Shown here one piece after another: positions 1 through 64,000 of a stretch of DNA of 64,000 nucleotides. The DNA is taken from the NCBI GenBank assembly GCA_963797555.1, contig CAWCPV010000016.1, positions 32,001-96,000 of the forward strand, written 5' to 3'. The notes below the pieces were generated by a model, which ran no database searches, had not been told where the DNA came from, and worked only from the letters and a program-made list of their open reading frames with translations. Positions within the stretch are counted from its first letter, which is position 1; each line of letters starts with the position of its first letter. Made by a program: the position numbers and the translations under genes. Source of the stretch: an uncultured Gammaproteobacteria bacterium (GTDB taxonomy: Bacteria > Pseudomonadota > Gammaproteobacteria > CAWCPV01).

Positions 1-372
1 TCTATCCCGGTGTTTGGCGGATTCATCTATTTCAACGATCATCTTCATCGGCTACTTCGCAAGCTAAAGATTACAACGAAAACCTCACGCTCAAATACTT
101 GGAACGACGCTTTCGTTACGCAAGACCGATACGTCATAGTAACGCTGAAAGACGGGCGTAGAATACGGGGATATCCGACAATGTTTTCAAACGACCCAGA
201 GGAAGGGTTCGTATATCTTTATAACCCCGCTTGGGTTAATGACGATAAATCTCATGATGAGGAGCCAGATTATTTTGAATCGATTTGTCATGGCTTCCTT
301 TTGAACAGAGATAACATTGACTTGATCGAGTTTACATTGGATCCTGGAGAAACACTAACTGCCACACAATAG
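1..372 (+). CDS. DUF6338-family-like protein, C-terminal part (open at the window edge); integron cassette gene
   Basis: Frame is open from base 1. W..F...V.V.LKDG..I.G....S.DP....YL pattern recalls DUF6338; AT-richer than the rest of the window; lies upstream of an attC. Confidence 0.65.
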   Translation, partial: SIPVFGGFIYFNDHLHRLLRKLKITTKTSRSNTWNDAFVTQDRYVIVTLKDGRRIRGYPTMFSNDPEEGFVYLYNPAWVNDDKSHDEEPDYFESICHGFLLNRDNIDLIEFTLDPGETLTATQ

Positions 373-381
373 GTGCGTGCT

Positions 382-510
382 ATGAGAGAACGCAAGCCAG
401 AGAAACCGACTGATCCAAGAGAACATGTAAGAGGCGAGGTAAAGCCTATTCGCTATGAACGGCCGGCGGAGAGACCTAAACCAACGCCGAACCCTCCCAA
501 GAAAAAGTAG
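382..510 (+). CDS. 42-aa Pro/Lys/Arg-rich small protein (MRERKPEKPTDPREHVRGEVKPIRYERPAERPKPTPNPPKKK)
   Basis: ATG 9 nt after the DUF6338-like stop with an AGGTG RBS-like motif; its TAG ends 1 nt before the attC R'' box, as is typical of cassette ORFs. Below the ORF-track size cutoff. Confidence 0.6.
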   Translation: MRERKPEKPTDPREHVRGEVKPIRYERPAERPKPTPNPPKKK

Positions 511-511
511 C

Positions 512-599
512 GCATAACAAGGCACTACAGCCGACGCGGGAAAGGCTAGCGGTTCTTCTGCTGGCACAGTGGGCGCGCGGCTGAGTTTGGACGTTAGAC
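512..599 (+). mobile_element. Integron attC site 1
   Basis: R'' GCATAAC (512-518) and R' GTTAGAC (593-599) flank an imperfect palindrome (cagccg-cgcg...gcgcggctg); follows an ORF stop directly. Confidence 0.85.
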
Positions 600-615
600 G
601 ACCGGGGGCACTTGT

Positions 616-1197
616 ATGTCATGGGAAGATAGCGCACCAATCGAACGACCATGCCCTTGCGGCACAGGGCAGTATGCCGTAATCGGACGCTCCGACGACT
701 GGAACCGTTATGAGGAGCGATGGGAAATGCACTGCCCATCATGCAAAGAAAAATATGGTTTGTACGCCAGCAACTACAGTCGCAAAGGCATTCCATCCAC
801 ATATCGCTGTTGGCTTCCGCGCCTACGTCTGAAAGAGTTGTCGGTTGCAGCCGAAGAGCTTGAGCAAGCGAAAAAAGCCCTGTCCGTTTATGCTACGGCA
901 CACTACCAAGAACACTGGAACACGCACTTCATCGGTAAGGCGAAAAAGGCTATATGGCGCGAGCTTACGGAAGACGGAAAACACTACCCAAGTCTTCCTA
1001 CCTTCTATCTGCACGTCCGCGAGTCGAGCTTGGAACGACAACTTGCGCGATACTTCGACTATCGCGAATTACCAACCGTAGTGCGAGTGCTACAACTGAG
1101 CGCTTCTGAACTACATTCGCGCATCGAGCAGGTTCGTGAATTGGAGCACTTATTGGAAGAGAGTCATAGTAATGCGCGTCAGCAAGCGTTCGTCTAA
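616..1197 (+). CDS. Hypothetical cassette protein, 193 aa, with N-terminal CPC...CxxC putative zinc ribbon
   Basis: Fills the space between two attC sites; its TAA stop lies inside the R'' box GTCTAAC. Confidence 0.8.
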   Translation: MSWEDSAPIERPCPCGTGQYAVIGRSDDWNRYEERWEMHCPSCKEKYGLYASNYSRKGIPSTYRCWLPRLRLKELSVAAEELEQAKKALSVYATAHYQEHWNTHFIGKAKKAIWRELTEDGKHYPSLPTFYLHVRESSLERQLARYFDYRELPTVVRVLQLSASELHSRIEQVRELEHLLEESHSNARQQAFV

Positions 1198-1254
1198 CCC
1201 TACGCTCAAGCGGGACTGCGCAAAAGCGCGCGGCCCCTTAGCTTCACGTTAGGT
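1192..1254 (+). mobile_element. Integron attC site 2
   Basis: GTCTAAC-cctac-GCTCAAGC...cttagc-ttcac-GTTAGGT, a 63-bp palindromic attC. GTCTAAC is the exact reverse complement of the cassette's 5' GTTAGAC (593-599). Confidence 0.9.
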
Positions 1255-2113
1255 GTCTGGAGAACGCGTGACGAAAACCAAACTTCTCTTCGTAGACGAC
1301 GAAGCGTATCAATCACGGCTCTACAGCGATGCGCTGCTGGACGGTGGTTTCGACGTGCAGATTGCGGAGTCGGTCGATGAGGCACTCGAACTTGCCCGGT
1401 CCGATTCGTTCGACCTCATCCTGCTTGACGTTATGATGCCTTCTGGGTCGTTCTTCGAGGAGACGGAAACCGCGGGTGGGTTCACGACAGGGAAAGCTCT
1501 GGCACGGGAACTCGCCGAGATTCAGCCAGAGGCGAAGATCGTGGCCTTCACCAATTCGCGTGATCCCGAGATTGATGCGTGGTTCACGAAGGATGACACC
1601 GTTGCGTATATCCAGAAGCAAAACGTCTTGTACGATGAGCTGCCTCGAACTCTTCGCAAGGTCTTGCACCAAGGCGCTGAACCGCCGCAGGTCTTCATCG
1701 TTCATGGTCACGACCGGACAACCTTGCTGGAGTTCAAGAACTTCTTGCAGAACCGGCTAGGCCTGCCTGAGCCGTATATCTTCTCAGAGCAACCGAGTCG
1801 TGGGCTGACATTGATCGAGAAGTTCGAGAAGTACGCCGCAGAAGCGGATCTTGTCTTTGTCCTCCTCACTCCAGACGACCTCGGAGGCCCAGTGGATTCC
1901 GGTACTTCCAGCGCGCGGCCACGCCCAAACGTCGTCTTCGAGTACGGGTACTTCCTTGGGTCTCTTCAACGTCACAGTGGCCGCGTCTTCCTGCTCAAGA
2001 AGGGCGAGCCTGAGGTTCCGTCTGACATCACCGGGATCGTCTACGTGGATATCACGGACGGAATCGAAGCAGCCGCGGAAAGCCTGCGAAGGGAGCTGGA
2101 AGAGTGGCTGTAG
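1253..2113 (+). CDS. Response-regulator receiver domain fused to a TIR-like nucleotide-binding domain (Cap12/PycTIR-type, PF10137-like); start may be GTG 1268
   Basis: N-terminal LLFVDDE, LILLDVMMP, AFT, IQK receiver motifs; C-terminal VFIVHGHD, TLIEKFE, LLTPDD, RPNVVFEYGYF, PSDITGIVY. Confidence 0.85.
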   Translation: MSGERVTKTKLLFVDDEAYQSRLYSDALLDGGFDVQIAESVDEALELARSDSFDLILLDVMMPSGSFFEETETAGGFTTGKALARELAEIQPEAKIVAFTNSRDPEIDAWFTKDDTVAYIQKQNVLYDELPRTLRKVLHQGAEPPQVFIVHGHDRTTLLEFKNFLQNRLGLPEPYIFSEQPSRGLTLIEKFEKYAAEADLVFVLLTPDDLGGPVDSGTSSARPRPNVVFEYGYFLGSLQRHSGRVFLLKKGEPEVPSDITGIVYVDITDGIEAAAESLRRELEEWL

Positions 2114-2117
2114 GCCA

Positions 2118-2190
2118 GACACCTCTCAAGAAATACACTGCAAGCCGTTGATTTTTAATGGGTGAATTTTGGGTGTGTTTCTTCCATACG
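2118..2190 (-). mobile_element. Possible IS5-family right end remnant
   Basis: The minus strand ends TTTCTTGAGAGGTGTC, similar to TTCTTCGAGGTGCCC at the IS5 end at 7840-7854; no transposase attached. Confidence 0.35.
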
Positions 2191-2193
2191 CCT

Positions 2194-2690
2194 CCGCGGT
2201 AGGGACGCCGGTTACCCGGCGCCCCCCGCACAGACCCCGGCGTGCAGTTTTTCCGCACCGGGTTCCTCGGTTGCACTCGCTGGCGCGCAAGGTGCAGCCG
2301 TCAAGCGAACACCCTCCGCCGACTGACCTCGGTGATGCGGGGACGCTCTACCTGCATGCGCTCAAGGGCTTGGACGAAGGTCGCCCAGTGGAAGCTGCGC
2401 CGCTTGCCACCGCGCCGGTTGAGCCACTTGAACGTACAACGGATGGCCCAGTCAAAGAAGCGGTAGAGCGCAGCCGAGTTGCCCCGAACACCATAGTAGT
2501 GGTAGTGCCCCCGTAGCCTGCGGTTCAGGCCGGCGAAGAACTCACGCCCCGGCAGATGCCGGTGGTCCCTGATCCATGTCTTGATGCGCCGGCACGCCGC
2601 CTGCAACTTCTTGCGGGCAGTGCGCCGTTTCACCCGCACCACACCTTGTCGGTCGGGCATCCAGTAGAACTCGAAGCCCAGAATGGTGAA
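2194..2690 (-). mobile_element. Group II intron 3' remnant: C-terminal RT/maturase X domain (2301-2690) plus ribozyme domains V and VI
   Basis: LGFEFYW...RTARKK...LN..LRGHY.YYG...KWLNRR maturase motifs; minus-strand GAACCCGGTGCGGAAAAACTGCACGCCGGGGTC (DV) followed by the gggcgccgggtaaccggcgtccctac DVI hairpin. Confidence 0.85.
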
Positions 2691-2714
2691 ATGGGGTCAG
2701 TCTCCATTTATAGC

Positions 2715-3070
2715 GAAAAGGATCGCCTCGGCCAGCGTGGGTGCGCCGATGGGCACCACCATGAACTCCTGGATGTCGACGTTGTTCGCCGCGTGCAGCC
2801 CGCCGTTCAGGATGTTCATCATCGGCACCGGCATTTGGAACGGACCCTTCCCGCCCAAATAGGCATACAGCGGCACCCCGGTCTGCAGCGCGGCTGCCCG
2901 GGCGCAGGCCATGGACGCTCCCAGGATCGCGTCGCGCCGAGGCGCTCCTGGTGCTCCGGCGTCCAGCTCCAGCAGCCTACGGTCGATGGATCCTGGTCAG
3001 CCACCTCCGTGCCGACGAGCGCACGCCGTATCTCGCCGCGAATGTGGCCGACCGCCGTCAGCACCCCCCT
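2715..3070 (-). pseudogene. eno: Enolase internal fragment, frameshifted
   Basis: ARAAA...PLY.YLGG...[30 protein letters not shown] is the enolase signature; truncated at both ends. Confidence 0.85.
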
Positions 3071-3084
3071 GCCGCATCAGCGCA

Positions 3085-3300
3085 CTAATGGGGCTTGAAC
3101 GCCTCCTGGACCTTCTCCGCCCAGAAGGTCATGTCGGGGTGCTGTGCACGCAGATCCTCGGCGCGTTTCTTGGCCTCTCCGTACGTCATCACTTGGTCGT
3201 GGTACTTGCCGGCCTCGAACTGGTACTTGGACCTCCAGGCCACTACGTACCCAGGATCGCTGTCCTGGACGGGCTTCATGCTGTCGTAGACCGCCGTCAT
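3085..3300 (-). CDS. Small hypothetical protein, 71 aa (MTAVYDSMKPV...)
   Basis: ATG at 3300 preceded by an AAGGAG RBS; strong GC3 codon bias. Confidence 0.7.
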   Translation of the reverse strand: MTAVYDSMKPVQDSDPGYVVAWRSKYQFEAGKYHDQVMTYGEAKKRAEDLRAQHPDMTFWAEKVQEAFKPH

Positions 3301-3791
3301 CGCTCTTCTCCTTTGCCTCGATGAATACCGAGCCGGCCATGGCGATGTTCGCCACGCCGGAACATGAAAACGGTTGCGCCGCCGCGAACCGGCACCCTCA
3401 TCTGACCCGCGGCATCTCTGCACGGTCGTGGAGACGGGAGCGGCTGCTCCATTCCCCACTCTACGGGGAAGGTTTGGGGGAGTCCTCGGGCGAAGGGGAC
3501 AAAGAGCGCCTGCAGCGTTTGCCGCCATGACGACGCCGACCTCGGCGATCGCAGCCCAATCGCACCCCGAACTACACCCACCAAGCTCGTTATTGTAACG
3601 GTCGCCCGAGGCTCGGAAAACACTTCCAGCGCCGCGACCGGACCCCGCTGCGGCCGGACGGCCCCCCGCCACGCGGTTGCACGCCCGTTGGACGAGTCCG
3701 GTATCGAGTCGCGCATCATCGGGGTATCGCCCCCGTTGGAATGGATCAGTAACCCTGGCGGGTCGGGCGCCGGATGAGGCCGGAGCTTGGA

Positions 3792-4784
3792 TCAACGCCC
3801 GGCGATGCGGTCAGACAGGATCCCCGCGGCGGTCGCGAAATAGTCCGAGCGGTTCCACTTGAGCAGAGCGCGGTAGTTGTCATAGACCGCGTAGGCCGCA
3901 CCGTCCGCACCGCCGGGCTGCACTATCGACGTCGGCAGGTCGGCAGGAGGCAGGGCACCCCCGTTGGCTCGGCGCACTCCCAGGGCACGCCATGCATCGA
4001 GGGGCCGGACCTGGTCGCGTCCGATGAGGCCATGATCGAATCCCTTGGGCAGGCGTACTTGGCGTCCCCAGGTCTGATTCGAGCGCCAGCCGAGATGCTT
4101 CAGATAATTGGCTGCGGAAGCGAATACGTCGGCTTTCGTTGCCCAGAGGTCGCGGCGCCCGTCGCCATCTTGGTCCACGGCGTAACGCCGAAAGCTCGAC
4201 GGCATGAACTGCACCTGCCCCATGGCGCCGGCCCACGACCCGGTCATGCGCTCCACCGGAATAGCATCCTCATCGAGGATGTGCAGGGCGTCGAGCAGCT
4301 CGCGCCTGAAGTAGGCGGCCCGCCGCCCGTCGTACGCCAGGGTGACCAGAGCCCCGATCACGGGGAAGCTGCCGGTCAGCCGGCCGTAGTCGCTCTCGAT
4401 CCCCCAGAGGGCCACGATGAACCGGGGCTGAACGCCATACTCCGCGCCGACACGTTCGAGCAGCCCGCGGTTCTCCCGGAGCATCCTGCGCCCGACCTCC
4501 ACTCGGCTGTCCGGGACGACCCGCTGCAGATACTCCTGGAAGGTGAGGGTAAACTCCGGTTGTGCCCGGTCCAGCTCGATGACGCGGGGAACTGGAGAAA
4601 GCCCCGTCAGGGCCGTCTCCAACGTATGAGCCGAGACGCCGGCGCGCAAAGCGTCCTTACGCAGCTCCTGGAGCCAGCCGGCGAACGGCTGCGAGGACGC
4701 CTGTGCCTCCGGTCCCGACGGGGGCAGCGGCAGCATCGCGCAGGCCGCAAGAAATGCACAGAAACGCCGTGCTCCATAAGTCAC
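3792..4784 (-). CDS. Lytic murein transglycosylase (MltB/SLT_2 family)
   Basis: DR.QPEF, ALWGIESDYG, GSWAGAMGQ.QFMPS, WNRS motifs; signal peptide. Confidence 0.92.
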   Translation of the reverse strand: MTYGARRFCAFLAACAMLPLPPSGPEAQASSQPFAGWLQELRKDALRAGVSAHTLETALTGLSPVPRVIELDRAQPEFTLTFQEYLQRVVPDSRVEVGRRMLRENRGLLERVGAEYGVQPRFIVALWGIESDYGRLTGSFPVIGALVTLAYDGRRAAYFRRELLDALHILDEDAIPVERMTGSWAGAMGQVQFMPSSFRRYAVDQDGDGRRDLWATKADVFASAANYLKHLGWRSNQTWGRQVRLPKGFDHGLIGRDQVRPLDAWRALGVRRANGGALPPADLPTSIVQPGGADGAAYAVYDNYRALLKWNRSDYFATAAGILSDRIAGR

Positions 4785-5423
4785 TTTAGCGGTCCCTACC
4801 TTCGCGGCCGCTTATGTTCCCACGCACGCCGCTCCCTGGGTAGGCACCGCAGAACCAGCCACGAGCGGCTTGCGGCACGTGTTGCCTCCCGGCATCATGC
4901 GTATCCGCCATGCCGGCTCTTGGCTAACCGCTGCCGTGCCGAGCGCCTGCCACGCTGCCGGTCGCTGCTCGGTCAGCCGGCGCCCGCACGGGCCGCGGCC
5001 CCCTGTCGTCCTCGCCCAACCTTGACCCCTCCACGGGACCTTTGCCATAGTGCATCGGGGGGAAACACTACACCACACCGAGAGCGGGGAGCGGTCCATG
5101 CACTACATGTCCACTGGACAAGCCGGACTCAGAGGGGCCCGAGCGCCGGACGGCCGAAGGTCAAGGCGCAGCAACAGGTGGCCCGAGCCGCCCCATCTGG
5201 GTCGGTGGCAAGGACCGCAAGGAGGTCGACCTCGATACGTCCGTCCGCGCCCTGGGCCCGCTGAGAGCGCGCGGGCCGAGCTATCCGTCATGGACATGTG
5301 GAATGCCTTTCGCAACTCGCGGGGCGCAATGCCCCTAAAGGCGCGCATCGTGTTCGGCCAGCGGCAACGACCGCTCCTACCTCGAGGGCCAGCGGGGCAA
5401 GTGATGGTCCCTTCGAACCCGTG

Positions 5424-6482
5424 ATGGGCCGGGCGGATAGCGACCCTCTTGGCGGCGGACTCCGCCCGAGGCGGAGCCGGCGTGTCCTGCCTTTGCTAGC
5501 CAAGGGCATGGTGGCCACGGTCGTGGCCACGGGGACCGCTTGGGGGATTCTCGCCCTGTGGTTCGACGGACCCGAGCCGCGCTGGCTGGCGGGCGCTCTC
5601 GCCGGCATCTATGGGGTCGGTACTTTGGCGGTTCTGGCGCTGGTGCGGCCTTTCTGGCGCGCCGCAGCCATAACGGCCGCGGCGCTGCTGGTCCTGATGG
5701 GATGGTGGCTGTCCATTCCGCCGAGCAACGACCGGGCCTGGTACCCGGACGTCGCCCGGCTCGCCACCGCGACCATCAACGGCAATCTCCTCACCGTTCA
5801 CAACGTGCGCGACTTCGACTATCGGTCGGAGACCGACTACGACGAGCATTGGGAGACCAGGACTTACGATCTGAACAAGCTCCTGGGGGTCGACCTGTTC
5901 CTCTCGTACTGGGGCTCGCCCGTCATCGCCCATACCATCGCGAGCTGGGAGTTCGCCGACCAACCACCGCTCGCCATCTCCATCGAGGCGCGCAAGGCCG
6001 TGGGGCAGTCCTACTCGGCCGTGCGCGGATTTTTCAGGCAGTACATGCTCTACTACGTGGTCGCCGACGAGCGCGACGTGATCCGACTGCGCACCAACCA
6101 CCGAGGCGAGGAGGTGTACCTCTACCGGATCAAGATGCCGTTGGACCACGCCCGCGCGCTCCTGCTGCAATATATGTCCGACATCAACCACCTCGCCGAG
6201 CACCCGCGCTGGTACAACGCCCTCACACAGAGCTGCACGACTACCATCCGCTATCACCTCAAGCACATTGGACCAACCAGACCGTGGAACTGGCGCATCC
6301 TGGTGAACGGCTATCTCGACGAGCTGATGTACCAGCGGGCTACTATCGATACCAGCCTCCCCTTCCGGGAGCTACGCGCCCGCAGCGACATCACGGCGAA
6401 GGCGAAGGCCGCCGACCAGGACGCCGGCTTCTCCCGGCGCATCCGGGAGGGGCTTCCGACACCTTGGCCGTTCAAGTCGTGA
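5424..6482 (+). CDS. DUF4105 (Lnb-like periplasmic domain) membrane protein; start uncertain
   Basis: N-terminal TM helices; PSNDR.W.PDV, NVR.F.Y, IAHT..S, SIE.R, YN.LT.SCTT motifs. Confidence 0.85.
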   Translation: MGRADSDPLGGGLRPRRSRRVLPLLAKGMVATVVATGTAWGILALWFDGPEPRWLAGALAGIYGVGTLAVLALVRPFWRAAAITAAALLVLMGWWLSIPPSNDRAWYPDVARLATATINGNLLTVHNVRDFDYRSETDYDEHWETRTYDLNKLLGVDLFLSYWGSPVIAHTIASWEFADQPPLAISIEARKAVGQSYSAVRGFFRQYMLYYVVADERDVIRLRTNHRGEEVYLYRIKMPLDHARALLLQYMSDINHLAEHPRWYNALTQSCTTTIRYHLKHIGPTRPWNWRILVNGYLDELMYQRATIDTSLPFRELRARSDITAKAKAADQDAGFSRRIREGLPTPWPFKS

Positions 6483-6509
6483 GCCGCAACTCGGGCGTGC
6501 GGCCGGCAT

Positions 6510-6945
6510 CGTGCCCGTCGACAGCCCGCAGCCCCACAGTGGGGGCAGACCAGCAGAAACACCTCGTAGATTCTCACCAGCAGCATCGCCCACAGGGATG
6601 AGACGTGCGTTCGGTGCACCGTCTCTGCGGCGCGCTGCACCGAACCGAACCGGTGCAGGAACGAGACAGCTCCAAAACGGCACCGGAACCCGCCCCGGGC
6701 TTGCCTGCCGCAGTGTCTCGTCCACCACTCGCGGAAGAGATGGAGCGCTGCGCTCACCACCGCAGGGTCGTGGTGCAGGACGTATCTCAGCCGCTTGGGA
6801 GCTGACAACACCCACTGTGCGCCGCGGTCTCTACCATGCGCCGCGTCATGCACGAGGGGCAGACACCACACCTCTTGCAGGAGAAGGCGATCAGGAAATC
6901 TGGCCGCACTCCGAGCAGCGCGCTCGGGCAGGCCCCGCAACCGAG
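6510..6945 (-). mobile_element. IS91-family transposase remnant with a large internal deletion
   Basis: QWVLSAPKRLR and GAVSFLHRFGS (N-terminal half) joined directly to WAMLLVRIYEVF.LVCPHCG (C-terminal); the HUH motif region is missing. Confidence 0.75.
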
Positions 6946-6947
6946 CT

Positions 6948-7349
6948 TCAGAAGTGGATGGCGAGCCCGCCTCTGGCCGACAAGAAGTTCAGCGCGGTGG
7001 CACTGCTGGTGCTCGCCGGATTGGAGATGTCGCTGGTGGTCAGAACTGCATCTAGGCCCGCAAACAAGACGGTATTGTCGGTGAGGTAGAAATCTATGCC
7101 GCCCCCGACGCGCCCCGCGAATCCACTATTGTTTACCTCGAGCCCCAGGCCACCCTTGCCTTTCAGGTTGTAGGTTGCATCCCCAACGCCCACCTTCAGG
7201 AATGGCTGGACGCGTCCCATGGGAGCGTAAACCTTCAGGTTCACGGTATAAACATTGCCATCGACGGTGAGAACGTTCGCGTTGAACAGGTTGACGTTGA
7301 AGCCGGAAACCCACTCGTATTCAAACTCCGTGGACAGGTACGGGGACAC
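6948..7349 (-). pseudogene. Outer-membrane beta-barrel (OmpA-like transmembrane) protein, 5'-truncated by IS5
   Basis: Alternating beta strands, GGGIDFY, terminal Phe. A probable original start (MRSTLP, GGAG RBS) is at 7875 on the other side of the IS remnant. Confidence 0.75.
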
Positions 7350-7854
7350 TGCTCGATCGCGCCAACACCAGCACCGAGGCTGGGCCGACAGCGCCTACCG
7401 CTCCGAGGAGACCGAGCGGCTGCTGCGTAAGAAAGGGCTCAGGAGCCGGATTCACCGTCGCGGTCACCGTCACAAGGCGCTCAGCGTGCACCAGCAAGCG
7501 CTCAACCGGCGCCGCTCAAGCATCCGGGTGCGCGTCGAGCATGTCTTCGGCTCCCAGCACAACGAGCAAGGCGGCAAGCTCGTGCGAACCATCGGAGGGG
7601 TGCGTGCGAGGGCCAAGATAGGGCTCATGAATCTCGTCTACAACATGCCCCGGCTGAGCTACCTGGTCAGCTCAGGCGGTAAAGGTCCGATGCCGGCACC
7701 GGCCTGATCGCCGCCGGAGCCTCCGCCCGGCGCCCGCAAGGCGACGGGAGCCCTCCCAAAACCCCTCAAAAACCACTCGCTTTGACCCAATTCCCTCATC
7801 CGTGACTCGATCAGAGGGACCGACCGGCGCCAAAACCAATTCTTCGAGGTGCCC
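7350..7854 (+). mobile_element. IS5-family 3' remnant: transposase C-terminus (to 7707) and right end
   Basis: WADSAYRS, N..RS.IR.RVEHVFG, RTIG..RA..KIGL.NL.YN motifs; terminal TTCTTCGAGGTGCCC. Confidence 0.85.
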
Positions 7855-8091
7855 TGAAGGCAGTGTGCTTCTCATGCTGTGCTCCTTCCGAAGTGGTGAA
7901 GAGTTGTGCCAATGACAGTGCCGCCGGCTGAGCCCCGCGGCGGGTCCCGACTATGCGACGCTACCGACACCGAGTCCTCCGGAAAGCGGACGACCTGGTT
8001 TTCCGAGATATACATCTAATACCAAATTTCGGTTTTTAGTTGCCGATGATTTGGAAATTCTCGGTCAACAGAGAACGCGGACCCTTCAGCA

Positions 8092-8903
8092 TCACTTCGG
8101 GAACATCAGTTGCACCTGGAACCGGAACTGCCAGTCCGCGCCGCCGTCGGGATGCACCACGTTGGAGTACGCGCTGAACTGCGTGTTCACCGGCAGCTTG
8201 CCCAAGTGGAAGATCTTGCCGACGCCGCCGCCGAGCGGCACGGTCCACTTCTGGCCGCTGGCGGCCTTCCAGTCGACGGTCAGGATGGGCGCACTGACGA
8301 GATACAGGCCGCCCTTGAAGTTGTAGTTGACGAACGGCTGGATCAGACCGTTGTTGTAAGAGCCGCCCCGCTCGTTGCTCGACAGCGACCACACATTGTT
8401 GACCAGCGCTCCGTACACCCAAGGATCGCCGTGCTCGACATGCAGCAGCACGGCCGACGGTCCCAGCCCCCAATTCTTGTTGCCGAGCTCCGCGTTGCTG
8501 TCGGTCGGTATCTGTACGACCGGCCCCGCCCCCCATATCCATTTGCCCGGTTTGGCAGGAGACAGGAACGCCGTGAACACCGTATCGCCGATGCCGGTGG
8601 TGGCGCTGTCGCCCGGGCCCAGCGAGGGGTTCGAGATCACGGGCAGGATCGTGCGCGTGATGACATTCCACTCGCTGCTCACGGAGATGGGGATCACCGG
8701 CTGGATGTTGAGGATGTTCTGGGTGCCCTTCTCCGACCCGAAGTTGAAATTCGTATTGTTCTGGAACGGCACGCTGATCAGGTTGCCGACCGGGTTCTGT
8801 GCGAGCTTCGCCAGGTCCTCGGCGCTCATCTCGGCCCGCGCCGGGGCAGTGAGCGCGGCGGCGACGCTGACGGCGAGGAGTGCGCGGGAAAGAATGGTTT
8901 CAA
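8092..8903 (-). CDS. Outer-membrane barrel protein of the family often mislabelled 'neuromedin U'
   Basis: LAKLAQNPV.NLISVP.QNN, LNIQPVIP, C-terminal QLMFPK. Probable start TTG 8903 (AGAGGA RBS) gives the signal peptide MKTILSRALL if one A is missing. Confidence 0.8.
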
Positions 8904-9282
8904 GTTGGTATCCTCTTTCGCCCGACCGGCCGGCGCGCCTCACCGCCGGAAGCCGTGGAAGCTGTCCAAACCACCATGCCAGCCGCCCAAACCGCCACGG
9001 CGACCGCGCAGCCAAAGGAGAGCCCCGTCATGGCGAGCACTGCGACGCCCACTCGGGAGCTGCCAGCTTCAGTTTCACTCTCACTCGCGGACCTCTATCC
9101 ACTCGTTACCGATAAAGCTCCATCGGCACCACACGGGTATATCCGGCTGTCAGCTTCCCATGGATCGGGTGGCGCATTGCCGCTTCGCAGGGGCGCGCAC
9201 TGGACGGTGGATTTATACTGGACCGCATCCGACAGTTCCATTCGGTCGACCACCTAGGCTACGTACGTAGTCGGACAAGGGG

Positions 9283-9490
9283 TCAGCTCGTCGCGCCCCC
9301 ATCTCTTCTCTCGGCGAGGACCGCATGCAGATCGGCCTGCCGCTCCGCGCCGGACTCGAGGACCAAGTCGGCGGCGTCCGCGTTGCTCACGATGGCGCCC
9401 GTGGTTGGTTGATCTCGTGGGCCATCGAGGCGGTGAGCTCGCCGGCCATGGCGAGGCGCGACGCGCGCAGCAGCTCGAAGCGGGTGCCGA
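9283..9490 (-). pseudogene. Sensor histidine kinase H-box fragment
   Basis: RLAMAGELTASMAHEINQP, then after a frameshift GAIVSNADAA; truncated at both ends. Confidence 0.7.
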
Positions 9491-10127
9491 TAACTCGCCC
9501 GCTTACAGGCGTAATGGGCAAAAAGTCCTGGGCGCGATGTCCGTCTTCCGGCGTTGGCGATTGCAGCAATCGGGATGCAGATGACCATCCAGAGACCGAC
9601 TCTGGCACCTCGGATCGCGGCAGGGTCGGGCCAGGGGACCATTATGTCCTCCTCGCTCGATCTTGGCGCCGCGCTGCTTCACGGGACGCTTGACGCCCCG
9701 CTCCGAGGCCGTGTCTTGGTCGGCAACGAGGCCGGACATTTCGGCCGACCGGTCATCCAGCAGGCACTTATGAGAGGGATGCCCTGCCCCAATTTTGGGG
9801 TTCACTAATCAAGTGCGCCTTTGCCCACCTGCACCAGGCCTCCCGAAACTGGCCGGGATTGACCGGTTTGTTCCCCAGAGCTACGCTGCAAGTATATCCG
9901 AGGCGGTCAGAGTTTCGATTTTTGGGCGGCTTCATGGGGGGGCGGGCGCTCGTGTCCAAGGCCGAAGCAGGGGATTTCCGCCATACCGCCCGAGACGGAG
10001 ACTACCCGAGAATAGTGCTCTCCATCCCAAACAATCTGCTCAACACGCTGATCCAGGCAATCTCGCCGAAGGGCATATCTGAGGTGGTCCGACCCCCATG
10101 TGAGGGCTGAGACCGGGAGGCCGTGTG

Positions 10128-11208
10128 ATGATCAGCTTGAAGAAGGCAGCACTGCTCGCCGGCACTTTTCTAGTGAGTGCAAGCTCCTTGGCGCAGCAGC
10201 CTTCCGCGGTCCCGCCCCCAACGCCTGGCCCGACGGAGCAGGTCGAGGCGACTCCTCCTCAGCCAAAGCCGGAGATGGAGCGGCCGACGGTCTGGGGCGA
10301 GCCGACGGAAGTGCACATCGTGATGTACGTCATCGACGTGGACGAAGTGGATTCTGCCAGTCAGAGGTTTTCCGCGAGCGTATACTACCAGGCGACGTGG
10401 AGCATCCCGTCCCTGGTTCACCAGGGTCCGGGACCGGTGGTGCGCGGTCTGACCGAAGTCTGGAATCCGCGGCTCGCTATCGTCAATCAGCAACAGGGAT
10501 GGAACGCCTACCCGGGCTTTGTCGAGATCTCCCCCAACGGCCACGTCGTGTATCGCCAGAAGGTCTGGGGTTGGTTCTCTCAGCCGCTGGACCTGCGTGA
10601 TTTTCCCATGGACCGCCAGACCCTGACAGTGCACCTCGCAGCAGCCGGCATGCTCGAGAAAGATGTCAAGATGATTTCCTTCGAAGGTGCGTATGGCAGG
10701 AAATCCGGCATCGCCAAACAATTCTCCATTCCCGACTTCGACGTTCCTGTCCTGGCGGGCGGGACCGATGCCCTACGTTGCCTACGAGGGAGCGCCGGGT
10801 ACGGCGGGGTACCAGCTTCAGATCGAGGTCCGGCGGAAGGTAGCCTACTATGTGATGAAGATCATCCTTCCGCTCTGCCTCATCGTCCTCATGTCTTGTG
10901 CGCCGCGCTGGATCGACCCGAAGCAGATCGGCACCAATGTCGGCATCTCGACCACGGCGTTCCTGACGCTCGTGGCCTATCTGTTCGCGATCAACGTTCT
11001 GCTGCCGCGGGTGTCGTACGTGACGCGCATGGACCGGTTCATCCTGCTTTCCATGTGCATGGTGTTCGCCGGCTTGCTGCAGACGGTCGCGAACACGGCA
11101 CTGGTCAGGAACGGGAAAACGGCAAAGGCTGTACGCATGGACTGGTGGTCCCGGGGCCTCTATCCGGCAGCGCTCGTCGGTATCCTGGCGGTGTCATTTT
11201 GGTTGTAG
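10128..11208 (+). CDS. Pentameric ligand-gated ion channel (GLIC/ELIC-like), frameshift near 10744
   Basis: Signal peptide; [15 protein letters not shown] loop; R...YY.MKIILP M1, M2, LPRVSY.T.MD, M4. Spread over ORFs 10125-11228 and 10687-11208. Confidence 0.85.
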
Positions 11209-11217
11209 CGCGGCGGA

Positions 11218-13170
11218 CCCGACTTTGACAGGAGCTACGCACATGGGTGCTGCAACACGAGGCGCGACAAGGGTTTGCCGCATTGCAGCAAAAGAGGCGT
11301 GTATCTAGGTCCTCAGCGCAGATCGAGGACCGGTGGGGGATTCTTGATTCCGAGTGCTTTCAGGCGCTTAGCGGCTGCCGGAGTCGGTTCGGTGACCTGC
11401 CAGACGGTGCCATTGGGGCTCAACAATTGTGCGAGCTTGATGTGCTTGAGGTCATCGCGGAGGTTGCGCCAGGTGTCGGCGCAGGCGTGCTCGGCCACCC
11501 GCTCGAGCAGCAGGGCCAAGACGCTCAGGGCCACGTGGGCATGGATGCGGTGCACCGCCCAGTGGTAGACGGGCCGAAGCTTCAGCCCGCTCTTCAAGGT
11601 GCGCCACGCCTCCTCCACCCGCGCGAGCTGCTTGTAGCCGAGCGCCAGGTCTTCGGGGGAGAGCGTGTCGTCGTTGCTGGTGACCACGAACTTGCCATCC
11701 AAGCGCGCCTCGGCCTTGATCTTGGCGGGGTCGAGCAGGGGATGGCCGGTGGCGCTACGCTTCAAGTAGCGACCGAAGCGCCCACTGTTGAGCAACGCAC
11801 AGGCCCGCTTGCTCTGGCCCTCGCCTGGACTCTCGCGCAGGCTCGCGAGCTCTGCCTCCAGTTCCGTCAAGAGCTCGGCGCGGTGCGCTCGGCTGCGCTC
11901 GGCCTCCTGCGGGTTGTGGCAGACGATGTAGCGTCGGCGCTGCTCGCCGACCACGACCTCCTTCACCCGCAGGTTCTGCGCGACCGGATGGTAGCGCCCG
12001 GGACGGGCGAGCACCTCGCGGGTGACCTCATCGCCGCGGCGCATGGGCACGCACACGATGTACTTGCCCCCACCGCGGGCGAGCGCTTGGAGGTTGGCCT
12101 GCGAGACCATCCCGGCATCGCCCACGAACAGACAGCGCGAGAGCTGCCAGCCCTTGAGATCGCGCTTCACCTGCTCGACGGTGCGGACATCCACCGTGTT
12201 GCCGGGGAACACCCAGTGGCGCACCGGGAAGCCGTCGCGGGTGACCGCGAGCCCGACCACGATTCTCGCGCGCATCGCCGCGCCCGTTCTTGCTGTTGCC
12301 GCGCTTCCTCGGCGCCGCGTACGGCTTGGCCCCTCTGCCGCCGCGGATCCTCGCACAACATCGTCCGGCCCCACCCCTCGGTCCTCCTCATCGACCTCGA
12401 AGTGCAGGCTGGTCGTGTCGTAGAAGACGAGATCGACATCGAGGTTCAAGAGGTCCGCCAAGCGGAAGTAGATGGCCCGCTCGATGGTCGCCTTCTCGGC
12501 TTCCAGGAAGTCCATCGCCCGGTACAGATGCTGCAACTCCAGTCGCTCGGTCTGTCCGATGCGCACCTCCTCGGCTAGCCACTGGCTGAAGCAGTAGAGC
12601 TTGGAGGCCGGAGCACAGGCGCGGTTCGCCACCATCGCGAACAGCGCCCGCTCCACCGAGAAGTCGAAACGGCGTCCTCCGACGACCTCCTCGATCACTT
12701 CGGCGATCCCAAGGCGTGCCCACAGCGCCTCCAGCACGTAGACCTCCCCGTAAGGCCAGGCGTTGACCACCTGCCAGCCCGGGTGCTCGGCCACGATGTC
12801 CTCGGGCGCGGCACGGCGCAGGATGCTCCGAGCGAGCCGGCGCAGCCGCTCGGTGACCTCGGGGGCTTCGGCACGCCCACAGTTATAGACGATGCGCGTC
12901 TCGGAGCGGCCCTTGTCCGGGTTCCAGACGCTCTCGGCGAGCTGCAGGTGGGTGATCACCGAGCCGTCGGCGCGCTTCTGGTGGGTCTCGCGCAAGTACA
13001 TGTGCGCAACTATACATGCATCACTAAGTACACATCAATGACAAGCTAACATTCCATGTATCTATGCATTTGGCGGCATGCGAGCGCCCGCTCACCGCTA
13101 ACCCGTTGATCCGCGGAACCCCGAACTCAACGTCCACCCCATCGATGTATTGGTAACTGTCAAAGTCGGG
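11218..13170 (-). mobile_element. Complete IS1634-family element
   Basis: Perfect 14-bp terminal inverted repeats CCCGACTTTGACAG (11218-11231) and CTGTCAAAGTCGGG (13157-13170); GCGGA direct repeat at 11213-11217 and 13171-13175. Confidence 0.92.
11313..13001 (-). CDS. IS1634-family DDE transposase (short compensated frameshift at about 12260-12330)
   Basis: VFYDTTSL.FE, FPGNT.D, VGDAGM, YK.L..VE.AWR.LKS.L.LRPVYH motifs. Confidence 0.9.
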   Translation of the reverse strand: MYLRETHQKRADGSVITHLQLAESVWNPDKGRSETRIVYNCGRAEAPEVTERLRRLARSILRRAAPEDIVAEHPGWQVVNAWPYGEVYVLEALWARLGIAEVIEEVVGGRRFDFSVERALFAMVANRACAPASKLYCFSQWLAEEVRIGQTERLELQHLYRAMDFLEAEKATIERAIYFRLADLLNLDVDLVFYDTTSLHFEVDEEDRGVGPDDVVRGSAAAEGPSRTRRRGSAATARTGAAMRARIVVGLAVTRDGFPVRHWVFPGNTVDVRTVEQVKRDLKGWQLSRCLFVGDAGMVSQANLQALARGGGKYIVCVPMRRGDEVTREVLARPGRYHPVAQNLRVKEVVVGEQRRRYIVCHNPQEAERSRAHRAELLTELEAELASLRESPGEGQSKRACALLNSGRFGRYLKRSATGHPLLDPAKIKAEARLDGKFVVTSNDDTLSPEDLALGYKQLARVEEAWRTLKSGLKLRPVYHWAVHRIHAHVALSVLALLLERVAEHACADTWRNLRDDLKHIKLAQLLSPNGTVWQVTEPTPAAAKRLKALGIKNPPPVLDLR

Positions 13171-13426
13171 GCGGACTGACCGGTCATATTGGTGTCGGGA
13201 GCAGCGACGGCCTGACTCGCCTCTGCCCAGCCCCGGCAACTCTGGTATCGCGGGCGAAGGAGCAGGATGGCCCCGTTCTCGACCCGCTGTCGGGCACGCT
13301 CTCCAGCCCGTTGCGGGCGAGAGCGGCTTGGGCGTAATTACCCTCGGGGCCCAGCGGGACGGTTTGAGGCCAAGGCGGGTAGCAGGCTTTGGCCTCATCC
13401 GATGTGTTTTCGTAGAGCAAGACGAG

Positions 13427-13794
13427 TCATTCTAATAGACCCCGGACGGTTTCGATGAATCGGGCAGCCTCCGTCAGCGCCCGCTGCACATCGGCTGTGG
13501 GAACCGGCTCCAAGGTGTAATCGGCGACCAAGCGCAGGCTTTCCAGACGGGACAGCACAGCGCCGCTGACCGCATCCAGAGGACCGTCCTTCACGAACAG
13601 GCGTGAAAACTCGGCGATCAGACCATGATGGGTTTTCGGCCGCGGCGAACCGCTCCTCTCGAGCAGTGCCTAGGCGGCGTAATAGACCGAGTGTTAGACC
13701 CGGTCGGCGGCAGTCTCGGTGTCCCGGTCTGCGCGGCGCGGGTCGCCGCTGCCAGCGCGCGTTGCGCTTTTGCCATGAGCGGCTCGGACCTCAC
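13427..13794 (-). pseudogene. HEPN-domain toxin pseudogene
   Basis: KAQRAL..A, YYAA, KTH.GLI..F..LFVK.G, R..ADY motifs interrupted by in-frame stops and a frameshift; GTG overlaps the MNT stop. Confidence 0.75.
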
Positions 13795-14139
13795 ACCTTC
13801 ACCCCCTCCGCCTCGACCGCATCCAGTAAATGCGCCGCACGGGAGCGGTCAGGATGCTCCGGTGTACCGAGGAATACCCACGGTTGAATAAGCGGTTCAT
13901 GGCTGAAAGACCGCGTAGCTGTCTTCTGCAATATCCATCTGTGCGGCCACTGGGTCATCGACCGCTTCCAGGAACACCACCACGTCGGCATCGCTGTCCG
14001 GGCGATGGTCACCCCTTGCGCGGGAGCCGAACAGCACCAGCCCGCGCAACTTCCCGCCAAACCGGTTCAGGATCCGGGCGCGGAAAGCTTCCAAGGCGGT
14101 TCGTGTGTCATGGTCGAGAGATAAGCTGTCTTGGATCAT
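13791..14139 (-). pseudogene. Minimal nucleotidyltransferase (MNT) antitoxin, frameshifted
   Basis: LFGSRARGD...DSDADV motif; directly upstream of HEPN. Confidence 0.8.
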
Positions 14140-14659
14140 AGCGTTCCGTTAGCGATGCTCAGGATTATGGGCGGGTTGTGCTGGCGGTTCAAGGATGCGG
14201 CCTTCGGCCTGCATCCGGGCTACCCCTGCTGAACGATGTGCCGCGATACAGCGGCGGTGCATGTCGCATTTCGGTGACGGTCCCCGTGATTGGAGTGGCG
14301 AGTTGGTGCATGAAGGAGCTTATCAAGTGTCCTCCGGAGTTCGAGTTCGGCCTCCTGTCCAAAACCCACCTGCCTGTGACCGCTGCCGAAGGCCAAGGAG
14401 TTGCTCGACAGGTTCGCGCTCACCACCTAGTCCGCCTCCGATTCTCCGGGACGAGCAGATTTCACTGGTACGGTGGCTGGCATCCCCATCTTCGACGCGG
14501 AGAAGATCAAGAGCACCATACGGGTCTAGGGGTAAGGCGCAAGACGGCCGTGTGGACCGGGAAGGGGTCCACGGGCCAGCGAAGCTGGCGCGGTTGTTCT
14601 TTGTCGGCCTGATCGTTATGGGCATCGTCGGGCTGGAGGCGGCCTCGTAGGAGCGGTCC

Positions 14660-15102
14660 GTGTACACCATCGTCATCGGTCTGCTGACCACAGGGGCGTG
14701 TGTCGCGGTTCAGTCCGCCGCGGCCGTGATGGTCGTGGAGGCCCTTCACGGGCTGGAGCGACACGGGGTCACGGTGCGCAACTTCTGGGTCGGAGTCCTG
14801 GTGTTGGAAGTGACGGTGCTCATCCTCGCCGGTTCGTTCCTGGTGCAGATCGGTTTGTGGGCATGGTGTTCTGGGCGTGGGGTGAGTTCCACGACTACGC
14901 CACGGCCTTCTATCACTCGGCGGTCAACTACACGACTCTCGGGTACGGCGACATCGTGATGTCGAAGCCATGGCGACTCCTCGGACCGCTGGAGGCGGCG
15001 AATGGCGTGCTGATGGGCGGGTTGGCGGCGGCCGTACTGTTCGCGGTGTTGTCCCACCTGATGCAAGCAGCTCGGACGCGGCGACAAAGCCGCTCGCGAT
15101 GA
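14660..15102 (+). CDS. Small K+ channel-family protein (Ion_trans_2), frameshift near 14870
   Basis: AFYHS.VNYTTLGYGD selectivity filter, WRLLGPLEAANG; N-terminal TM helices in ORF 14660-14959. Confidence 0.85.
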
Positions 15103-15260
15103 GACGCTTCCACGCTGTCCGCGGGGGATGCCGCGGGGGCGCCCGGTCGCTCTCTCTGCCCGTCGAATGCAGCCTGTTTGAGTCCGGGCGCTCCCGATCG
15201 ATCTGGTGGATGTCCCCGGATTCCGAAATAATCCACTGAGGCGAATGTTGGAGCGGCGGG

Positions 15261-17648
15261 ATGGTACCGAAGATGAAGCCATGGATGCCTCGGTCGAGAA
15301 ACGTCCGCGGAATGCTCGGGATTTCCGCATCTCTTGCTGCGCAAAACGCGGCTCTCTTGATGGTTCTCGTTCTGGCGCTGTGGTCGCCGCTCCCTGCCGG
15401 GGCAGCATCGGCGCCCGGATTCGTGGGAAGCGCGCGGTGCGGCCAGTGCCACCAGGCGGAGTTCAAGTCCTGGCAGGGATCCGATCACGAGCACGCCATG
15501 ACCGAGGCGAGCCCGAAAACGGTGCTCGGCGACTTCGACGACGCCGAGTTCAGCGCCCACGGCGTCACTTCCCGCTTTTACAAGAAGGACGGCCAGTTCT
15601 TCGTCCGCACCGACGGGCCGGACGGCAAGCTGCACGACTACCCGATCCGCTACACCTTTGGCTGGTATCCGTTGCAGCAGTACCTCATCAAGTTCCCGCG
15701 CGGTCGCTTGCAGAGCCTGGGGATTGCCTGGGACAGCCGACCGAAGGAGGCCGGCGGGCAGCGCTGGTTTCACCTGTACCCGGCCGAGGACCTCAAGCCC
15801 GGCGATCCGCTGCACTGGACCGGCCGCGACCAGACATGGAACTACCAGTGCGCCGAGTGTCATTCCACCCATCTGAAGAAGAACTACGATCTCGCCACCG
15901 ACAGCTACCAGACCACCTGGGCCGAGATCGACGTCGCCTGCGAGGCCTGTCATGGCCCCGGCTCCGAGCACGTGGCGCACGCGGAGGCGGCGCGTCGGGG
16001 CGAGCTGCCGAGCACCGCCGCTCGTGAGGGCCTGGTGGTGGACCTTGCCGACCGGGACGGCGCGACTTGGGTCACCGACGAGACCCGCGGCAAGCCGCAC
16101 CGCACCAAGCCCCGGAAGTCCCACACCCAGATCGATCTCTGCGCCCGCTGCCACTCCCGCCGCGGCCAGATCTGGGACGACTATCAGTACGGCAAGCCCC
16201 TGCACCAGACCCATCGGCTGGCTCTGCTGGAGGACCAACTGTATTTCCCGGACGGGCAGATCAAGGACGAGGTCTATGTGTACGGCTCCTTTCTCCAGAG
16301 CCGCATGTACCGGGCAGGCGTGACCTGCAGCGACTGCCACGATCCCCACAGCCTGAAGCGGCGGGCCCAGGGCAACGCGCTGTGCGTGCGCTGCCACCAA
16401 CCCGCTCGCTACGACTCGACGGCCCATCATCACCATCCCAAAGACTCGCCGGGGGCCGCCTGCACCGCCTGTCACATGCCGAAGCGCACGTACATGGTGG
16501 TGGACCAGCGGGCCGACCACAGCCTACGGGTGCCGCGCCCCGATCTCAGCCTCGCCCTGGGGGTGCCGAACGCCTGCAACGGCTGCCACACCGACCGGTC
16601 GGTGCAATGGGCAGCGGATACCGTGAACCGGTGGTATCCGGACAGCACCCACCGCGGCCCGCACTTCGGTCAGGCGCTGCACGCCGCGCAGATCGGGGCA
16701 CCGGACGCGGGGGCGCGCCTGCTGGCCCTGGCCGGAGATCCCGCCCAGCCGGCGATCGCCCGCGCGACTGCGCTCGAACGGCTGAGAGACGAGGCTCGGC
16801 CCGAGCAATTGTTTACGGTGCGGCGGCTGCTGGCGGACGAGGATGCGTTGGTGCGTGCCGCCGCGGTGCGCTATCTGGAGGCCACGGATCTCCGCACCCG
16901 GGTGGATCTGGGGTGGCCGCTGCTCAACGACCCGGCCCGCACCGTGCGCCTGGAGGCGGCCCGGGTGCTGGCGCCGCTGATGCGCCAGGACCTACCCGAC
17001 GCGTATCGGGACAAGCTCTCGCAGGCTTTGGAGGAGTATGCGGCCGCCCAGGCGGTGACGGCGGAGCGCCCCGAGTCTCACGTCAACCTGGGCCTGATAG
17101 CCTTGGCGCGGGGGGCTCCGGACCAGGCAGAAACCGAGTACCGGACAGCGTTGCGGCTCGACCCGTCCTTTGCCCCAGCTTACGTCAATCTGGCCGACCT
17201 GGACCGGCAGACGGGCCGGGACCAGGAAGGCGAGGCGATCCTGCGTGCTGGCATCGAAAAAATTGCCGGGGCCGCCGATCTGCACTATTCCCTCGGGCTT
17301 CTTCTGGTGCGCGCCAAACGGCGCGAGGAGGCGGCTCGGGAACTCGAGCGTGCGTGGCGGCAGGCTCCCGCGAATGCCCGTTACGGCTACGTCTACGGGC
17401 TTGCGCTGCAGAGCCTGGGTCGGCAGGCGGAGGCGTTGGCGGTGCTGCAGCAGACATTGGAGCGGGACCCCGGCAACCGCGAGGTGCTGGTCGCGCTGGC
17501 GACCCTGTCGCGGGACGCCGGTGATCTGAAGGCCGCGCGCGGCTACGCGGCCCGGCTGGCGGAAAGGTATCCCGACGATCCCGATGCTCAGGCCCTGTTG
17601 CAGACCTTGAAAGGTGCCGATACGGGCGGCAAAACCCAGTCCCACTAG
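15261..17648 (+). CDS. Octaheme cytochrome c with C-terminal HEAT/TPR repeats
   Basis: Eight CxxCH motifs (CGQCH, CAECH, CEACH, CARCH, CSDCH, CVRCH, CTACH, CNGCH), signal peptide, TPR consensus; start uncertain. Confidence 0.9.
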   Translation: MVPKMKPWMPRSRNVRGMLGISASLAAQNAALLMVLVLALWSPLPAGAASAPGFVGSARCGQCHQAEFKSWQGSDHEHAMTEASPKTVLGDFDDAEFSAHGVTSRFYKKDGQFFVRTDGPDGKLHDYPIRYTFGWYPLQQYLIKFPRGRLQSLGIAWDSRPKEAGGQRWFHLYPAEDLKPGDPLHWTGRDQTWNYQCAECHSTHLKKNYDLATDSYQTTWAEIDVACEACHGPGSEHVAHAEAARRGELPSTAAREGLVVDLADRDGATWVTDETRGKPHRTKPRKSHTQIDLCARCHSRRGQIWDDYQYGKPLHQTHRLALLEDQLYFPDGQIKDEVYVYGSFLQSRMYRAGVTCSDCHDPHSLKRRAQGNALCVRCHQPARYDSTAHHHHPKDSPGAACTACHMPKRTYMVVDQRADHSLRVPRPDLSLALGVPNACNGCHTDRSVQWAADTVNRWYPDSTHRGPHFGQALHAAQIGAPDAGARLLALAGDPAQPAIARATALERLRDEARPEQLFTVRRLLADEDALVRAAAVRYLEATDLRTRVDLGWPLLNDPARTVRLEAARVLAPLMRQDLPDAYRDKLSQALEEYAAAQAVTAERPESHVNLGLIALARGAPDQAETEYRTALRLDPSFAPAYVNLADLDRQTGRDQEGEAILRAGIEKIAGAADLHYSLGLLLVRAKRREEAARELERAWRQAPANARYGYVYGLALQSLGRQAEALAVLQQTLERDPGNREVLVALATLSRDAGDLKAARGYAARLAERYPDDPDAQALLQTLKGADTGGKTQSH

Positions 17649-17771
17649 CGTCGGCGAGGACGAAAACGGCAGCAACGCGCGGTCAGGAAGGGATTGCCAG
17701 CAGTGAGCATGGCAGACGCAGCGCCGACATGGAAAGCTGCCTTTTCAACAACTTCATAAAGGTGCATCGAG

Positions 17772-18569
17772 ATGACCAGCGGCAGGCTATTCGACGTGAT
17801 TCCTTTCTGGGCGATCGGGGTGGGAACGGTACTGCTTGTTTCGTGCTCCATGCTAGTGGGAGTTGTCATCGCCCGGAGGCGGCAGCGGCGCTTTGAAGAC
17901 GGTGAAGATACGCCTGTCGGTACGGTGGTGGGTGCGACATTGGGTCTGCTGGCGTTCATTCTGGCGTTTACCTTCGGGATGACCGCATCACGCTTCGATA
18001 CTCGAAAAGAGGCGCTCTTCGACGAGGTCAACGCGATCGAGACCACATTCCTACCGACCGGCCTGATTCCGGAACCCCACCGCAGCGAGGTTCGTGCACT
18101 GCTGTGACGCTACGTCGACATTCGGGTCGATCTGGCTCGAAACCCCGCAAAGACCGAGCAGGCCGTCAGGGAATCGGAAGCAATCCACGGGCAACTGTGG
18201 CCGCACGCCACGGTCCTCGCGGACCTCGATCTCAAGAATGCCGTCATCGTGGCGCTCTTCATCCAATCGCTCAACGAGATGTTCGATCTCCAGACGAAGC
18301 GCGTCACGGTCGGGCTTTATCACCGCGTACCGACGGTCATCTGGCTCGCGCTTCTCGGTATTACGATTCTGGCGATGGTGCAAGTGGGATATTTGGTGGG
18401 GCGTTCGACCAAGGCCAACTGGCTTTCGGTTGTTACGCTCTCGCTCGCGTTCTCATCCGTCGTGGTGCTTATCGCGGACCTCGATCTCTCGGGAGCCGGT
18501 GCCACCGGCGCGATCAGGCTTAACCAACAACCGGTCATGGATCTCCAAAAACGCACGCGCGACGAATGA
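17772..18569 (+). pseudogene. DUF4239/bestrophin-like membrane protein with an in-frame TGA at 18105
   Basis: LGLLAFILAFTF....RF..R....E.NAI.T, then the same frame continues to LIADLD after a single stop. Confidence 0.8.
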
Positions 18570-18699
18570 ACTGGTTGGGCTGATGAGCAAGCTAGCGCAC
18601 GCGCCGGGCTCGACAACAGATGCCCCGCGTCGCCGCCCAGCCGTCCCCAAGAGGACGCCGGGACGCCTTCGAGCGCCCAAACCCGCCCTCCCCGTCTGT

Positions 18700-18865
18700 C
18701 CCAATGCGCGGAGACGCGTACGTCAAGTCGATCAGCGATGGCCGCTACACCGTGGTTTCTCCGATGGGTCAAGGATCGAAGTTCGACACCGGCCCTTCCG
18801 TCGGGCTTCTGATCGAAGGCGTGGACGTGGCGGTAATCAGCGGGACCATGCAACCCTTCGACGCC
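18700..18865 (+). pseudogene. Possible MlrC/M81 peptidase C-terminal fragment
   Basis: VKSISDGRY....PM..G....GP...L...GVDV.V.S...QPFD resembles the MlrC C-terminal domain. Confidence 0.45.
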
Positions 18866-19076
18866 GGAGCGCTTGGACCTCTTTGCGCAGCGGCTGCAGC
18901 GCCTTCTTCTGTTCCGCGAGCTGCGCCTCCTGGGCATCGAGGCGTCGCTGCTGTTCTTCGATAATGCGGAGCAGGCGCTGCGACTTGCTCGTCTCCTGCG
19001 CGACGCCCGGCGGCGCCACCATGCTCTGTGCCACAAGAAGCAGCAGAGCGGCAATGGCAGACGGGCGCATGCTCAC
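18837..19076 (-). pseudogene. Truncated exported protein (signal peptide plus coiled coil, porin N-terminus-like)
   Basis: GGAGGAG RBS, signal peptide, EEQQRRLDAQEAQL coiled coil, abrupt end. Confidence 0.5.
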
Positions 19077-19132
19077 GCTCCTCCGTCAATGGTTCGGGAC
19101 TTCCGCGCCGGCAGGGTTCTTCCAGCCCTTGG

Positions 19133-19771
19133 CTATCGGTGCATGTCGATGGCGCCGAAAACACCCGTAATCAGCATTTGCACGCCGATCACCGCTAGGA
19201 TCAGGCCCATGATGCGCGTGGTCACGTTCAAGCCGGCCTGCCCGAGAAAGGACGTCAGACGTTCGCCGGACACGAAAAATCCGTAGGTGATCAAACAGAG
19301 GACTCCGAACCCCACGATGGTAACGACCATGTCGCCAATGCTGCCGGCAGACGCAAAGTTCATGGCCGTCGCGATGGTACCCGGCCCGGCGAGAATTGGC
19401 ATCGCGAGCGGCGTCACGGCAATGCCCAGCGCGGCCTCCAGGCTGGCCTTTTGGTCCGCGGGGGTTGGCTGGTGCACCGCCGATTGGTCACCGTGCAGCA
19501 TCTGGTAACCGATCAGGGCCACCAGGACGCCGCCCATGACTCGAAACGCCGGCAAGGTAATCCCGAAAAGGCTGAAGATCACTTTACCCAACAGCGTGAA
19601 GGTGACAATCAGGAGGAAGGCGAGCAGCACGGCCTTCGCCGCTACCTGCTTCTTGACGTGCGCCGGGTCCTCGGCGGTCAACCCGAGGAAGATCGGCGTG
19701 TTGGCGATGGGATTCATGATGGCGAAGAATCCCATGAACACCGACAGGGCGTGTCCGATTGCTTCTTTCAT
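19133..19771 (-). CDS. MarC family inner-membrane protein
   Basis: FFAIMNP, FGI.LPAF.V.GG, PLAMP.LAGPG, RIMGLILA motifs. Confidence 0.92.
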   Translation of the reverse strand: MKEAIGHALSVFMGFFAIMNPIANTPIFLGLTAEDPAHVKKQVAAKAVLLAFLLIVTFTLLGKVIFSLFGITLPAFRVMGGVLVALIGYQMLHGDQSAVHQPTPADQKASLEAALGIAVTPLAMPILAGPGTIATAMNFASAGSIGDMVVTIVGFGVLCLITYGFFVSGERLTSFLGQAGLNVTTRIMGLILAVIGVQMLITGVFGAIDMHR

Positions 19772-20479
19772 AAATGGCCCTCATCGAAAGGAGATTGGCG
19801 TCAACGACTAGGATCCCGAATTCCGTCCCAGACCCCGCCGAGTCCAAGCAACCAACGGCTGGTGACCCCCACCGCTCCGGAAGACAAGGGGCTCTCGCAG
19901 CCGAAAGGGCACTGGTCGAGTCTAGCGAACTGGTGTCTCTCCCTCGGACATCGCCGCAATGGGAGATTGCATTCTTAGCGTTCACCCAGCTCATCTAAGG
20001 CCGTGTCTTGCACTTTACGACTTTCCGGCGCCATCGTGCAGTACCGCGAGAGCCGTGACCGAAACCGGCAAAGGGCGCCGCGGAGCTTCGAGTCGTGACG
20101 CTTCTTGCGGGGCGTTGTGGCCTATGTCATCGTCACCCGCGATTACGACATTTGGACTGTGTGGACCGATCTCTTTGCCGGGATCCGGCGGGGACCTTCC
20201 CAACCGACCTGTGGTCGACTTCCTCAACTGCATGCGGACCGCCCAGATTTCCGTGGAGGCCAGGTTGAGTGATACTTGGCCTGTTCCTTACGGAGCCCCC
20301 GACGATGGGCCGGAGATTCGGCATTGCTTGGTGGGGAGCCGCTGGCGCCGCTCCGGCGATGGGGCAGGTTCTCGGAGCAACCCTCTACCAGCCGGCTCAG
20401 GGTTACTCGAAGTGTTCATAGCCAGACTTCTGTGCGGGCCTCCGGTATGACCATGTATGGTCTCTATATACGAGACGTT

Positions 20480-20635
20480 GCTTCGGCGTGGCCGCGCTCT
20501 CGGTCTCCCAGCGCACTTGCACTCGGCCACTGGCCGTCTGCACCGCGGCACACGACGGAACCATTTCTTGCGATCCCCACTTCAGCCTCGACTCCCCCAT
20601 CGGGTGACCCCCGTAATAGAGCATGTCTGACAAGT
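20480..20635 (-). mobile_element. IS1380-like transposase N-terminal remnant
   Basis: HPMGES...VQT.SGRVQVRW....AATP resembles IS1380-family N-termini; truncated. Confidence 0.45.
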
Positions 20636-20947
20636 GGAAATCGTCGACGGGCTTTGTGTGCCCATCCTGCCGGCGCTAACCATGACTACCATCGGTCGGC
20701 GGGGTCTCTCGCCCAACGCTTGTATTTCCTTGGCCAACCGGCCAACGTTGTCTGCTTTCCCCGAGGCGCTTGTGATCGCGTTGGTCGTCGTCGAGAGGCC
20801 CGAAATCGCGAGGTCCGCTCTGAGGGCGGTAAAGCGGGACCGAGGGCGGAGCCTGACCGCCTGGCTGGGCCACCCCGCCGGGGGCTTACCCGGTGTGGCC
20901 TTGACAACCGGTGCGCACCCACCGTCGGTCCCAAATTGCCATGTCCG

Positions 20948-21364
20948 CTATCCGAGATGAATCAGGACCTCCTTTTGACCATGCCTCGGCACCTCTACGG
21001 AACGCGTGTACTGCGTGCCAGCTTGCGGTATCGCCACGGTGTAGCGACCGGGGGGCAGCTCCGCATAGAACCAAGGCCCTCGAGAGGTGGCGTGCAAGAC
21101 GACGATGCCATGGCCATCCTCGATCATTACCGGAACGTCGGCGAGATAATCGCCATCGTGCTCGGCAAACACCAGCTTGAGGTCAAAGTCGCTGGCCGTC
21201 TCTTCGAGCCGCTGGCGGTCTTCGAGACCGACACCCCCACTCAGGTGGCGGAAGCCGGTGACCTCATTGACTGCGGGCGAGCACGCCGCCGTGGCGGACA
21301 GGCTAGGACCGAGCCCTGCCAGGCCCGCGGCCAAAATAGCGACTGCCACGTGTTTCGCATCCAT
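20948..21364 (-). CDS. Exported carboxypeptidase-regulatory-like domain protein (paralog 1)
   Basis: GGAGG RBS, signal peptide, SGG.G.E.R, LKLVFA...G.YLADV.V.I.D, GPW....LPPG.Y motifs. Confidence 0.8.
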   Translation of the reverse strand: MDAKHVAVAILAAGLAGLGPSLSATAACSPAVNEVTGFRHLSGGVGLEDRQRLEETASDFDLKLVFAEHDGDYLADVPVMIEDGHGIVVLHATSRGPWFYAELPPGRYTVAIPQAGTQYTRSVEVPRHGQKEVLIHLG

Positions 21365-21571
21365 GGTGTATCCCTCCATCCAGGTATAGGCGGGCAAGCC
21401 CACCTACCCACCCACCCCGGCCGCGCATCGGCCGGGGAACTTCCCACCTCGGTGGTCAGCACGTGCACCAGCGCTGTGCTTTCAACTACAAAGAACTGCT
21501 GACTGGACCGATGGGTCCCTCGTGGAAGTTGGCGCCTCGCTAACGGCATTTGGCGCCTCAAAAGAGGGTCG

Positions 21572-22207
21572 TTAACACGAGCGACCACGGCTATCCCACG
21601 TGCCGTCGTCGCACCGATACTGGTATCCGTTCTGGCAGGAGATGCTGCCGTCCGAATAAGCCGTTGACGAATAGGGGCAGCTTCGAAGCATGCCTATCGG
21701 TTTCTCGACGACGATTTCTCTGGTCATCGTCGGCGTTTCCACAACGGTCTCTTTGGAGACCAGCGGCCTTTCCACGAAGACCTCCTGTTGATGAATCAGA
21801 ACCTCCTTTTGGCCATGCCTCGGCACCTCTACCGAACGCGCATACCGCTGGCCACCTTGCGGTGCTATTACCGTGTAATGACCCGGGGGCAGCTCCGCAT
21901 AGAACCAAGGCCCTTGTGAGGTGGCCCGCAAGATGGCGTTGCCATGGCTGTCCTCGATCACGACCGGAAGGTCGGCGAGGTACTCGCCATGAGGCTCGGC
22001 AAACACCAGCTTGAGGTCAAAGTCGCTGGCCATCTCTTCGAGCCGCTGGCGGTCTTCGAGACCGATTCCCCCGCTCAGGTAGCGGATGCCGGTGCTCTCA
22101 TCGGCCACCGTGACCATCGGAGACCCCGCCGCAGTTGCGGGCACCGCAGAGCCAAGCCCGGTCAAGCCGACAGCCAAAGTTGCTATTGCCAAGTCTCTGA
22201 ATTGCAT
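21572..22207 (-). CDS. Exported carboxypeptidase-regulatory-like domain protein (paralog 2) with a C-terminal Cys-rich DUF1496-like domain
   Basis: GAGGAGG RBS; close paralog of 20948-21364 plus the tail CPYSSTAYSDGSISCQNGYQYRCDDGTW. Confidence 0.8.
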   Translation of the reverse strand: MQFRDLAIATLAVGLTGLGSAVPATAAGSPMVTVADESTGIRYLSGGIGLEDRQRLEEMASDFDLKLVFAEPHGEYLADLPVVIEDSHGNAILRATSQGPWFYAELPPGHYTVIAPQGGQRYARSVEVPRHGQKEVLIHQQEVFVERPLVSKETVVETPTMTREIVVEKPIGMLRSCPYSSTAYSDGSISCQNGYQYRCDDGTWDSRGRSC

Positions 22208-22368
22208 GATCGTCCTCCTCCGTAGATTTCCCGCCCGACGCACGGGCGGGGAAGGTCCGGTGTTGCTCGGCGAACACCCCGACACGGGGGTGTCGGGGAA
22301 CCTCCCGCGCCGTTGGTCAGGGCGTGCACCACCGACGCGCTGGGAGGGTCCACAGGGCGGGTGACGCA

Positions 22369-22611
22369 TCAGTAGCGGTGGTAGTACCGGTGGTTGTTCG
22401 GGCTCGTGATTGCCCCGACAGCGGCCCCCGCGGCCCCACCAACGATTGCTCCGGCCGTCGGGCTTCCGCCCGTGACACCGCCGAGCAACGCGCCACCCGC
22501 CGCACCAATGGCACCGCCACTCAGGGCCCGCTGTTGCTGCGTCGTCATGTTCGAGCACGCGGCCATGGACGACAGCGCCAAGACGATGATGAGAGACAAT
22601 GCGCGTTTCAT
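22369..22611 (-). CDS. Glycine-zipper lipoprotein (OsmB-like)
   Basis: Lipobox MAAC, GAIGAAGGALLGG zipper, GGAGG RBS. Confidence 0.85.
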   Translation of the reverse strand: MKRALSLIIVLALSSMAACSNMTTQQQRALSGGAIGAAGGALLGGVTGGSPTAGAIVGGAAGAAVGAITSPNNHRYYHRY

Positions 22612-22664
22612 CGGGACATCCCTCCTTCAATTGGCCACTTGTTTGTGCGTGACCCTTTGCGAAC

Positions 22665-22997
22665 TCACGGCTGACACGTCAGGTCCTGGAAATCCCAGGT
22701 CCCGTCGTCACACCGGTACTGGTAGCCGTTCTGGCAGGCGATACTGCCGTGGGAATAAGCCGTCGACAAATAGCTGCAGCTTCGCAGCGCGGGCACCGTC
22801 TTTTCCACGACGATTTCCCGGTTCAGGCTCGGCTGTTCAACGATCGTTTCCTTGGTCACCGTCGGCGGTACCACCACAGTTGCGGTGGACGGCACCGGCT
22901 TTTCCACCACGGTTTCCTTGGTTTCCTTCACAGTCTCGCTGCCGCAGCCGGCAACGGACAATGCAAATACCGGAACGAGTAAGGTGGCTAGCTTCAT
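22665..22997 (-). CDS. Lipoprotein with Val/Glu/Thr/Lys-rich linker and DUF1496-like Cys-rich C-terminal domain
   Basis: Lipobox VAGC; GGAGG RBS; CSYLSTAYSHGSIACQNGYQYRCDDGTW. Confidence 0.8.
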   Translation of the reverse strand: MKLATLLVPVFALSVAGCGSETVKETKETVVEKPVPSTATVVVPPTVTKETIVEQPSLNREIVVEKTVPALRSCSYLSTAYSHGSIACQNGYQYRCDDGTWDFQDLTCQP

Positions 22998-23212
22998 GTC
23001 CTGTTCCTCCGAATCACTGCCGACAGCAAAACGTCGAACAGTCCTCCTGATTAGAGACTGGGGTTTGCCTCGCCGATCTCCGGCGAGGCGTCGTCTAGAC
23101 TCGACCCGAGGCCGCATTCTCTCGCGCCGCAACGCCTCCAGCCCACTTCCCCGCTCAGCGTGTGCGACGCGCTGTTGCGAGGACTGCGGCCGTGGGGCCA
23201 CGGTTAAGTATC

Positions 23213-23228
23213 AGCAACGCCCGTGCCA
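23213..23228 (-). promoter_or_regulatory. Sigma54 (-24/-12) promoter upstream of the lipoprotein cluster
   Basis: Minus strand TGGCAC-GGGCG-TTGCT is a perfect match to the consensus. Confidence 0.7.
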
Positions 23229-23685
23229 TGCCAGGTTTCTTTCGTGTGAACAAAGGCTTGCCGAGTTATCTCGAACGGTGAGGGGGGTGGCCGAACTCTG
23301 GCGGGCCGCCAAGCTGTCGTTGAGGTCCGACACTTTACGAGGCAGAACCGCAAGGGGTTGACTAGATGAGGAAATGTCGTCGTTCGAGGGCGACAGCCGG
23401 CGCATGGTTAGGGTAGCGGATTGCCACTGCAGTGGAGCCCGACAACCCACGGCTCTTGCGCCCGCCGGCCCCGCCCTGGCGTTTGAGGCTGAACACCCGG
23501 TCTCTAGAACGTGAGGCGTCCGATCATGTATATCGAATCGGCGGTAGCGGCGACGCACACCGGAGCCCGCGGCAAGCGGCGCCAAACGACCAACCGACGG
23601 TCTCGACGGACCTTGGTCCTTCGAGCGGCGGGCCAACGTCGAGTATGGCCCGGTCGATCGCCGTCCGGCAGCCGCCGCTGCGGCG

Positions 23686-24099
23686 TCACCCGCAGTCCTT
23701 CCGCACCCGCTCGATCTCGATCGCGCAGTACCGCAGCCGCTCATCGATGCTGTGCGCTAGGCCGTCAACTCCGTCTGACAGGCCCGGGGATCTCAGTGCG
23801 ACCGTCGTGCTGTGCTCCAGACGGCTCGGCGATGTCAGCTCCACGAGACTGCCATGGATCCAGCCTTCCTTGTCGCTGCCGAGGGCTCGGACACCCAGCC
23901 AGTTGCCCTCCCGCTCCAACTCGATCAGTGTGTCGCCTCGCCTGAGCTGGGTCTGTACGACCGTCCTTTCGGAGGGGCCTGCGCGGAGATTTGCGCGCGG
24001 AGCGGTCACCCGGTGAATGTCGCCGGGAGCCGCCAACCCCACCGAACCGATGCCTACGATGAGAACAAGGGCACCTAGGCCTTTCACTAACTTTTGCAT
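23686..24099 (-). CDS. Exported bacterial SH3 domain protein
   Basis: Signal peptide; NLRAGPS...L..G....L...G.W..V......GWI pattern. Confidence 0.8.
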   Translation of the reverse strand: MQKLVKGLGALVLIVGIGSVGLAAPGDIHRVTAPRANLRAGPSERTVVQTQLRRGDTLIELEREGNWLGVRALGSDKEGWIHGSLVELTSPSRLEHSTTVALRSPGLSDGVDGLAHSIDERLRYCAIEIERVRKDCG

Positions 24100-24329
24100 A
24101 ACTCTACCCTCCGCGTGATGTGGGTCCTGACTATCCGACAGTCTCGACCGATTTCGAAGTCAGCCCCTCTCTGGGGTGGCTACGAGGGGATCGGCCGAAC
24201 ACATCGGAACCTTTCACGGCCGCGACCGGAGATCGCCAGCCGGGTCTGTGCGGCACTTGCCCCGGGTCCCACCGACCACGGCGGGCCGGGCTGGCCCTGG
24301 TCTGGTGTCAAGAACGGTCCAAAAACGTT

Positions 24330-24735
24330 CACGATGGCTTCCTCCTTCCTCCAGTCGAGGGCAGTATCGCCCTGCGGCCTCGAAAGGCTTCGGGCAACGC
24401 CTGTGCCAAGGGCGGCGCGCTGACCAATGCGAACATATTGGATTGTCCTGCGCTCGAAGTTGCCGTCGAGCCGCAGCTCAATACCAGCGCGCCCCACAGG
24501 CCCGGCAACGCCGGTGGTCCCGTTGCAGGACCACGTGGTGGTAGACCCGACCTTCCCGGTACTCGGTGCCAAGGTGCCGGTAGCCACGAAGCCCCAGAGT
24601 GTGGTACAGAAAACTCGTCGTCGCCATGGTTGCCTCCTCCGTCCAGACTCCAACCCAGACAGAGGATCCGCCCCTTGGCGACGACTCCGCAACCTCAACC
24701 CACTCCCCATGAGCCATCCTTTTGCCGGATGAACC
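24330..24735 (-). mobile_element. ISL3-family transposase 5' remnant with left end
   Basis: M.TSFLYH.LGL.GY...C.ACG zinc-finger N-terminus from ATG 24627, then a stop and decay; GGTTCATCCGG terminus at 24735. Confidence 0.65.
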
Positions 24736-24808
24736 ATTTTTCCCTGCGCATCCTCGTCCGGAGATCTTCGGCCGTGTTACGCTAGCTGCGAGGAGGACGG
24801 AGCAGGCG

Positions 24809-27100
24809 ATGCACACGAAGCTGATGACCAGGGCGGTATTATGGCTCGGGGCGTTTCTGGCGGTTCCGGCGTGGGCCGTCGAGACCGCCCTCGACCTCTA
24901 CGTGGCCAAGCCCGATTCGGCCTATAGCTACCAGCACTATGCCACTGACGACGCCCTCGTCTACACGACCTACTTCCTCGAGATGGTGTCCCAGCAGTGG
25001 CGCACGGCCGCCGAAGTGGACCGCCCGGTGTGGGAGCATGAGCTGGCCATCACGGTACCTGCCGTGCTGACCTCGCCCAGCAGGCGCACCGCACTGCTGC
25101 TGGTCGACGGCGGCTCGAACGGGCATCAGCCGCCCACCCGGACCGACAACCTGATCAGCGCTCTGGCCCTGGCGACTGGCTCGGTGGTTGCGACGGTCGG
25201 TCAAGTGCCCAATGAGCCACTGTACTTCGCCGACGAAGGGGGCCGTGCGCGCAACGAAGATGCGATTCTCGCTTACAGCCTGGACAAGTACCTGGACACC
25301 GGCGACCCGGAGTGGGCGGTCCACCTGCCCATGACCAAGGCGGTAGTGCGGGCCATGGACACCATTCAGCAGTTTCTCGCGACCGAGTCCGTTCCGGTGG
25401 ACGACTTCATCGTGGTAGGCGGCTCCAAGCGCGGCTGGGCCACGTGGCTGACGGCGGCTGTCGACCACCGGGTCAAGGCCATCGTTCCGATCTCCATCGA
25501 CCTGCTGAACCTGGGCGAGCAGTTCGTCCATCACTGGGAAGCGTACGGCTTCTACACCCCTACTGTCGGAGACTACGTCGAGTTCGACCTCCCCTGCCGG
25601 GTGCAGTCCAAGCGGGGCAGGGACCTGCTGGACATCATCGACCCTTACTCTTACCGCGACCGATACACCATGCCCAAGCTGATCATCAACTCCGCGGGCG
25701 ATCAGTTCTTCACGTCCGATTCCTCTCAGTTCTACTTCAAGGACCTGCCGGGTCCGAAGCTGATGCGCTACACCTTCAACACCGATCATAAACAGGGGGA
25801 AGACACGCAGGACATCGCGAATCTGGTGACCTCGGCGCTTCTCTGGGTCGACGATGTCAATCACGGCCGCAGCGGCCCGCAGTTTTCCTGGACGTTCGAA
25901 GAGGACGGCGCGATCCGCGTCGAGACCGGCAACCCGCGGCCGAACCGCGTGTACCTCTGGCGGGCGACCAATCCCAACGCGCGCGACTTCCGTCTGGAAT
26001 CGCTCGGTCCGGCGTGGGCCCGCAGCAGGCTGTCCGACAGCGGCGACGGGGTTTACATCGGCAACGTATCTTCCCCCGCCCGAGGGTTCACCGCTTACGC
26101 GGTCGAGCTGCAATATGACGATGATCTGATCCCGGGCATACTCGCGCTGACTCAGATCTATACGACCGATGTGCGGGTGACTCCCGACATCCTGCCCTTC
26201 GCCGGAACCTCTTGCCCGGCGATCTCTCCGGGTGTTCTGGAGAATCCCGCGGCCAGCTCGTTCCAGAGCGGCATCGCCGTCATTCGCGGCTGGGTCTGCG
26301 GCGCCAGGGCAGTGGATGTGCAGATCGACGGCGCGAGCTTCTACGAGACCGCTTACGGCACTGTGCGGGAAGATACCGCAGGGGTCTGCGGCGGCACCGA
26401 TAACGGTTTCGGACTGCTTTTCAACATGAACCGGTTGGGCGACGGGACGCACTCGCTGCGGGCACTCGCTGACGGCCGGGAGATCGGCGCGGCGACGTTT
26501 AGCGTCAAGACCTTCGGCGTCGAGTTCCTGCGCGGAGCGAGCGGCACCTACGTGCTACCCGGCTTCCCCAGCACGGGCCGCAACGTCTCGGTGACCTGGC
26601 AGGAGAGTCTGCAGAACTTCTCTATCACAGCGGCCGATGGAGGTCCAAGCGTCGCGTCGATGCCGCCTCCTCGAGGACCGGCCCCGGGCGTCAAGGGTAA
26701 TCTGGAGAACCCGCAGCCCTATTCGGGGCAGAGCGGGATCGCGGTCATCTCCGGCTGGGTCTGCGAGGCCGACTACGTGGACATCGAGATCGACGGCGCC
26801 GTCCGGGTGCGGGCCGGCTATGGCACGTCGCGGCCGGACACCGTGGGGGTCTGCGGCGACGACAATAATGGCTTCGGCCTGCTGTACAACACGAATCGGC
26901 TGGGCGACGGCGTGCATACCATCCGCGCGCTGGTAAACGGTGTCCAGGAGATCGGTGTGGCGAGCTTCAGCGTCACCACGCTCGGCGAGGAGTACCTGAG
27001 GGGAGCGAGCGGCAGCTACTCGATCAGCGACTTTCCGTTCCCGGGCCAGGACGTGATCCTGCAGTGGCAGGAGAGCCAGCAGAACTTTGCGATCCGTTGA
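24809..27100 (+). CDS. PqaA (PhoPQ-activated)-family alpha/beta hydrolase with two tandem C-terminal ~130-aa repeats
   Basis: QVPN.P..F, PMTKA..RAMD, GGSKRGW, IIDPYSY, GDQFF motifs; signal peptide; AGGAGG upstream. Confidence 0.88.
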   Translation: MHTKLMTRAVLWLGAFLAVPAWAVETALDLYVAKPDSAYSYQHYATDDALVYTTYFLEMVSQQWRTAAEVDRPVWEHELAITVPAVLTSPSRRTALLLVDGGSNGHQPPTRTDNLISALALATGSVVATVGQVPNEPLYFADEGGRARNEDAILAYSLDKYLDTGDPEWAVHLPMTKAVVRAMDTIQQFLATESVPVDDFIVVGGSKRGWATWLTAAVDHRVKAIVPISIDLLNLGEQFVHHWEAYGFYTPTVGDYVEFDLPCRVQSKRGRDLLDIIDPYSYRDRYTMPKLIINSAGDQFFTSDSSQFYFKDLPGPKLMRYTFNTDHKQGEDTQDIANLVTSALLWVDDVNHGRSGPQFSWTFEEDGAIRVETGNPRPNRVYLWRATNPNARDFRLESLGPAWARSRLSDSGDGVYIGNVSSPARGFTAYAVELQYDDDLIPGILALTQIYTTDVRVTPDILPFAGTSCPAISPGVLENPAASSFQSGIAVIRGWVCGARAVDVQIDGASFYETAYGTVREDTAGVCGGTDNGFGLLFNMNRLGDGTHSLRALADGREIGAATFSVKTFGVEFLRGASGTYVLPGFPSTGRNVSVTWQESLQNFSITAADGGPSVASMPPPRGPAPGVKGNLENPQPYSGQSGIAVISGWVCEADYVDIEIDGAVRVRAGYGTSRPDTVGVCGDDNNGFGLLYNTNRLGDGVHTIRALVNGVQEIGVASFSVTTLGEEYLRGASGSYSISDFPFPGQDVILQWQESQQNFAIR
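26231..27094 (+). repeat. Tandem intragenic domain repeat (26231-26626 and 26696-27094)
   Basis: Both units read G.LENP....QSGIAVI.GWVC.A...YGT.R.DT.GVCG...NGFGLL.N.NRLGDG.H..RAL...LRGASG.Y...FP..G..V...WQES.QNF.I. Confidence 0.9.
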
Positions 27101-27373
27101 GGCGCGCTCTGGCTGCCTGGAGGCAGCCGACGCTGCGCGACAGCGTTCCCGGACGCCGCGCGGCTCGCTGAGGGGCGGTCTGCGCACCCGGCACCCGGCC
27201 CAACGGGGGTCGCCGCGCGCGGACGGCTATGCAAGGTGGCCTCCACGATGGCCGCCACCTTCTGCGGGCTGATCCGCAAGCGTGCGGCAATCTCGGCATT
27301 CGGCATCCCCGTGCGCCGCACGGCACTGTACCAGCAGGCCGATGATACGTAAAGTTAGTTATGAGACACTACA

Positions 27374-27809
27374 CTAGAAGAATTCGCCGGTCTGCCCAGG
27401 GAAGAACTCCAACTCCTCCATTGTCTTCCCCTGGGCGAGCAGAGCCACCAGCCACCCAGGCTTTCGGCCTCGGCCGGCCCACGTCTGCTCGGGGTTGTCT
27501 GGGTTGCGGTACTTCGCCTGGGCCGGCGCGCTGGCGCGGCGGCTCTTCTTTGGTGCCGTGCCCAGAACCTCCTCTACAGTGAAACCGTAGGAAGCCGCAA
27601 GCTCTCGTATCTCCCGCAGCGCGTTCTTCCGGTCCTTGACCCGCCGCCGGTTGAGTTCTTGCTCGAACGTCCCGGGCGAGCTGCCGCAGTTCCTGGGTGG
27701 AGAACCCCGCCAGTTTGATCTCCCCTGCAGTCGGCGGCTCCGCTTCCTTCCTCTTCGGCTCCGCCACTTCCGCTTTCCCCGCCGTTTTCTTCGCTGCCGT
27801 TGCCATCAT
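27374..27809 (-). CDS. H-NS family nucleoid protein, frameshift near 27670
   Basis: After the frameshift it reads ALREIRELAASYGFTVEEVL...KYRNPDNPEQTWAGRGRKPGWL, the H-NS DNA-binding motif. Confidence 0.85.
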
Positions 27810-28227
27810 CCCTCCTCATCCCGTACACAGTGCTCGAGTATTGTTTCTGGCGCCGAGCAAGATACCTCGCTGGCTCTCCAGGAAGGTCCAGGTGTAATCG
27901 GCCACTTTCCACATCCACTAAAGCAGAGCGCCCTGCTGTCTCCTGCCTGGGAGCGCCTGGCAGCAAGGTAGACACCGTGCTCCATCAGCACTACCTTGCC
28001 CTTCGACAACCTCTCGAAATCGCCCATAAGCTCAGTCAACGCAATGCCGCATCCCGCATACCTGTTACACTGAAACCCGTACCCGACGCTATCGCTATTC
28101 CGGTCGGGACGACGACGGGCTACGCGGGGAGTTGCGCGCCGCGGTGGACCACTTCTTCGTCGGCGGGATCGAGACGCTCCGTTACTGACACGCCAGTCGA
28201 GCATTCACTCGGAGGCCGAGCGGACCT

Positions 28228-29925
28228 TTATGCAGGCTTTGCGCTTCCATACTGCTGCTGGTAGGCATCGACCGCCTGTCGCAGGTTGAAAAACATCCTT
28301 TCGCGACCCAAGACGCGGCCGAGCGGAGCGCGTTGGACGATCCGCAGCACCTCCGGATTGAGCGCCGCGAGCCATAGCTCCATGCCCGCCTTGCGCAGCC
28401 GCTCCTCGCCCTCGCTAAGCATCTTGAGTGCCGTGTACTCGATGTCGCTCACGGCGCTGCAGTCGAGCACCACCACCTTCGGTGCGGCCTCGTTCATCAG
28501 CGGTGACATCTTGTCGGCGATGCGCTGGGCGTTGGCGAAGTAGACGCGCCCCTCGGTACGCAGCAGCAGGAGGCCGGGGAAGGTCTCGTCATCGGAGCGC
28601 TTCCTGGACAGGGGCCTGAACGCGTCGGTGCCCCGCTTGCGCCCGAGCGCGTAAACGGGTGGATTATTGGTCTGGTGCGCCAGGGCAAGCAGTGACAGGA
28701 CCACCGCCACGAGGATTCCCTTGAGCGTGCCGAGCAGCACGACGCCCGCGAACGCGACCAGCGCCCAGCGAAACTCGACGCGGCGGACCCGACGGATGTC
28801 GCTAAACTCCACTGGGCTGATGAGGCCGACGGAGTACGCCACAACCACCGCGGCGAGCGCCGCCTGCGGCATCCATCCGATGACCGGTGCCAGGAACAGC
28901 AGCGTCGCCACGGCAGCGGCCGCGGTCACCAGCTCGGCGAGCTGGCTGCGCGCACCCGCCCTGCGGTTGACCGCGGTCTGCGTGGTGCCGCCGCCGGCGG
29001 GCATGGCGCCGAAGAGGCCGCCGACGATGTTGCTCGCCCCGAGCGCCACCAGTTCCTGATTCGGCGCTGGCCGCGGCTCGCCCGCCTGACCGAAGGCGCG
29101 CCCGGCGGCGATGGTCTCGGTGAAGCTCATCAGGGCGATGCCCAGCGCGGCCGGCCATAGCTGTGCGACCAAGGACAGGTCGGGGGCGGTGAAGCCCGGG
29201 AGGCCCCGCGGGATGTGGCCCACGGTCTGCACGCCGAGCTGTGCGAGCCCCAGCAGAGCCGAGGCGGCGATGGCGGCGCCGACGGCCAGGAGCGGGGCGG
29301 GTAGCCGTGGCGCGAAGCGCTCCACGGCGACGATCGACGCCAGGGTGGCGAGTGCGACCGCGAGCGTCGGCAGCGAGGTCTGGGGCAGGTGCTGGACGAT
29401 GGAGGCGAGGTTGTGGAAGAACGGTCCCTTGTCAAAGTGAACGCCCAGGACCTTGGGGATCTGGTCGACGACGATCACGAGGCCGATGCCGGCCTTGAAC
29501 CCGGTCAACACCGGCTCTGAGATGAAGTTGGCGACGAAGCCGAGCCGCAACAGCGCAGCGAGCACAAGGACAGTCCCGACCATCACGGCGAGCGTGGCGG
29601 CGGCGATCATCAGCTCGGCCGCCTGGCCGCCCGGCGCAATCTCGCCCAGCGCGGCGGCCGTGAGGATGGCGATGGTCGTCGTCGTGCTGACGCTGAGCGG
29701 CCGCGAGCTGCCCAACAGGGCATAGATGACCATCGGGACGAAGGCCGTGTAGAGGCCGACCTCCACCGGCAGACCCGCGATCGTGGCGTAGGCCATCGCC
29801 TTGGGGATGACCACTGCGGCCGTGGTGAGCCCGGCAATAAGGTCGGGTCGCAGCCAATCTCGTGGATACTCCGCGAACCGACCGAGGATGGTCCCTCTGC
29901 TGCCAGGGGTTGTGATGCTCTCCAT
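28228..29925 (-). CDS. SulP family anion transporter with STAS domain
   Basis: DLIAGLT.A.V.IP.AMAYA.IAGLP...GLY, NQEL.ALG..N, C-terminal STAS. Confidence 0.93.
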   Translation of the reverse strand: MESITTPGSRGTILGRFAEYPRDWLRPDLIAGLTTAAVVIPKAMAYATIAGLPVEVGLYTAFVPMVIYALLGSSRPLSVSTTTTIAILTAAALGEIAPGGQAAELMIAAATLAVMVGTVLVLAALLRLGFVANFISEPVLTGFKAGIGLVIVVDQIPKVLGVHFDKGPFFHNLASIVQHLPQTSLPTLAVALATLASIVAVERFAPRLPAPLLAVGAAIAASALLGLAQLGVQTVGHIPRGLPGFTAPDLSLVAQLWPAALGIALMSFTETIAAGRAFGQAGEPRPAPNQELVALGASNIVGGLFGAMPAGGGTTQTAVNRRAGARSQLAELVTAAAAVATLLFLAPVIGWMPQAALAAVVVAYSVGLISPVEFSDIRRVRRVEFRWALVAFAGVVLLGTLKGILVAVVLSLLALAHQTNNPPVYALGRKRGTDAFRPLSRKRSDDETFPGLLLLRTEGRVYFANAQRIADKMSPLMNEAAPKVVVLDCSAVSDIEYTALKMLSEGEERLRKAGMELWLAALNPEVLRIVQRAPLGRVLGRERMFFNLRQAVDAYQQQYGSAKPA

Positions 29926-29977
29926 CGCTTGCTCCGCTCGGTTAGACGTGCCTCGGTTGCTGGACCCACACGCTGCG

Positions 29978-30260
29978 CTATGCCAGCGTGAGACTCACGT
30001 GCACCGCGCCGTCGGCGCGGGACTGCGTCATCGGCAGGCCGCTGCGGGCGAATACCCGCAGCATCGCGGTATTCTGCGGCAGGCCTTCGGCGGCGAGTTC
30101 GGCTATGTTGCGCTCGCGGCCGATGCGGACGAGGTGCTCGAGGAGGCGGTCGGCGATGCCGACGCCCTGGTAGTCCTCCTCGACGGTGAAGGCCACCTCC
30201 GCCCGTCGCCCGGCGATGTCGCTACGATGCAGCGCCCCGCCAGCGACCATCGCGTCTCCG
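29978..30260 (-). pseudogene. GNAT acetyltransferase C-terminal fragment
   Basis: AEVAF.V..DYQG.GI...LL.HL...N.AML.VF motif; no credible N-terminus. Confidence 0.7.
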
Positions 30261-30575
30261 TCCTGCGTGGCGCCGTGTACGTGCACTGCCTGGCGAGGGG
30301 GTTTAGCCGCAGGGCGCACCCGCTCGGGTCCCGCGCGAAGAGTGCAGCATGGGGCGCTCACGGCGGGTAGAAGAGCATACCCTATACCACCCTTGCGTCG
30401 ACACGCCGCGGCCGAAACGGAGCGGCCCAGCGCCACCCGCGCCACCTCACGCCTACGAAATATCGGGTGAGGCACCGAAATGCCGGGGGTTCCGGTTAAA
30501 CGAGCCGCGCAGGAGTCGGACCGCAGGCGGTGATGCTGGCCGCGGCGGTGCGCGAGGGGAAGTAACGCTCAACCT

Positions 30576-31706
30576 TCAATGCGGACCGCCCGTCGGGTCA
30601 GCGTCCTTGCCTAGCGGCGGTCCAGCGTATTCCGTCTGGTAGATCTCCAGGAAGGCTGCCAGTGCCGTGACGATCAATGGACCGATCAAGATGCCCAGGA
30701 ACCCGTAGACCGCGAGCCCCCCGAGCAGGCCCAGAAAAAGGAAGAAGGTCGGCAGCCTCGTTCGGCTGCCGATGAGCAAGGGTTTGAGGAAGTTGTCCGG
30801 GAGGCTCACCAACAGCCCTGACCAGATCGCCAGCCCTGTCGCAGCCCCGGTGTGGCCGTGGAAATAGAGCCACGCGACTGCCGGGAGCCAGACCCCGGCC
30901 GCACCGATCATCGGCAGCAAGGCCATCACGAAGGTGACGGCGCCCCACGCGATTGAATAGGGCACGCCGAACAGCGCGAAGCCGATGCCGGCCATGACGC
31001 CTTGCAGCAGCGCCACCAGGAACACGCCATTCACGATGGCGGAAAAGGTGAGTCGCAGCCGCTCCGCGATCGACACCTTCTGAGCCTGGGGAAAGGGCAA
31101 AACGTCCATCAACCCCCGGTAGTAGTCCTGCCCATCCCGGTATAGGAAAAACAGCGAGAACAGCATGATGACGAGGTTCACAGCGAAGACGAGCGCGTCG
31201 CGCAGCAGTCCGCCCAACTGACCTGCGACCGAGGCGGTCATGTTGCGGATACCCTGGGTAATCATGGCACGAAGATCCAGACCGGCGAGCAGCGGGGAAG
31301 CGAGGGCGCGCCCCACGGGCGATGCCTGCAACCGCCCCTGCAGCTCGGTCCACCGCCCAGATTGCACGAACGCCAATGTCGCGTGCCCCAGGTCTATGAG
31401 CTGGGCGACGAGGGCCGTGAGCATCAGTACCGCGGGAATGACGATGAGCACGAAGGCGGCGAGCGTCATCAGCGCCGCCGCAAGACCCGAGCGCCCACCC
31501 AGCAGCCCGCGCAGCCTGCGGTAAAGCGGGTACGTGATGAGGGCAATGATGCCGGCCCACGCCAGGGCACTGACGAACGGGGCGAGGAGCGCCCCGGTCT
31601 GGTACAGGAGGAACAGCAGAACGACAAGAAAAGCCGCGACGACGACCTGTCGGGGCAGTGCCGCGGATACCTCCGCCTGCGGGCTTGGCTCGCTCACTTC
31701 GACCAC
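30576..31706 (-). CDS. AI-2E family transporter
   Basis: FF.YRDG, VALLQG, P..GA..VW.P, DNFLKP.LIG, GGL..YG..G...GP motifs; start approximate. Confidence 0.9.
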   Translation of the reverse strand: MVEVSEPSPQAEVSAALPRQVVVAAFLVVLLFLLYQTGALLAPFVSALAWAGIIALITYPLYRRLRGLLGGRSGLAAALMTLAAFVLIVIPAVLMLTALVAQLIDLGHATLAFVQSGRWTELQGRLQASPVGRALASPLLAGLDLRAMITQGIRNMTASVAGQLGGLLRDALVFAVNLVIMLFSLFFLYRDGQDYYRGLMDVLPFPQAQKVSIAERLRLTFSAIVNGVFLVALLQGVMAGIGFALFGVPYSIAWGAVTFVMALLPMIGAAGVWLPAVAWLYFHGHTGAATGLAIWSGLLVSLPDNFLKPLLIGSRTRLPTFFLFLGLLGGLAVYGFLGILIGPLIVTALAAFLEIYQTEYAGPPLGKDADPTGGPH

Positions 31707-31842
31707 CGTGCTGTTTCCCGTCGTCCGTTGAACACTTCGCAGGGCTATGCCCAGGCACCGGTCGGCCCGGCTCCCCACGACCCCGCCCTGCCGATGCGGC
31801 GAATCCCCTGCGAGGGGCGTGATGCGCTCGAGCCGGCAGGGC

Positions 31843-31858
31843 AGCATACCTCGTGCCA
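31843..31858 (-). promoter_or_regulatory. Possible sigma54 promoter for AI-2E/GNAT/SulP
   Basis: Minus strand TGGCAC-GAGGT-ATGCT (one mismatch, correct GG-N10-GC spacing). Confidence 0.5.
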
Positions 31859-32084
31859 CCCCCGTTAGGACAGAGGTGGTGAAAGCGCGGTCGGGCGAGC
31901 GACCCGTTAGGTTCTGGACCTCAGGTCGAGAAAACGCAGTCAGCTCGCCGCATCCCGCACTGTATCAACCGGGTATCAGCCGGAGCGAGGTTGCGTCGGC
32001 TCGGCGCTCGCGCCCACTGTCGGTGCGTCCAGATGCGTGCTATCGTCTCGCCCTTCTAGCCGGTTCTGCCGAGGATATCCGTCC

Positions 32085-32984
32085 ATGATCCGAAAAGACG
32101 TGATCGAGCGGTTTCGCGTCCCACCGGGCAAGAAGGTCCGCCTCAGGGACCACGATAGCGGCTGGGCGCAGACCAAGGAGCTGCGGGAGTTGGGCAAGGA
32201 CGCGGTCAAGCAGCGGGCCAAGGAGATCTTGGAGCAGAACCTCGTGGACCTTGCAGAAGCGCAGGAGCGGCTCTATGCCGACGACCGCTATGCTTTGCTC
32301 ATCGTGCTGCAGGCCATGGATGCCGCCGGCAAGGACGGCACCATCAAGCACGTGATGTCGGGCGTGAATCCGCAAGGCTGCCAGGTGTTCAGCTTCAAGA
32401 AGCCATCCGCCGAGGAGCTGGACCACAACTTCCTGTGGCGCTACATGCGCTCCCTGCCCGAGCGCGGTCGCATCGGCATCTTCAACCGGTCCTACTACGA
32501 GGACGTCTTGGTGGTGAAGGTGCATCCCGAGCTGCTCGATGGGCAGAAGCTGCCTGCCGGCAAACACGGCAAGACATTCTGGGAGGCCCGTTACGACGAC
32601 ATCAACGCCTTCGAGCACCACCTGGTTCGCAACGGCGTCGTAGTCTTGAAGTTCTTCCTCAACGTCTCCAAGGACGAGCAGAAACGGCGTTTCCTGGAGC
32701 GGCTCGATCGCACCGAGAAGAACTGGAAGTTCTCCGCGGCCGATATGGCGGAGCGCGGATTCTGGGACGACTACATGGCGGCCTACGAGGACGCGCTCGG
32801 CGCCACCAGTACCGAGTGGGCGCCATGGTACGTCGTCCCCGCCGATCGCAAGTGGGTGACCCGCGCCATGGTCGCCGACATCGTCACCTCCACGCTGCAA
32901 GGGCTGGATCTCGAGTACCCGGAAGTGACAGAGACGCAGAGCGAGGCCCTGGCGGCGGCCCGAGAGCGCCTGATGAACGAATAG
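32085..32984 (+). CDS. ppk2: Polyphosphate kinase 2 family (single domain, class III-like)
   Basis: QAMDAAGKDG Walker A, NPQG, FNRSYYE, NWKF, PWYVVPAD.KW. Confidence 0.93.
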   Translation: MIRKDVIERFRVPPGKKVRLRDHDSGWAQTKELRELGKDAVKQRAKEILEQNLVDLAEAQERLYADDRYALLIVLQAMDAAGKDGTIKHVMSGVNPQGCQVFSFKKPSAEELDHNFLWRYMRSLPERGRIGIFNRSYYEDVLVVKVHPELLDGQKLPAGKHGKTFWEARYDDINAFEHHLVRNGVVVLKFFLNVSKDEQKRRFLERLDRTEKNWKFSAADMAERGFWDDYMAAYEDALGATSTEWAPWYVVPADRKWVTRAMVADIVTSTLQGLDLEYPEVTETQSEALAAARERLMNE

Positions 32985-33141
32985 CGCGACACGGGGACAC
33001 CCGATCGTGATGCCGGAGGGCATGCTGGATGCCCGTGGTTGTGCGAGCGTGTTCGTGCGCGGCCTCTCTGGCAGGAGGCTGGAGTTTTCCCCTCATATGA
33101 TGGGCCAGGCCCCGCGCGTTAATTGCAAGTAAAGAGCCGCC

Positions 33142-34569
33142 ATGACGTCCCTGACCCATCGCACCAAGATCGTCGCCACCATCGGCCCCGCCAGCAGTTC
33201 CGAGGACATTCTTCGGCAGATGATGCTGGCCGGGATGAGCGTGGCCCGTCTCAACTTCTCGCACGGCAGCTACGACGAGCACGCCGAGAGGGTACGTCTG
33301 CTGCGCTCCCTCGCGGCGGAGCTGGATCTGCCCCTCGCCGTGCTGCAGGACCTGCAAGGGCCGAAGATCCGTGTCGGGCAACTGCCGGACGGCGGTGTCC
33401 TGTTGCAGGCGGGCGAAAGCCTCGCCTTGGTGCCGCTTGCCGATTTCACCGGCCGAGCCGACACCGTCGGCATCGACTATCCACTCCTCGCCCAAGAAGC
33501 GATGCCGGGGACCCAGGTGCTGCTCGACGATGGGCTGATCGAGCTGCGCGTCGAGCAGGTGAGGGGCGAGGCGGTCTGGTGTCGCGTCGTCGAGGGAGGC
33601 CGGCTGCGGAGCCGAAAAGGGGTCAACCTTCCCAGTCTCAGCCTGCGGCTGCCTTCGCTCACCGAGAAGGACCAACGGGATATCGAGTTCGGCATCTCTC
33701 AAGGCGTGGATTTCGTGTCGCTGAGTTTCGTGCGCCGCGCCGAGGATGTCCGCGCGCTCAAGGGCCTCCTGCGGCAGCGCGGCGCCGATATCGCCGTAGT
33801 GGCGAAGATCGAGAAGCCGCAGGCCATCGCTGAGCTGGAGGCGATAGTGGCGGAGTCCGACGCCGTCATGGTGGCACGCGGTGATCTGGGCGTGGAGATG
33901 AGCCCGGAGAAGGTGCCGCTCATCCAAAAGCGCATCATCCATCTGTGCAACCAGAGGAAGATTCCGGTCATCACCGCCACCCAGATGCTGGAAAGCATGA
34001 TCCACAACCCGCGCCCGACGCGTGCCGAGGCGAGCGATGTGGCCAACGCGATCATCGACGGCACGGACGCGGTGATGTTGTCGGGAGAATCGGCGGTGGG
34101 CGATTATCCCGTGGAGGCGGTGCGGATGCTGGCGCGCGTCGCAGCCGAGGTCGAGCCCGAGATCCGGTTCACGAATCTCCCGCCGGACCAAGGCAGCGAT
34201 GCTCAGGCGATCTGCGAGGCCGTCAACGCCATCGCGCGCACGCTGCCGCTGCAGCTCATCGTGGCCTTCACCCAGACGGGTTATACCGCCAGGCTAGTGG
34301 CCGAAGAGAGGCCCTCCGCCCCGGTGGTAGCGCTCACCGAAAGCCCCAACGTGTATCGCCGGCTCAGCCTGGTCTGGGGGGTGAGGCCGATCTTGCTGGA
34401 GCGGCCCATCCCATCGTCCGAGGCGCTGTTGCGCGAGGTCGATGCCTGCCTGCTGGAGCGCGCGTTGGCGACCGTCGGCGACAAGATCCTGGTGGTCGGC
34501 GGCTTGCCCATGGGCAGACCGGGTGGCACCAACTTCGTGAAGATCCACGGCATCGGGACGAGCGCATAA
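33142..34569 (+). CDS. pyk: Pyruvate kinase
   Basis: TKIVATIGPAS, RLNFSHG, AKIEK, MVARGDLGVE, ATQMLESM. Confidence 0.97.
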   Translation: MTSLTHRTKIVATIGPASSSEDILRQMMLAGMSVARLNFSHGSYDEHAERVRLLRSLAAELDLPLAVLQDLQGPKIRVGQLPDGGVLLQAGESLALVPLADFTGRADTVGIDYPLLAQEAMPGTQVLLDDGLIELRVEQVRGEAVWCRVVEGGRLRSRKGVNLPSLSLRLPSLTEKDQRDIEFGISQGVDFVSLSFVRRAEDVRALKGLLRQRGADIAVVAKIEKPQAIAELEAIVAESDAVMVARGDLGVEMSPEKVPLIQKRIIHLCNQRKIPVITATQMLESMIHNPRPTRAEASDVANAIIDGTDAVMLSGESAVGDYPVEAVRMLARVAAEVEPEIRFTNLPPDQGSDAQAICEAVNAIARTLPLQLIVAFTQTGYTARLVAEERPSAPVVALTESPNVYRRLSLVWGVRPILLERPIPSSEALLREVDACLLERALATVGDKILVVGGLPMGRPGGTNFVKIHGIGTSA

Positions 34570-35005
34570 ACGGACACGAGGAAACCGACTCTGGATCGAG
34601 GCGCAGCCCCACCGGGCGGCACCGCCGCGATTCCGTGCGGCGCGCATCGGCAACGGTGTCAGGAGGTCTCAGCCCTGTGGCTCGCGCTAGCAGGACCCCG
34701 ATAGTTCGGACGCCAACCCGGTATTTCGTGCCGCGAAGCGGCAAATGGACCACCTCGATGCCCGATAGTTGTCTCTCTAAGACGCTCAATTCCAAGAACT
34801 CCACCACCCGGCTGACAGCTCGGCAAGCAGACGGCACGGGGCTTGCGTGTGTGCTCGGCAGCGCTTAGGCTTCGCCTCAAGCATGAGATGCCTCGCAGAC
34901 GCCGTCTCCGCCTTGTCTCCACCGAGACCGGATGACTGGCGAGGCCTGCGGGCTCCTGCTACTGAACGCACGAAGTTTTCGACCACTTGACGAGGAGGAG
35001 TCGGC

Positions 35006-37402
35006 ATGTCCGTAACCGCAAGAAGACTGGAGACTCGGCAGGGTCCGCTGACGGAGGAGGAGCTGAAAAGGATCGACGCCTGGTGGAGGGCCTGCAACTA
35101 CCTGAGCATCGGCATGATCTACCTCAAGGACAACCCGCTGCTGAAGGAGCCCTTGAAACCCGAGCATATCAAGCACCGCTTGCTGGGGCACTGGGGTGCC
35201 AGCCCGGCGCTGTCCTTCGTCTGGGCCCACCTGAACCGGGTGATCAAGGCGCATGATCTCGACATGATCTTCGTCGCCGGTCCGGGGCACGGTGCGCCGG
35301 GCGTCCTGGGGCCGGCCTATCTGGAAGGTACCTACTCGGAGGTTTATCCCGACAAAAGCGAGGACGAGGAGGGGCTGGGCAAGTTCTTCAAGCAGTTCTC
35401 CTTCCCGGGTCATATCGGCAGCCACGTCACCCCGGAGACGCCGGGCTCCATCCACGAGGGCGGCGAGCTCGGCTACAGCCTCTCCCACGCTTACGGCGCG
35501 GCGCTGGACAACCCCGACCTCATCGTCGCCTGCGTGGTGGGAGACGGCGAGGCGGAGACCGGACCGCTCGCGACCGCCTGGCACTCGAACAAGTTCTTGA
35601 ACCCCGTCCGCGACGGAGCCGTGCTGCCAATCCTGAACCTCAACGGCTACAAGATCGCCAACCCCACCCTCCTGGCCCGCATCAGCCACCAAGAGCTGGA
35701 GGCGCTGTTCGTCGGCTACGGCTACCGGCCCTACTTCGTCGAGGGCTCGGACCCGGCCGAGATGCACCAGAAGATGGCGGCCACGCTGGATGCAGTGGTC
35801 GAGGAGATCCGCGCCATTCAGGGCAAGGCGCGCGAATCAGGGACGGCCGAGCGCCCGCGCTGGCCGATGATCGTGCTGCGCACCCCGAAGGGCTGGACCG
35901 GGCCGAAGGATGTCGACGGTCACAAGGTAGAGGGCTTCTGGCGCTCCCACCAGGTGCCCATGGGGGCGGTGCGCGAGAATCCGGCGCATCTCAAGCTGCT
36001 GGAGGAATGGATGCGGAGCTACCGGCATGAGGAGCTGTTCGATGCCGACGGTCGGCTCGTCCCCGAGCTGAAGACGCTCGCCCCGAGCGGCGGGCGGCGC
36101 ATGAGTGCCAACCTGCATGCCAACGGGGGTTTGCTGCGCAAGGAGCTGAGGCTGCCCGACTTCCGCGCCTACGCCGTGAACCTCCCCGAGCGCGGCACCC
36201 TGCGCCACGAGAACACCCGGCCCCTGGGCGAGTTCTTGCGGGACGTAATGAGGAACAACCCGGCGCGCTTCCGGGTGTTCGGCCCCGACGAGACCGCCTC
36301 CAACCGGCTGCAGGCCCTCTACGAGGTCTCCAAGAAGACCTGGATGGCGGACATGCTGCCGGAGGACGCCGACGGCGGCGAGCTCGCGCGCGACGGTCGG
36401 GTGATGGAGATGCTGTCCGAGCACACCTTGATCGGCTGGCTGGAGGGCTACCTGCTCACCGGGCGGCACGGCCTCTTCCATACGTACGAGGCCTTCGCCC
36501 ACGTGGTCGATTCCATGTTCAACCAGCATGCCAAGTGGCTGGACATCTCCAAGAACCACGTCCCGTGGAGAGCGTCGGTCGCCTCCGAAAACATCCTGCT
36601 CTCCTCCACGGTGTGGCGGCAGGATCACAACGGCTTCTCTCATCAGGACCCAGGCTACGTCGATCTCGTCACCAACAAGAGCCCGTCGGTGACGCGCGTA
36701 TACTTCCCGCCGGATGCCAACACTCTGCTGGTGGTGGCGGATCAGTGCCTGCGCTCGACCGACTGCATCAACGTCATCGTCGCCGACAAGCAGAAGCACC
36801 TGCAGTTCACCACCATCGACGACGCCATCATCCACTGCGCCAAGGGCATCGGCATCTGGGCGCGGGCCAGCACCGACCAGGGCGAGGAGCCCGACGTGGT
36901 GCTCGCCTGCTGTGGCGACGTGGTCACCATGGAGGCGCTCGCGGCCGCGGCCATTCTGCGCGAGCGCGTGCCGGATCTAAAGCTGCGCTTCGTCAACGTG
37001 GTGGATCTGTTCAAGCTGCAACCGGCCTCGGAGCACCCGCATGGCTCGACCGAACGCGAGTTCGACAGCCTGTTCACCACGGACAAGCCGATCATCTTCA
37101 ACTTCCACGGCTATCCCTGGCTCATCCACAAGCTCGCCTACCGCTTCACCAACCACGGCAATTTGCACGTGCGCGGCTACAAGGAGAAGGGCAACATCAA
37201 CACGCCCTTGGAGCTTGCGATGCTGAACGAGACCTCGCGCTTCCACCTGGTGATCGACGTCATCGACCGCGTGCCCAGGCTGCGGACGAAGGCGGCCCAC
37301 CTCAAGGAGGAGATGAAGAACGACATCATCGACAACCTGCGCTATGCGCGCGAGGAAGGCACCGACCGGGAGGAACTCACCGGCTGGACCTGGCCTTATT
37401 GA
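35006..37402 (+). CDS. xfp: Phosphoketolase (XFP/XPK)
   Basis: [39 protein letters not shown]. Confidence 0.97.
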
Positions 37403-37431
37403 CCGGCCAAGCCAAGCAGGTCGAGGCGCAA

Positions 37432-38187
37432 ATGAGCGAACCGGACTCCGGCAAGCGAGCCCCTGCGACGGTCAGCCTGGCCGACGAGGAGGGCGTGAAG
37501 CGGATACTGGTCGACACCGTATTCGGCCTGTGGGGTATCGTCAACAACCTGACCAGGCTGCGCCCATCCCGGCGCGAGCGTTACCGGGTCACCATCTTCG
37601 GGTCGGCGCGGGCGCAGCCGGGGGACTTCGTCTATGGCGAGGTGAAGCGTGCGGCCAGAGCGTTCGCAGAGATGGGCTGCGACATCGTCACCGGCGGCGG
37701 GCCGGGCCTGATGCAGGCCGCCAACGAGGGCGCGGACGAGGCCACGGTGACCGGGCGCGGGCAGAGCATCGGTATCCGCGTGGACCTGCCCTTCGAGCAG
37801 GAGGTCAACCCCTTCGTGGAGCAGGCATTCGAGCACCAGAGCTTCTTTACCCGGCTGCACCACTTCGTGCTGGTCTCGGATGCGTTCGTCGTCGTTCCCG
37901 GAGGCATCGGCACCGTCCTCGAATCGATGATGATCTGGCAGCTCTTGCAGGTGAGGCACCTGTACGAGACGCCGCTCATCTTCGTCGGCCCCATGTGGTC
38001 CGAGCTGGTGGACTGGGCGCGGCGCTATATGCTGCGGCCCGGCTTCGAGCTGGCGAAGCCGGAGGACCTGACGATCCCGCGCTGCGTCGATAGCGCAGAC
38101 GAGGCCATCGCCATCGTCCGCGAGCGCCACGCCCAGTGGCGCCTCGGGCACGCCGACGGTCGAGCGCACGCAGCAGCACAGGATTAA
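37432..38187 (+). CDS. LOG family nucleotide phosphoribohydrolase
   Basis: VTIFGSAR, TGGGPGLM.AAN.GA, LPFEQ..N, PGGIGT..E. Confidence 0.9.
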   Translation: MSEPDSGKRAPATVSLADEEGVKRILVDTVFGLWGIVNNLTRLRPSRRERYRVTIFGSARAQPGDFVYGEVKRAARAFAEMGCDIVTGGGPGLMQAANEGADEATVTGRGQSIGIRVDLPFEQEVNPFVEQAFEHQSFFTRLHHFVLVSDAFVVVPGGIGTVLESMMIWQLLQVRHLYETPLIFVGPMWSELVDWARRYMLRPGFELAKPEDLTIPRCVDSADEAIAIVRERHAQWRLGHADGRAHAAAQD

Positions 38188-38246
38188 CAGTCACAACGCC
38201 CCACCCTGCCTGGCAACCACCCCTGCGACTGGACGAGGAACCCTTG

Positions 38247-40739
38247 ATGACCGCGATCATGACGCAGACGCCGACCGATGCGGAGCCTATGCGCGCCGAA
38301 TCCTCCGCCGAGACCCTGAAGCGCGCGATCCTCGATAACGTCCTGTACGTCCAGGGCACGTTCCCGCGCTTCGCCACCCGCAACGACTACTACATGGCGC
38401 TCGCCCACGCGGTGCGGGACCGGCTGCTGCGCCATTGGGTCAACACGATAGCGGCCTATCTCAATCAGGACGTCAAGGTAGCCTGCTACCTGTCGGCGGA
38501 GTTCCTGATGGGTCCCCAGCTCGGCAACAACCTGGTGAACTTGGGCATCACCGCCGAGGTGCGCGAGGCGGTGAGCGCGCTTGGCCTCGACCTGGACGAG
38601 CTGCTCGCGCACGAGGAGGAGCCCGGGCTCGGCAACGGCGGGCTGGGACGGCTCGCCGCGTGCTTTCTGGACTCCCTCGCCACCCTGGAGATGCCCGCCA
38701 TCGGGTACGGCATCCGCTACGAGTTCGGCATCTTCGACCAGGCCATCCGCGACGGCTGGCAGGTGGAGGTCACGGACAAGTGGCTGCAGCTCGGCAATCC
38801 CTGGGAGATCGCCAAGCCCGAGCTGGCGCTCTACGTCGGCTTCGGCGGCCATACCGAAGGCTATCACGACGACCAGGGTCGCTACCGGGTGCGCTGGGTC
38901 CCCGCGCACGTGGTGAAGGGCGTCCCCCACGACACGCCCGTCCTCGGCTACCGGGTCGGCACCTGCAACACCTTGCGGCTGTGGGCGGCCGAGGCGGCCG
39001 AGTCGTTCGATTTCCAGGCCTTCAACGTGGGCGACTACTACCGGGCGGTGGAGGACAAGGTGATGCTCGGAGACCATCACCAAGGTGCTCTATCCCAATG
39101 ACGAGCCGGAGGTCGGCAAGCGCCTGCGGCTCGCCCAGCAGTACTTCTTCGTGTCCTGCTCGCTGCAGGACATGCTCCGCATGCACAAACAGCGCTCGGA
39201 CAGGCCCATCGAGGACTTTCCCGGCCTTGTGGGCGGTCCAGCTCAACGATACCCATCCCTCCATCGCCGTGGCCGAGCTGATGCGGCTGCTGGTGGACGA
39301 GCAGCTACTGGCCTGGGAGCAGGCATGGGACATCACCCAGCGCACCTTCGCCTACACCAACCACACCCTGCTGCCAGAGGCCCTGGAGACCTGGCCGCTC
39401 CCTCTGTTCGCGGAGTTCTTGCCGCGCCACCTGGAGATCATCTACGAGATCAACCGCCGTTTCCTGGACGAGGTGAGGCGCCGCTACCCCGGTGACGATG
39501 CGCGTGTCGCGCGTCTGTCCCTGATCGATGAGGGCGGGGAGAAGCGCGTGCGCATGGCCAACCTGGCCTGCGTGGGCAGCCACGCCATCAACGGTGTGGC
39601 CGCGCTGCATACCGAGTTGCTGAAGAAGAGCGTCCTGAACGACTTCTACGAGCTGTGGCCGGAGAAGCTTCAGCAACAAGACCAACGGCGTGACCCCTCG
39701 GCGCTTCATGGTGCTCTCCAATCCAGGTCTCGCAGCGCTCATCACGCGCACCATCGGCGAAGGCTGGGTGACACATACCGAAGAGCTGCGCCGGCTCGAG
39801 GCGTACGCCGACGACCCGGCTTTCCAGACCGCCTGGCGCGAGGTGAAGCTCGCCAACAAACGCCGGCTCTCCGACTACATCCGCGCGCACACCGGGATCA
39901 CCCTCGACCCGGAGTGGCTCTTCGACATCCAGGTGAAGCGCATCCACGAGTACAAGCGCCAGCACCTCAACGTGCTGCACATCATCACGCTATACCAGCG
40001 CCTCAAGGCCAACCCCGCGCTCACGGTGCCGCCGCGGACCTTCATCTTCGGCGGCAAGGCGGCGCCGGGCTACTTCATGGCCAAGCGCATCATCAAGCTC
40101 ATCAACGCGGTGGCGGAGGTCGTGAACCAGGACCCGGACGTGAACCGCCGCCTTCGGGTCGTCTTCTTCCCGAACTTCAATGTGCAGAATGGCGAGCTGA
40201 TCTACCCGGCCGGCGATCTGTCCGAGCAGATCTCCACTGCCGGCAAGGAGGCGTCGGGCACCGGCAACATGAAGTTCACCATGAACGGCGCGCTCACCAT
40301 CGGTACCCTGGACGGCGCCAACGTGGAGATCCGCGAGGAGGTCGGGGCGGAGAACTTCTTCCTGTTCGGCCTTGAGGTGGAAGAGGTCAACGCGCTGCTG
40401 GCCCAGGGCTACCGGCCGTGGGAGCAGGCGGAGTCCAATCCCGAGCTGGGAGGCGTGCTGCACCTCCTCGGCTCCGGCCACTTCGCCCACGGTGATGCCG
40501 AAGTATTCCGGCCGCTGGCGGATAGCCTGTGGCAATGGGACCCCTATCTCGTGCTCGCCGACTACGCCTCTTACATCGCCTGTCAGGAGCAGGTCAGTGC
40601 CGCATGGCAGGACCCGCGGCGCTGGACGCGCATGTCCATCCTGAACAGCGCGCGCTCGGGCAAGTTCTCCTCGGACCGGGTTATACGCGAGTACTGCGAG
40701 GAGATCTGGGGTGTGAAGCCGGTGCCGGCGGAGAGGTAG
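38247..40739 (+). CDS. glgP: Glycogen/alpha-glucan phosphorylase, with three +1 frameshifts (about 39065, 39220, 39670)
   Basis: [46 protein letters not shown] spread over four frames. Confidence 0.93.
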
Positions 40740-40861
40740 CCACATCCCCGCCCAAAAACGGCACGGGACAACCCGGAGGCGCGGGTAACCCGCGGTCCGC
40801 CGCCTCCTCGCAAGGAGGAAGCGCAGTGAGCGCTCAAGAGCCGAAGCGCCAGGAGGATGCT

Positions 40862-41146
40862 ATGGCTGAATTGACGAAGGACAACGGGGTGCTTGGAGCA
40901 CTGGTAGTAGAGGTTGAGTCGCACCGGCTACCGCGCCTGATCGAGCTCAAGAAGAAGGTCGATGACGGCCACGCGCTCGATGACGCCGATATCCAGTTTC
41001 TCGAGGAATTTCAGCGTACTGCGAGTTTGAGCTCCGTCCAGCACTTGATAGAGCAGCATCCCGAGTACGAGGACTTGTTCTCGCGTGTCGTGGATCTCTA
41101 TTCAGAGATCGTCGCCACGGCGTCGAAGAACGAAAAGGAGGCATAG
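40862..41146 (+). CDS. Hypothetical helical protein, 94 aa (alternative in-frame GTG at 40826)
   Basis: AGGAGG RBS; RLPRL..LK.KVD.G..L.D.DI.FL pattern. Confidence 0.75.
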   Translation: MAELTKDNGVLGALVVEVESHRLPRLIELKKKVDDGHALDDADIQFLEEFQRTASLSSVQHLIEQHPEYEDLFSRVVDLYSEIVATASKNEKEA

Positions 41147-41509
41147 CCTCCCGACCGTGCTCCTAGCAGACGCTACGGGGCACACGCCGCAGGCGCTTCA
41201 GTGCATGACCGGAAACAGTATGCGCACATACAGCGCCGAGACCGGCGTTAGACCGCGGCCGTGCGCGCTGACAACCGAGAAAGAATAGCCGTAGCTTTGA
41301 ATACAACTTGTTTCTCTTCCATACGATTTTGGGCCGGCCTCGATGGAACCATTGCGAACATCCGTGCCAAATCCATCCATATTGCACCACTGAATACACA
41401 TGACTATGCTGCGCGATGCAGTGCATGGCAAGGGCAGGGCGGCCATGCCGATGCGGCCCGCCCTTGCAAGCAGAACGTCACGTTATCGCCCCTGCGGAAG
41501 GGAGTGCCA

Positions 41510-42580
41510 ATGTTCAAGTCTCTCTTAGCAGCCACCTTGATCGCCGCGACCCTCACGGGCTGCGGTAAGACAGTACCACCCACCGCCCAGGCCCGGCCCG
41601 TCCGAACGGTCACCGTGGAGCGCGGCGCGGAAGGGGAGACCGTCTCGCTGACCGGCCAGGTTCGAGCCAAGAACCACGTCAGCCTCGCCTTTCGCCTTGA
41701 CGGACGCATGACCGAGCGGCCCGTCAATGTGGGCGATGTGCTCACGGCGGGCCAGGTCGTCGCCCGGCTCGACCCCCAGATCCAGCAGAACACGCTGCGC
41801 TCGGCGCAAGCCAACCTCTCGTCGGCCGAGGCGCAGCTGACCGAGGCGCGCCTCACCTTCTCGCGGCATGAGAAGCTCTTGAAGTCTGGCGCGACGTCCC
41901 GTGCCAAGTACGACGAAGCCCAGCAGACCTTGCGGAGTGCCCAGGCCCAGGTCGACTCCGCTCAGGCACAGGTGCGCATCGCGGAGGAACAGCTAGGCTA
42001 CACGACCTTGTCTGCCGATGCCCCTGGTCAGGTGACCGCGGTCGGCGCCGAACCGGGCGAGGTGGTTCGCGCCGGGCAGATGATCGTGCAGCTCGCGCGT
42101 CAGGGCGGGCGCGACGCCGTCTTCGACGTGCCCGAGCAGCTCATTCGGACCGGCCCCCGCGACCCCGTAGTGGAGATCGCCCTCACCGACGATCCCAAGG
42201 TGAAGGCGACCGGCCGCGTTAGGGAGGTCGCGCCCCAGGCCAATGCCGCCACAAGGACCTTCGAGTTCAAGGTCGGCCTGATCGATCCGCCGGAGGCCAT
42301 GCACCTGGGCTCCACCGTCACCGGCCGCATCCGGCTGGCCCCGCCCCCCGGGGTGGAGGTTCCGGCGAGCGCGCTGACCGAGGCGGACGGACACCCGGCG
42401 GTGTGGGTGGTCGATCCGCACGACCAGACCGTGTCGCTGCGCAGTGTGACTGTCCTGCGCTACGACGCAACGAGCGTCGTCATCTCGGAGGGACTGGAAC
42501 GAGGCGACGTCGTGGTGACCGCCGGGGTGCACGTGCTGCGCCCGGGCCAGAAGGTCCGGCTCCTCGGCGCCGCCCGATGA
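41510..42580 (+). CDS. RND efflux periplasmic adaptor (MFP) lipoprotein
   Basis: Lipobox LTGC, LAFR..G....R.V.VGD....GQ..ARLD, coiled coil, ATRTF. Confidence 0.92.
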   Translation: MFKSLLAATLIAATLTGCGKTVPPTAQARPVRTVTVERGAEGETVSLTGQVRAKNHVSLAFRLDGRMTERPVNVGDVLTAGQVVARLDPQIQQNTLRSAQANLSSAEAQLTEARLTFSRHEKLLKSGATSRAKYDEAQQTLRSAQAQVDSAQAQVRIAEEQLGYTTLSADAPGQVTAVGAEPGEVVRAGQMIVQLARQGGRDAVFDVPEQLIRTGPRDPVVEIALTDDPKVKATGRVREVAPQANAATRTFEFKVGLIDPPEAMHLGSTVTGRIRLAPPPGVEVPASALTEADGHPAVWVVDPHDQTVSLRSVTVLRYDATSVVISEGLERGDVVVTAGVHVLRPGQKVRLLGAAR

Positions 42581-45500
42581 ACCGCCTCAACCTCTCCGAA
42601 TGGGCGATCCGGCACCGTTCCGTGGTGACTTATTTCATGCTCGTCATCGTGGTCGGGGGCATCGGGTCCTACCTGCGGCTCGGGCGGAGCGAGGACCCGG
42701 ATTTCACCGTCAAGACCATGGTGGTGCAGGCCATATGGCCGGGCGCCACGGTCGGCGACACGCTCGAGCAGATCACGGACCGCATCGAGAGCAAGCTCCA
42801 GGAAACGCCGAACCTCGACTACCTGAAGAGCTACACGAGCGCGGGCCAGGCCACGATCTTCGTCAGCCTGAAGGACTCGACGCCCCCCGCCGAGGTGCCG
42901 GATATCTGGTACCAGGTGCGCAAGAAGGTGGGCGACATCCGCAACACCCTGCCGCAAGGAATCGTCGGCCCCGGCTTCAATGACGAGTTCGGCGATACCT
43001 ACGGCATCGTCTACGGCTTTACCGCGGACGGATTCACCTTCCGGGAGCTGAGGGACTACGTGGTCGAGGTCCGCAAGCAGCTCCTCCAACTGCCGGACAT
43101 CTCGAAGATCGACATCCTCGGCGCCCAGGACGAGCGCGTGTACGTCGAGTTCTCGACCGAGAAGCTGGCGGGCCTCGGCATCGACCGCGCCGCGCTGATC
43201 GCGGCGTTGCAGGCCCAGAACGCCGTCACCCCCGCGGGCGTGGTGCAGACCGGGGACGAGAAGATCCTCGTGCGTGTCTCCGGCGCGTTCCGGTCCGTGC
43301 AGGACATCCTGGCCGTCAACTTCGTCGCGAACGGCCGGATGATCCGCCTGGGCGACATCGCGCACGTGACGCGCGGCCCTGCCGACCCCGCGCAGCCGAT
43401 GTTCCGCGTCAACGGAAAGGAGGGCATCGGGCTCGCCATCGCGATGCGCAAGGGCGGCGACGTCCTGGCGCTCGGGCGCAACGTCGCGCAGGCCATGAGC
43501 GAAGATCACGGCGAACCTCCCGGTCGGAATCGAACCGACACTCGTCGCCGACCAGCCCGTCACCGTCGAGCATGCGGTGGACGACTTCATGGAGGCCCTC
43601 TGGGAGGCCATCGCCATCGTCCTTGCGGTCAGCTTGGTCAGCCTCGGTTTGCGTGCCGGCGCCGTGGTGGCCGTCTCGATCCCGCTCGTCCTCGCCGCGG
43701 TGTTCACGGCAATGATGGTGTTCGGAATCGGCTTTCAGCGAATCTCGCTGGGCGCCCTCATTATCGCCCTCGGTCTGCTGGTCGATGACGCCATGATCAC
43801 GATCGAGGCAATGGTCACGCGGCTGGAACGTGGCGACGAGAAGGAGCAAGCCGCCAGCTTCGCCTACAGCTCGACCGCCTTTCCGAGGCTCACCGGCACG
43901 CTGGTCACTATCGCGGGGTTCGTCCCCATCGGCTTCGCGCGCAGCGCCGCGGGCGAATACACTTTCTCGATTTTCGCCGTCGTCGCCATCGCGCTGATCG
44001 CATCCTGGATCGTCGCGGCCGTGTTTGCACCCCTGCTCGGCGTCTGGATCCTCAAGAAGCCCAAGGTGGTCCACTCGGGGGAGCCCGGCCCGATCATGCG
44101 CGTGTTCCGCCGCTTCCTGGTGCTGGCGATGCGGGCTCGCTGGGTCACGGTCCTCGTCACGCTGGGCCTGTTCGGGGCAGCGCTGTACGGCATGCGCCTG
44201 GTCCCGCAGCAGTTCTTCCCATCCTCCGACCGGCCCGAGCTGCTGGTGGACCTGCAGTTGCCCGAGAACGCGTCGATCTACGCGACGCAGGACGTCGCGG
44301 CCCGACTGGACAAGCTCCTGAAGGGCGATCAGGACGTGGACCATTGGAGCACGTATGTCGGGCAGGGCGCCGTGCGGTTCTATCTGCCCCTCAACGTCCA
44401 GCTCCCCAACGATTTCTTCGCCCAGGCCGTGGTCGTAACCAAAGGGTTGGAAGAGCGCGAGCGGGTGAAGGCGAAGCTGGAACGCGCGCTGGAGAACGAG
44501 TTCCCGAGCGTCGTCGGCCGGGTCTATCCGCTGGAGCTCGGCCCGCCGGTGGGATGGCCGCTCCAGTACCGGGTGACCGGACCGGAGCCGGACCAGGCGC
44601 GCGCGATCGCCTTCAAGGTCGCGGAGATCTTGGGGACCGACCCAGGCGCCCGCAACATCAACTACAACTGGATAGAGCCGGCGCGCACGGTGAGGATCCG
44701 GGTCGACCAGGACGAGGCCCGCCTCCTCGGTGTGAGTTCCCAGGACCTGGCCCAGTCCGTGAACGCGGCAATGTCCGGCGTCGTAGCCACCCAGATGCGG
44801 AGCGGCATCTATCTCGTCGACGTGCTGGTGCGTGCCTCCGCCGAGCAGCGCATGTCGCCGGGAACGATCCGAACGCTTCAGGTGCCGCTGCCGAATGGGC
44901 GGACCGTTCCCCTGAGCCAGATCGCCTCTTTCGATTATGGCCAGGAATACCCCATCGTCTGGCGCCGGGACCGGAGGGCGGCAGTGACGGTGCAGGCCGA
45001 CGTCGCGCCCGGCATGCAAGCCGCCACGGTGGTACAGGCGCTGGCGCCGAAGATCACGGCGCTGAATGCCAGCCTGCCGAGCGGGTACCATATCGCCGTT
45101 GGCGGAACATTGGAGGAGAGCACCAAGGCGCAGACGTCGGTCGCCATCGTCGTGCCGATGATGCTTGTCCTGACGCTCATGGTGCTGATGATCCAGCTCC
45201 AGAGCTTCAGCAGCCTGTCGCTGGTGCTCAGCGTGGCCCCTCTGGGTCTCATCGGGGTCGTCGCGGCCCTCCTCCTCTCGGGCAAGCCGCTCGGCTTCGT
45301 AGCGATCCTTGGCGTGCTTGCCTTGACGGGTATGATCGTCCGCAACTCGGTGATCCTCATCGACCAGGTGGAGAAGGAAAAGGCGCTGGGACTTGGCCCG
45401 TGGGATGCGGTCATCGAGGCCACCTCACACCGCTTCCGCCCGATCCTGCTCACCGCTTCTGCCGCAAGCCTAGGCATGATCCCGATCGCGCCGACCGTGT

Positions 45501-45667
45501 TCTGGGGTCCGATGGCCTACGCGATCATGGGCGGCCTCGCGGTCGCGACGGTTCTGACGCTTATCTTCCTGCCGGCGCTCTACGTGGCCTGGTTCCGTGT
45601 CAAACCGCCGCACCCGCGCGACGACCACAACGCGGCTCTTCAAGAAAGCGCCATGGAAAGCCGCTGA
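42577..45667 (+). CDS. RND efflux permease (AcrB family), frameshift near 43503
   Basis: NLSEWAI, GR.EDP.FT.K, ALGLLVDDA, RFRPILLT; ATGA overlap with the MFP gene. Confidence 0.92.
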
Positions 45668-45889
45668 CCCGAGGTGGAGGAAAAGTTCCTCGGCACGATC
45701 GTCGAATTCACTCGAGGCGGCATCGCAGCGTTCAAAGCTCTCCACCATAGCGCCGAAGATTTTGCCCTGCGGCGGTCAGATGTCATTAGCGCGCTTTCGC
45801 AAGACCTTGGGAGGGAAGGCGTGAATCGCCGTTTGCAGCGCGGCAGGCCGTTAAGCGTCTCCGCGATAGACTCCATCAACAGGCTCGCG

Positions 45890-46145
45890 ATGCCGCGAAC
45901 GCGGCGGCCTCGGTGTCCTTTTGACGAAGCTTGGCGGGCTTGTCCTTCCAGGCCTCGGGCGTCTCACCCCGCTTGAGGGCATCGTTCTCTTCCCGGCTGT
46001 TGCGCTGCTTGGGGGCCGAGACGATGCTCGCATCGATGATCTGTCCCTTGCGGGCGATGAACCCCCGGCGCTCGAGCTGCTGGTTGAAGGCCCGAAACAG
46101 CTCTTGCACGGCGTTCTCCTTCGCCAGCGCCTCACGAAACAGCCG
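45890..46145 (-). mobile_element. IS5-family transposase internal fragment
   Basis: FREAL...LF..F..QL...G..ARKGQIIDASIV.APKQRNSREEN...AK.RQKD. Confidence 0.8.
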
Positions 46146-46239
46146 TCATGCGAGCGGGCTGCCTGCTCGCCATGGCCGGCATTACCTCGGCGCTGCTGAT
46201 CGGAACGTCCATTTTGATGTCTCTGAGGAAGAAGCCCGA

Positions 46240-47679
46240 ATGACCACCAGAGAACCGCTCGAAGACCCCGCCGGACGGGACGGCTCAGGAACGGCAGACA
46301 TGAAGACCAAGATTGTGATCGCTGGCGGAGGCTTCGCCGGCCTCTATGCCGCGATGTATCTCGACAAAACCGTCGCGCGCAGACGCGAAGCAGAGGTGGT
46401 GCTGATCAGCCGCGAGAATTTCATCGTGTTTACGCCGATGCTGCACGAAGTGGCGGCGGGAGATCTACAGCCGAGCGATATTGTGAATCCACTCCGGCGC
46501 ATTCTTCGTCACGTCAAGGTCGTCGAAGCCGAGGTCGACGCTATCGACCTCGGCGCGAGAAAGATTTCGTGCGTCGGGGGAATTCGCGATGTACGGCGTG
46601 AGTTCGAGTTCGACCATTTGCTCCTCACGCTCGGCTCCGAAACGAACTTTTTCGACATGGCGGGCGTGCGTGACTGGGCGGCAACCATGAAAACCATGAG
46701 CGACGCCGCGCTGCTCCACAATACGATGGTTGCACTCTTGGAGACGGCGGCGCTGCAAGCGGACGCCTCCGCTCGCCGACAGTTGCTGACGTTCGTCATT
46801 GGTGGCGGCGGCTTTGCCGGCGTGGAAACGACGGGCGCGGTGAACGATTTCATCCGTGAGACGGCGCGGTATTATCCGTCGATAGCCAAAACAGACATTC
46901 GCGTTGTCCTCATCCATCCCGAGAGCTTTCTGCTACCTGAATTGGGCGAGGAACTCGGCCTCTACGCAGAGCGGAAGCTGCGGGAGCGGAACGTCAACGT
47001 CGTGAAGCGTGTGCGCGTCGCAGGCTACGACGGCTCGATCGTCACGTTGTCCGACGGCACCTCCATCCCGGCGTCGACGCTCGTCTGGACGGCCGGTGTC
47101 AAACCCAGCGTGGTGATCGCATCATTGACATGCGAAAAAGAACGGGGCCGCCTCCGCGTCAACGAATACCTTGCTGTTCCCGGTGCCAGCGGGCTCTGGG
47201 CGGCTGGCGATTGCGCCGCAGTACCGGATGTCACAACGGGGAGTTTTTGCCCGCCGACAGCACAACACGGTTTGCGGCAAGGCCTGGCAGCTGCGAGAAA
47301 CATCGAGGCTGCGATTGCTGGTCATCCGCTCGAGCCGTTTCGGTACAGAGCGATCGGCCTCCTGGCCAGCATCGGGCGCCACACCGGCGTGGCCATGGTG
47401 TTCGGGGTCAAGTTTTCTGGATTCATCGCGTGGTGGTTGTGGCGGACTGTCTACCTGGCAAAGCTTCCCGGGCTTGCCAAGAAGCTCAGAGTGATGGTCG
47501 GCTGGACGCTGGATCTGTTTTTCGGAAGACAGATCGAGCAGATGATCACACTGCGCGACGTAGAACTGCTGAGCGATCGGCTCGCGCGACTTCAGAGTAA
47601 GGCGAGAACGGATGACGAAGCCCGACTCCTCGACCACGGCAATCGTACGTCCGAGGGTCCGAGATCCCATCTCGAGTGA
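46240..47679 (+). CDS. ndh: Type II NADH:quinone oxidoreductase
   Basis: GGGFAG, FTPML.EVA.G, GGGFAGVE, WTAGV, AAGDCA, PTAQ, GF.AW.LW..VYL. Confidence 0.9.
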   Translation: MTTREPLEDPAGRDGSGTADMKTKIVIAGGGFAGLYAAMYLDKTVARRREAEVVLISRENFIVFTPMLHEVAAGDLQPSDIVNPLRRILRHVKVVEAEVDAIDLGARKISCVGGIRDVRREFEFDHLLLTLGSETNFFDMAGVRDWAATMKTMSDAALLHNTMVALLETAALQADASARRQLLTFVIGGGGFAGVETTGAVNDFIRETARYYPSIAKTDIRVVLIHPESFLLPELGEELGLYAERKLRERNVNVVKRVRVAGYDGSIVTLSDGTSIPASTLVWTAGVKPSVVIASLTCEKERGRLRVNEYLAVPGASGLWAAGDCAAVPDVTTGSFCPPTAQHGLRQGLAAARNIEAAIAGHPLEPFRYRAIGLLASIGRHTGVAMVFGVKFSGFIAWWLWRTVYLAKLPGLAKKLRVMVGWTLDLFFGRQIEQMITLRDVELLSDRLARLQSKARTDDEARLLDHGNRTSEGPRSHLE

Positions 47680-47749
47680 CGGGCGGCTGGCATCGCATCG
47701 CGGGGCCGTTAGGCCAGTAACGCTTGTTTTCTGAGCCCCTGCGACACGC

Positions 47750-48655
47750 TTCCGTCGACGTGCCGGAGGATCGGCTCGCGGCGTTCCAGACGGCGCGGTA
47801 CACCGCTTGGCTCACGAGCGCGCCCGACGAAAGGTTCGACGTGGTCCTGCACAAGCTCGCGTCGCAGGCGGCGGCCCAGACGCGGACCTACCGGGCGCGA
47901 CTGAAGCCCGTGACGCCGCGGCGCCTGCGGCTCGGGGCGACCGCCACGCTGGCCGCCCGGCGCGTCGCAGCCGAACAGCCGGTGGCGGCGATCCCGGCAA
48001 GCGCGATCACGCAGAGCAACGGGCAGCCGGCGGTGTGGGTCGTTCGGCGACCTGCCCACCGACGACAGTCCGGCTCTCGAGGCGCTTTTGCGCGACGGCG
48101 CGACATGGGTGAAAGGAGAAGGCGCCTTGGGCCAGGCTTCCCGATGAAATCGTTCAATCTCACCCAATGGGCACTCGGCCACCGCGCCCTGGTGCTGGCC
48201 CTGATCCTCGCGATCGCCGTGGGCGGCACGGTCAGCTACGCGTCCTACATCGCCTGCCAGGAGCAGGTCAGCGCCGCATGGCAGGACCCGCGGCATTGGA
48301 CGCGCATGTCCATCCTGAATAGCGCACGCTCGGGCAAGTTCTCCTCCGATCGGGCCATCCGCGAGTACTGCGATGGGATCTGGGGTGTCAAGCCGGTGCC
48401 CGCGTCCGCGCAGGGTAAGCAAGTCGTCGCTGAAGGCCAGCGCGAGACAATAGAATATTGGGCGCCATTGGGTGAAGGTGCGCGGTCTTCGAGGCTTGGA
48501 CGGAATACTGGACCGATGCCTGGTAGCGCAGCGTGCTTTGCTCGGACGCGATGCGCAAGCGCGGCCAACCTGTTTCTCGAGCACCAAAAAAGGACAAGCC
48601 ACCGGTGCTGAGCTTCCCCTACGAGATGGTGGTGGACGGCCACACGCGGAATGCG
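47750..48655 (+). pseudogene. Mosaic scar: MFP 3' fragment, AcrB N-terminus (48144-48240), glgP 3' copy (48236-48405) and DUF3141 5' copy (48480-48655)
   Basis: Direct nucleotide similarity to 40561-40730 and 50580-50755; protein similarity to the local RND genes. Confidence 0.85.
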
Positions 48656-48674
48656 CCTGCCACTTCCCCGCGCC

Positions 48675-48703
48675 TTGACGGCTGCGCACCCCGACACTAG
48701 ACT
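48675..48703 (+). promoter_or_regulatory. Sigma70-type promoter
   Basis: TTGACG-17 nt-TAGACT, about 80 nt upstream of ATG 48786. Confidence 0.55.
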
Positions 48704-48785
48704 TCCCTTGGCGGGGAAGGGGGGAATTTCCTTATCCGCTATCTCATCTATCCCGCCATTTTCTTTCGGAGGAAAGAAGACGAGA

Positions 48786-49199
48786 ATGAAGATCAAGACA
48801 CCGATTTTGTTGGCCTCTTTCGTTGTGGCGTCCGTCATCCTCATGGGCGCTGCGGGCAGCGCCAAAGCTGCTGACGAGTGGTTCGTGCTCGGCCAGCAGA
48901 CGATCAAAGCCGTCGATCAAGGCGTGGAGATCAAGAGCGAAGCGGGTCGGCTGAAGAAGAAGGTCAAGCAGACGAAGCTGAGCGTCGAAGGCGCTGACGT
49001 GGAGCTGACGAAGGTCGTCCTTCACTGGGACAATCGCCCCGACGAGACGATCACGGATATCGGAACCCTGAAGGCAGGAGGACAGACGGCTCCGAAGGAT
49101 GCTCCTGGACGCAAGGCCCGGCTCACGTCGGTGACGGTCCAATACAAGATCGTTGGTGATGCGCCGACGGCCGTGCTCAAGGTCTGGGGTTACGACTGA
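48786..49199 (+). CDS. Exported beta-rich protein (DUF2541/YaaI-like)
   Basis: Signal peptide ending AKA; W..LG at the N-terminus, V.....L.K.V, terminal VWG. Confidence 0.7.
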   Translation: MKIKTPILLASFVVASVILMGAAGSAKAADEWFVLGQQTIKAVDQGVEIKSEAGRLKKKVKQTKLSVEGADVELTKVVLHWDNRPDETITDIGTLKAGGQTAPKDAPGRKARLTSVTVQYKIVGDAPTAVLKVWGYD

Positions 49200-49278
49200 G
49201 CGGGTCGTGAACGCTGAGCGGAGCACCACGCGCATTGGAAGTTGTATCCTTGTCGCCAACCTTTGGAGGAATAACGTC

Positions 49279-49994
49279 ATGAATAGAAAACTCCTGGGCG
49301 TGGTCGTGGTCTCTTTATTACTCGCTGGCTGCGCGACCGGCACCCATTTCGGCGTACCGGATAGGGCCATGCGTGTGCCGCAGTGGGTTCTGGACGCCGA
49401 GGCCGCTATGGCCAGGGCGGAGGCGTCAGCCGGTGCTCGAGTCTGTCCCGACAAGATCGCGAAGGCCAAAGAGCTGGCCGCTAAGGCGATGGAGACCTAC
49501 TGGGCTTGCAGGGACCTTGCGGCGCAGCGCTTAATGCACGAGGCCCTACAGCTCGCGGCGGACGCCGAAGCCTGCTCGGCACCCTCGGCAACTGAACCCG
49601 CAACGTCGAATTGTCGGCTGACGCCCTGTTCGCCTTCAACAAGGCGGCGCTCACACCGCAAGGTGAAGCGGCCCTCGATAAGTTCCTGCAAGACCTGGGG
49701 GGTGCCTCGGTCAGTTCGATTCAAGTTATCGGTCACACTGACCCGATCGGCTCCGATGCATACAACATGCAACTCTCCGAACAGCGCGCCAATGCTGTCG
49801 CGCAGTATCTGGCAAGCCGGGGCGTGCCGGGCGATCGCATCCGCGCCGAAGGCCGCGGCGAGACTGAGCTCAAAGTCACGCCCGAGAACTGCGCCGCCCA
49901 AGGCGCGAAGACTCGTCCGGCACTCATCCAATGCTATCAGCCGAACCGGCGTGTCGATGTGACGGTCACCGCCGCAGCGCCAGCCGTAAGGTAA
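49279..49994 (+). CDS. OmpA-domain lipoprotein, frameshift or deletion near 49600
   Basis: GGAGG RBS, lipobox LAGC; LSADALF.F, GHTD.IGS..YN..LS..RA..V..YL, PNRRV. Confidence 0.85.
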
Positions 49995-50050
49995 GGGTCT
50001 GGACTCTGGGGGCTGCCTCGCAAGGCAAGTCCTCTGTTTTGCAAAGACTA

Positions 50051-50082
50051 AGGAGCGGTCCTACCGGACCGCTCCTGTTTTT
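50051..50082 (+). terminator. Rho-independent terminator
   Basis: AGGAGCGGTCC-tacc-GGACCGCTCCT perfect 11-bp stem followed by gTTTTT. Confidence 0.75.
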
Positions 50083-50450
50083 GGGGATGCCTTCCGACAC
50101 CGGCTGGCCGGTTTGTAACTGGTGAAACGAGCGGCCCTATGCGAATGTCAGTATTGCCACGGGCTCGGCGTCGGGGGCTCTACGTCATCGACATTGACCC
50201 ACGCCGCGCTGGGGGCAGCACACCCGAACGAGCATGAGGGAGTGAGTGGAGAGACATAAACGGCCGATGGTTGCTCGCAACACCCAGTCTCTCAGAGACA
50301 CAGCCGGGATGCTCCCCGCGAACCGCCAAACCTTCGGCTCCTCCTCCACGGTCGTCCTGGCTCTACCGACAAATTCTGCGGAGGAGCCATGAGGGCTTGG
50401 GTATTTCAAGGTCCGCTGTATTGTTGTTAAGGAGTTAAGGAGAACACTCG

Positions 50451-52733
50451 ATGAGCGCACAAGAGCCGAAGAGTGACAGTTTCGTGATGTCGGATCTGTG
50501 GGTCGGGCTCTGGAAGACGTGGTGGCAGAGCCTGAAACCCACCCCGCTCCCAGTAGCGCCGTGGCCGACCCCAGGGCAGGCGGCCTTCGAGGCTTGGTCG
50601 GAGTACTGGACCGATGCCTGGCAGCGCAGTGTGCTGTACTGGGACGTGATGCGCAAGCGCGGCAACCTGGCCGCCGAGCACCAGCAGAAGGGCAAGCCGC
50701 CGGTGCTGAGCTTCCCGTACGAGATGGTCGTGGACGGACACACGCTGGAGCGCCCGGTCAATTACTTCCTGCTCCGCATCGTCCCTCCCGAAGGGACTCC
50801 CGTGGACCCGCGCAAGCGGCCCTTCGTGGTCGTCGACCCGCGCGCCGGGCACGGGCCGGGGATCGGGGGCTTCAAAGTCGATAGCGAGATCGGCGTGGCG
50901 ATGCTCGCCGGGCACCCGTGCTACTTCGTGGGCTTCCGGCCGGAGCCCGAGCCCGGCCAGACGCTGGAGGACGTGGGACGTGCCGAGGCCGCATTCCTGC
51001 AAAAGGTGGCCGCGCTGCACCCGGAGGCCGAGGGCCGCCCTTGCGTCATCGGCAACTGCCAGGCGGGCTGGGCGGTGATGATGCTGAGTGCCGTGGCGCC
51101 CGAGCTGATGGGGCCGGTGCTTATCGCCGGTGCGCCGCTCTCCTACTGGGCGGGCTCGGGCACCCAGAACCCGATGCGCTATGCCGGTGGCCTTCTCGGG
51201 GGTACCTGGCTCGCGCTGCTGGCCAGCGATCTCGGCAAGGGTCGCTTCGACGGTGCGCATCTGGTCGCCAACTTCGAGAGCCTGAACCCGGCCAACACCT
51301 ACTGGACCAAGCAGTACAACGTCTACTCCAAGGTGGACACCGAGGAGCCGCGCTACCTCGAGTTCGAGCGCTGGTGGAGCGGTTTCTATCTCCTCAACGA
51401 GGAGGAGATCCGCTTCATCGTCGATAACCTGTTCGTCGGCAACAAGCTCGCGGCCGGCGACATCGTGACCTCGGCCGGGCGGCGCATCAATCTGCGCAAC
51501 ATCAAGAGCCCCATCGTGGTGTTCGCCTCTTGGGGCGACGACATCACGCCCCCGCAGCAGGCGCTCAACTGGATACTGGACTGCTATTCGAGCGACAAGG
51601 AGATTCTCTCCTACGAGCAGACCATCGTCTATGTCCTGCACCAGGACATCGGGCACCTCGGCATCTTCGTCTCCGGCAAGGTGGCGAAGCGCGAGCACGC
51701 CGAGATCGTGCGGGCGCTGGACGTCATCGAGACGCTGCCGCCGGGGCTCTACGAGATGGTCATCGAGGACAAGCAGCCCGGCGCCCCCTCCGCCGACCTC
51801 ATCCCCGGGCGCTATCTGGTCAGGTTCGAGCCCCGCAAGCTCGACGACATCCGGGGGCTGGAGGACACGCGCGAGGACGAGAAGCCGTTCGCAGCCGCTG
51901 CGCGCGTCTCCGAGATCATCGAGGGCATGTACCGCACCTTCGTGCGGCCCTGGGTGCAGCCGTGGGTCACCGATGAGACGGCCGACACCCTGCGCCAACT
52001 GCACCCCAACCGCCTGCAGTCCTCCCTGTTGTCGGACGAGAACCCCTGGATGCGTCCCTTGGAGGAGGTCGCCGAGTGGGTGCGGGCGAACCGCCGGCCG
52101 GTCTCGCCGGACAACCCGTTCCTGGCCATGGAGAAGGCCATGTCCAAGCAGATCGCGGACGGGCTCCAACGCTACGGAGAGACCCGCGATCGGGCGTCCG
52201 AGCTGATGTTCAACGCCATTTACAACTCCCCCTGGCTGCAGGCCGCCCTGGGACTGCGCTCGGCGAGCACTGATGCACCCGCAACGCGTTCCCGCGACGA
52301 GGCCCACGAGGCGCTGGTGGCGCAGAAGGTCGCCGCGCTGCGCGCCCGTATCGACCAGGGGGGCCTGCGCGAGGGTGTGATACGGATAGTCCTCTACGCG
52401 GGAGCCGAGGAGGGCTTCGCCGATACGCGCGGCTTCCGCATGGCCGAGCGCGTGCGCGACGAGCAGTTTGCGGCCGAGCTGCCCGCGCTGCCTCCTGCGG
52501 AGCGGCGGGAGCTCTTCAAGGAGCAGTTCTTCATGCTGCTGCTCGACGAGGAGGGTGCGCTGGCGGCACTGCCGAAGCTCCTGCCTAGCGAAGAGGAGCG
52601 GCGCAGCGCGCTGGAGGCGGCGCGACGCGTTCTCTCCGCGGTGGGCGAGCTGACTCCGGCCCGCAAGGCCAGGCTCAAGCGGGTGACGGAGATCCTGGGT
52701 GGGAAGGGCGTGGTGCTGAAGGTGGCCGGCTAG
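50451..52733 (+). CDS. DUF3141 protein (PHA synthase-like alpha/beta hydrolase)
   Basis: DPRAGHGPGIGGFK.DSEIGVA, GNCQAGW, SWGDDITPP, GHLGIFVS. Confidence 0.9.
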   Translation: MSAQEPKSDSFVMSDLWVGLWKTWWQSLKPTPLPVAPWPTPGQAAFEAWSEYWTDAWQRSVLYWDVMRKRGNLAAEHQQKGKPPVLSFPYEMVVDGHTLERPVNYFLLRIVPPEGTPVDPRKRPFVVVDPRAGHGPGIGGFKVDSEIGVAMLAGHPCYFVGFRPEPEPGQTLEDVGRAEAAFLQKVAALHPEAEGRPCVIGNCQAGWAVMMLSAVAPELMGPVLIAGAPLSYWAGSGTQNPMRYAGGLLGGTWLALLASDLGKGRFDGAHLVANFESLNPANTYWTKQYNVYSKVDTEEPRYLEFERWWSGFYLLNEEEIRFIVDNLFVGNKLAAGDIVTSAGRRINLRNIKSPIVVFASWGDDITPPQQALNWILDCYSSDKEILSYEQTIVYVLHQDIGHLGIFVSGKVAKREHAEIVRALDVIETLPPGLYEMVIEDKQPGAPSADLIPGRYLVRFEPRKLDDIRGLEDTREDEKPFAAAARVSEIIEGMYRTFVRPWVQPWVTDETADTLRQLHPNRLQSSLLSDENPWMRPLEEVAEWVRANRRPVSPDNPFLAMEKAMSKQIADGLQRYGETRDRASELMFNAIYNSPWLQAALGLRSASTDAPATRSRDEAHEALVAQKVAALRARIDQGGLREGVIRIVLYAGAEEGFADTRGFRMAERVRDEQFAAELPALPPAERRELFKEQFFMLLLDEEGALAALPKLLPSEEERRSALEAARRVLSAVGELTPARKARLKRVTEILGGKGVVLKVAG

Positions 52734-52741
52734 GAGGCAGG

Positions 52742-53711
52742 ATGACGACATCGACGACTGAAGGCGGCCGGGCGACGGGCAGCGGTAAATACGAGCAGCT
52801 CATCGAGCGCACCAAGGCGATCCCCGCGATCCCGACGGCGGTGGCCCATCCCTGCGACGAGGTGTCGCTCGGGGCCGCCGTCGAGGGGGGGCGGATGGGG
52901 ATCATCACGCCCTTGCTGGTCGGACCCGAGCAAAAGATCCGAACGGTGGCGGAGAAATTCGGCCTCGATATCTCGCCCTACGAGCTCATCGACGCTCCGC
53001 ACAGCCACGGAGCCGCCGCCAAAGCGGTGGAGCTGGTGCGCCTCGGAGCGGGCCGAGCTGCTGATGAAGGGGAGCCTCCACACCGACGAGCTGCTGGGCG
53101 AGGTGGTGAAGCGCGATACGGGGCTCAGGACGGCTCGGCGCATCAGCCACGTCTTCATCATGGACGTGCCCACCTATCACAAGCCCCTCATGATCACGGA
53201 CGCGGCGGTCAACATCGCCCCCACCCTGGAGGAGAAGCGCGACATCCTGCAGAACGCCATCGACCTGGCCCACGCCCTGGGGCTCGCGCGGCCCAAGGTG
53301 GCGATCCTCTCCGCCGTCGAGACCGTGAATCCGAAGATTCCGACCACTGTCGAGGCGGCCGCCCTGTGCAAGATGGCGGAGCGCGGACAGATTACCGGCG
53401 CCATCCTGGACGGCCCGCTCGCCTTCGACAACGCCATCAGCGCCGAGGCCGCCCGCATCAAAGGGATCGAGTCGCCGGTGGCGGGCGATGCCGACATCCT
53501 GCTGGTGCCGGATCTCGAAGCGGGGAACATGCTGGCGAAGAACCTGATCTTCCTGTCGCGGGCGGATGCGGCAGGGATCGTGATGGGGGCTCGGGTGCCG
53601 ATCATCCTGACCAGCCGCGCGGACAACGAGCGCACGCGCCTCGCCTCGTGCGCCGTGGCTGCGCTCTATGCCATGGCGCGGCGCGCCCGCACCGACATGG
53701 AGGCGAGCTAG
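52742..53711 (+). CDS. pta: Phosphate acetyl/butyryltransferase, frameshift near 53048
   Basis: AVAHPCD, LMKGSLHTDEL, TDAAVNIAP, DGPLAFDNAI, PIILTSRAD. Confidence 0.9.
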
Positions 53712-53715
53712 GGCC

Positions 53716-54903
53716 ATGGCCGACACCCTGCTCGTCATCAACGCCGGCTCTTCCAGCATCAAGTTCTCGGTCTACGAGACAGCGGACGGGGGTGGCCTCA
53801 CGGCTGCCTACAAGGGACAGATCGAGGGCATCGGAACGCGGCCGCGCCTGCGCGTGCGCGACCACAGCGGCGTCTCCCTCGTGGACGCCCAGTTCGAGGC
53901 GGCCGAGGTCGCTGATGTGCCGAGCGCCATCGGGCGGGTCGGCGCCTGGCTGCGCGAGCAGTTGGGCGGCAAGCTGCCGGTTGCCGTCGGCCACCGGGTG
54001 GCGCATGGGGGCCCCATTCATGCGGCCCCCGTGGCGGTGGACGAGGAGGTGTTGGCAGTCCTGGAGCGCTTCGTGCCCCTCGCCCCGCTGCACCAACCGA
54101 ACAACCTCCAGCCCATACGGGCGATCCAGCAGGCGTTCCCCGGGCTGCCGCAGGTGGCATGCTTCGATACCGCCTTCCACCGCGGACACCCCGAGGTCGC
54201 GGACCGCTTTGCGATCCCCGACTCGCTTTATCGGGAGGGGGTACGCCGCTACGGTTTCCACGGGCTTTCCTATGAGTACATCGCGCACACGCTGCCGTCC
54301 GTGGCACCGCAGATCGCCGACGGCAAGGTGGTGATCGCGCACCTCGGAAGCGGGGCCAGCATGTGCGCGATCCAGGGGCGGCGCAGCGTCGATACCACGA
54401 TGGGCTTCAGCGCCCTGGACGGGCTGCCGATGGGCACGCGCTGCGGTCAGATCGACCCCGGGGTGCTGCTCTACCTGATGAACGAGAAGGGATACGATGG
54501 CAAGGAGATCGAGCGCCTGCTCTACCACGACTGCGGCTTGAAAGGGCTCTCCGGCATCAGCAACGACGTGCGTGACCTTCTCGCCAGCGCCGACCCGCGG
54601 GCGCGGCTCGCGCTGGACTATTTCGTCTACCGCATCGCTCGCGAGCTGGGCGCCCTCGCGGCCGCCATGAGCGGCATCGACGCTCTGGTGTTGACGGCCG
54701 GCATCAGCGAAAACTCGCCCGAGATGCGGGCCCGCATCTGCGAGGGCGCCGCCTGGCTGGGAGTCCGCCTGGACGAGGCGGCCAACCGGGCCGCAGGCCC
54801 GCGCATCTCCACCGCCGGCTCGCGCGTGTCGGCCTGGGTGATTCCCACCAACGAGGAGCGGATCATCGCCGAGCACACGCTTCGGGTCTGGCGCGGACAG
54901 TAG
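53716..54903 (+). CDS. ackA: Acetate/propionate kinase
   Basis: NAGSSSIK, GHRV.HGG, APLHQP, FDTAFH, RYGFHGLSY, HLGSGAS, IPTNEE. Confidence 0.95.
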   Translation: MADTLLVINAGSSSIKFSVYETADGGGLTAAYKGQIEGIGTRPRLRVRDHSGVSLVDAQFEAAEVADVPSAIGRVGAWLREQLGGKLPVAVGHRVAHGGPIHAAPVAVDEEVLAVLERFVPLAPLHQPNNLQPIRAIQQAFPGLPQVACFDTAFHRGHPEVADRFAIPDSLYREGVRRYGFHGLSYEYIAHTLPSVAPQIADGKVVIAHLGSGASMCAIQGRRSVDTTMGFSALDGLPMGTRCGQIDPGVLLYLMNEKGYDGKEIERLLYHDCGLKGLSGISNDVRDLLASADPRARLALDYFVYRIARELGALAAAMSGIDALVLTAGISENSPEMRARICEGAAWLGVRLDEAANRAAGPRISTAGSRVSAWVIPTNEERIIAEHTLRVWRGQ

Positions 54904-54904
54904 G

Positions 54905-55110
54905 GGCGCTGCAAGATGTCCGGTGTGGGGAGATACGGGGCGGATTCCTGGACGGACCGCTCGGCTTCGACGACCCGGTGTCCGAGGCGGCCGCCGATGT
55001 CAAACGCATCGCATCGCCGGGGGCGGGGCACGCGGACATTCTGCTGGCCCCGGGAAGCGGGTAACATGCTCGTCCAGCCACTGGAGCTTCTGGCCGACGC
55101 GCGCCGCGCC
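54905..55110 (+). pseudogene. Degenerate second pta fragment
   Basis: Reads FLDGPLGFDDPVS.AAA.VK.I.SP.AG.ADILL.P / EAGNML, matching pta ILDGPLAFDNAIS.EAA.IK.I.SPVAG.ADILL.P..EAGNML. Confidence 0.75.
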
Positions 55111-55178
55111 CACCCACTGTCCCGGCGTTCGGACAGGACGCCGGCGGGGAGCACCAAGCGGGAGGAGTATCCGTATCC

Positions 55179-55946
55179 ATGACCTGCGACCTGAAAGGCA
55201 AGAAGGGGTTGATCGCCGGCATCGCCAATGCCGAGAGCATCGCTTTCGGCTGCGCGCGGGCGTGTCACGCGGCCGGGGCGGAGCTGCTCGTGGCCTACGG
55301 TCATCCCAAGGCCGAGCCCCACGTGCAGCCCTTGCTGGCGGAGATCGGCAATCCGCCGGCCGTGCTCTGTGATGTGACCGACGAGGGGCAGATGCAAGCC
55401 TTGTTCGAGCAGGCGCGGCAGCGGTGGGGCAAGCTCGATTTCCTGGTCCACTGCATCGCTTTTGCGCCGAAACAGGACTTGCACGGCCGCCTCATCGACT
55501 GCTCCAGTGCCGGCTTCCACACCGCGATGGAGGTCTCTTGCTTCTCCTTCATCCGCATGGCCAAGCTCGCGGAGCCCCTGATGCGGGACGGCGGCTGCCT
55601 CATGACCATGAGCTACTATGGCGCGGAGAAGGTGGTGGCGCGCTACAACGTGATGGGACCGGTCAAGGCGGCCCTGGAAAGCGTGGTGCGCTATCTCGCC
55701 GCCGAGCTTGGCCCGCAGGGCATCCGGGTGCACGCGCTGTCGCCCGGGCCGCTGCGCACCCGTGCCGCTTCCGGCATAGCCGAGTTCGACAAGCTGCTGG
55801 AGCAGGCCGCGCAGCGCTCCCCGCAGAGGCGCCTGGTGTCGACCGACGATGTCGGGGAGACGGTCGCGTTCCTGGCAAGCGATACGGCCTCCGCGCTGAC
55901 CGGGCTCACGCTCCACGTGGATGCCGGATACCACATCATGGGTTGA
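55179..55946 (+). CDS. fabI: Enoyl-ACP reductase
   Basis: GIAN..SIA.G.A, H.IAFAP, YNVMG.VKAALE, SPGP..TRAASGI. Confidence 0.92.
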   Translation: MTCDLKGKKGLIAGIANAESIAFGCARACHAAGAELLVAYGHPKAEPHVQPLLAEIGNPPAVLCDVTDEGQMQALFEQARQRWGKLDFLVHCIAFAPKQDLHGRLIDCSSAGFHTAMEVSCFSFIRMAKLAEPLMRDGGCLMTMSYYGAEKVVARYNVMGPVKAALESVVRYLAAELGPQGIRVHALSPGPLRTRAASGIAEFDKLLEQAAQRSPQRRLVSTDDVGETVAFLASDTASALTGLTLHVDAGYHIMG

Positions 55947-56075
55947 TGCCCTACCGGGGTCAGCGCGGGTGGGACGGATTCGGTCAGAACCGTCGGCTCT
56001 TGCTTGGCAGCCGCCCGCTGGGCGCCGGCAGTGAAAGTGGGCCCGGCCGTGGCGGCCGTGCGCGCCGGTTCAGAG

Positions 56076-56223
56076 CATGCCATTACACACGTCTCGTCAT
56101 TCCGCCAGGGAATGGCGGAATCCAGGACACAGGGACGTGTTCGGAACAGCCATCCATGGCACTGGATTCCGGCAATCCATGCCGGAATGACGGCGACACT
56201 CCAGTGTTGTGTGTAATGACATG
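56076..56223. repeat. Nested palindromic element (REP/RPE-like core within MITE-like terminal inverted repeats)
   Basis: Outer IR CATGCCATTACACAC / GTGTGTAATGACATG; inner CGTCATTCCG...GGAATCCAG...CTGGATTCC...CGGAATGACG. Confidence 0.75.
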
Positions 56224-56268
56224 GGTTCATAGGCCTGACTCAAGTACAGCCGATGGGAGTAAAAGCTT

Positions 56269-57597
56269 ATGCTCGAACAGTTTGTCCGTTACACACGTGT
56301 TCAGGACATCGTGGGCGATGTCATCCGTCTGTACGCCAAGGGGGTGGCGCTCGGCGACCTGGCCGAGGTGGACAGCAGGGACGGGACCACCTCGCTCGCC
56401 AAGGTGATCGACCTCGAACGCGGCGTCGTGAGCCTGCAGATCTTCGCCGGCGGCAAGGGTCTGTCCACGGACGCGGAGGTGCGCTTTCTAGGGCATCCAC
56501 TGGACGTGATCTACTCGGCGAACATTCTCGGGCGGATCTTCCGCGGCTCCGGAGAGTCCATTGACGGCGGACCCGATCTCAGCGCCGAGCCCCGAATCCC
56601 CGTCGGCGGCCCCACCGTGAACCCGGTCATGCGGGTGATGCCCTCGAAGATGATCGAGACCCGCGTACCCATGATCGACCTGTTCAACTGCCTGGTGGAG
56701 AGCCAGAAGATCCCGATCTTCTCGGTCGCCGGCGAGCCCTACAACGAGCTGCTCGCGCGCATCGGGTTTCAGGCCAACGCCGATGTCGTGGTGTTCGCGG
56801 GCATGGGGCTCATCTTCGACGACTACCACTTCTTCAGGACCGCCTTCGAGGAGCATGGGGTGTTCCATCGCACGGTGATGTTCGTCAACCAGGCATCCGA
56901 CCCCATCGTCGAGCGCCTGCTGGTGCCCGACATGGCGCTTGCGGTGGCCGAGCGCTTCGCGGTGGAGGAAGGCAAGCGGGTACTGGTGCTGCTCACGGAT
57001 ATGACTGCCTATGCCGACGCCATGAAGGAGATCGGCATTGCCCAAGAGCGTATCCCCGCTGTGCGCGGCTACCTCGGAGACCTCTACACGCAGCTCGCGC
57101 AGCGCTATGAGAAGGCTTGTGACTTCAAGGGGGCCGGCTCGGTGACCATCCTCTCGGCAACGACCATGCCGGGTAACGACGTAACGCACCCGGTGCCGGA
57201 CAACACCGGCTACATCACCGAGGGGCAGTTCTATCTGCACGACGGCGTCATCGACCCGTTCGGATCGCTGTCGCGGCTCAAGCAGCACGTGGTCGGCAAG
57301 GCCACCCGCGAGGATCACAGCCAGATCATGAACGCCATGATCCGCCTTTATTCGCAAGCCATCGAGGCGGAGAAGAAGCAAGCCATGGCCTTCGAGCTCT
57401 CACCCTTCGACGAGAAGCTGCTCAAGTTCGGGCGGCTGTTCAGGGAACGGTTCATGGACATCCGAGTCTCCCTGCCCGTCATCGAGGCCCTCGACCTCTG
57501 TTGGCAAACCCTCGCCGAGTGTTTCGAGCCCCAGGAGCTACTCATGAAGCAGGCCCTCGTCGACAAGTATTTCCCGCACCGCACAGCGGCCCATTGA
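56269..57597 (+). CDS. V/A-type ATP synthase subunit B
   Basis: SQKIPIFS, LVLLTDMTAYADA, TTMPGNDVTHPVPDNTGYITEGQ. Confidence 0.95.
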   Translation: MLEQFVRYTRVQDIVGDVIRLYAKGVALGDLAEVDSRDGTTSLAKVIDLERGVVSLQIFAGGKGLSTDAEVRFLGHPLDVIYSANILGRIFRGSGESIDGGPDLSAEPRIPVGGPTVNPVMRVMPSKMIETRVPMIDLFNCLVESQKIPIFSVAGEPYNELLARIGFQANADVVVFAGMGLIFDDYHFFRTAFEEHGVFHRTVMFVNQASDPIVERLLVPDMALAVAERFAVEEGKRVLVLLTDMTAYADAMKEIGIAQERIPAVRGYLGDLYTQLAQRYEKACDFKGAGSVTILSATTMPGNDVTHPVPDNTGYITEGQFYLHDGVIDPFGSLSRLKQHVVGKATREDHSQIMNAMIRLYSQAIEAEKKQAMAFELSPFDEKLLKFGRLFRERFMDIRVSLPVIEALDLCWQTLAECFEPQELLMKQALVDKYFPHRTAAH

Positions 57598-57621
57598 GAA
57601 GCCAACACCGGCGCTCCCTTC

Positions 57622-58243
57622 ATGGCCAAGCTCAAGCTCAGCAAGCACTCGCTCCAGCAGCAGCGAGAGCAGCTCAAACTCTACCAGAAGCTGCTGCCCT
57701 CTCTCGATCTCAAGCGCCGTCAGCTCACCATAGAGGCGCAGAAGGCCGGGGTCGAGTTCCAGGCCGCCGATGCGGCCGCAGCCGCAGTGGCGCAGAAGAT
57801 CGGCGCCGAGATCCCCATGCTCGCTGGGGATCGAGGGTCCTTGAGCGGACTCGTTCGCATCACCGGGCGCAGGCTGGTCGAGCAGAACGTGGTCGGGGTG
57901 AAGCTGCCGGCACTCGACAGCCTGGAGATCGAGGTCGCCGACTACCCTCGGCTCGCCACGCCCGCCTGGGTGGACGTGCTGGTCGAACGCCTGCGGGAAG
58001 CGGCCACGCTCCGCATCCGTGCGGAGGTAGCCGGCGAGCGGGTCAGGATCCTGGAGCCGGGCGGTGCGGCGCGTGACCCAGCGCGTCAACCTGTTCGAGA
58101 GGATCCTCATCCCGAATGCCAAGCGCAACATTCAGCGCATCCAGATCTTTCTCGGTGACCTCGAGCGCGCAGCCGTGGTCACCTCGAAGCTCGCCAAGGC
58201 CAAGCAGCAAGGCGGGCGTGCGAGCACGGAGGGCCTGCCATGA
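57622..58243 (+). CDS. V/A-type ATP synthase subunit D, frameshift near 58058
   Basis: LP.LDLKRRQL, N..GV.LP; second frame TQRVNLFE..LIP.....I..I...LGD.ER. Confidence 0.9.
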
Positions 58244-60013
58244 GCATCGTCGCACTGAGCCGTGTCACCCTGGTCGGACACCTCGCCGACAAGGAGACGG
58301 TGCTGGCGGACCTGCAGGCCATGGGGTGCCTCGAGCTGATACCGCTCACCGCACCCGGCGAGGCCGCCTCCGATGCGAGCACTCGCCCCGGCGCGCGCCA
58401 GGCGCTCAAGTTCTTGCTCGCCTATCCGCAGCGGCGCCGTCAAGCGACGGATGCGAGCCGCTTCGATGCGGAGGCGGTGGAACGCCAGGCGCTAGAGCTG
58501 GAGCAACGCCTGCACGCGCTGGAGGAGGAGCATGACTTCCTGGTGCAGCGCCTCGACTCCCTGCGTCCCTGGGGGGCGTTCGATCTTCCGCCGCTCGAGG
58601 CCATGGGGGGCCAGCGTCTCTGGTTCTACGTCAGTGCCGCACAAGGACATGAAGCAGGTCGAGGCTACGGGCCTCAACTGGGAGGCGGTGGGCCGCGATA
58701 ACCGCTTTGCCTACGTCGTGGTGGTCTCGCCAGAGGAGCCGGCCGCCATGCCGGTCCGGCGCGCGCACCTGGGTGCCAAGCCACGGCGTGAGCTGGAGCA
58801 GCGGCTGGAGGAGGCGGAGCTCGCCATCGAGGATGCCCAGGCCGAGCGTGCCTGGCTCACACGATGGTGTCTGCTGCTCGCACGCAGCCTCCACTGGCTG
58901 GAGGATAAGGCGGCACGGGCAAATGCTTTGCGTCAGACCTACGACAGCGATCCCGTGTTCGCCCTGCAAGGCTGGGCACCCAAGGATCGACTGGATGAGC
59001 TTGGCGTCTATGCACACCAGCACGGGCTCCTCCTGGAGGCGGCCGATCCGGCGCCCGGCGAGACCCCGCCCACACTGCTGCGCAATCCCCCTCAGATCAC
59101 TGCGGGCGAGGACCTCGTCAACTTCTACATGACGCCCGGCTATCGGACCTGGGACCCGTCCAGCGTGGTCTTTCTCTCGTTCACGCTGTTCTTCGCGATG
59201 ATCCTCGCAGATGCGGGATACGCAGCGCTCCTGGGCCTACTGCTGGTCTATCTGTGGTCCCGCATGGGCGGCTCCGATACGGGACGGCGCTTTCGCTCGC
59301 TGGGGCTCGCCCTGGTGCTCGCCGCGCTCGTCTATGGCGTCGCCGTGGGGAGCTACTTCGGCCTGGAGCCCCCTCCCCAATCGCTGCTCGGGCATCTCCA
59401 CCTGCTCCACATGACCAACACCGGCACCATGATGGCGATCTCCGTCGTGATCGGCGCCGGTCACGTGGTGCTCGGCAACCTGATGAACGCCTGGCGCTAT
59501 GGGCGACACCCGCAGGCACTCGCTCCGGTCGGGTGGGCCTGCCTGGTCGGCGGCGGGCTGCTGCTCGTGGCGGGCGTCTCGCTCAAGACGACGTGGCTTG
59601 GCGAGATCGGCAAAGGGCTCATGGTGCTGGGAGTGGCGCTCGTGGTGCTGTTCGCCGGGGTCGGGTTGCCACCGCTCAAGCGGCTGGCCCACGGGCTCCT
59701 CGACCTGCATAGAGTCACCGGCGCGTTCGGCGACGTGCTGAGCTACCTGCGGCTCTTCGCCCTGGGGCTCGCCAGCGTCTCGGTTGCGGAGGGCTTCAAC
59801 GACATGGCCATGCAGGCCAAGGCCGGCCTGCCCGGGCTGGGGCTGTTGCTCGCCCTGCTGATCCTGCTCGTCGGCCATACGCTCAACCTGCTCATCGGCG
59901 TCTCGGGCGGTGTCATCCACGGCATGCGCCTCAACGTCATCGAGTTCTTCAACTGGGGCCTCAAGGAGGAGGGCCGGTTGTTCAAGCCTTTCAAACGTTC
60001 GGAGGATACCTGA
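58240..60013 (+). CDS. V/A-type ATP synthase subunit I (a), frameshift near 58633
   Basis: PPTLL.NP, Y.TPGY..WDPS, FFAMIL.DAGY, DVLSYLRLFALGLA, HG.RLN.IEFF. Confidence 0.92.
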
Positions 60014-60471
60014 TGGAACCGTTGATTCTGACACTGGGCTGGGTCGGCATCTTTGCGCCGCTCGCTCTCGGTGCAATCGGCAGCATGGTGGGCTGCTCGC
60101 GCGCTGGCATGGCGGCCGCCGGTGCCATGCTCGATGTGGAAAGCGGTTACGGCCGCTTCGTCGCCGTTGCGGCGATGCCCTCGACGCAGACCATCCTCGG
60201 CATCGTTGTCATGATGACCCTGAACCGGCCGGTCACGGCGGTGAACGCCCCCGCCCTGTTCGGCATCGGGTTGCTCGTGGGACTCGCCTTCATGGTGGGC
60301 TCCTTCGCCCAAGGCAGCGCGTGTGCGGCAGCGATCAACGCCTCGAAGAGCAAGCCCGAGGTGTTCGGGATCTCGCTGGCGCCGCCGGCACTGGTCGAGG
60401 GATTCGCGGTGTTCGCGTTCGTGTTCGCCCTGGTGCTGGCAGGCAGCATCCCGGGCGGTACCGTGAAATAG
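60013..60471 (+). CDS. V/A-type ATP synthase subunit K (c), four-TM proteolipid
   Basis: GAIGS..G, AMPSTQ, AQG, LVEGFAVFAFVF. Confidence 0.93.
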   Translation: MEPLILTLGWVGIFAPLALGAIGSMVGCSRAGMAAAGAMLDVESGYGRFVAVAAMPSTQTILGIVVMMTLNRPVTAVNAPALFGIGLLVGLAFMVGSFAQGSACAAAINASKSKPEVFGISLAPPALVEGFAVFAFVFALVLAGSIPGGTVK

Positions 60472-60489
60472 GCTCCATCGGAGGCAGCC

Positions 60490-61149
60490 ATGGCAGAAGC
60501 AACCACGACATCACCGGGTCTGCAGGCGCTGATCGACCGAATCCGCGATGACGCCGTGAAATCCGGTCGGGAGGAAGCCGAGCGCATTCTGGCCGAGGCG
60601 CGTGCCGAAGCGGCCAGGATTCTGGCTGAAGCGAAGGCCGAAGCAGAGTCGACCCGCGACAAGGCACGGGCCGAGATCGAGGCCCATCGTGTCGCCTCCC
60701 TCGAGGCCCTCAAGCTCGCTGCACGCGACACGGTGCTCAGCCTGAAATCGAATGTGACGGCGGCGTTCGAGACCTTCGTGAAGCGCCTGGTCACGTCGGC
60801 GACCCGCGATGAGGAGCTGATCCGGGCGGTGGTGCTGGTGCTCGCCGGACATGCCGTCGAGGAGTTCATCCAGGACAAGGAGATCCAGATCCTGGTCTCC
60901 GACGTGATCCTCGGCGGGCAGGCGGACGAGCGGCTGCGGGAGCGCGGCAAGCAGGCCATCCTGGAGATCTCGAGCGACATGCTGCGGGAGGGGGTGGAGC
61001 TGATCCCCTCGAGCGACATCCAGGGCGGTGCGCGGGTGCGGCTGGTCAAGGACAGACTCGACATCGATCTCACCGATGAGGCCGTCGCGCGCATGCTGTA
61101 CGAGCGCACACTGCCGCGGTTTCGCGCCATCCTGGAGGGTGCGGAGTAG
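60490..61149 (+). CDS. V/A-type ATP synthase subunit E
   Basis: LQALID.I....V..G..EA..I..EA coiled coil; operon context. Confidence 0.85.
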   Translation: MAEATTTSPGLQALIDRIRDDAVKSGREEAERILAEARAEAARILAEAKAEAESTRDKARAEIEAHRVASLEALKLAARDTVLSLKSNVTAAFETFVKRLVTSATRDEELIRAVVLVLAGHAVEEFIQDKEIQILVSDVILGGQADERLRERGKQAILEISSDMLREGVELIPSSDIQGGARVRLVKDRLDIDLTDEAVARMLYERTLPRFRAILEGAE

Positions 61150-61155
61150 GCATCC

Positions 61156-61821
61156 ATGGGAGCGTACTACACGCTGGTGACGAGCCTGCCGCTCATGCCG
61201 CATTTCGCGCGCGCGGAGCGCATTCCCATCACCCGTCTACGCCTGGAGCAGCGCCTGCGCATGCTGGAGCCCGAGGCGGCGGAGCAACTCGCACGGGTGG
61301 AGCCACTGTTCGCCTGGGGGCCGCCCCAGCTCATGGCGCGCACCGACCGCGAGGTGGCGGAGCAGTACCGCGCGGCCCTCGCGCTGGCGCTCCGCCCCGC
61401 GCTGCGCGCGCTGTTGGAGTTTCGGGTGGACCAGCTCACGCTGCTGGCTGCCCTGCGGCGCCGCCGCTCAGGACTGCGGCCGGGGGGCGCAACGGCCTGG
61501 GGGGCGGGGCGCTGGGTGCGCTGGATCGAGGCCCATTGGGACGACCCGGACTTCCGGCTCGCCGGCCAGTATCCCTGGCTTCCCGAGGCGCGCGGCTTGC
61601 TCGAGGCGCGCGATGCGGTGGGGCTGGAGCGAGTGGTGATGGACGCGGCATGGCAGCGGGCGACCCGCATCGCCGGGCAGGATCAGTTCGGTTTCGAGGC
61701 GGTAGCCGCCTATGTGTTCAAGTGGGACATCGTGGCCAGTTGGGTTGCGCGCGACGCCGACGCGGCCGGGGCACGTTTCCAGGACCTAATCGTCGAGGTC
61801 AGCCATGGCAAACAGAACTGA
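61156..61821 (+). CDS. DUF2764 / V-ATPase subunit C-like protein
   Basis: YY.L.TSLP at the N-terminus, F.FEAV.AY..K..I...W at the C-terminus; lies between E and A. Confidence 0.8.
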   Translation: MGAYYTLVTSLPLMPHFARAERIPITRLRLEQRLRMLEPEAAEQLARVEPLFAWGPPQLMARTDREVAEQYRAALALALRPALRALLEFRVDQLTLLAALRRRRSGLRPGGATAWGAGRWVRWIEAHWDDPDFRLAGQYPWLPEARGLLEARDAVGLERVVMDAAWQRATRIAGQDQFGFEAVAAYVFKWDIVASWVARDADAAGARFQDLIVEVSHGKQN

Positions 61822-63631
61822 GTCACATACAGCCAAGACCGCCACCGTGGTCGGGGTGCGCGAGAGCCTCGTCGTCGTCGAGGTGGATGAGCAGACGCCC
61901 ATCACGAAGAACGAGGTGGGCTACGTCCGCGTCGGCGAGGAGCGCCTCAAGGCCGAAGTCCTTCGCATCCAGGGGCGTACCGCAGATATGCAGGTGTTCG
62001 AAGATACGCGCGGGGTGAAGGTCGGCGACACCGTCGAGCTCACCGGGGAGATGCTCTCGGTAGTGCTCGGACCCGGGCTGCTCGGGCAGGTCTTCGACGG
62101 ACTGCAGAGTCCGCTGCACGTGCTCGCCAAGCGCCACGGCTTCTTCTTGCCACGCGGGGTGGCTGTTCCCGCGCTGGACTTGGAAAAAAAGTGGACCTTT
62201 ACCCCGAGCGTCGCAGTCCATGACCGCCTGCCACCCGGCGGGGTGCTGGGCAGCGTGCGCGAGGGACCCTTCCTGCACAAGATCATGGTGCCGTTCAACG
62301 AGCCCCGCCCGGTGGAGGTGACCTGGATCCGCGAAGGCAGCTTCACCCTCGAAGAGCCCGTGGCGCGCGTCCAAGGTGCGGAGGGTTCCGAGCGCTCCCT
62401 CACCATGACGCAGCGTTGGCCGGTGCGCCGGTCCATTCCGGAAGGTATGCTGCGCCGCCGTTTCGTCGAACGGCTCTATCCGAGTGAACCGCTCACCACG
62501 GCCACCCGCATCATCGATACCTTCTTCCCGATTGCGCGCGGCGGCACCGGCTGCATCCCGGGGCCCTTCGGCGCGGGCAAGACGGTGCTCCAGAGCACCA
62601 TCGCCCGTTACTCCACGGTGGATATCGTGATCATCGTGGCGTGCGGCGAACGTGCGGGCGAGGTGGTGGAAACCATCACGCTGTACCCCGAGACCCAGGA
62701 CCCGCGCACCGGCGGGACCCTGATGGACCGGACCATCATCATTTGCAATACGTCTTCGATGCCGGTGGCGGCGCGGGAGGCGTCCATCTATACCGGCGTC
62801 ACTCTGGGCGAATATTACCGGCAGATGGGCTACCATGTGCTTCTGATCGCCGACTCCACCTCGCGCTGGGCACAGGCCATGCGCGAGACCTCGGGGCGCA
62901 TGGAGGAGATTCCGGGAGAGGAAGCCTTCCCGGCCTATCTCGACTCGTCTATCAAGAGCCTCTACGAGCGGGCAGGCGTCATCCGCTGCCCCGACGGCGC
63001 CGTGGGCACCCTCACGATGATCGGCACGGTATCGCCGGCCGGCGGCAACTTCGAGGAGCCGGTGACACAGTCGACCCTCGGCAGCGTCAAGACCTTCCTC
63101 GGGCTCTCCTACGACCGCGCCTACAAGCGCTTTTACCCCGCCATCGACCCCCTGATCTCGTGGTCCCGCTACCTCGACCAGCTCGATCCCTGGTTCCGCG
63201 CCCAGCTCGATCCCGACTGGACACGTGACGTGAAGCGCTTCCACGAGCTGCTCAGCCGGGGCGACGCCATCCACCAGATGATGCAGGTCACGGGGGAAGA
63301 GGGAATCAGCCTCGAGGATTTCGTCACCTGGCAGAAGTCCCTGCTGCTGGACCTGGTATACCTGCAACAGGATGCTTTCGACGAGGTGGATGCTGCGGTG
63401 CCGCGCGAGCGGCAGCTCGAGAGCTTCCGGCTACTCAAGCGCGTGATCGAACGCGACTATCCGTTCAAGGACAAGGACGAAGCGCGGGCATTCTTCACTC
63501 GCCTCACCGCTCTTTACAGGAACTGGAATTACGCCCCGCCCGCCTCCCCCGACTATCAGCGCTACTGGCAGCAAATCGAGGCGCTGGCCGCAGGCTCCCC
63601 GGGGACCGAAAGCTTGGAGGCCGCTGCTTAG
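61805..63631 (+). CDS. V/A-type ATP synthase subunit A
   Basis: GPFGAGKT P-loop, [38 protein letters not shown]. Confidence 0.96.
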
Positions 63632-64000
63632 CGAGCACAAGGCAAGAATGGGTTGAGCGCCGTCATCACTATTTTCCTCGCCGGCTGCGCGAGTTGAGGG
63701 CCGTGTCCGCGTAGCGCAGCTTCACGTAGATCCCGATCCACAGGGCCTTGCGCCGAGAGCGGGCAGCTCTCGCGGGTCATCCTACACCGATCTGGATGAC
63801 GCCTAGATCGTTGTCAGCGCTACGCTGGCCTAAAACCTTTCATTGAACCCTCCTTCGCTGGGTGGGTGGCGCCGAAAATTTCGCTGTCCCCTAAAATCTA
63901 CCAGCAAGTATGCGCGGCCTAACATCGCGGTCGACCGAGAAGGACCTGGGCGTCATAATCGGCAAGGTTTGAAGCCAAGAAGGAGGCCCGGTGCAAGCAC

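Follow-up and report, generated by a model that had tools for sequence, protein, structure and literature searches.

A receiver-TIR fusion protein in an integron-type cassette: candidate phosphorylation-gated immune effector orphaned from a Detocs-like phosphorelay

The window, that is, the whole stretch of 64,000 nucleotides analysed here and the reference for all coordinates without a contig name, contains a gene at 1268..2113 (+) that encodes a receiver domain fused to a TIR domain (REC-TIR). We consider it somewhat probable that this protein is a phosphorylation-gated TIR NADase with an immune function, orphaned from a phosphorelay that resembles the defensive two-component system Detocs. 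The phosphoryl group would be accepted by D59 (D54 of the 281-aa form) of the N-terminal receiver, which would control the C-terminal CAP12/Pycsar-type TIR domain, whose pairing or stacking would then lead to NAD+ cleavage. As with the NADase activity, it is an inference that phosphorylation would activate rather than inhibit the protein, that its role would be in defence and that it might have any activity in this host. In most relatives, REC-TIR would be the output of its own phosphorelay, with a sensor-less small kinase or a PAS/GAF kinase and usually a stand-alone receiver, which would amount to the Detocs layout with the ATP nucleosidase swapped for a TIR. Here, only the output gene would have been captured, as a single-gene cassette in an integrase-less array, and the copy would therefore be an orphan. 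It might be silent until it is cross-fed by a host phosphodonor, or it might be a stored spare part.

The receiver-TIR protein and its domains

Two start codons are possible for the gene. Initiation at GTG 1253 would give an ORF at 1253..2113 (+) coding for 286 aa, but GTG 1268 is the likelier start, since a GGAG ribosome-binding motif that can be read from the sequence at 1259..1262 (+) lies 5 nt ahead of it and since the 281-aa form is the one present in the protein collection (P0001). The ORF is further supported by Pfam and by an AlphaFold2 model with a mean pLDDT of 85.6; no NCBIfam model scored above its cut-off against the protein. Residues are numbered from GTG 1253 throughout, so that 5 has to be subtracted for the 281-aa form. 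All motifs that had been named in a preliminary description of this DNA were found in the translation: VDDE (D15, D16), LLDVMMP (D59), AFT (T100) and IQK (K122), as well as NVVFEYG (E230). The fusion of a receiver to a TIR-like domain proposed there was borne out by Pfam, with both PF00072 and PF10137 above their cut-offs.

The receiver domain spans residues 12-123 (1286..1621, +; PF00072, 42.2 bits against a cut-off of 30.2) and, as judged from the translation, holds the full set of residues for phospho-chemistry (D15, D16, D59, T100 and K122). Strands and helices alternate in residues 10-139 of the AlphaFold2 model (block pLDDT 84-98), and Foldseek matched receiver structures with a TMt of up to 0.87, the top ones being PleD, NtrX and PorX, each through its receiver. 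The receiver profile matched 272 solved chains, the best 60 of which are receivers of response regulators or kinases, plus one de novo protein. Membership in PF00072 is thus indicated by a score above the gathering cut-off, the CheY-like fold and the key residues. These residues are highly conserved among 218 two-domain homologs: D59 is kept in 217, position 100 is S or T in 214, position 15 is D or E in 211, D16 is kept in 198, and K122 in 197, with R in 13 more. A profile alignment to solved response regulators revealed a 13-residue insert after MMP, past beta-3. This insert lies beside the phosphorylation site and is conserved across all subfamilies.

The CAP12/Pycsar-type TIR domain comprises residues 146-267 (1688..2053, +), with E230 at the catalytic position. 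PF10137 scored 103.4 bits (cut-off 24.7), and positions 1-117 of its 119 profile positions were covered. The earlier view that this TIR is of the Cap12/PycTIR type held up, since the TIR half matched only three chains among solved structures (7un8, the best with 2.8e-6, 9lmq and 7un9), all of them Cap12 TIR-STING; Foldseek also retrieved the TIR-STING chain 9lmq_B. The RxNVVFExGxFLG stretch could be aligned with the Cap12 chains 7un8 and 9lmq, which places E230 on the Glu of 'nvvfefg', and this residue is kept in 217 of the 218 two-domain homologs. We take it to be the catalytic Glu, as in TIR-STING. The known characterised members of PF10137, Cap12 and PycTIR, are defence effectors, in keeping with the Pfam name.

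Modelling of the protein as a homodimer gave an ipSAE of 0.72, with 0.00 for the best control; this mark is attained by 20 of 30 proteins whose solved structures are pairs and by 1 of 23 whose solved structures are single chains. At least 98% of contacts agreed between runs, with a partner pLDDT of at least 79. In the predicted interface, the two TIR domains contact each other symmetrically; residues 228-237 around E230 take part, whereas the receiver does not. Likeness to the solved Cap12 assemblies may account for this outcome.

Relatives, their neighbourhoods and the source of the signal

The REC-TIR family comprises 272 representatives at 50% identity (E<=1e-30), and PF00072 and PF10137 occur together in 106 of 120 homologs among the matches listed. 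The nearest homologs (P0002-P0011) are 53-89% identical; P0002, at 89%, comes from another sample. The sampled relatives belong mostly to the Acidobacteriota and Planctomycetota. In 60 further genomes from the class of the source organism, no full-length match was present, and one genome matched the TIR half alone. A metagenome scan for close relatives returned three loci with partial matches of 29-48% identity, none of them close. Among 79 viral contig loci, the full two-domain match was confined to one (L107), so the protein is not typically phage-borne. One relative (P0134) is fused to an NB-ARC NTPase, resulting in an NB-ARC-REC-TIR protein. Our literature search brought up no description of a receiver-TIR protein, although Burroughs and Aravind 2020 may already cover such systems, and the terms 'receiver', 'response regulator' and 'phosphoryl' do not occur in a preprint on TIR signalling (10.64898/2025.12.03.692087).

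Gene neighbourhoods were counted at 27 loci, all from other genomes and all from relatives other than the nearest homologs P0002-P0011. In 18 of them, the REC-TIR gene lies next to a histidine kinase gene, and 10 of these 18 loci also harbor a stand-alone REC gene, which yields a three-gene layout. Twelve of the linked kinases are members of a single conserved family of small kinases (258-310 aa, HisKA and HATPase_c only; mean column identity 53% for the 10 that were aligned), while others are of the PAS, GAF and CHASE3 sensor types (L020, L021, L024, L042). In two loci (L028, L046), an HPr gene takes the place of the kinase, and in the remaining seven, as in the window, neither kinase nor HPr is found nearby. 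HPr is also adjacent in the viral contig L107 and fused in P0251, and the active-site His is retained in all four cases. Kinase linkage appears looser in the clade of the protein studied here (3 of 6 loci with context), according to a quick tree with SH-aLRT support only. When the small partner kinase family was compared with this assembly, which is 84.6% complete, the best match reached 79.9 bits, the level of a generic kinase. The partner family is thus absent from the assembly, making the REC-TIR copy an orphan.

These data strengthen the earlier proposal of phosphorylation control, given the kinase gene next to 18 of 27 loci and the phospho-acceptor Asp in 217 of 218 homologs. The preliminary description had stated that homologs in kinase operons with a degenerate catalytic Glu would speak against it; the kinase operons were indeed found, but the Glu is intact in 217 of 218 homologs. 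It had also pointed to xfp/pta/ackA genes in the window as a source of acetyl-phosphate. Matches to all three are present, xfp at 35006-37402, PTA_PTB at 53046-53663 and ackA at 53728-54873, at a distance of 33-52 kb from the REC-TIR gene. Acetyl-phosphate or a phage protein as the trigger for REC-TIR are guesses.

The neighbourhoods also bear on the question whether the family serves immunity at all. It is conceivable, although rather unlikely in our view, that REC-TIR is a physiological two-component output whose kinase reads an environmental or metabolic cue, and whose TIR tunes NAD+ or generates a signal derived from ADP-ribose that serves dormancy or a stress response. The PAS, GAF and CHASE3 kinases are typical of environmental sensing, and the recurrence of HPr with a kept His (L028, L046, L107, P0251) points to a metabolic input. 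Many related loci lie amid housekeeping genes (uvrC, enolase/iPGM, pyruvate kinase), the Acidobacteriota loci L020, L021 and L025 have their chromosomal TPR and uvrC neighbours in common, and 18 of the 27 loci are without a PADLOC match within 4 kb at E<=1e-8. This reading is, however, at odds with the defensive role of the known PF10137 members, with the NB-ARC fusion in P0134, with the patchy distribution of the family (no full-length match in the 60 other genomes of the class) and with the occurrence of defence genes or mobile elements next to 9 of the 27 loci. Five of the 27 have clear defence genes no more than 4 kb away: NsnA (twice), BrxA/B, HEC-01, and mad8 together with PDC-M48B and a ThsB-like TIR. 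The location of our copy argues in the same direction, as integron cassettes are reported as stores of phage defence genes (Kieffer 2025, Darracq 2025 and Getz 2025, as cited in the available part of bioRxiv 10.64898/2026.03.17.712381). If the family were physiological after all, it would represent an uncommon type of two-component system, one with NAD+ as its direct target.

It seems quite improbable that the receiver functions independently of phosphorylation, either as a switch that responds to a ligand or protein or as a mere oligomerisation handle, with the orphan sensing infection alone. The seven loci and the window that lack both kinase and HPr would fit such a role, as would the NB-ARC-REC-TIR fusion and the conserved insert by the phosphorylation site; moreover, kinase-independent receivers in conflict systems were proposed in earlier work cited in the available part of Kaur et al. 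2021 (PMC8195603). Yet 197-217 of 218 homologs, members of the orphan clade included, retain the phospho-chemistry residues, a kinase is present at 18 of 27 loci, and the receiver lies outside the predicted dimer interface.

We give little credence to a wider reading, according to which the family would be an undescribed branch of defensive phosphorelays in three forms: a minimal Detocs-like operon of a sensor-less kinase of 260-310 aa and a TIR effector, an HPr-coupled version in which a PEP-derived phosphoryl group would gate the NADase, and a stand-alone version, exemplified by the cassette described here, that would fire via host phosphodonors (HPr~P, acetyl-phosphate or stray kinases). 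For the stand-alone form, the metabolic state of the infected cell would be the trigger. The small sensor-less kinase and the recurrent HPr partners raise the question of what is sensed.

The cassette and its array

The REC-TIR gene is part of a low-GC array of four cassettes on contig C16, the others of which encode a DUF6338 protein and two unknown proteins. The cassette-2 gene (DUF6338, 214 aa; PF19865, 73.2 bits for the full ORF) starts at C16:31728 and extends into the window with its 3' part (1..372, +). It is separated from cassette 3 by an 88-nt attC (512..599, +) with GCATAAC...GTTAGAC ends and a CAGCCG/CGGCTG inner stem, which resembles the attC sites beside intI on contigs C7 and C3. 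The cassette-3 gene (616..1197, +; 193 aa) could not be assigned a function: CapR matched below threshold (18.1 bits against 24.2), and neither PADLOC nor NCBIfam gave a match to its product. At its 5' end, the REC-TIR cassette is bounded by a 63-nt attC (1192..1254, +; GTCTAAC...GTTAGGT) in the canonical R''/L''/L'/R' layout. When folded, the bottom strand of this site forms an R-box stem, a spacer and a bulged L-box stem (-28.4 kcal/mol). The attC at C7:44461-44523, beside the true integron integrase of this genome, has the same layout and is identical to it in 40 of 63 bases.

REC-TIR is the sole gene between attC 1192-1254 and about position 2188, in agreement with the earlier statement that the cassette contains no kinase, CD-NTase or cyclase. 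In the 74 nt past the stop codon (2114..2187), no attC is recognisable; the fold of the bottom strand reaches -6.6 kcal/mol (z = 0.53). The description as a stand-alone integron cassette is therefore correct with respect to the 5' attC and the single gene, but not at the 3' end. None of 31 integron integrase matches lies on C16, so the array is an attC cluster without an integrase. TIGR02249 scored above its cut-off only at C7:47556-48500 (502.5 bits), and the match on C3 is partial. In a strict scan of 28 homolog loci, no homolog was immediately bordered by an attC-like site, and one such site each turned up at L031, L046 and L056, 1-2 kb off; the same scan recovers only one of the three sites of the window's own array, so it must miss many.

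Downstream of the cassette, at 2188..2690 (-), lies a fragment from the 3' end of a reverse-transcriptase/maturase retroelement, a multi-copy element with seven other partial or full copies in the genome. The ORF at 2301-2660 of this fragment contains a GIIM domain, and a fuller copy in the genome encodes RVT_1 (108 bits). We considered the fragment as a group II intron in the cassette attC and dropped this reading, because homology among the copies stops a few bases past one terminal hairpin, domain VI is missing and Rfam gave no match. A scan of C16:28001-36000 with Rfam, group II intron domains included, gave no match at E<=0.1, and no tRNA or tmRNA was found next to the cassette island. 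The array ends with a gene fragment at 2697..2912 (-), an ORF whose translation is presumably that of an enolase; positions 2724-3000 are 93% identical to C4:459499-459779.

Integron cassettes usually lack a promoter of their own and are transcribed from upstream. No sigma-70-like promoter was detected upstream of the REC-TIR gene; the one match obtained is located within the ORF, against a mean of 0.9 in shuffles. No RNA run was among the sequencing runs listed for this sequence, and for the DNA runs the overlap in sampled words did not exceed 0.15. That the window's copy is a dead passenger, left over from a cassette, not expressed and currently without function, might be suspected from the missing integrase, 3' attC, promoter-like site and partner kinase and from the retroelement and enolase fragments directly downstream, but it is very unlikely given the intact reading frame with all conserved residues in place, the good GGAG site ahead of GTG 1268, the 89% identical P0002 in another sample and the fact that a promoterless state is normal for cassettes. 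The orphan cassette provides a natural test of whether a receiver-effector can act without its kinase, and also of whether integrons keep parts of multi-gene defence systems besides complete ones.

Comparison with known systems

Like the defence cassettes in the available part of bioRxiv 10.64898/2026.03.17.712381, REC-TIR is compact, promoterless and attC-bounded, and it resides in a low-GC array of a genome with a true integron. It differs from them in that its array has no integrase and its 3' attC is missing, and that part of the preprint makes no mention of receiver or TIR cassettes. As in response regulators with enzymatic outputs (PleD, PorX, CheB), the receiver would gate an enzyme domain, but here a TIR serves as the output domain, and beta-3 of the receiver is followed by the 13-residue insert.

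CBASS Cap12 shares PF10137 and the RxNVVFExGxFLG stretch with its Glu, and no other protein of solved structure was matched by the sequence of the TIR half. However, REC-TIR has no STING domain and no CD-NTase gene, features that define CBASS, and the NCBIfam Cap12 model reached only 35 bits (cut-off 450); the sensor of Cap12 binds a cyclic dinucleotide, whereas that of REC-TIR is a receiver. Pycsar PycTIR belongs to the same Pfam TIR family, and the PADLOC model for it matched weakly (1.5e-6, residues 186-276). In contrast to Pycsar, no cyclase gene is adjacent and no cyclic-nucleotide-binding part was found by ORF and Pfam analysis. The best PADLOC matches were five models of PDC-S35, a candidate single-gene system (E 1.7e-41 to 1.5e-32), over the TIR half and linker. 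The first 73-114 model positions are not aligned to the receiver, which indicates that the N-terminal part of PDC-S35 differs; no text on PDC-S35 was found in the literature.

The receiver gave weak matches to the PADLOC models PDC-M60B and PDC-M60C (1.6e-6 and 0.0017), the sizes of which correspond to a lone receiver and a receiver-effector. Our guess is that PDC-M60 represents Detocs. According to the available part of bioRxiv 10.1101/2023.01.24.525353, Detocs consists of the kinase DtcA, the stand-alone receiver DtcB, which serves as a buffer, and the receiver-effector DtcC, and defence requires both the His of the kinase and the Asp of the receiver. The effector can be exchanged: in 80% of systems it is a PNP ATP nucleosidase, and REase, TOPRIM and transmembrane effectors also occur. 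A TIR is absent from the alternative effectors named there, and DtcA is drawn with an N-terminal TPR sensor, whereas no TPR was found in the kinases beside REC-TIR relatives at the 27 loci. The window itself has neither a kinase nor a buffer receiver and so lacks the three-gene organisation. REC-TIR nevertheless resembles Detocs as a receiver fused to a predicted cell-arresting effector and in the set of kinase, stand-alone receiver and receiver-effector at 10 of the 27 loci of relatives, a likeness to DtcA, DtcB and DtcC that concerns the gene layout. Because the operons of relatives are laid out like Detocs, the earlier suggestion of an undescribed system does not stand. If REC-TIR is a phosphorylation-gated immune effector, phosphorelay-gated immunity of the Detocs kind would extend to TIR NADase effectors and would reach the Acidobacteriota and Planctomycetota, in which defence systems are little studied.

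The receiver-TIR protein and its family

The receiver-TIR fusion gene (REC-TIR) is an intact reading frame at 1253..2113 on the forward strand. Its start codon is likelier to be GTG 1268 than GTG 1253, since a GGAG can be read before the former (1259-1262) and the resulting 281-aa form is the one present in the protein collection (P0001); residue numbers are nevertheless counted from 1253, as in the preliminary description. Pfam places a PF00072 receiver on residues 12-123 (42.2 bits, cut-off 30.2) and a PF10137 CAP12/Pycsar TIR domain on residues 146-267 (103.4 bits, cut-off 24.7). The fusion seen earlier is thereby confirmed, with all motifs named then (D15, D16, D59, T100, K122 and E230). 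An NCBIfam scan of the protein gave no model above its cut-off. By sequence, the TIR half matched only three solved chains, all CD-NTase-associated protein 12 (Cap12), with which its RxNVVFExGxFLG stretch aligned. An AlphaFold2 model (31 homologs, mean pLDDT 85.6) retrieved many response regulators with Foldseek, together with the TIR-STING chain 9lmq_B. Compared with solved response regulators, the receiver carries a 13-residue insert after beta-3, the Gly-rich motif of which is common to most family members.

An exhaustive search of cluster representatives yielded 272 family proteins at E<=1e-30, and both Pfam domains were found in 106 of the best 120 homologs. The closest relatives of the query are 53-89% identical to it. 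In the ESM Atlas, REC+PF10137 proteins form three clusters (56, 133 and 61 members), mainly from Acidobacteriota; REC fused to other TIR-like families forms separate clusters. Our alignment of 221 homologs (255-320 aa) includes 218 that span both domains. Among these 218, the phospho-acceptor D59 is kept in 217, S/T at position 100 in 214, K122 in 197 (R in 13), D/E at position 15 in 211, D16 in 198 and E230 in 217. With these residues retained in 197-217 of 218 homologs, both halves are under selection for their chemistry. Longer variants have the architectures REC-REC-TIR, NB-ARC-REC-TIR and HPr-REC-TIR. One of them, the 719-aa P0134 from the cluster-representative library, consists of an NB-ARC NTPase, a winged helix, REC and TIR, a STAND-type sensor joined directly to the receiver-TIR unit.

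The protein passes a homodimer prediction (ipSAE 0.72 versus 0.00 for the best control). Among proteins with solved pair structures, 20 of 30 attain this mark, compared with 1 of 23 among those solved as single chains. At least 98% of contacts are common to the runs, and the partner pLDDT is at least 79. The predicted interface is a symmetric TIR-TIR contact (residues 186-192, 207-214, 219-240 and 254-262) made up of the TIR positions with the highest conservation, the stretch around E230 among them; the receiver is not part of it. This is a predicted pairing only, and resemblance to solved Cap12 assemblies may account for the pass. TIR NADases depend on self-association, and oligomerisation is commonly driven by receiver phosphorylation. 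Given this background and the predicted dimer, the most likely course is that phosphorylation of D59 would release or promote TIR pairing, upon which NAD+ would be cleaved and growth arrested; the sign of control, the substrate and the role in defence are what we infer here. The xfp, pta-like and ackA genes previously suggested as a source of acetyl-phosphate do occur in the window, 33-52 kb away, and show only that the host is able to make this compound.

An integron cassette truncated at its 3' side

The gene lies in a low-GC island (approximately C16:31001 to 34000; G+C 48-56% versus about 65% genome-wide) on contig C16 of a 5.35 Mb, 20-contig assembly that is 84.6% complete; the window corresponds to C16:32001-96000. 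The island consists of four co-oriented small genes with attC-like sites between them: the first cassette encodes a 201-aa protein of unassigned function, the second a DUF6338 protein with a 45-aa ORF behind it, the third a 193-aa protein, also unassigned, and the fourth REC-TIR. On the 5' side of REC-TIR is a 63-nt attC (1192-1254), the bottom strand of which folds so that a spacer separates an R-box stem from a bulged L-box stem. This site has 40 of 63 bases, mostly in the four boxes, in common with the attC at C7:44461-44523, which belongs to an array beside a genuine integron integrase (502.5 bits to TIGR02249, cut-off 265). None of the 31 integrase-like matches in the genome falls on C16, so the array there is an attC cluster without integrase.

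The integron on C7 (43755-48500) is complete; five or more attC sites lie upstream of its intI. A second array, at C3:989422-993500, adjoins a truncated intI (185.7 bits) and contains, at C3:993408-993500, an exact repeat of the attC at C7:45179-45271. On C16, a 1-kb stretch just left of the first cassette is rich in GC and poor in ORFs. It contains three GGACAATGTCC-like palindromes (C16:30780-30990, or 14780-14990 of the stretch L010), which come before the array's first GTTAGGG boundary; no remnant of an integrase was detected there.

The 74 nt after the REC-TIR stop codon contain no attC-like fold (z = 0.53), and beyond them follow a 500-bp 3' retroelement fragment (2188-2690, reverse strand) and, directly after it, an enolase gene fragment (2697-3000, reverse strand). 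The stand-alone cassette therefore has a genuine 5' boundary but is truncated on the 3' side. The retroelement, whose reverse transcriptase has a maturase-type domain, is multi-copy (other copies at C4:300986-301486, C5:223143-223362, C7:294761-294862, C3:686122-686221, C4:743875-743972, C14:392959-393055 and C9:192816-192909). Every copy stops a few bases past a GC-rich hairpin capped by a GNRA-like loop, and Rfam group II intron models gave no match. The enolase fragment is 93% identical to C4:459499-459779. Among relatives, the operon of L032 is placed between enolase and iPGM, and the gene of L046 after pyruvate kinase and HPr; such neighbours may be there by chance or may point to a connection with PEP metabolism. 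Elsewhere in the window, a 367-aa ORF (10125-11228, forward strand) matches PF02931, the neurotransmitter-gated ion channel ligand-binding domain (45.6 bits), and its product is apparently a bacterial homolog of pentameric ligand-gated channels.

Partner genes of the relatives

A scan of one genome per species gave 80 loci, of which we examined the 27 whose match starts at query residue 50 or earlier; L051 (cut by a contig end) and L041 (match from residue 96) were left out. ORF calling followed a simple longest-ORF rule, and the ORFs were then scanned with Pfam. In 18 of the 27 loci, REC-TIR adjoins a gene that encodes a histidine kinase ATPase domain, which favours the phosphorylation gating proposed in the preliminary description. 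Twelve of these kinases form one small family of 258-310 aa, with a coiled-coil stretch followed by HisKA and HATPase_c only, located upstream (L026, L030, L032, L034, L036, L037) or downstream (L029, truncated, L031, L035, L038, L039, L040) of REC-TIR. Ten aligned members, from several phyla, have a mean column identity of 53%. The other six are PAS (L020, L021), hybrid CHASE3-PAS (L024) or GAF (L042) kinases or stand behind a small methyltransferase (L022, L033). The latter two loci, from distant phyla, share the order REC-TIR, Methyltransf_4-type methyltransferase and 345-372 aa HATPase_c protein (L022:6782-8348, L033:6861-8577). No HisKA domain was detectable in these HATPase_c proteins, and the pair may represent a third type of partner module.

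Stand-alone receivers of 128-159 aa are also present in 10 loci. An HPr gene takes the place of the kinase in L028 (6880-7260) and L046 (5548-5964), and likewise in L107 (5858-6265), the sole full-length viral contig; in P0251, HPr (residues 12-90) is fused to REC-TIR. The active-site His is kept in all four, and we are not aware of any receiver domain that is fed by HPr. About 1.3 kb from REC-TIR, L055 encodes a PEP-utilising enzyme (PPDK_N and the mobile domain). Seven of the 27 loci have neither kinase nor HPr partner.

In the window's genome, at 84.6% completeness, the best match to the small-kinase profile (79.9 bits) reflects generic kinase similarity, and REC-TIR is therefore an orphan there. 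In a quick tree (SH-aLRT support only, long rows cut to the last 300 aa, careful search unfinished), the query falls into a 24-row clade with 99% support that also contains NB-ARC and REC-REC fusions. Six of its loci have known context, three with PAS or hybrid kinases and three without kinase; the small-kinase operons form two other clades.

Relation to Detocs

PADLOC was run on 143 of 165 non-core neighbourhood ORFs of at least 130 aa, leaving out 22 with plainly housekeeping Pfam matches. Clear defence genes were found within 4 kb in 5 of the 27 loci, and ambiguous matches (methylase, kinase domain, reverse transcriptase) in four further ones. No multi-gene PADLOC model fits the REC-TIR operons, whose kinases match only the model PDC-M43B, weakly. 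A receiver-TIR protein was not described in the literature searched, the coverage of which was partial.

Relatives with kinase, stand-alone receiver and REC-TIR genes share this layout with Detocs, the defensive two-component system of a kinase (DtcA), a stand-alone receiver (DtcB) and a receiver-effector (DtcC), and on this likeness of layout the preliminary proposal of a new kind of system does not hold. According to the Detocs report, defence depends on the His of the kinase and on the Asp in the DtcC receiver, and mutation of the lone receiver makes the system toxic, so that DtcB was proposed to act as a buffer (10.1101/2023.01.24.525353). A PNP ATP nucleosidase is the effector in 80% of the systems described there, the remainder having effectors of the endonuclease, TOPRIM or transmembrane type (10.1101/2023.01.24.525353). 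In the text consulted, TIR does not figure among the effectors, whereas our relatives carry one. DtcA is drawn there with a TPR sensor, in contrast to the kinases beside REC-TIR, which have no TPR. REC-TIR is a TIR-bearing variant of this known defensive two-component layout, present here as an orphaned, 3'-truncated integron cassette.
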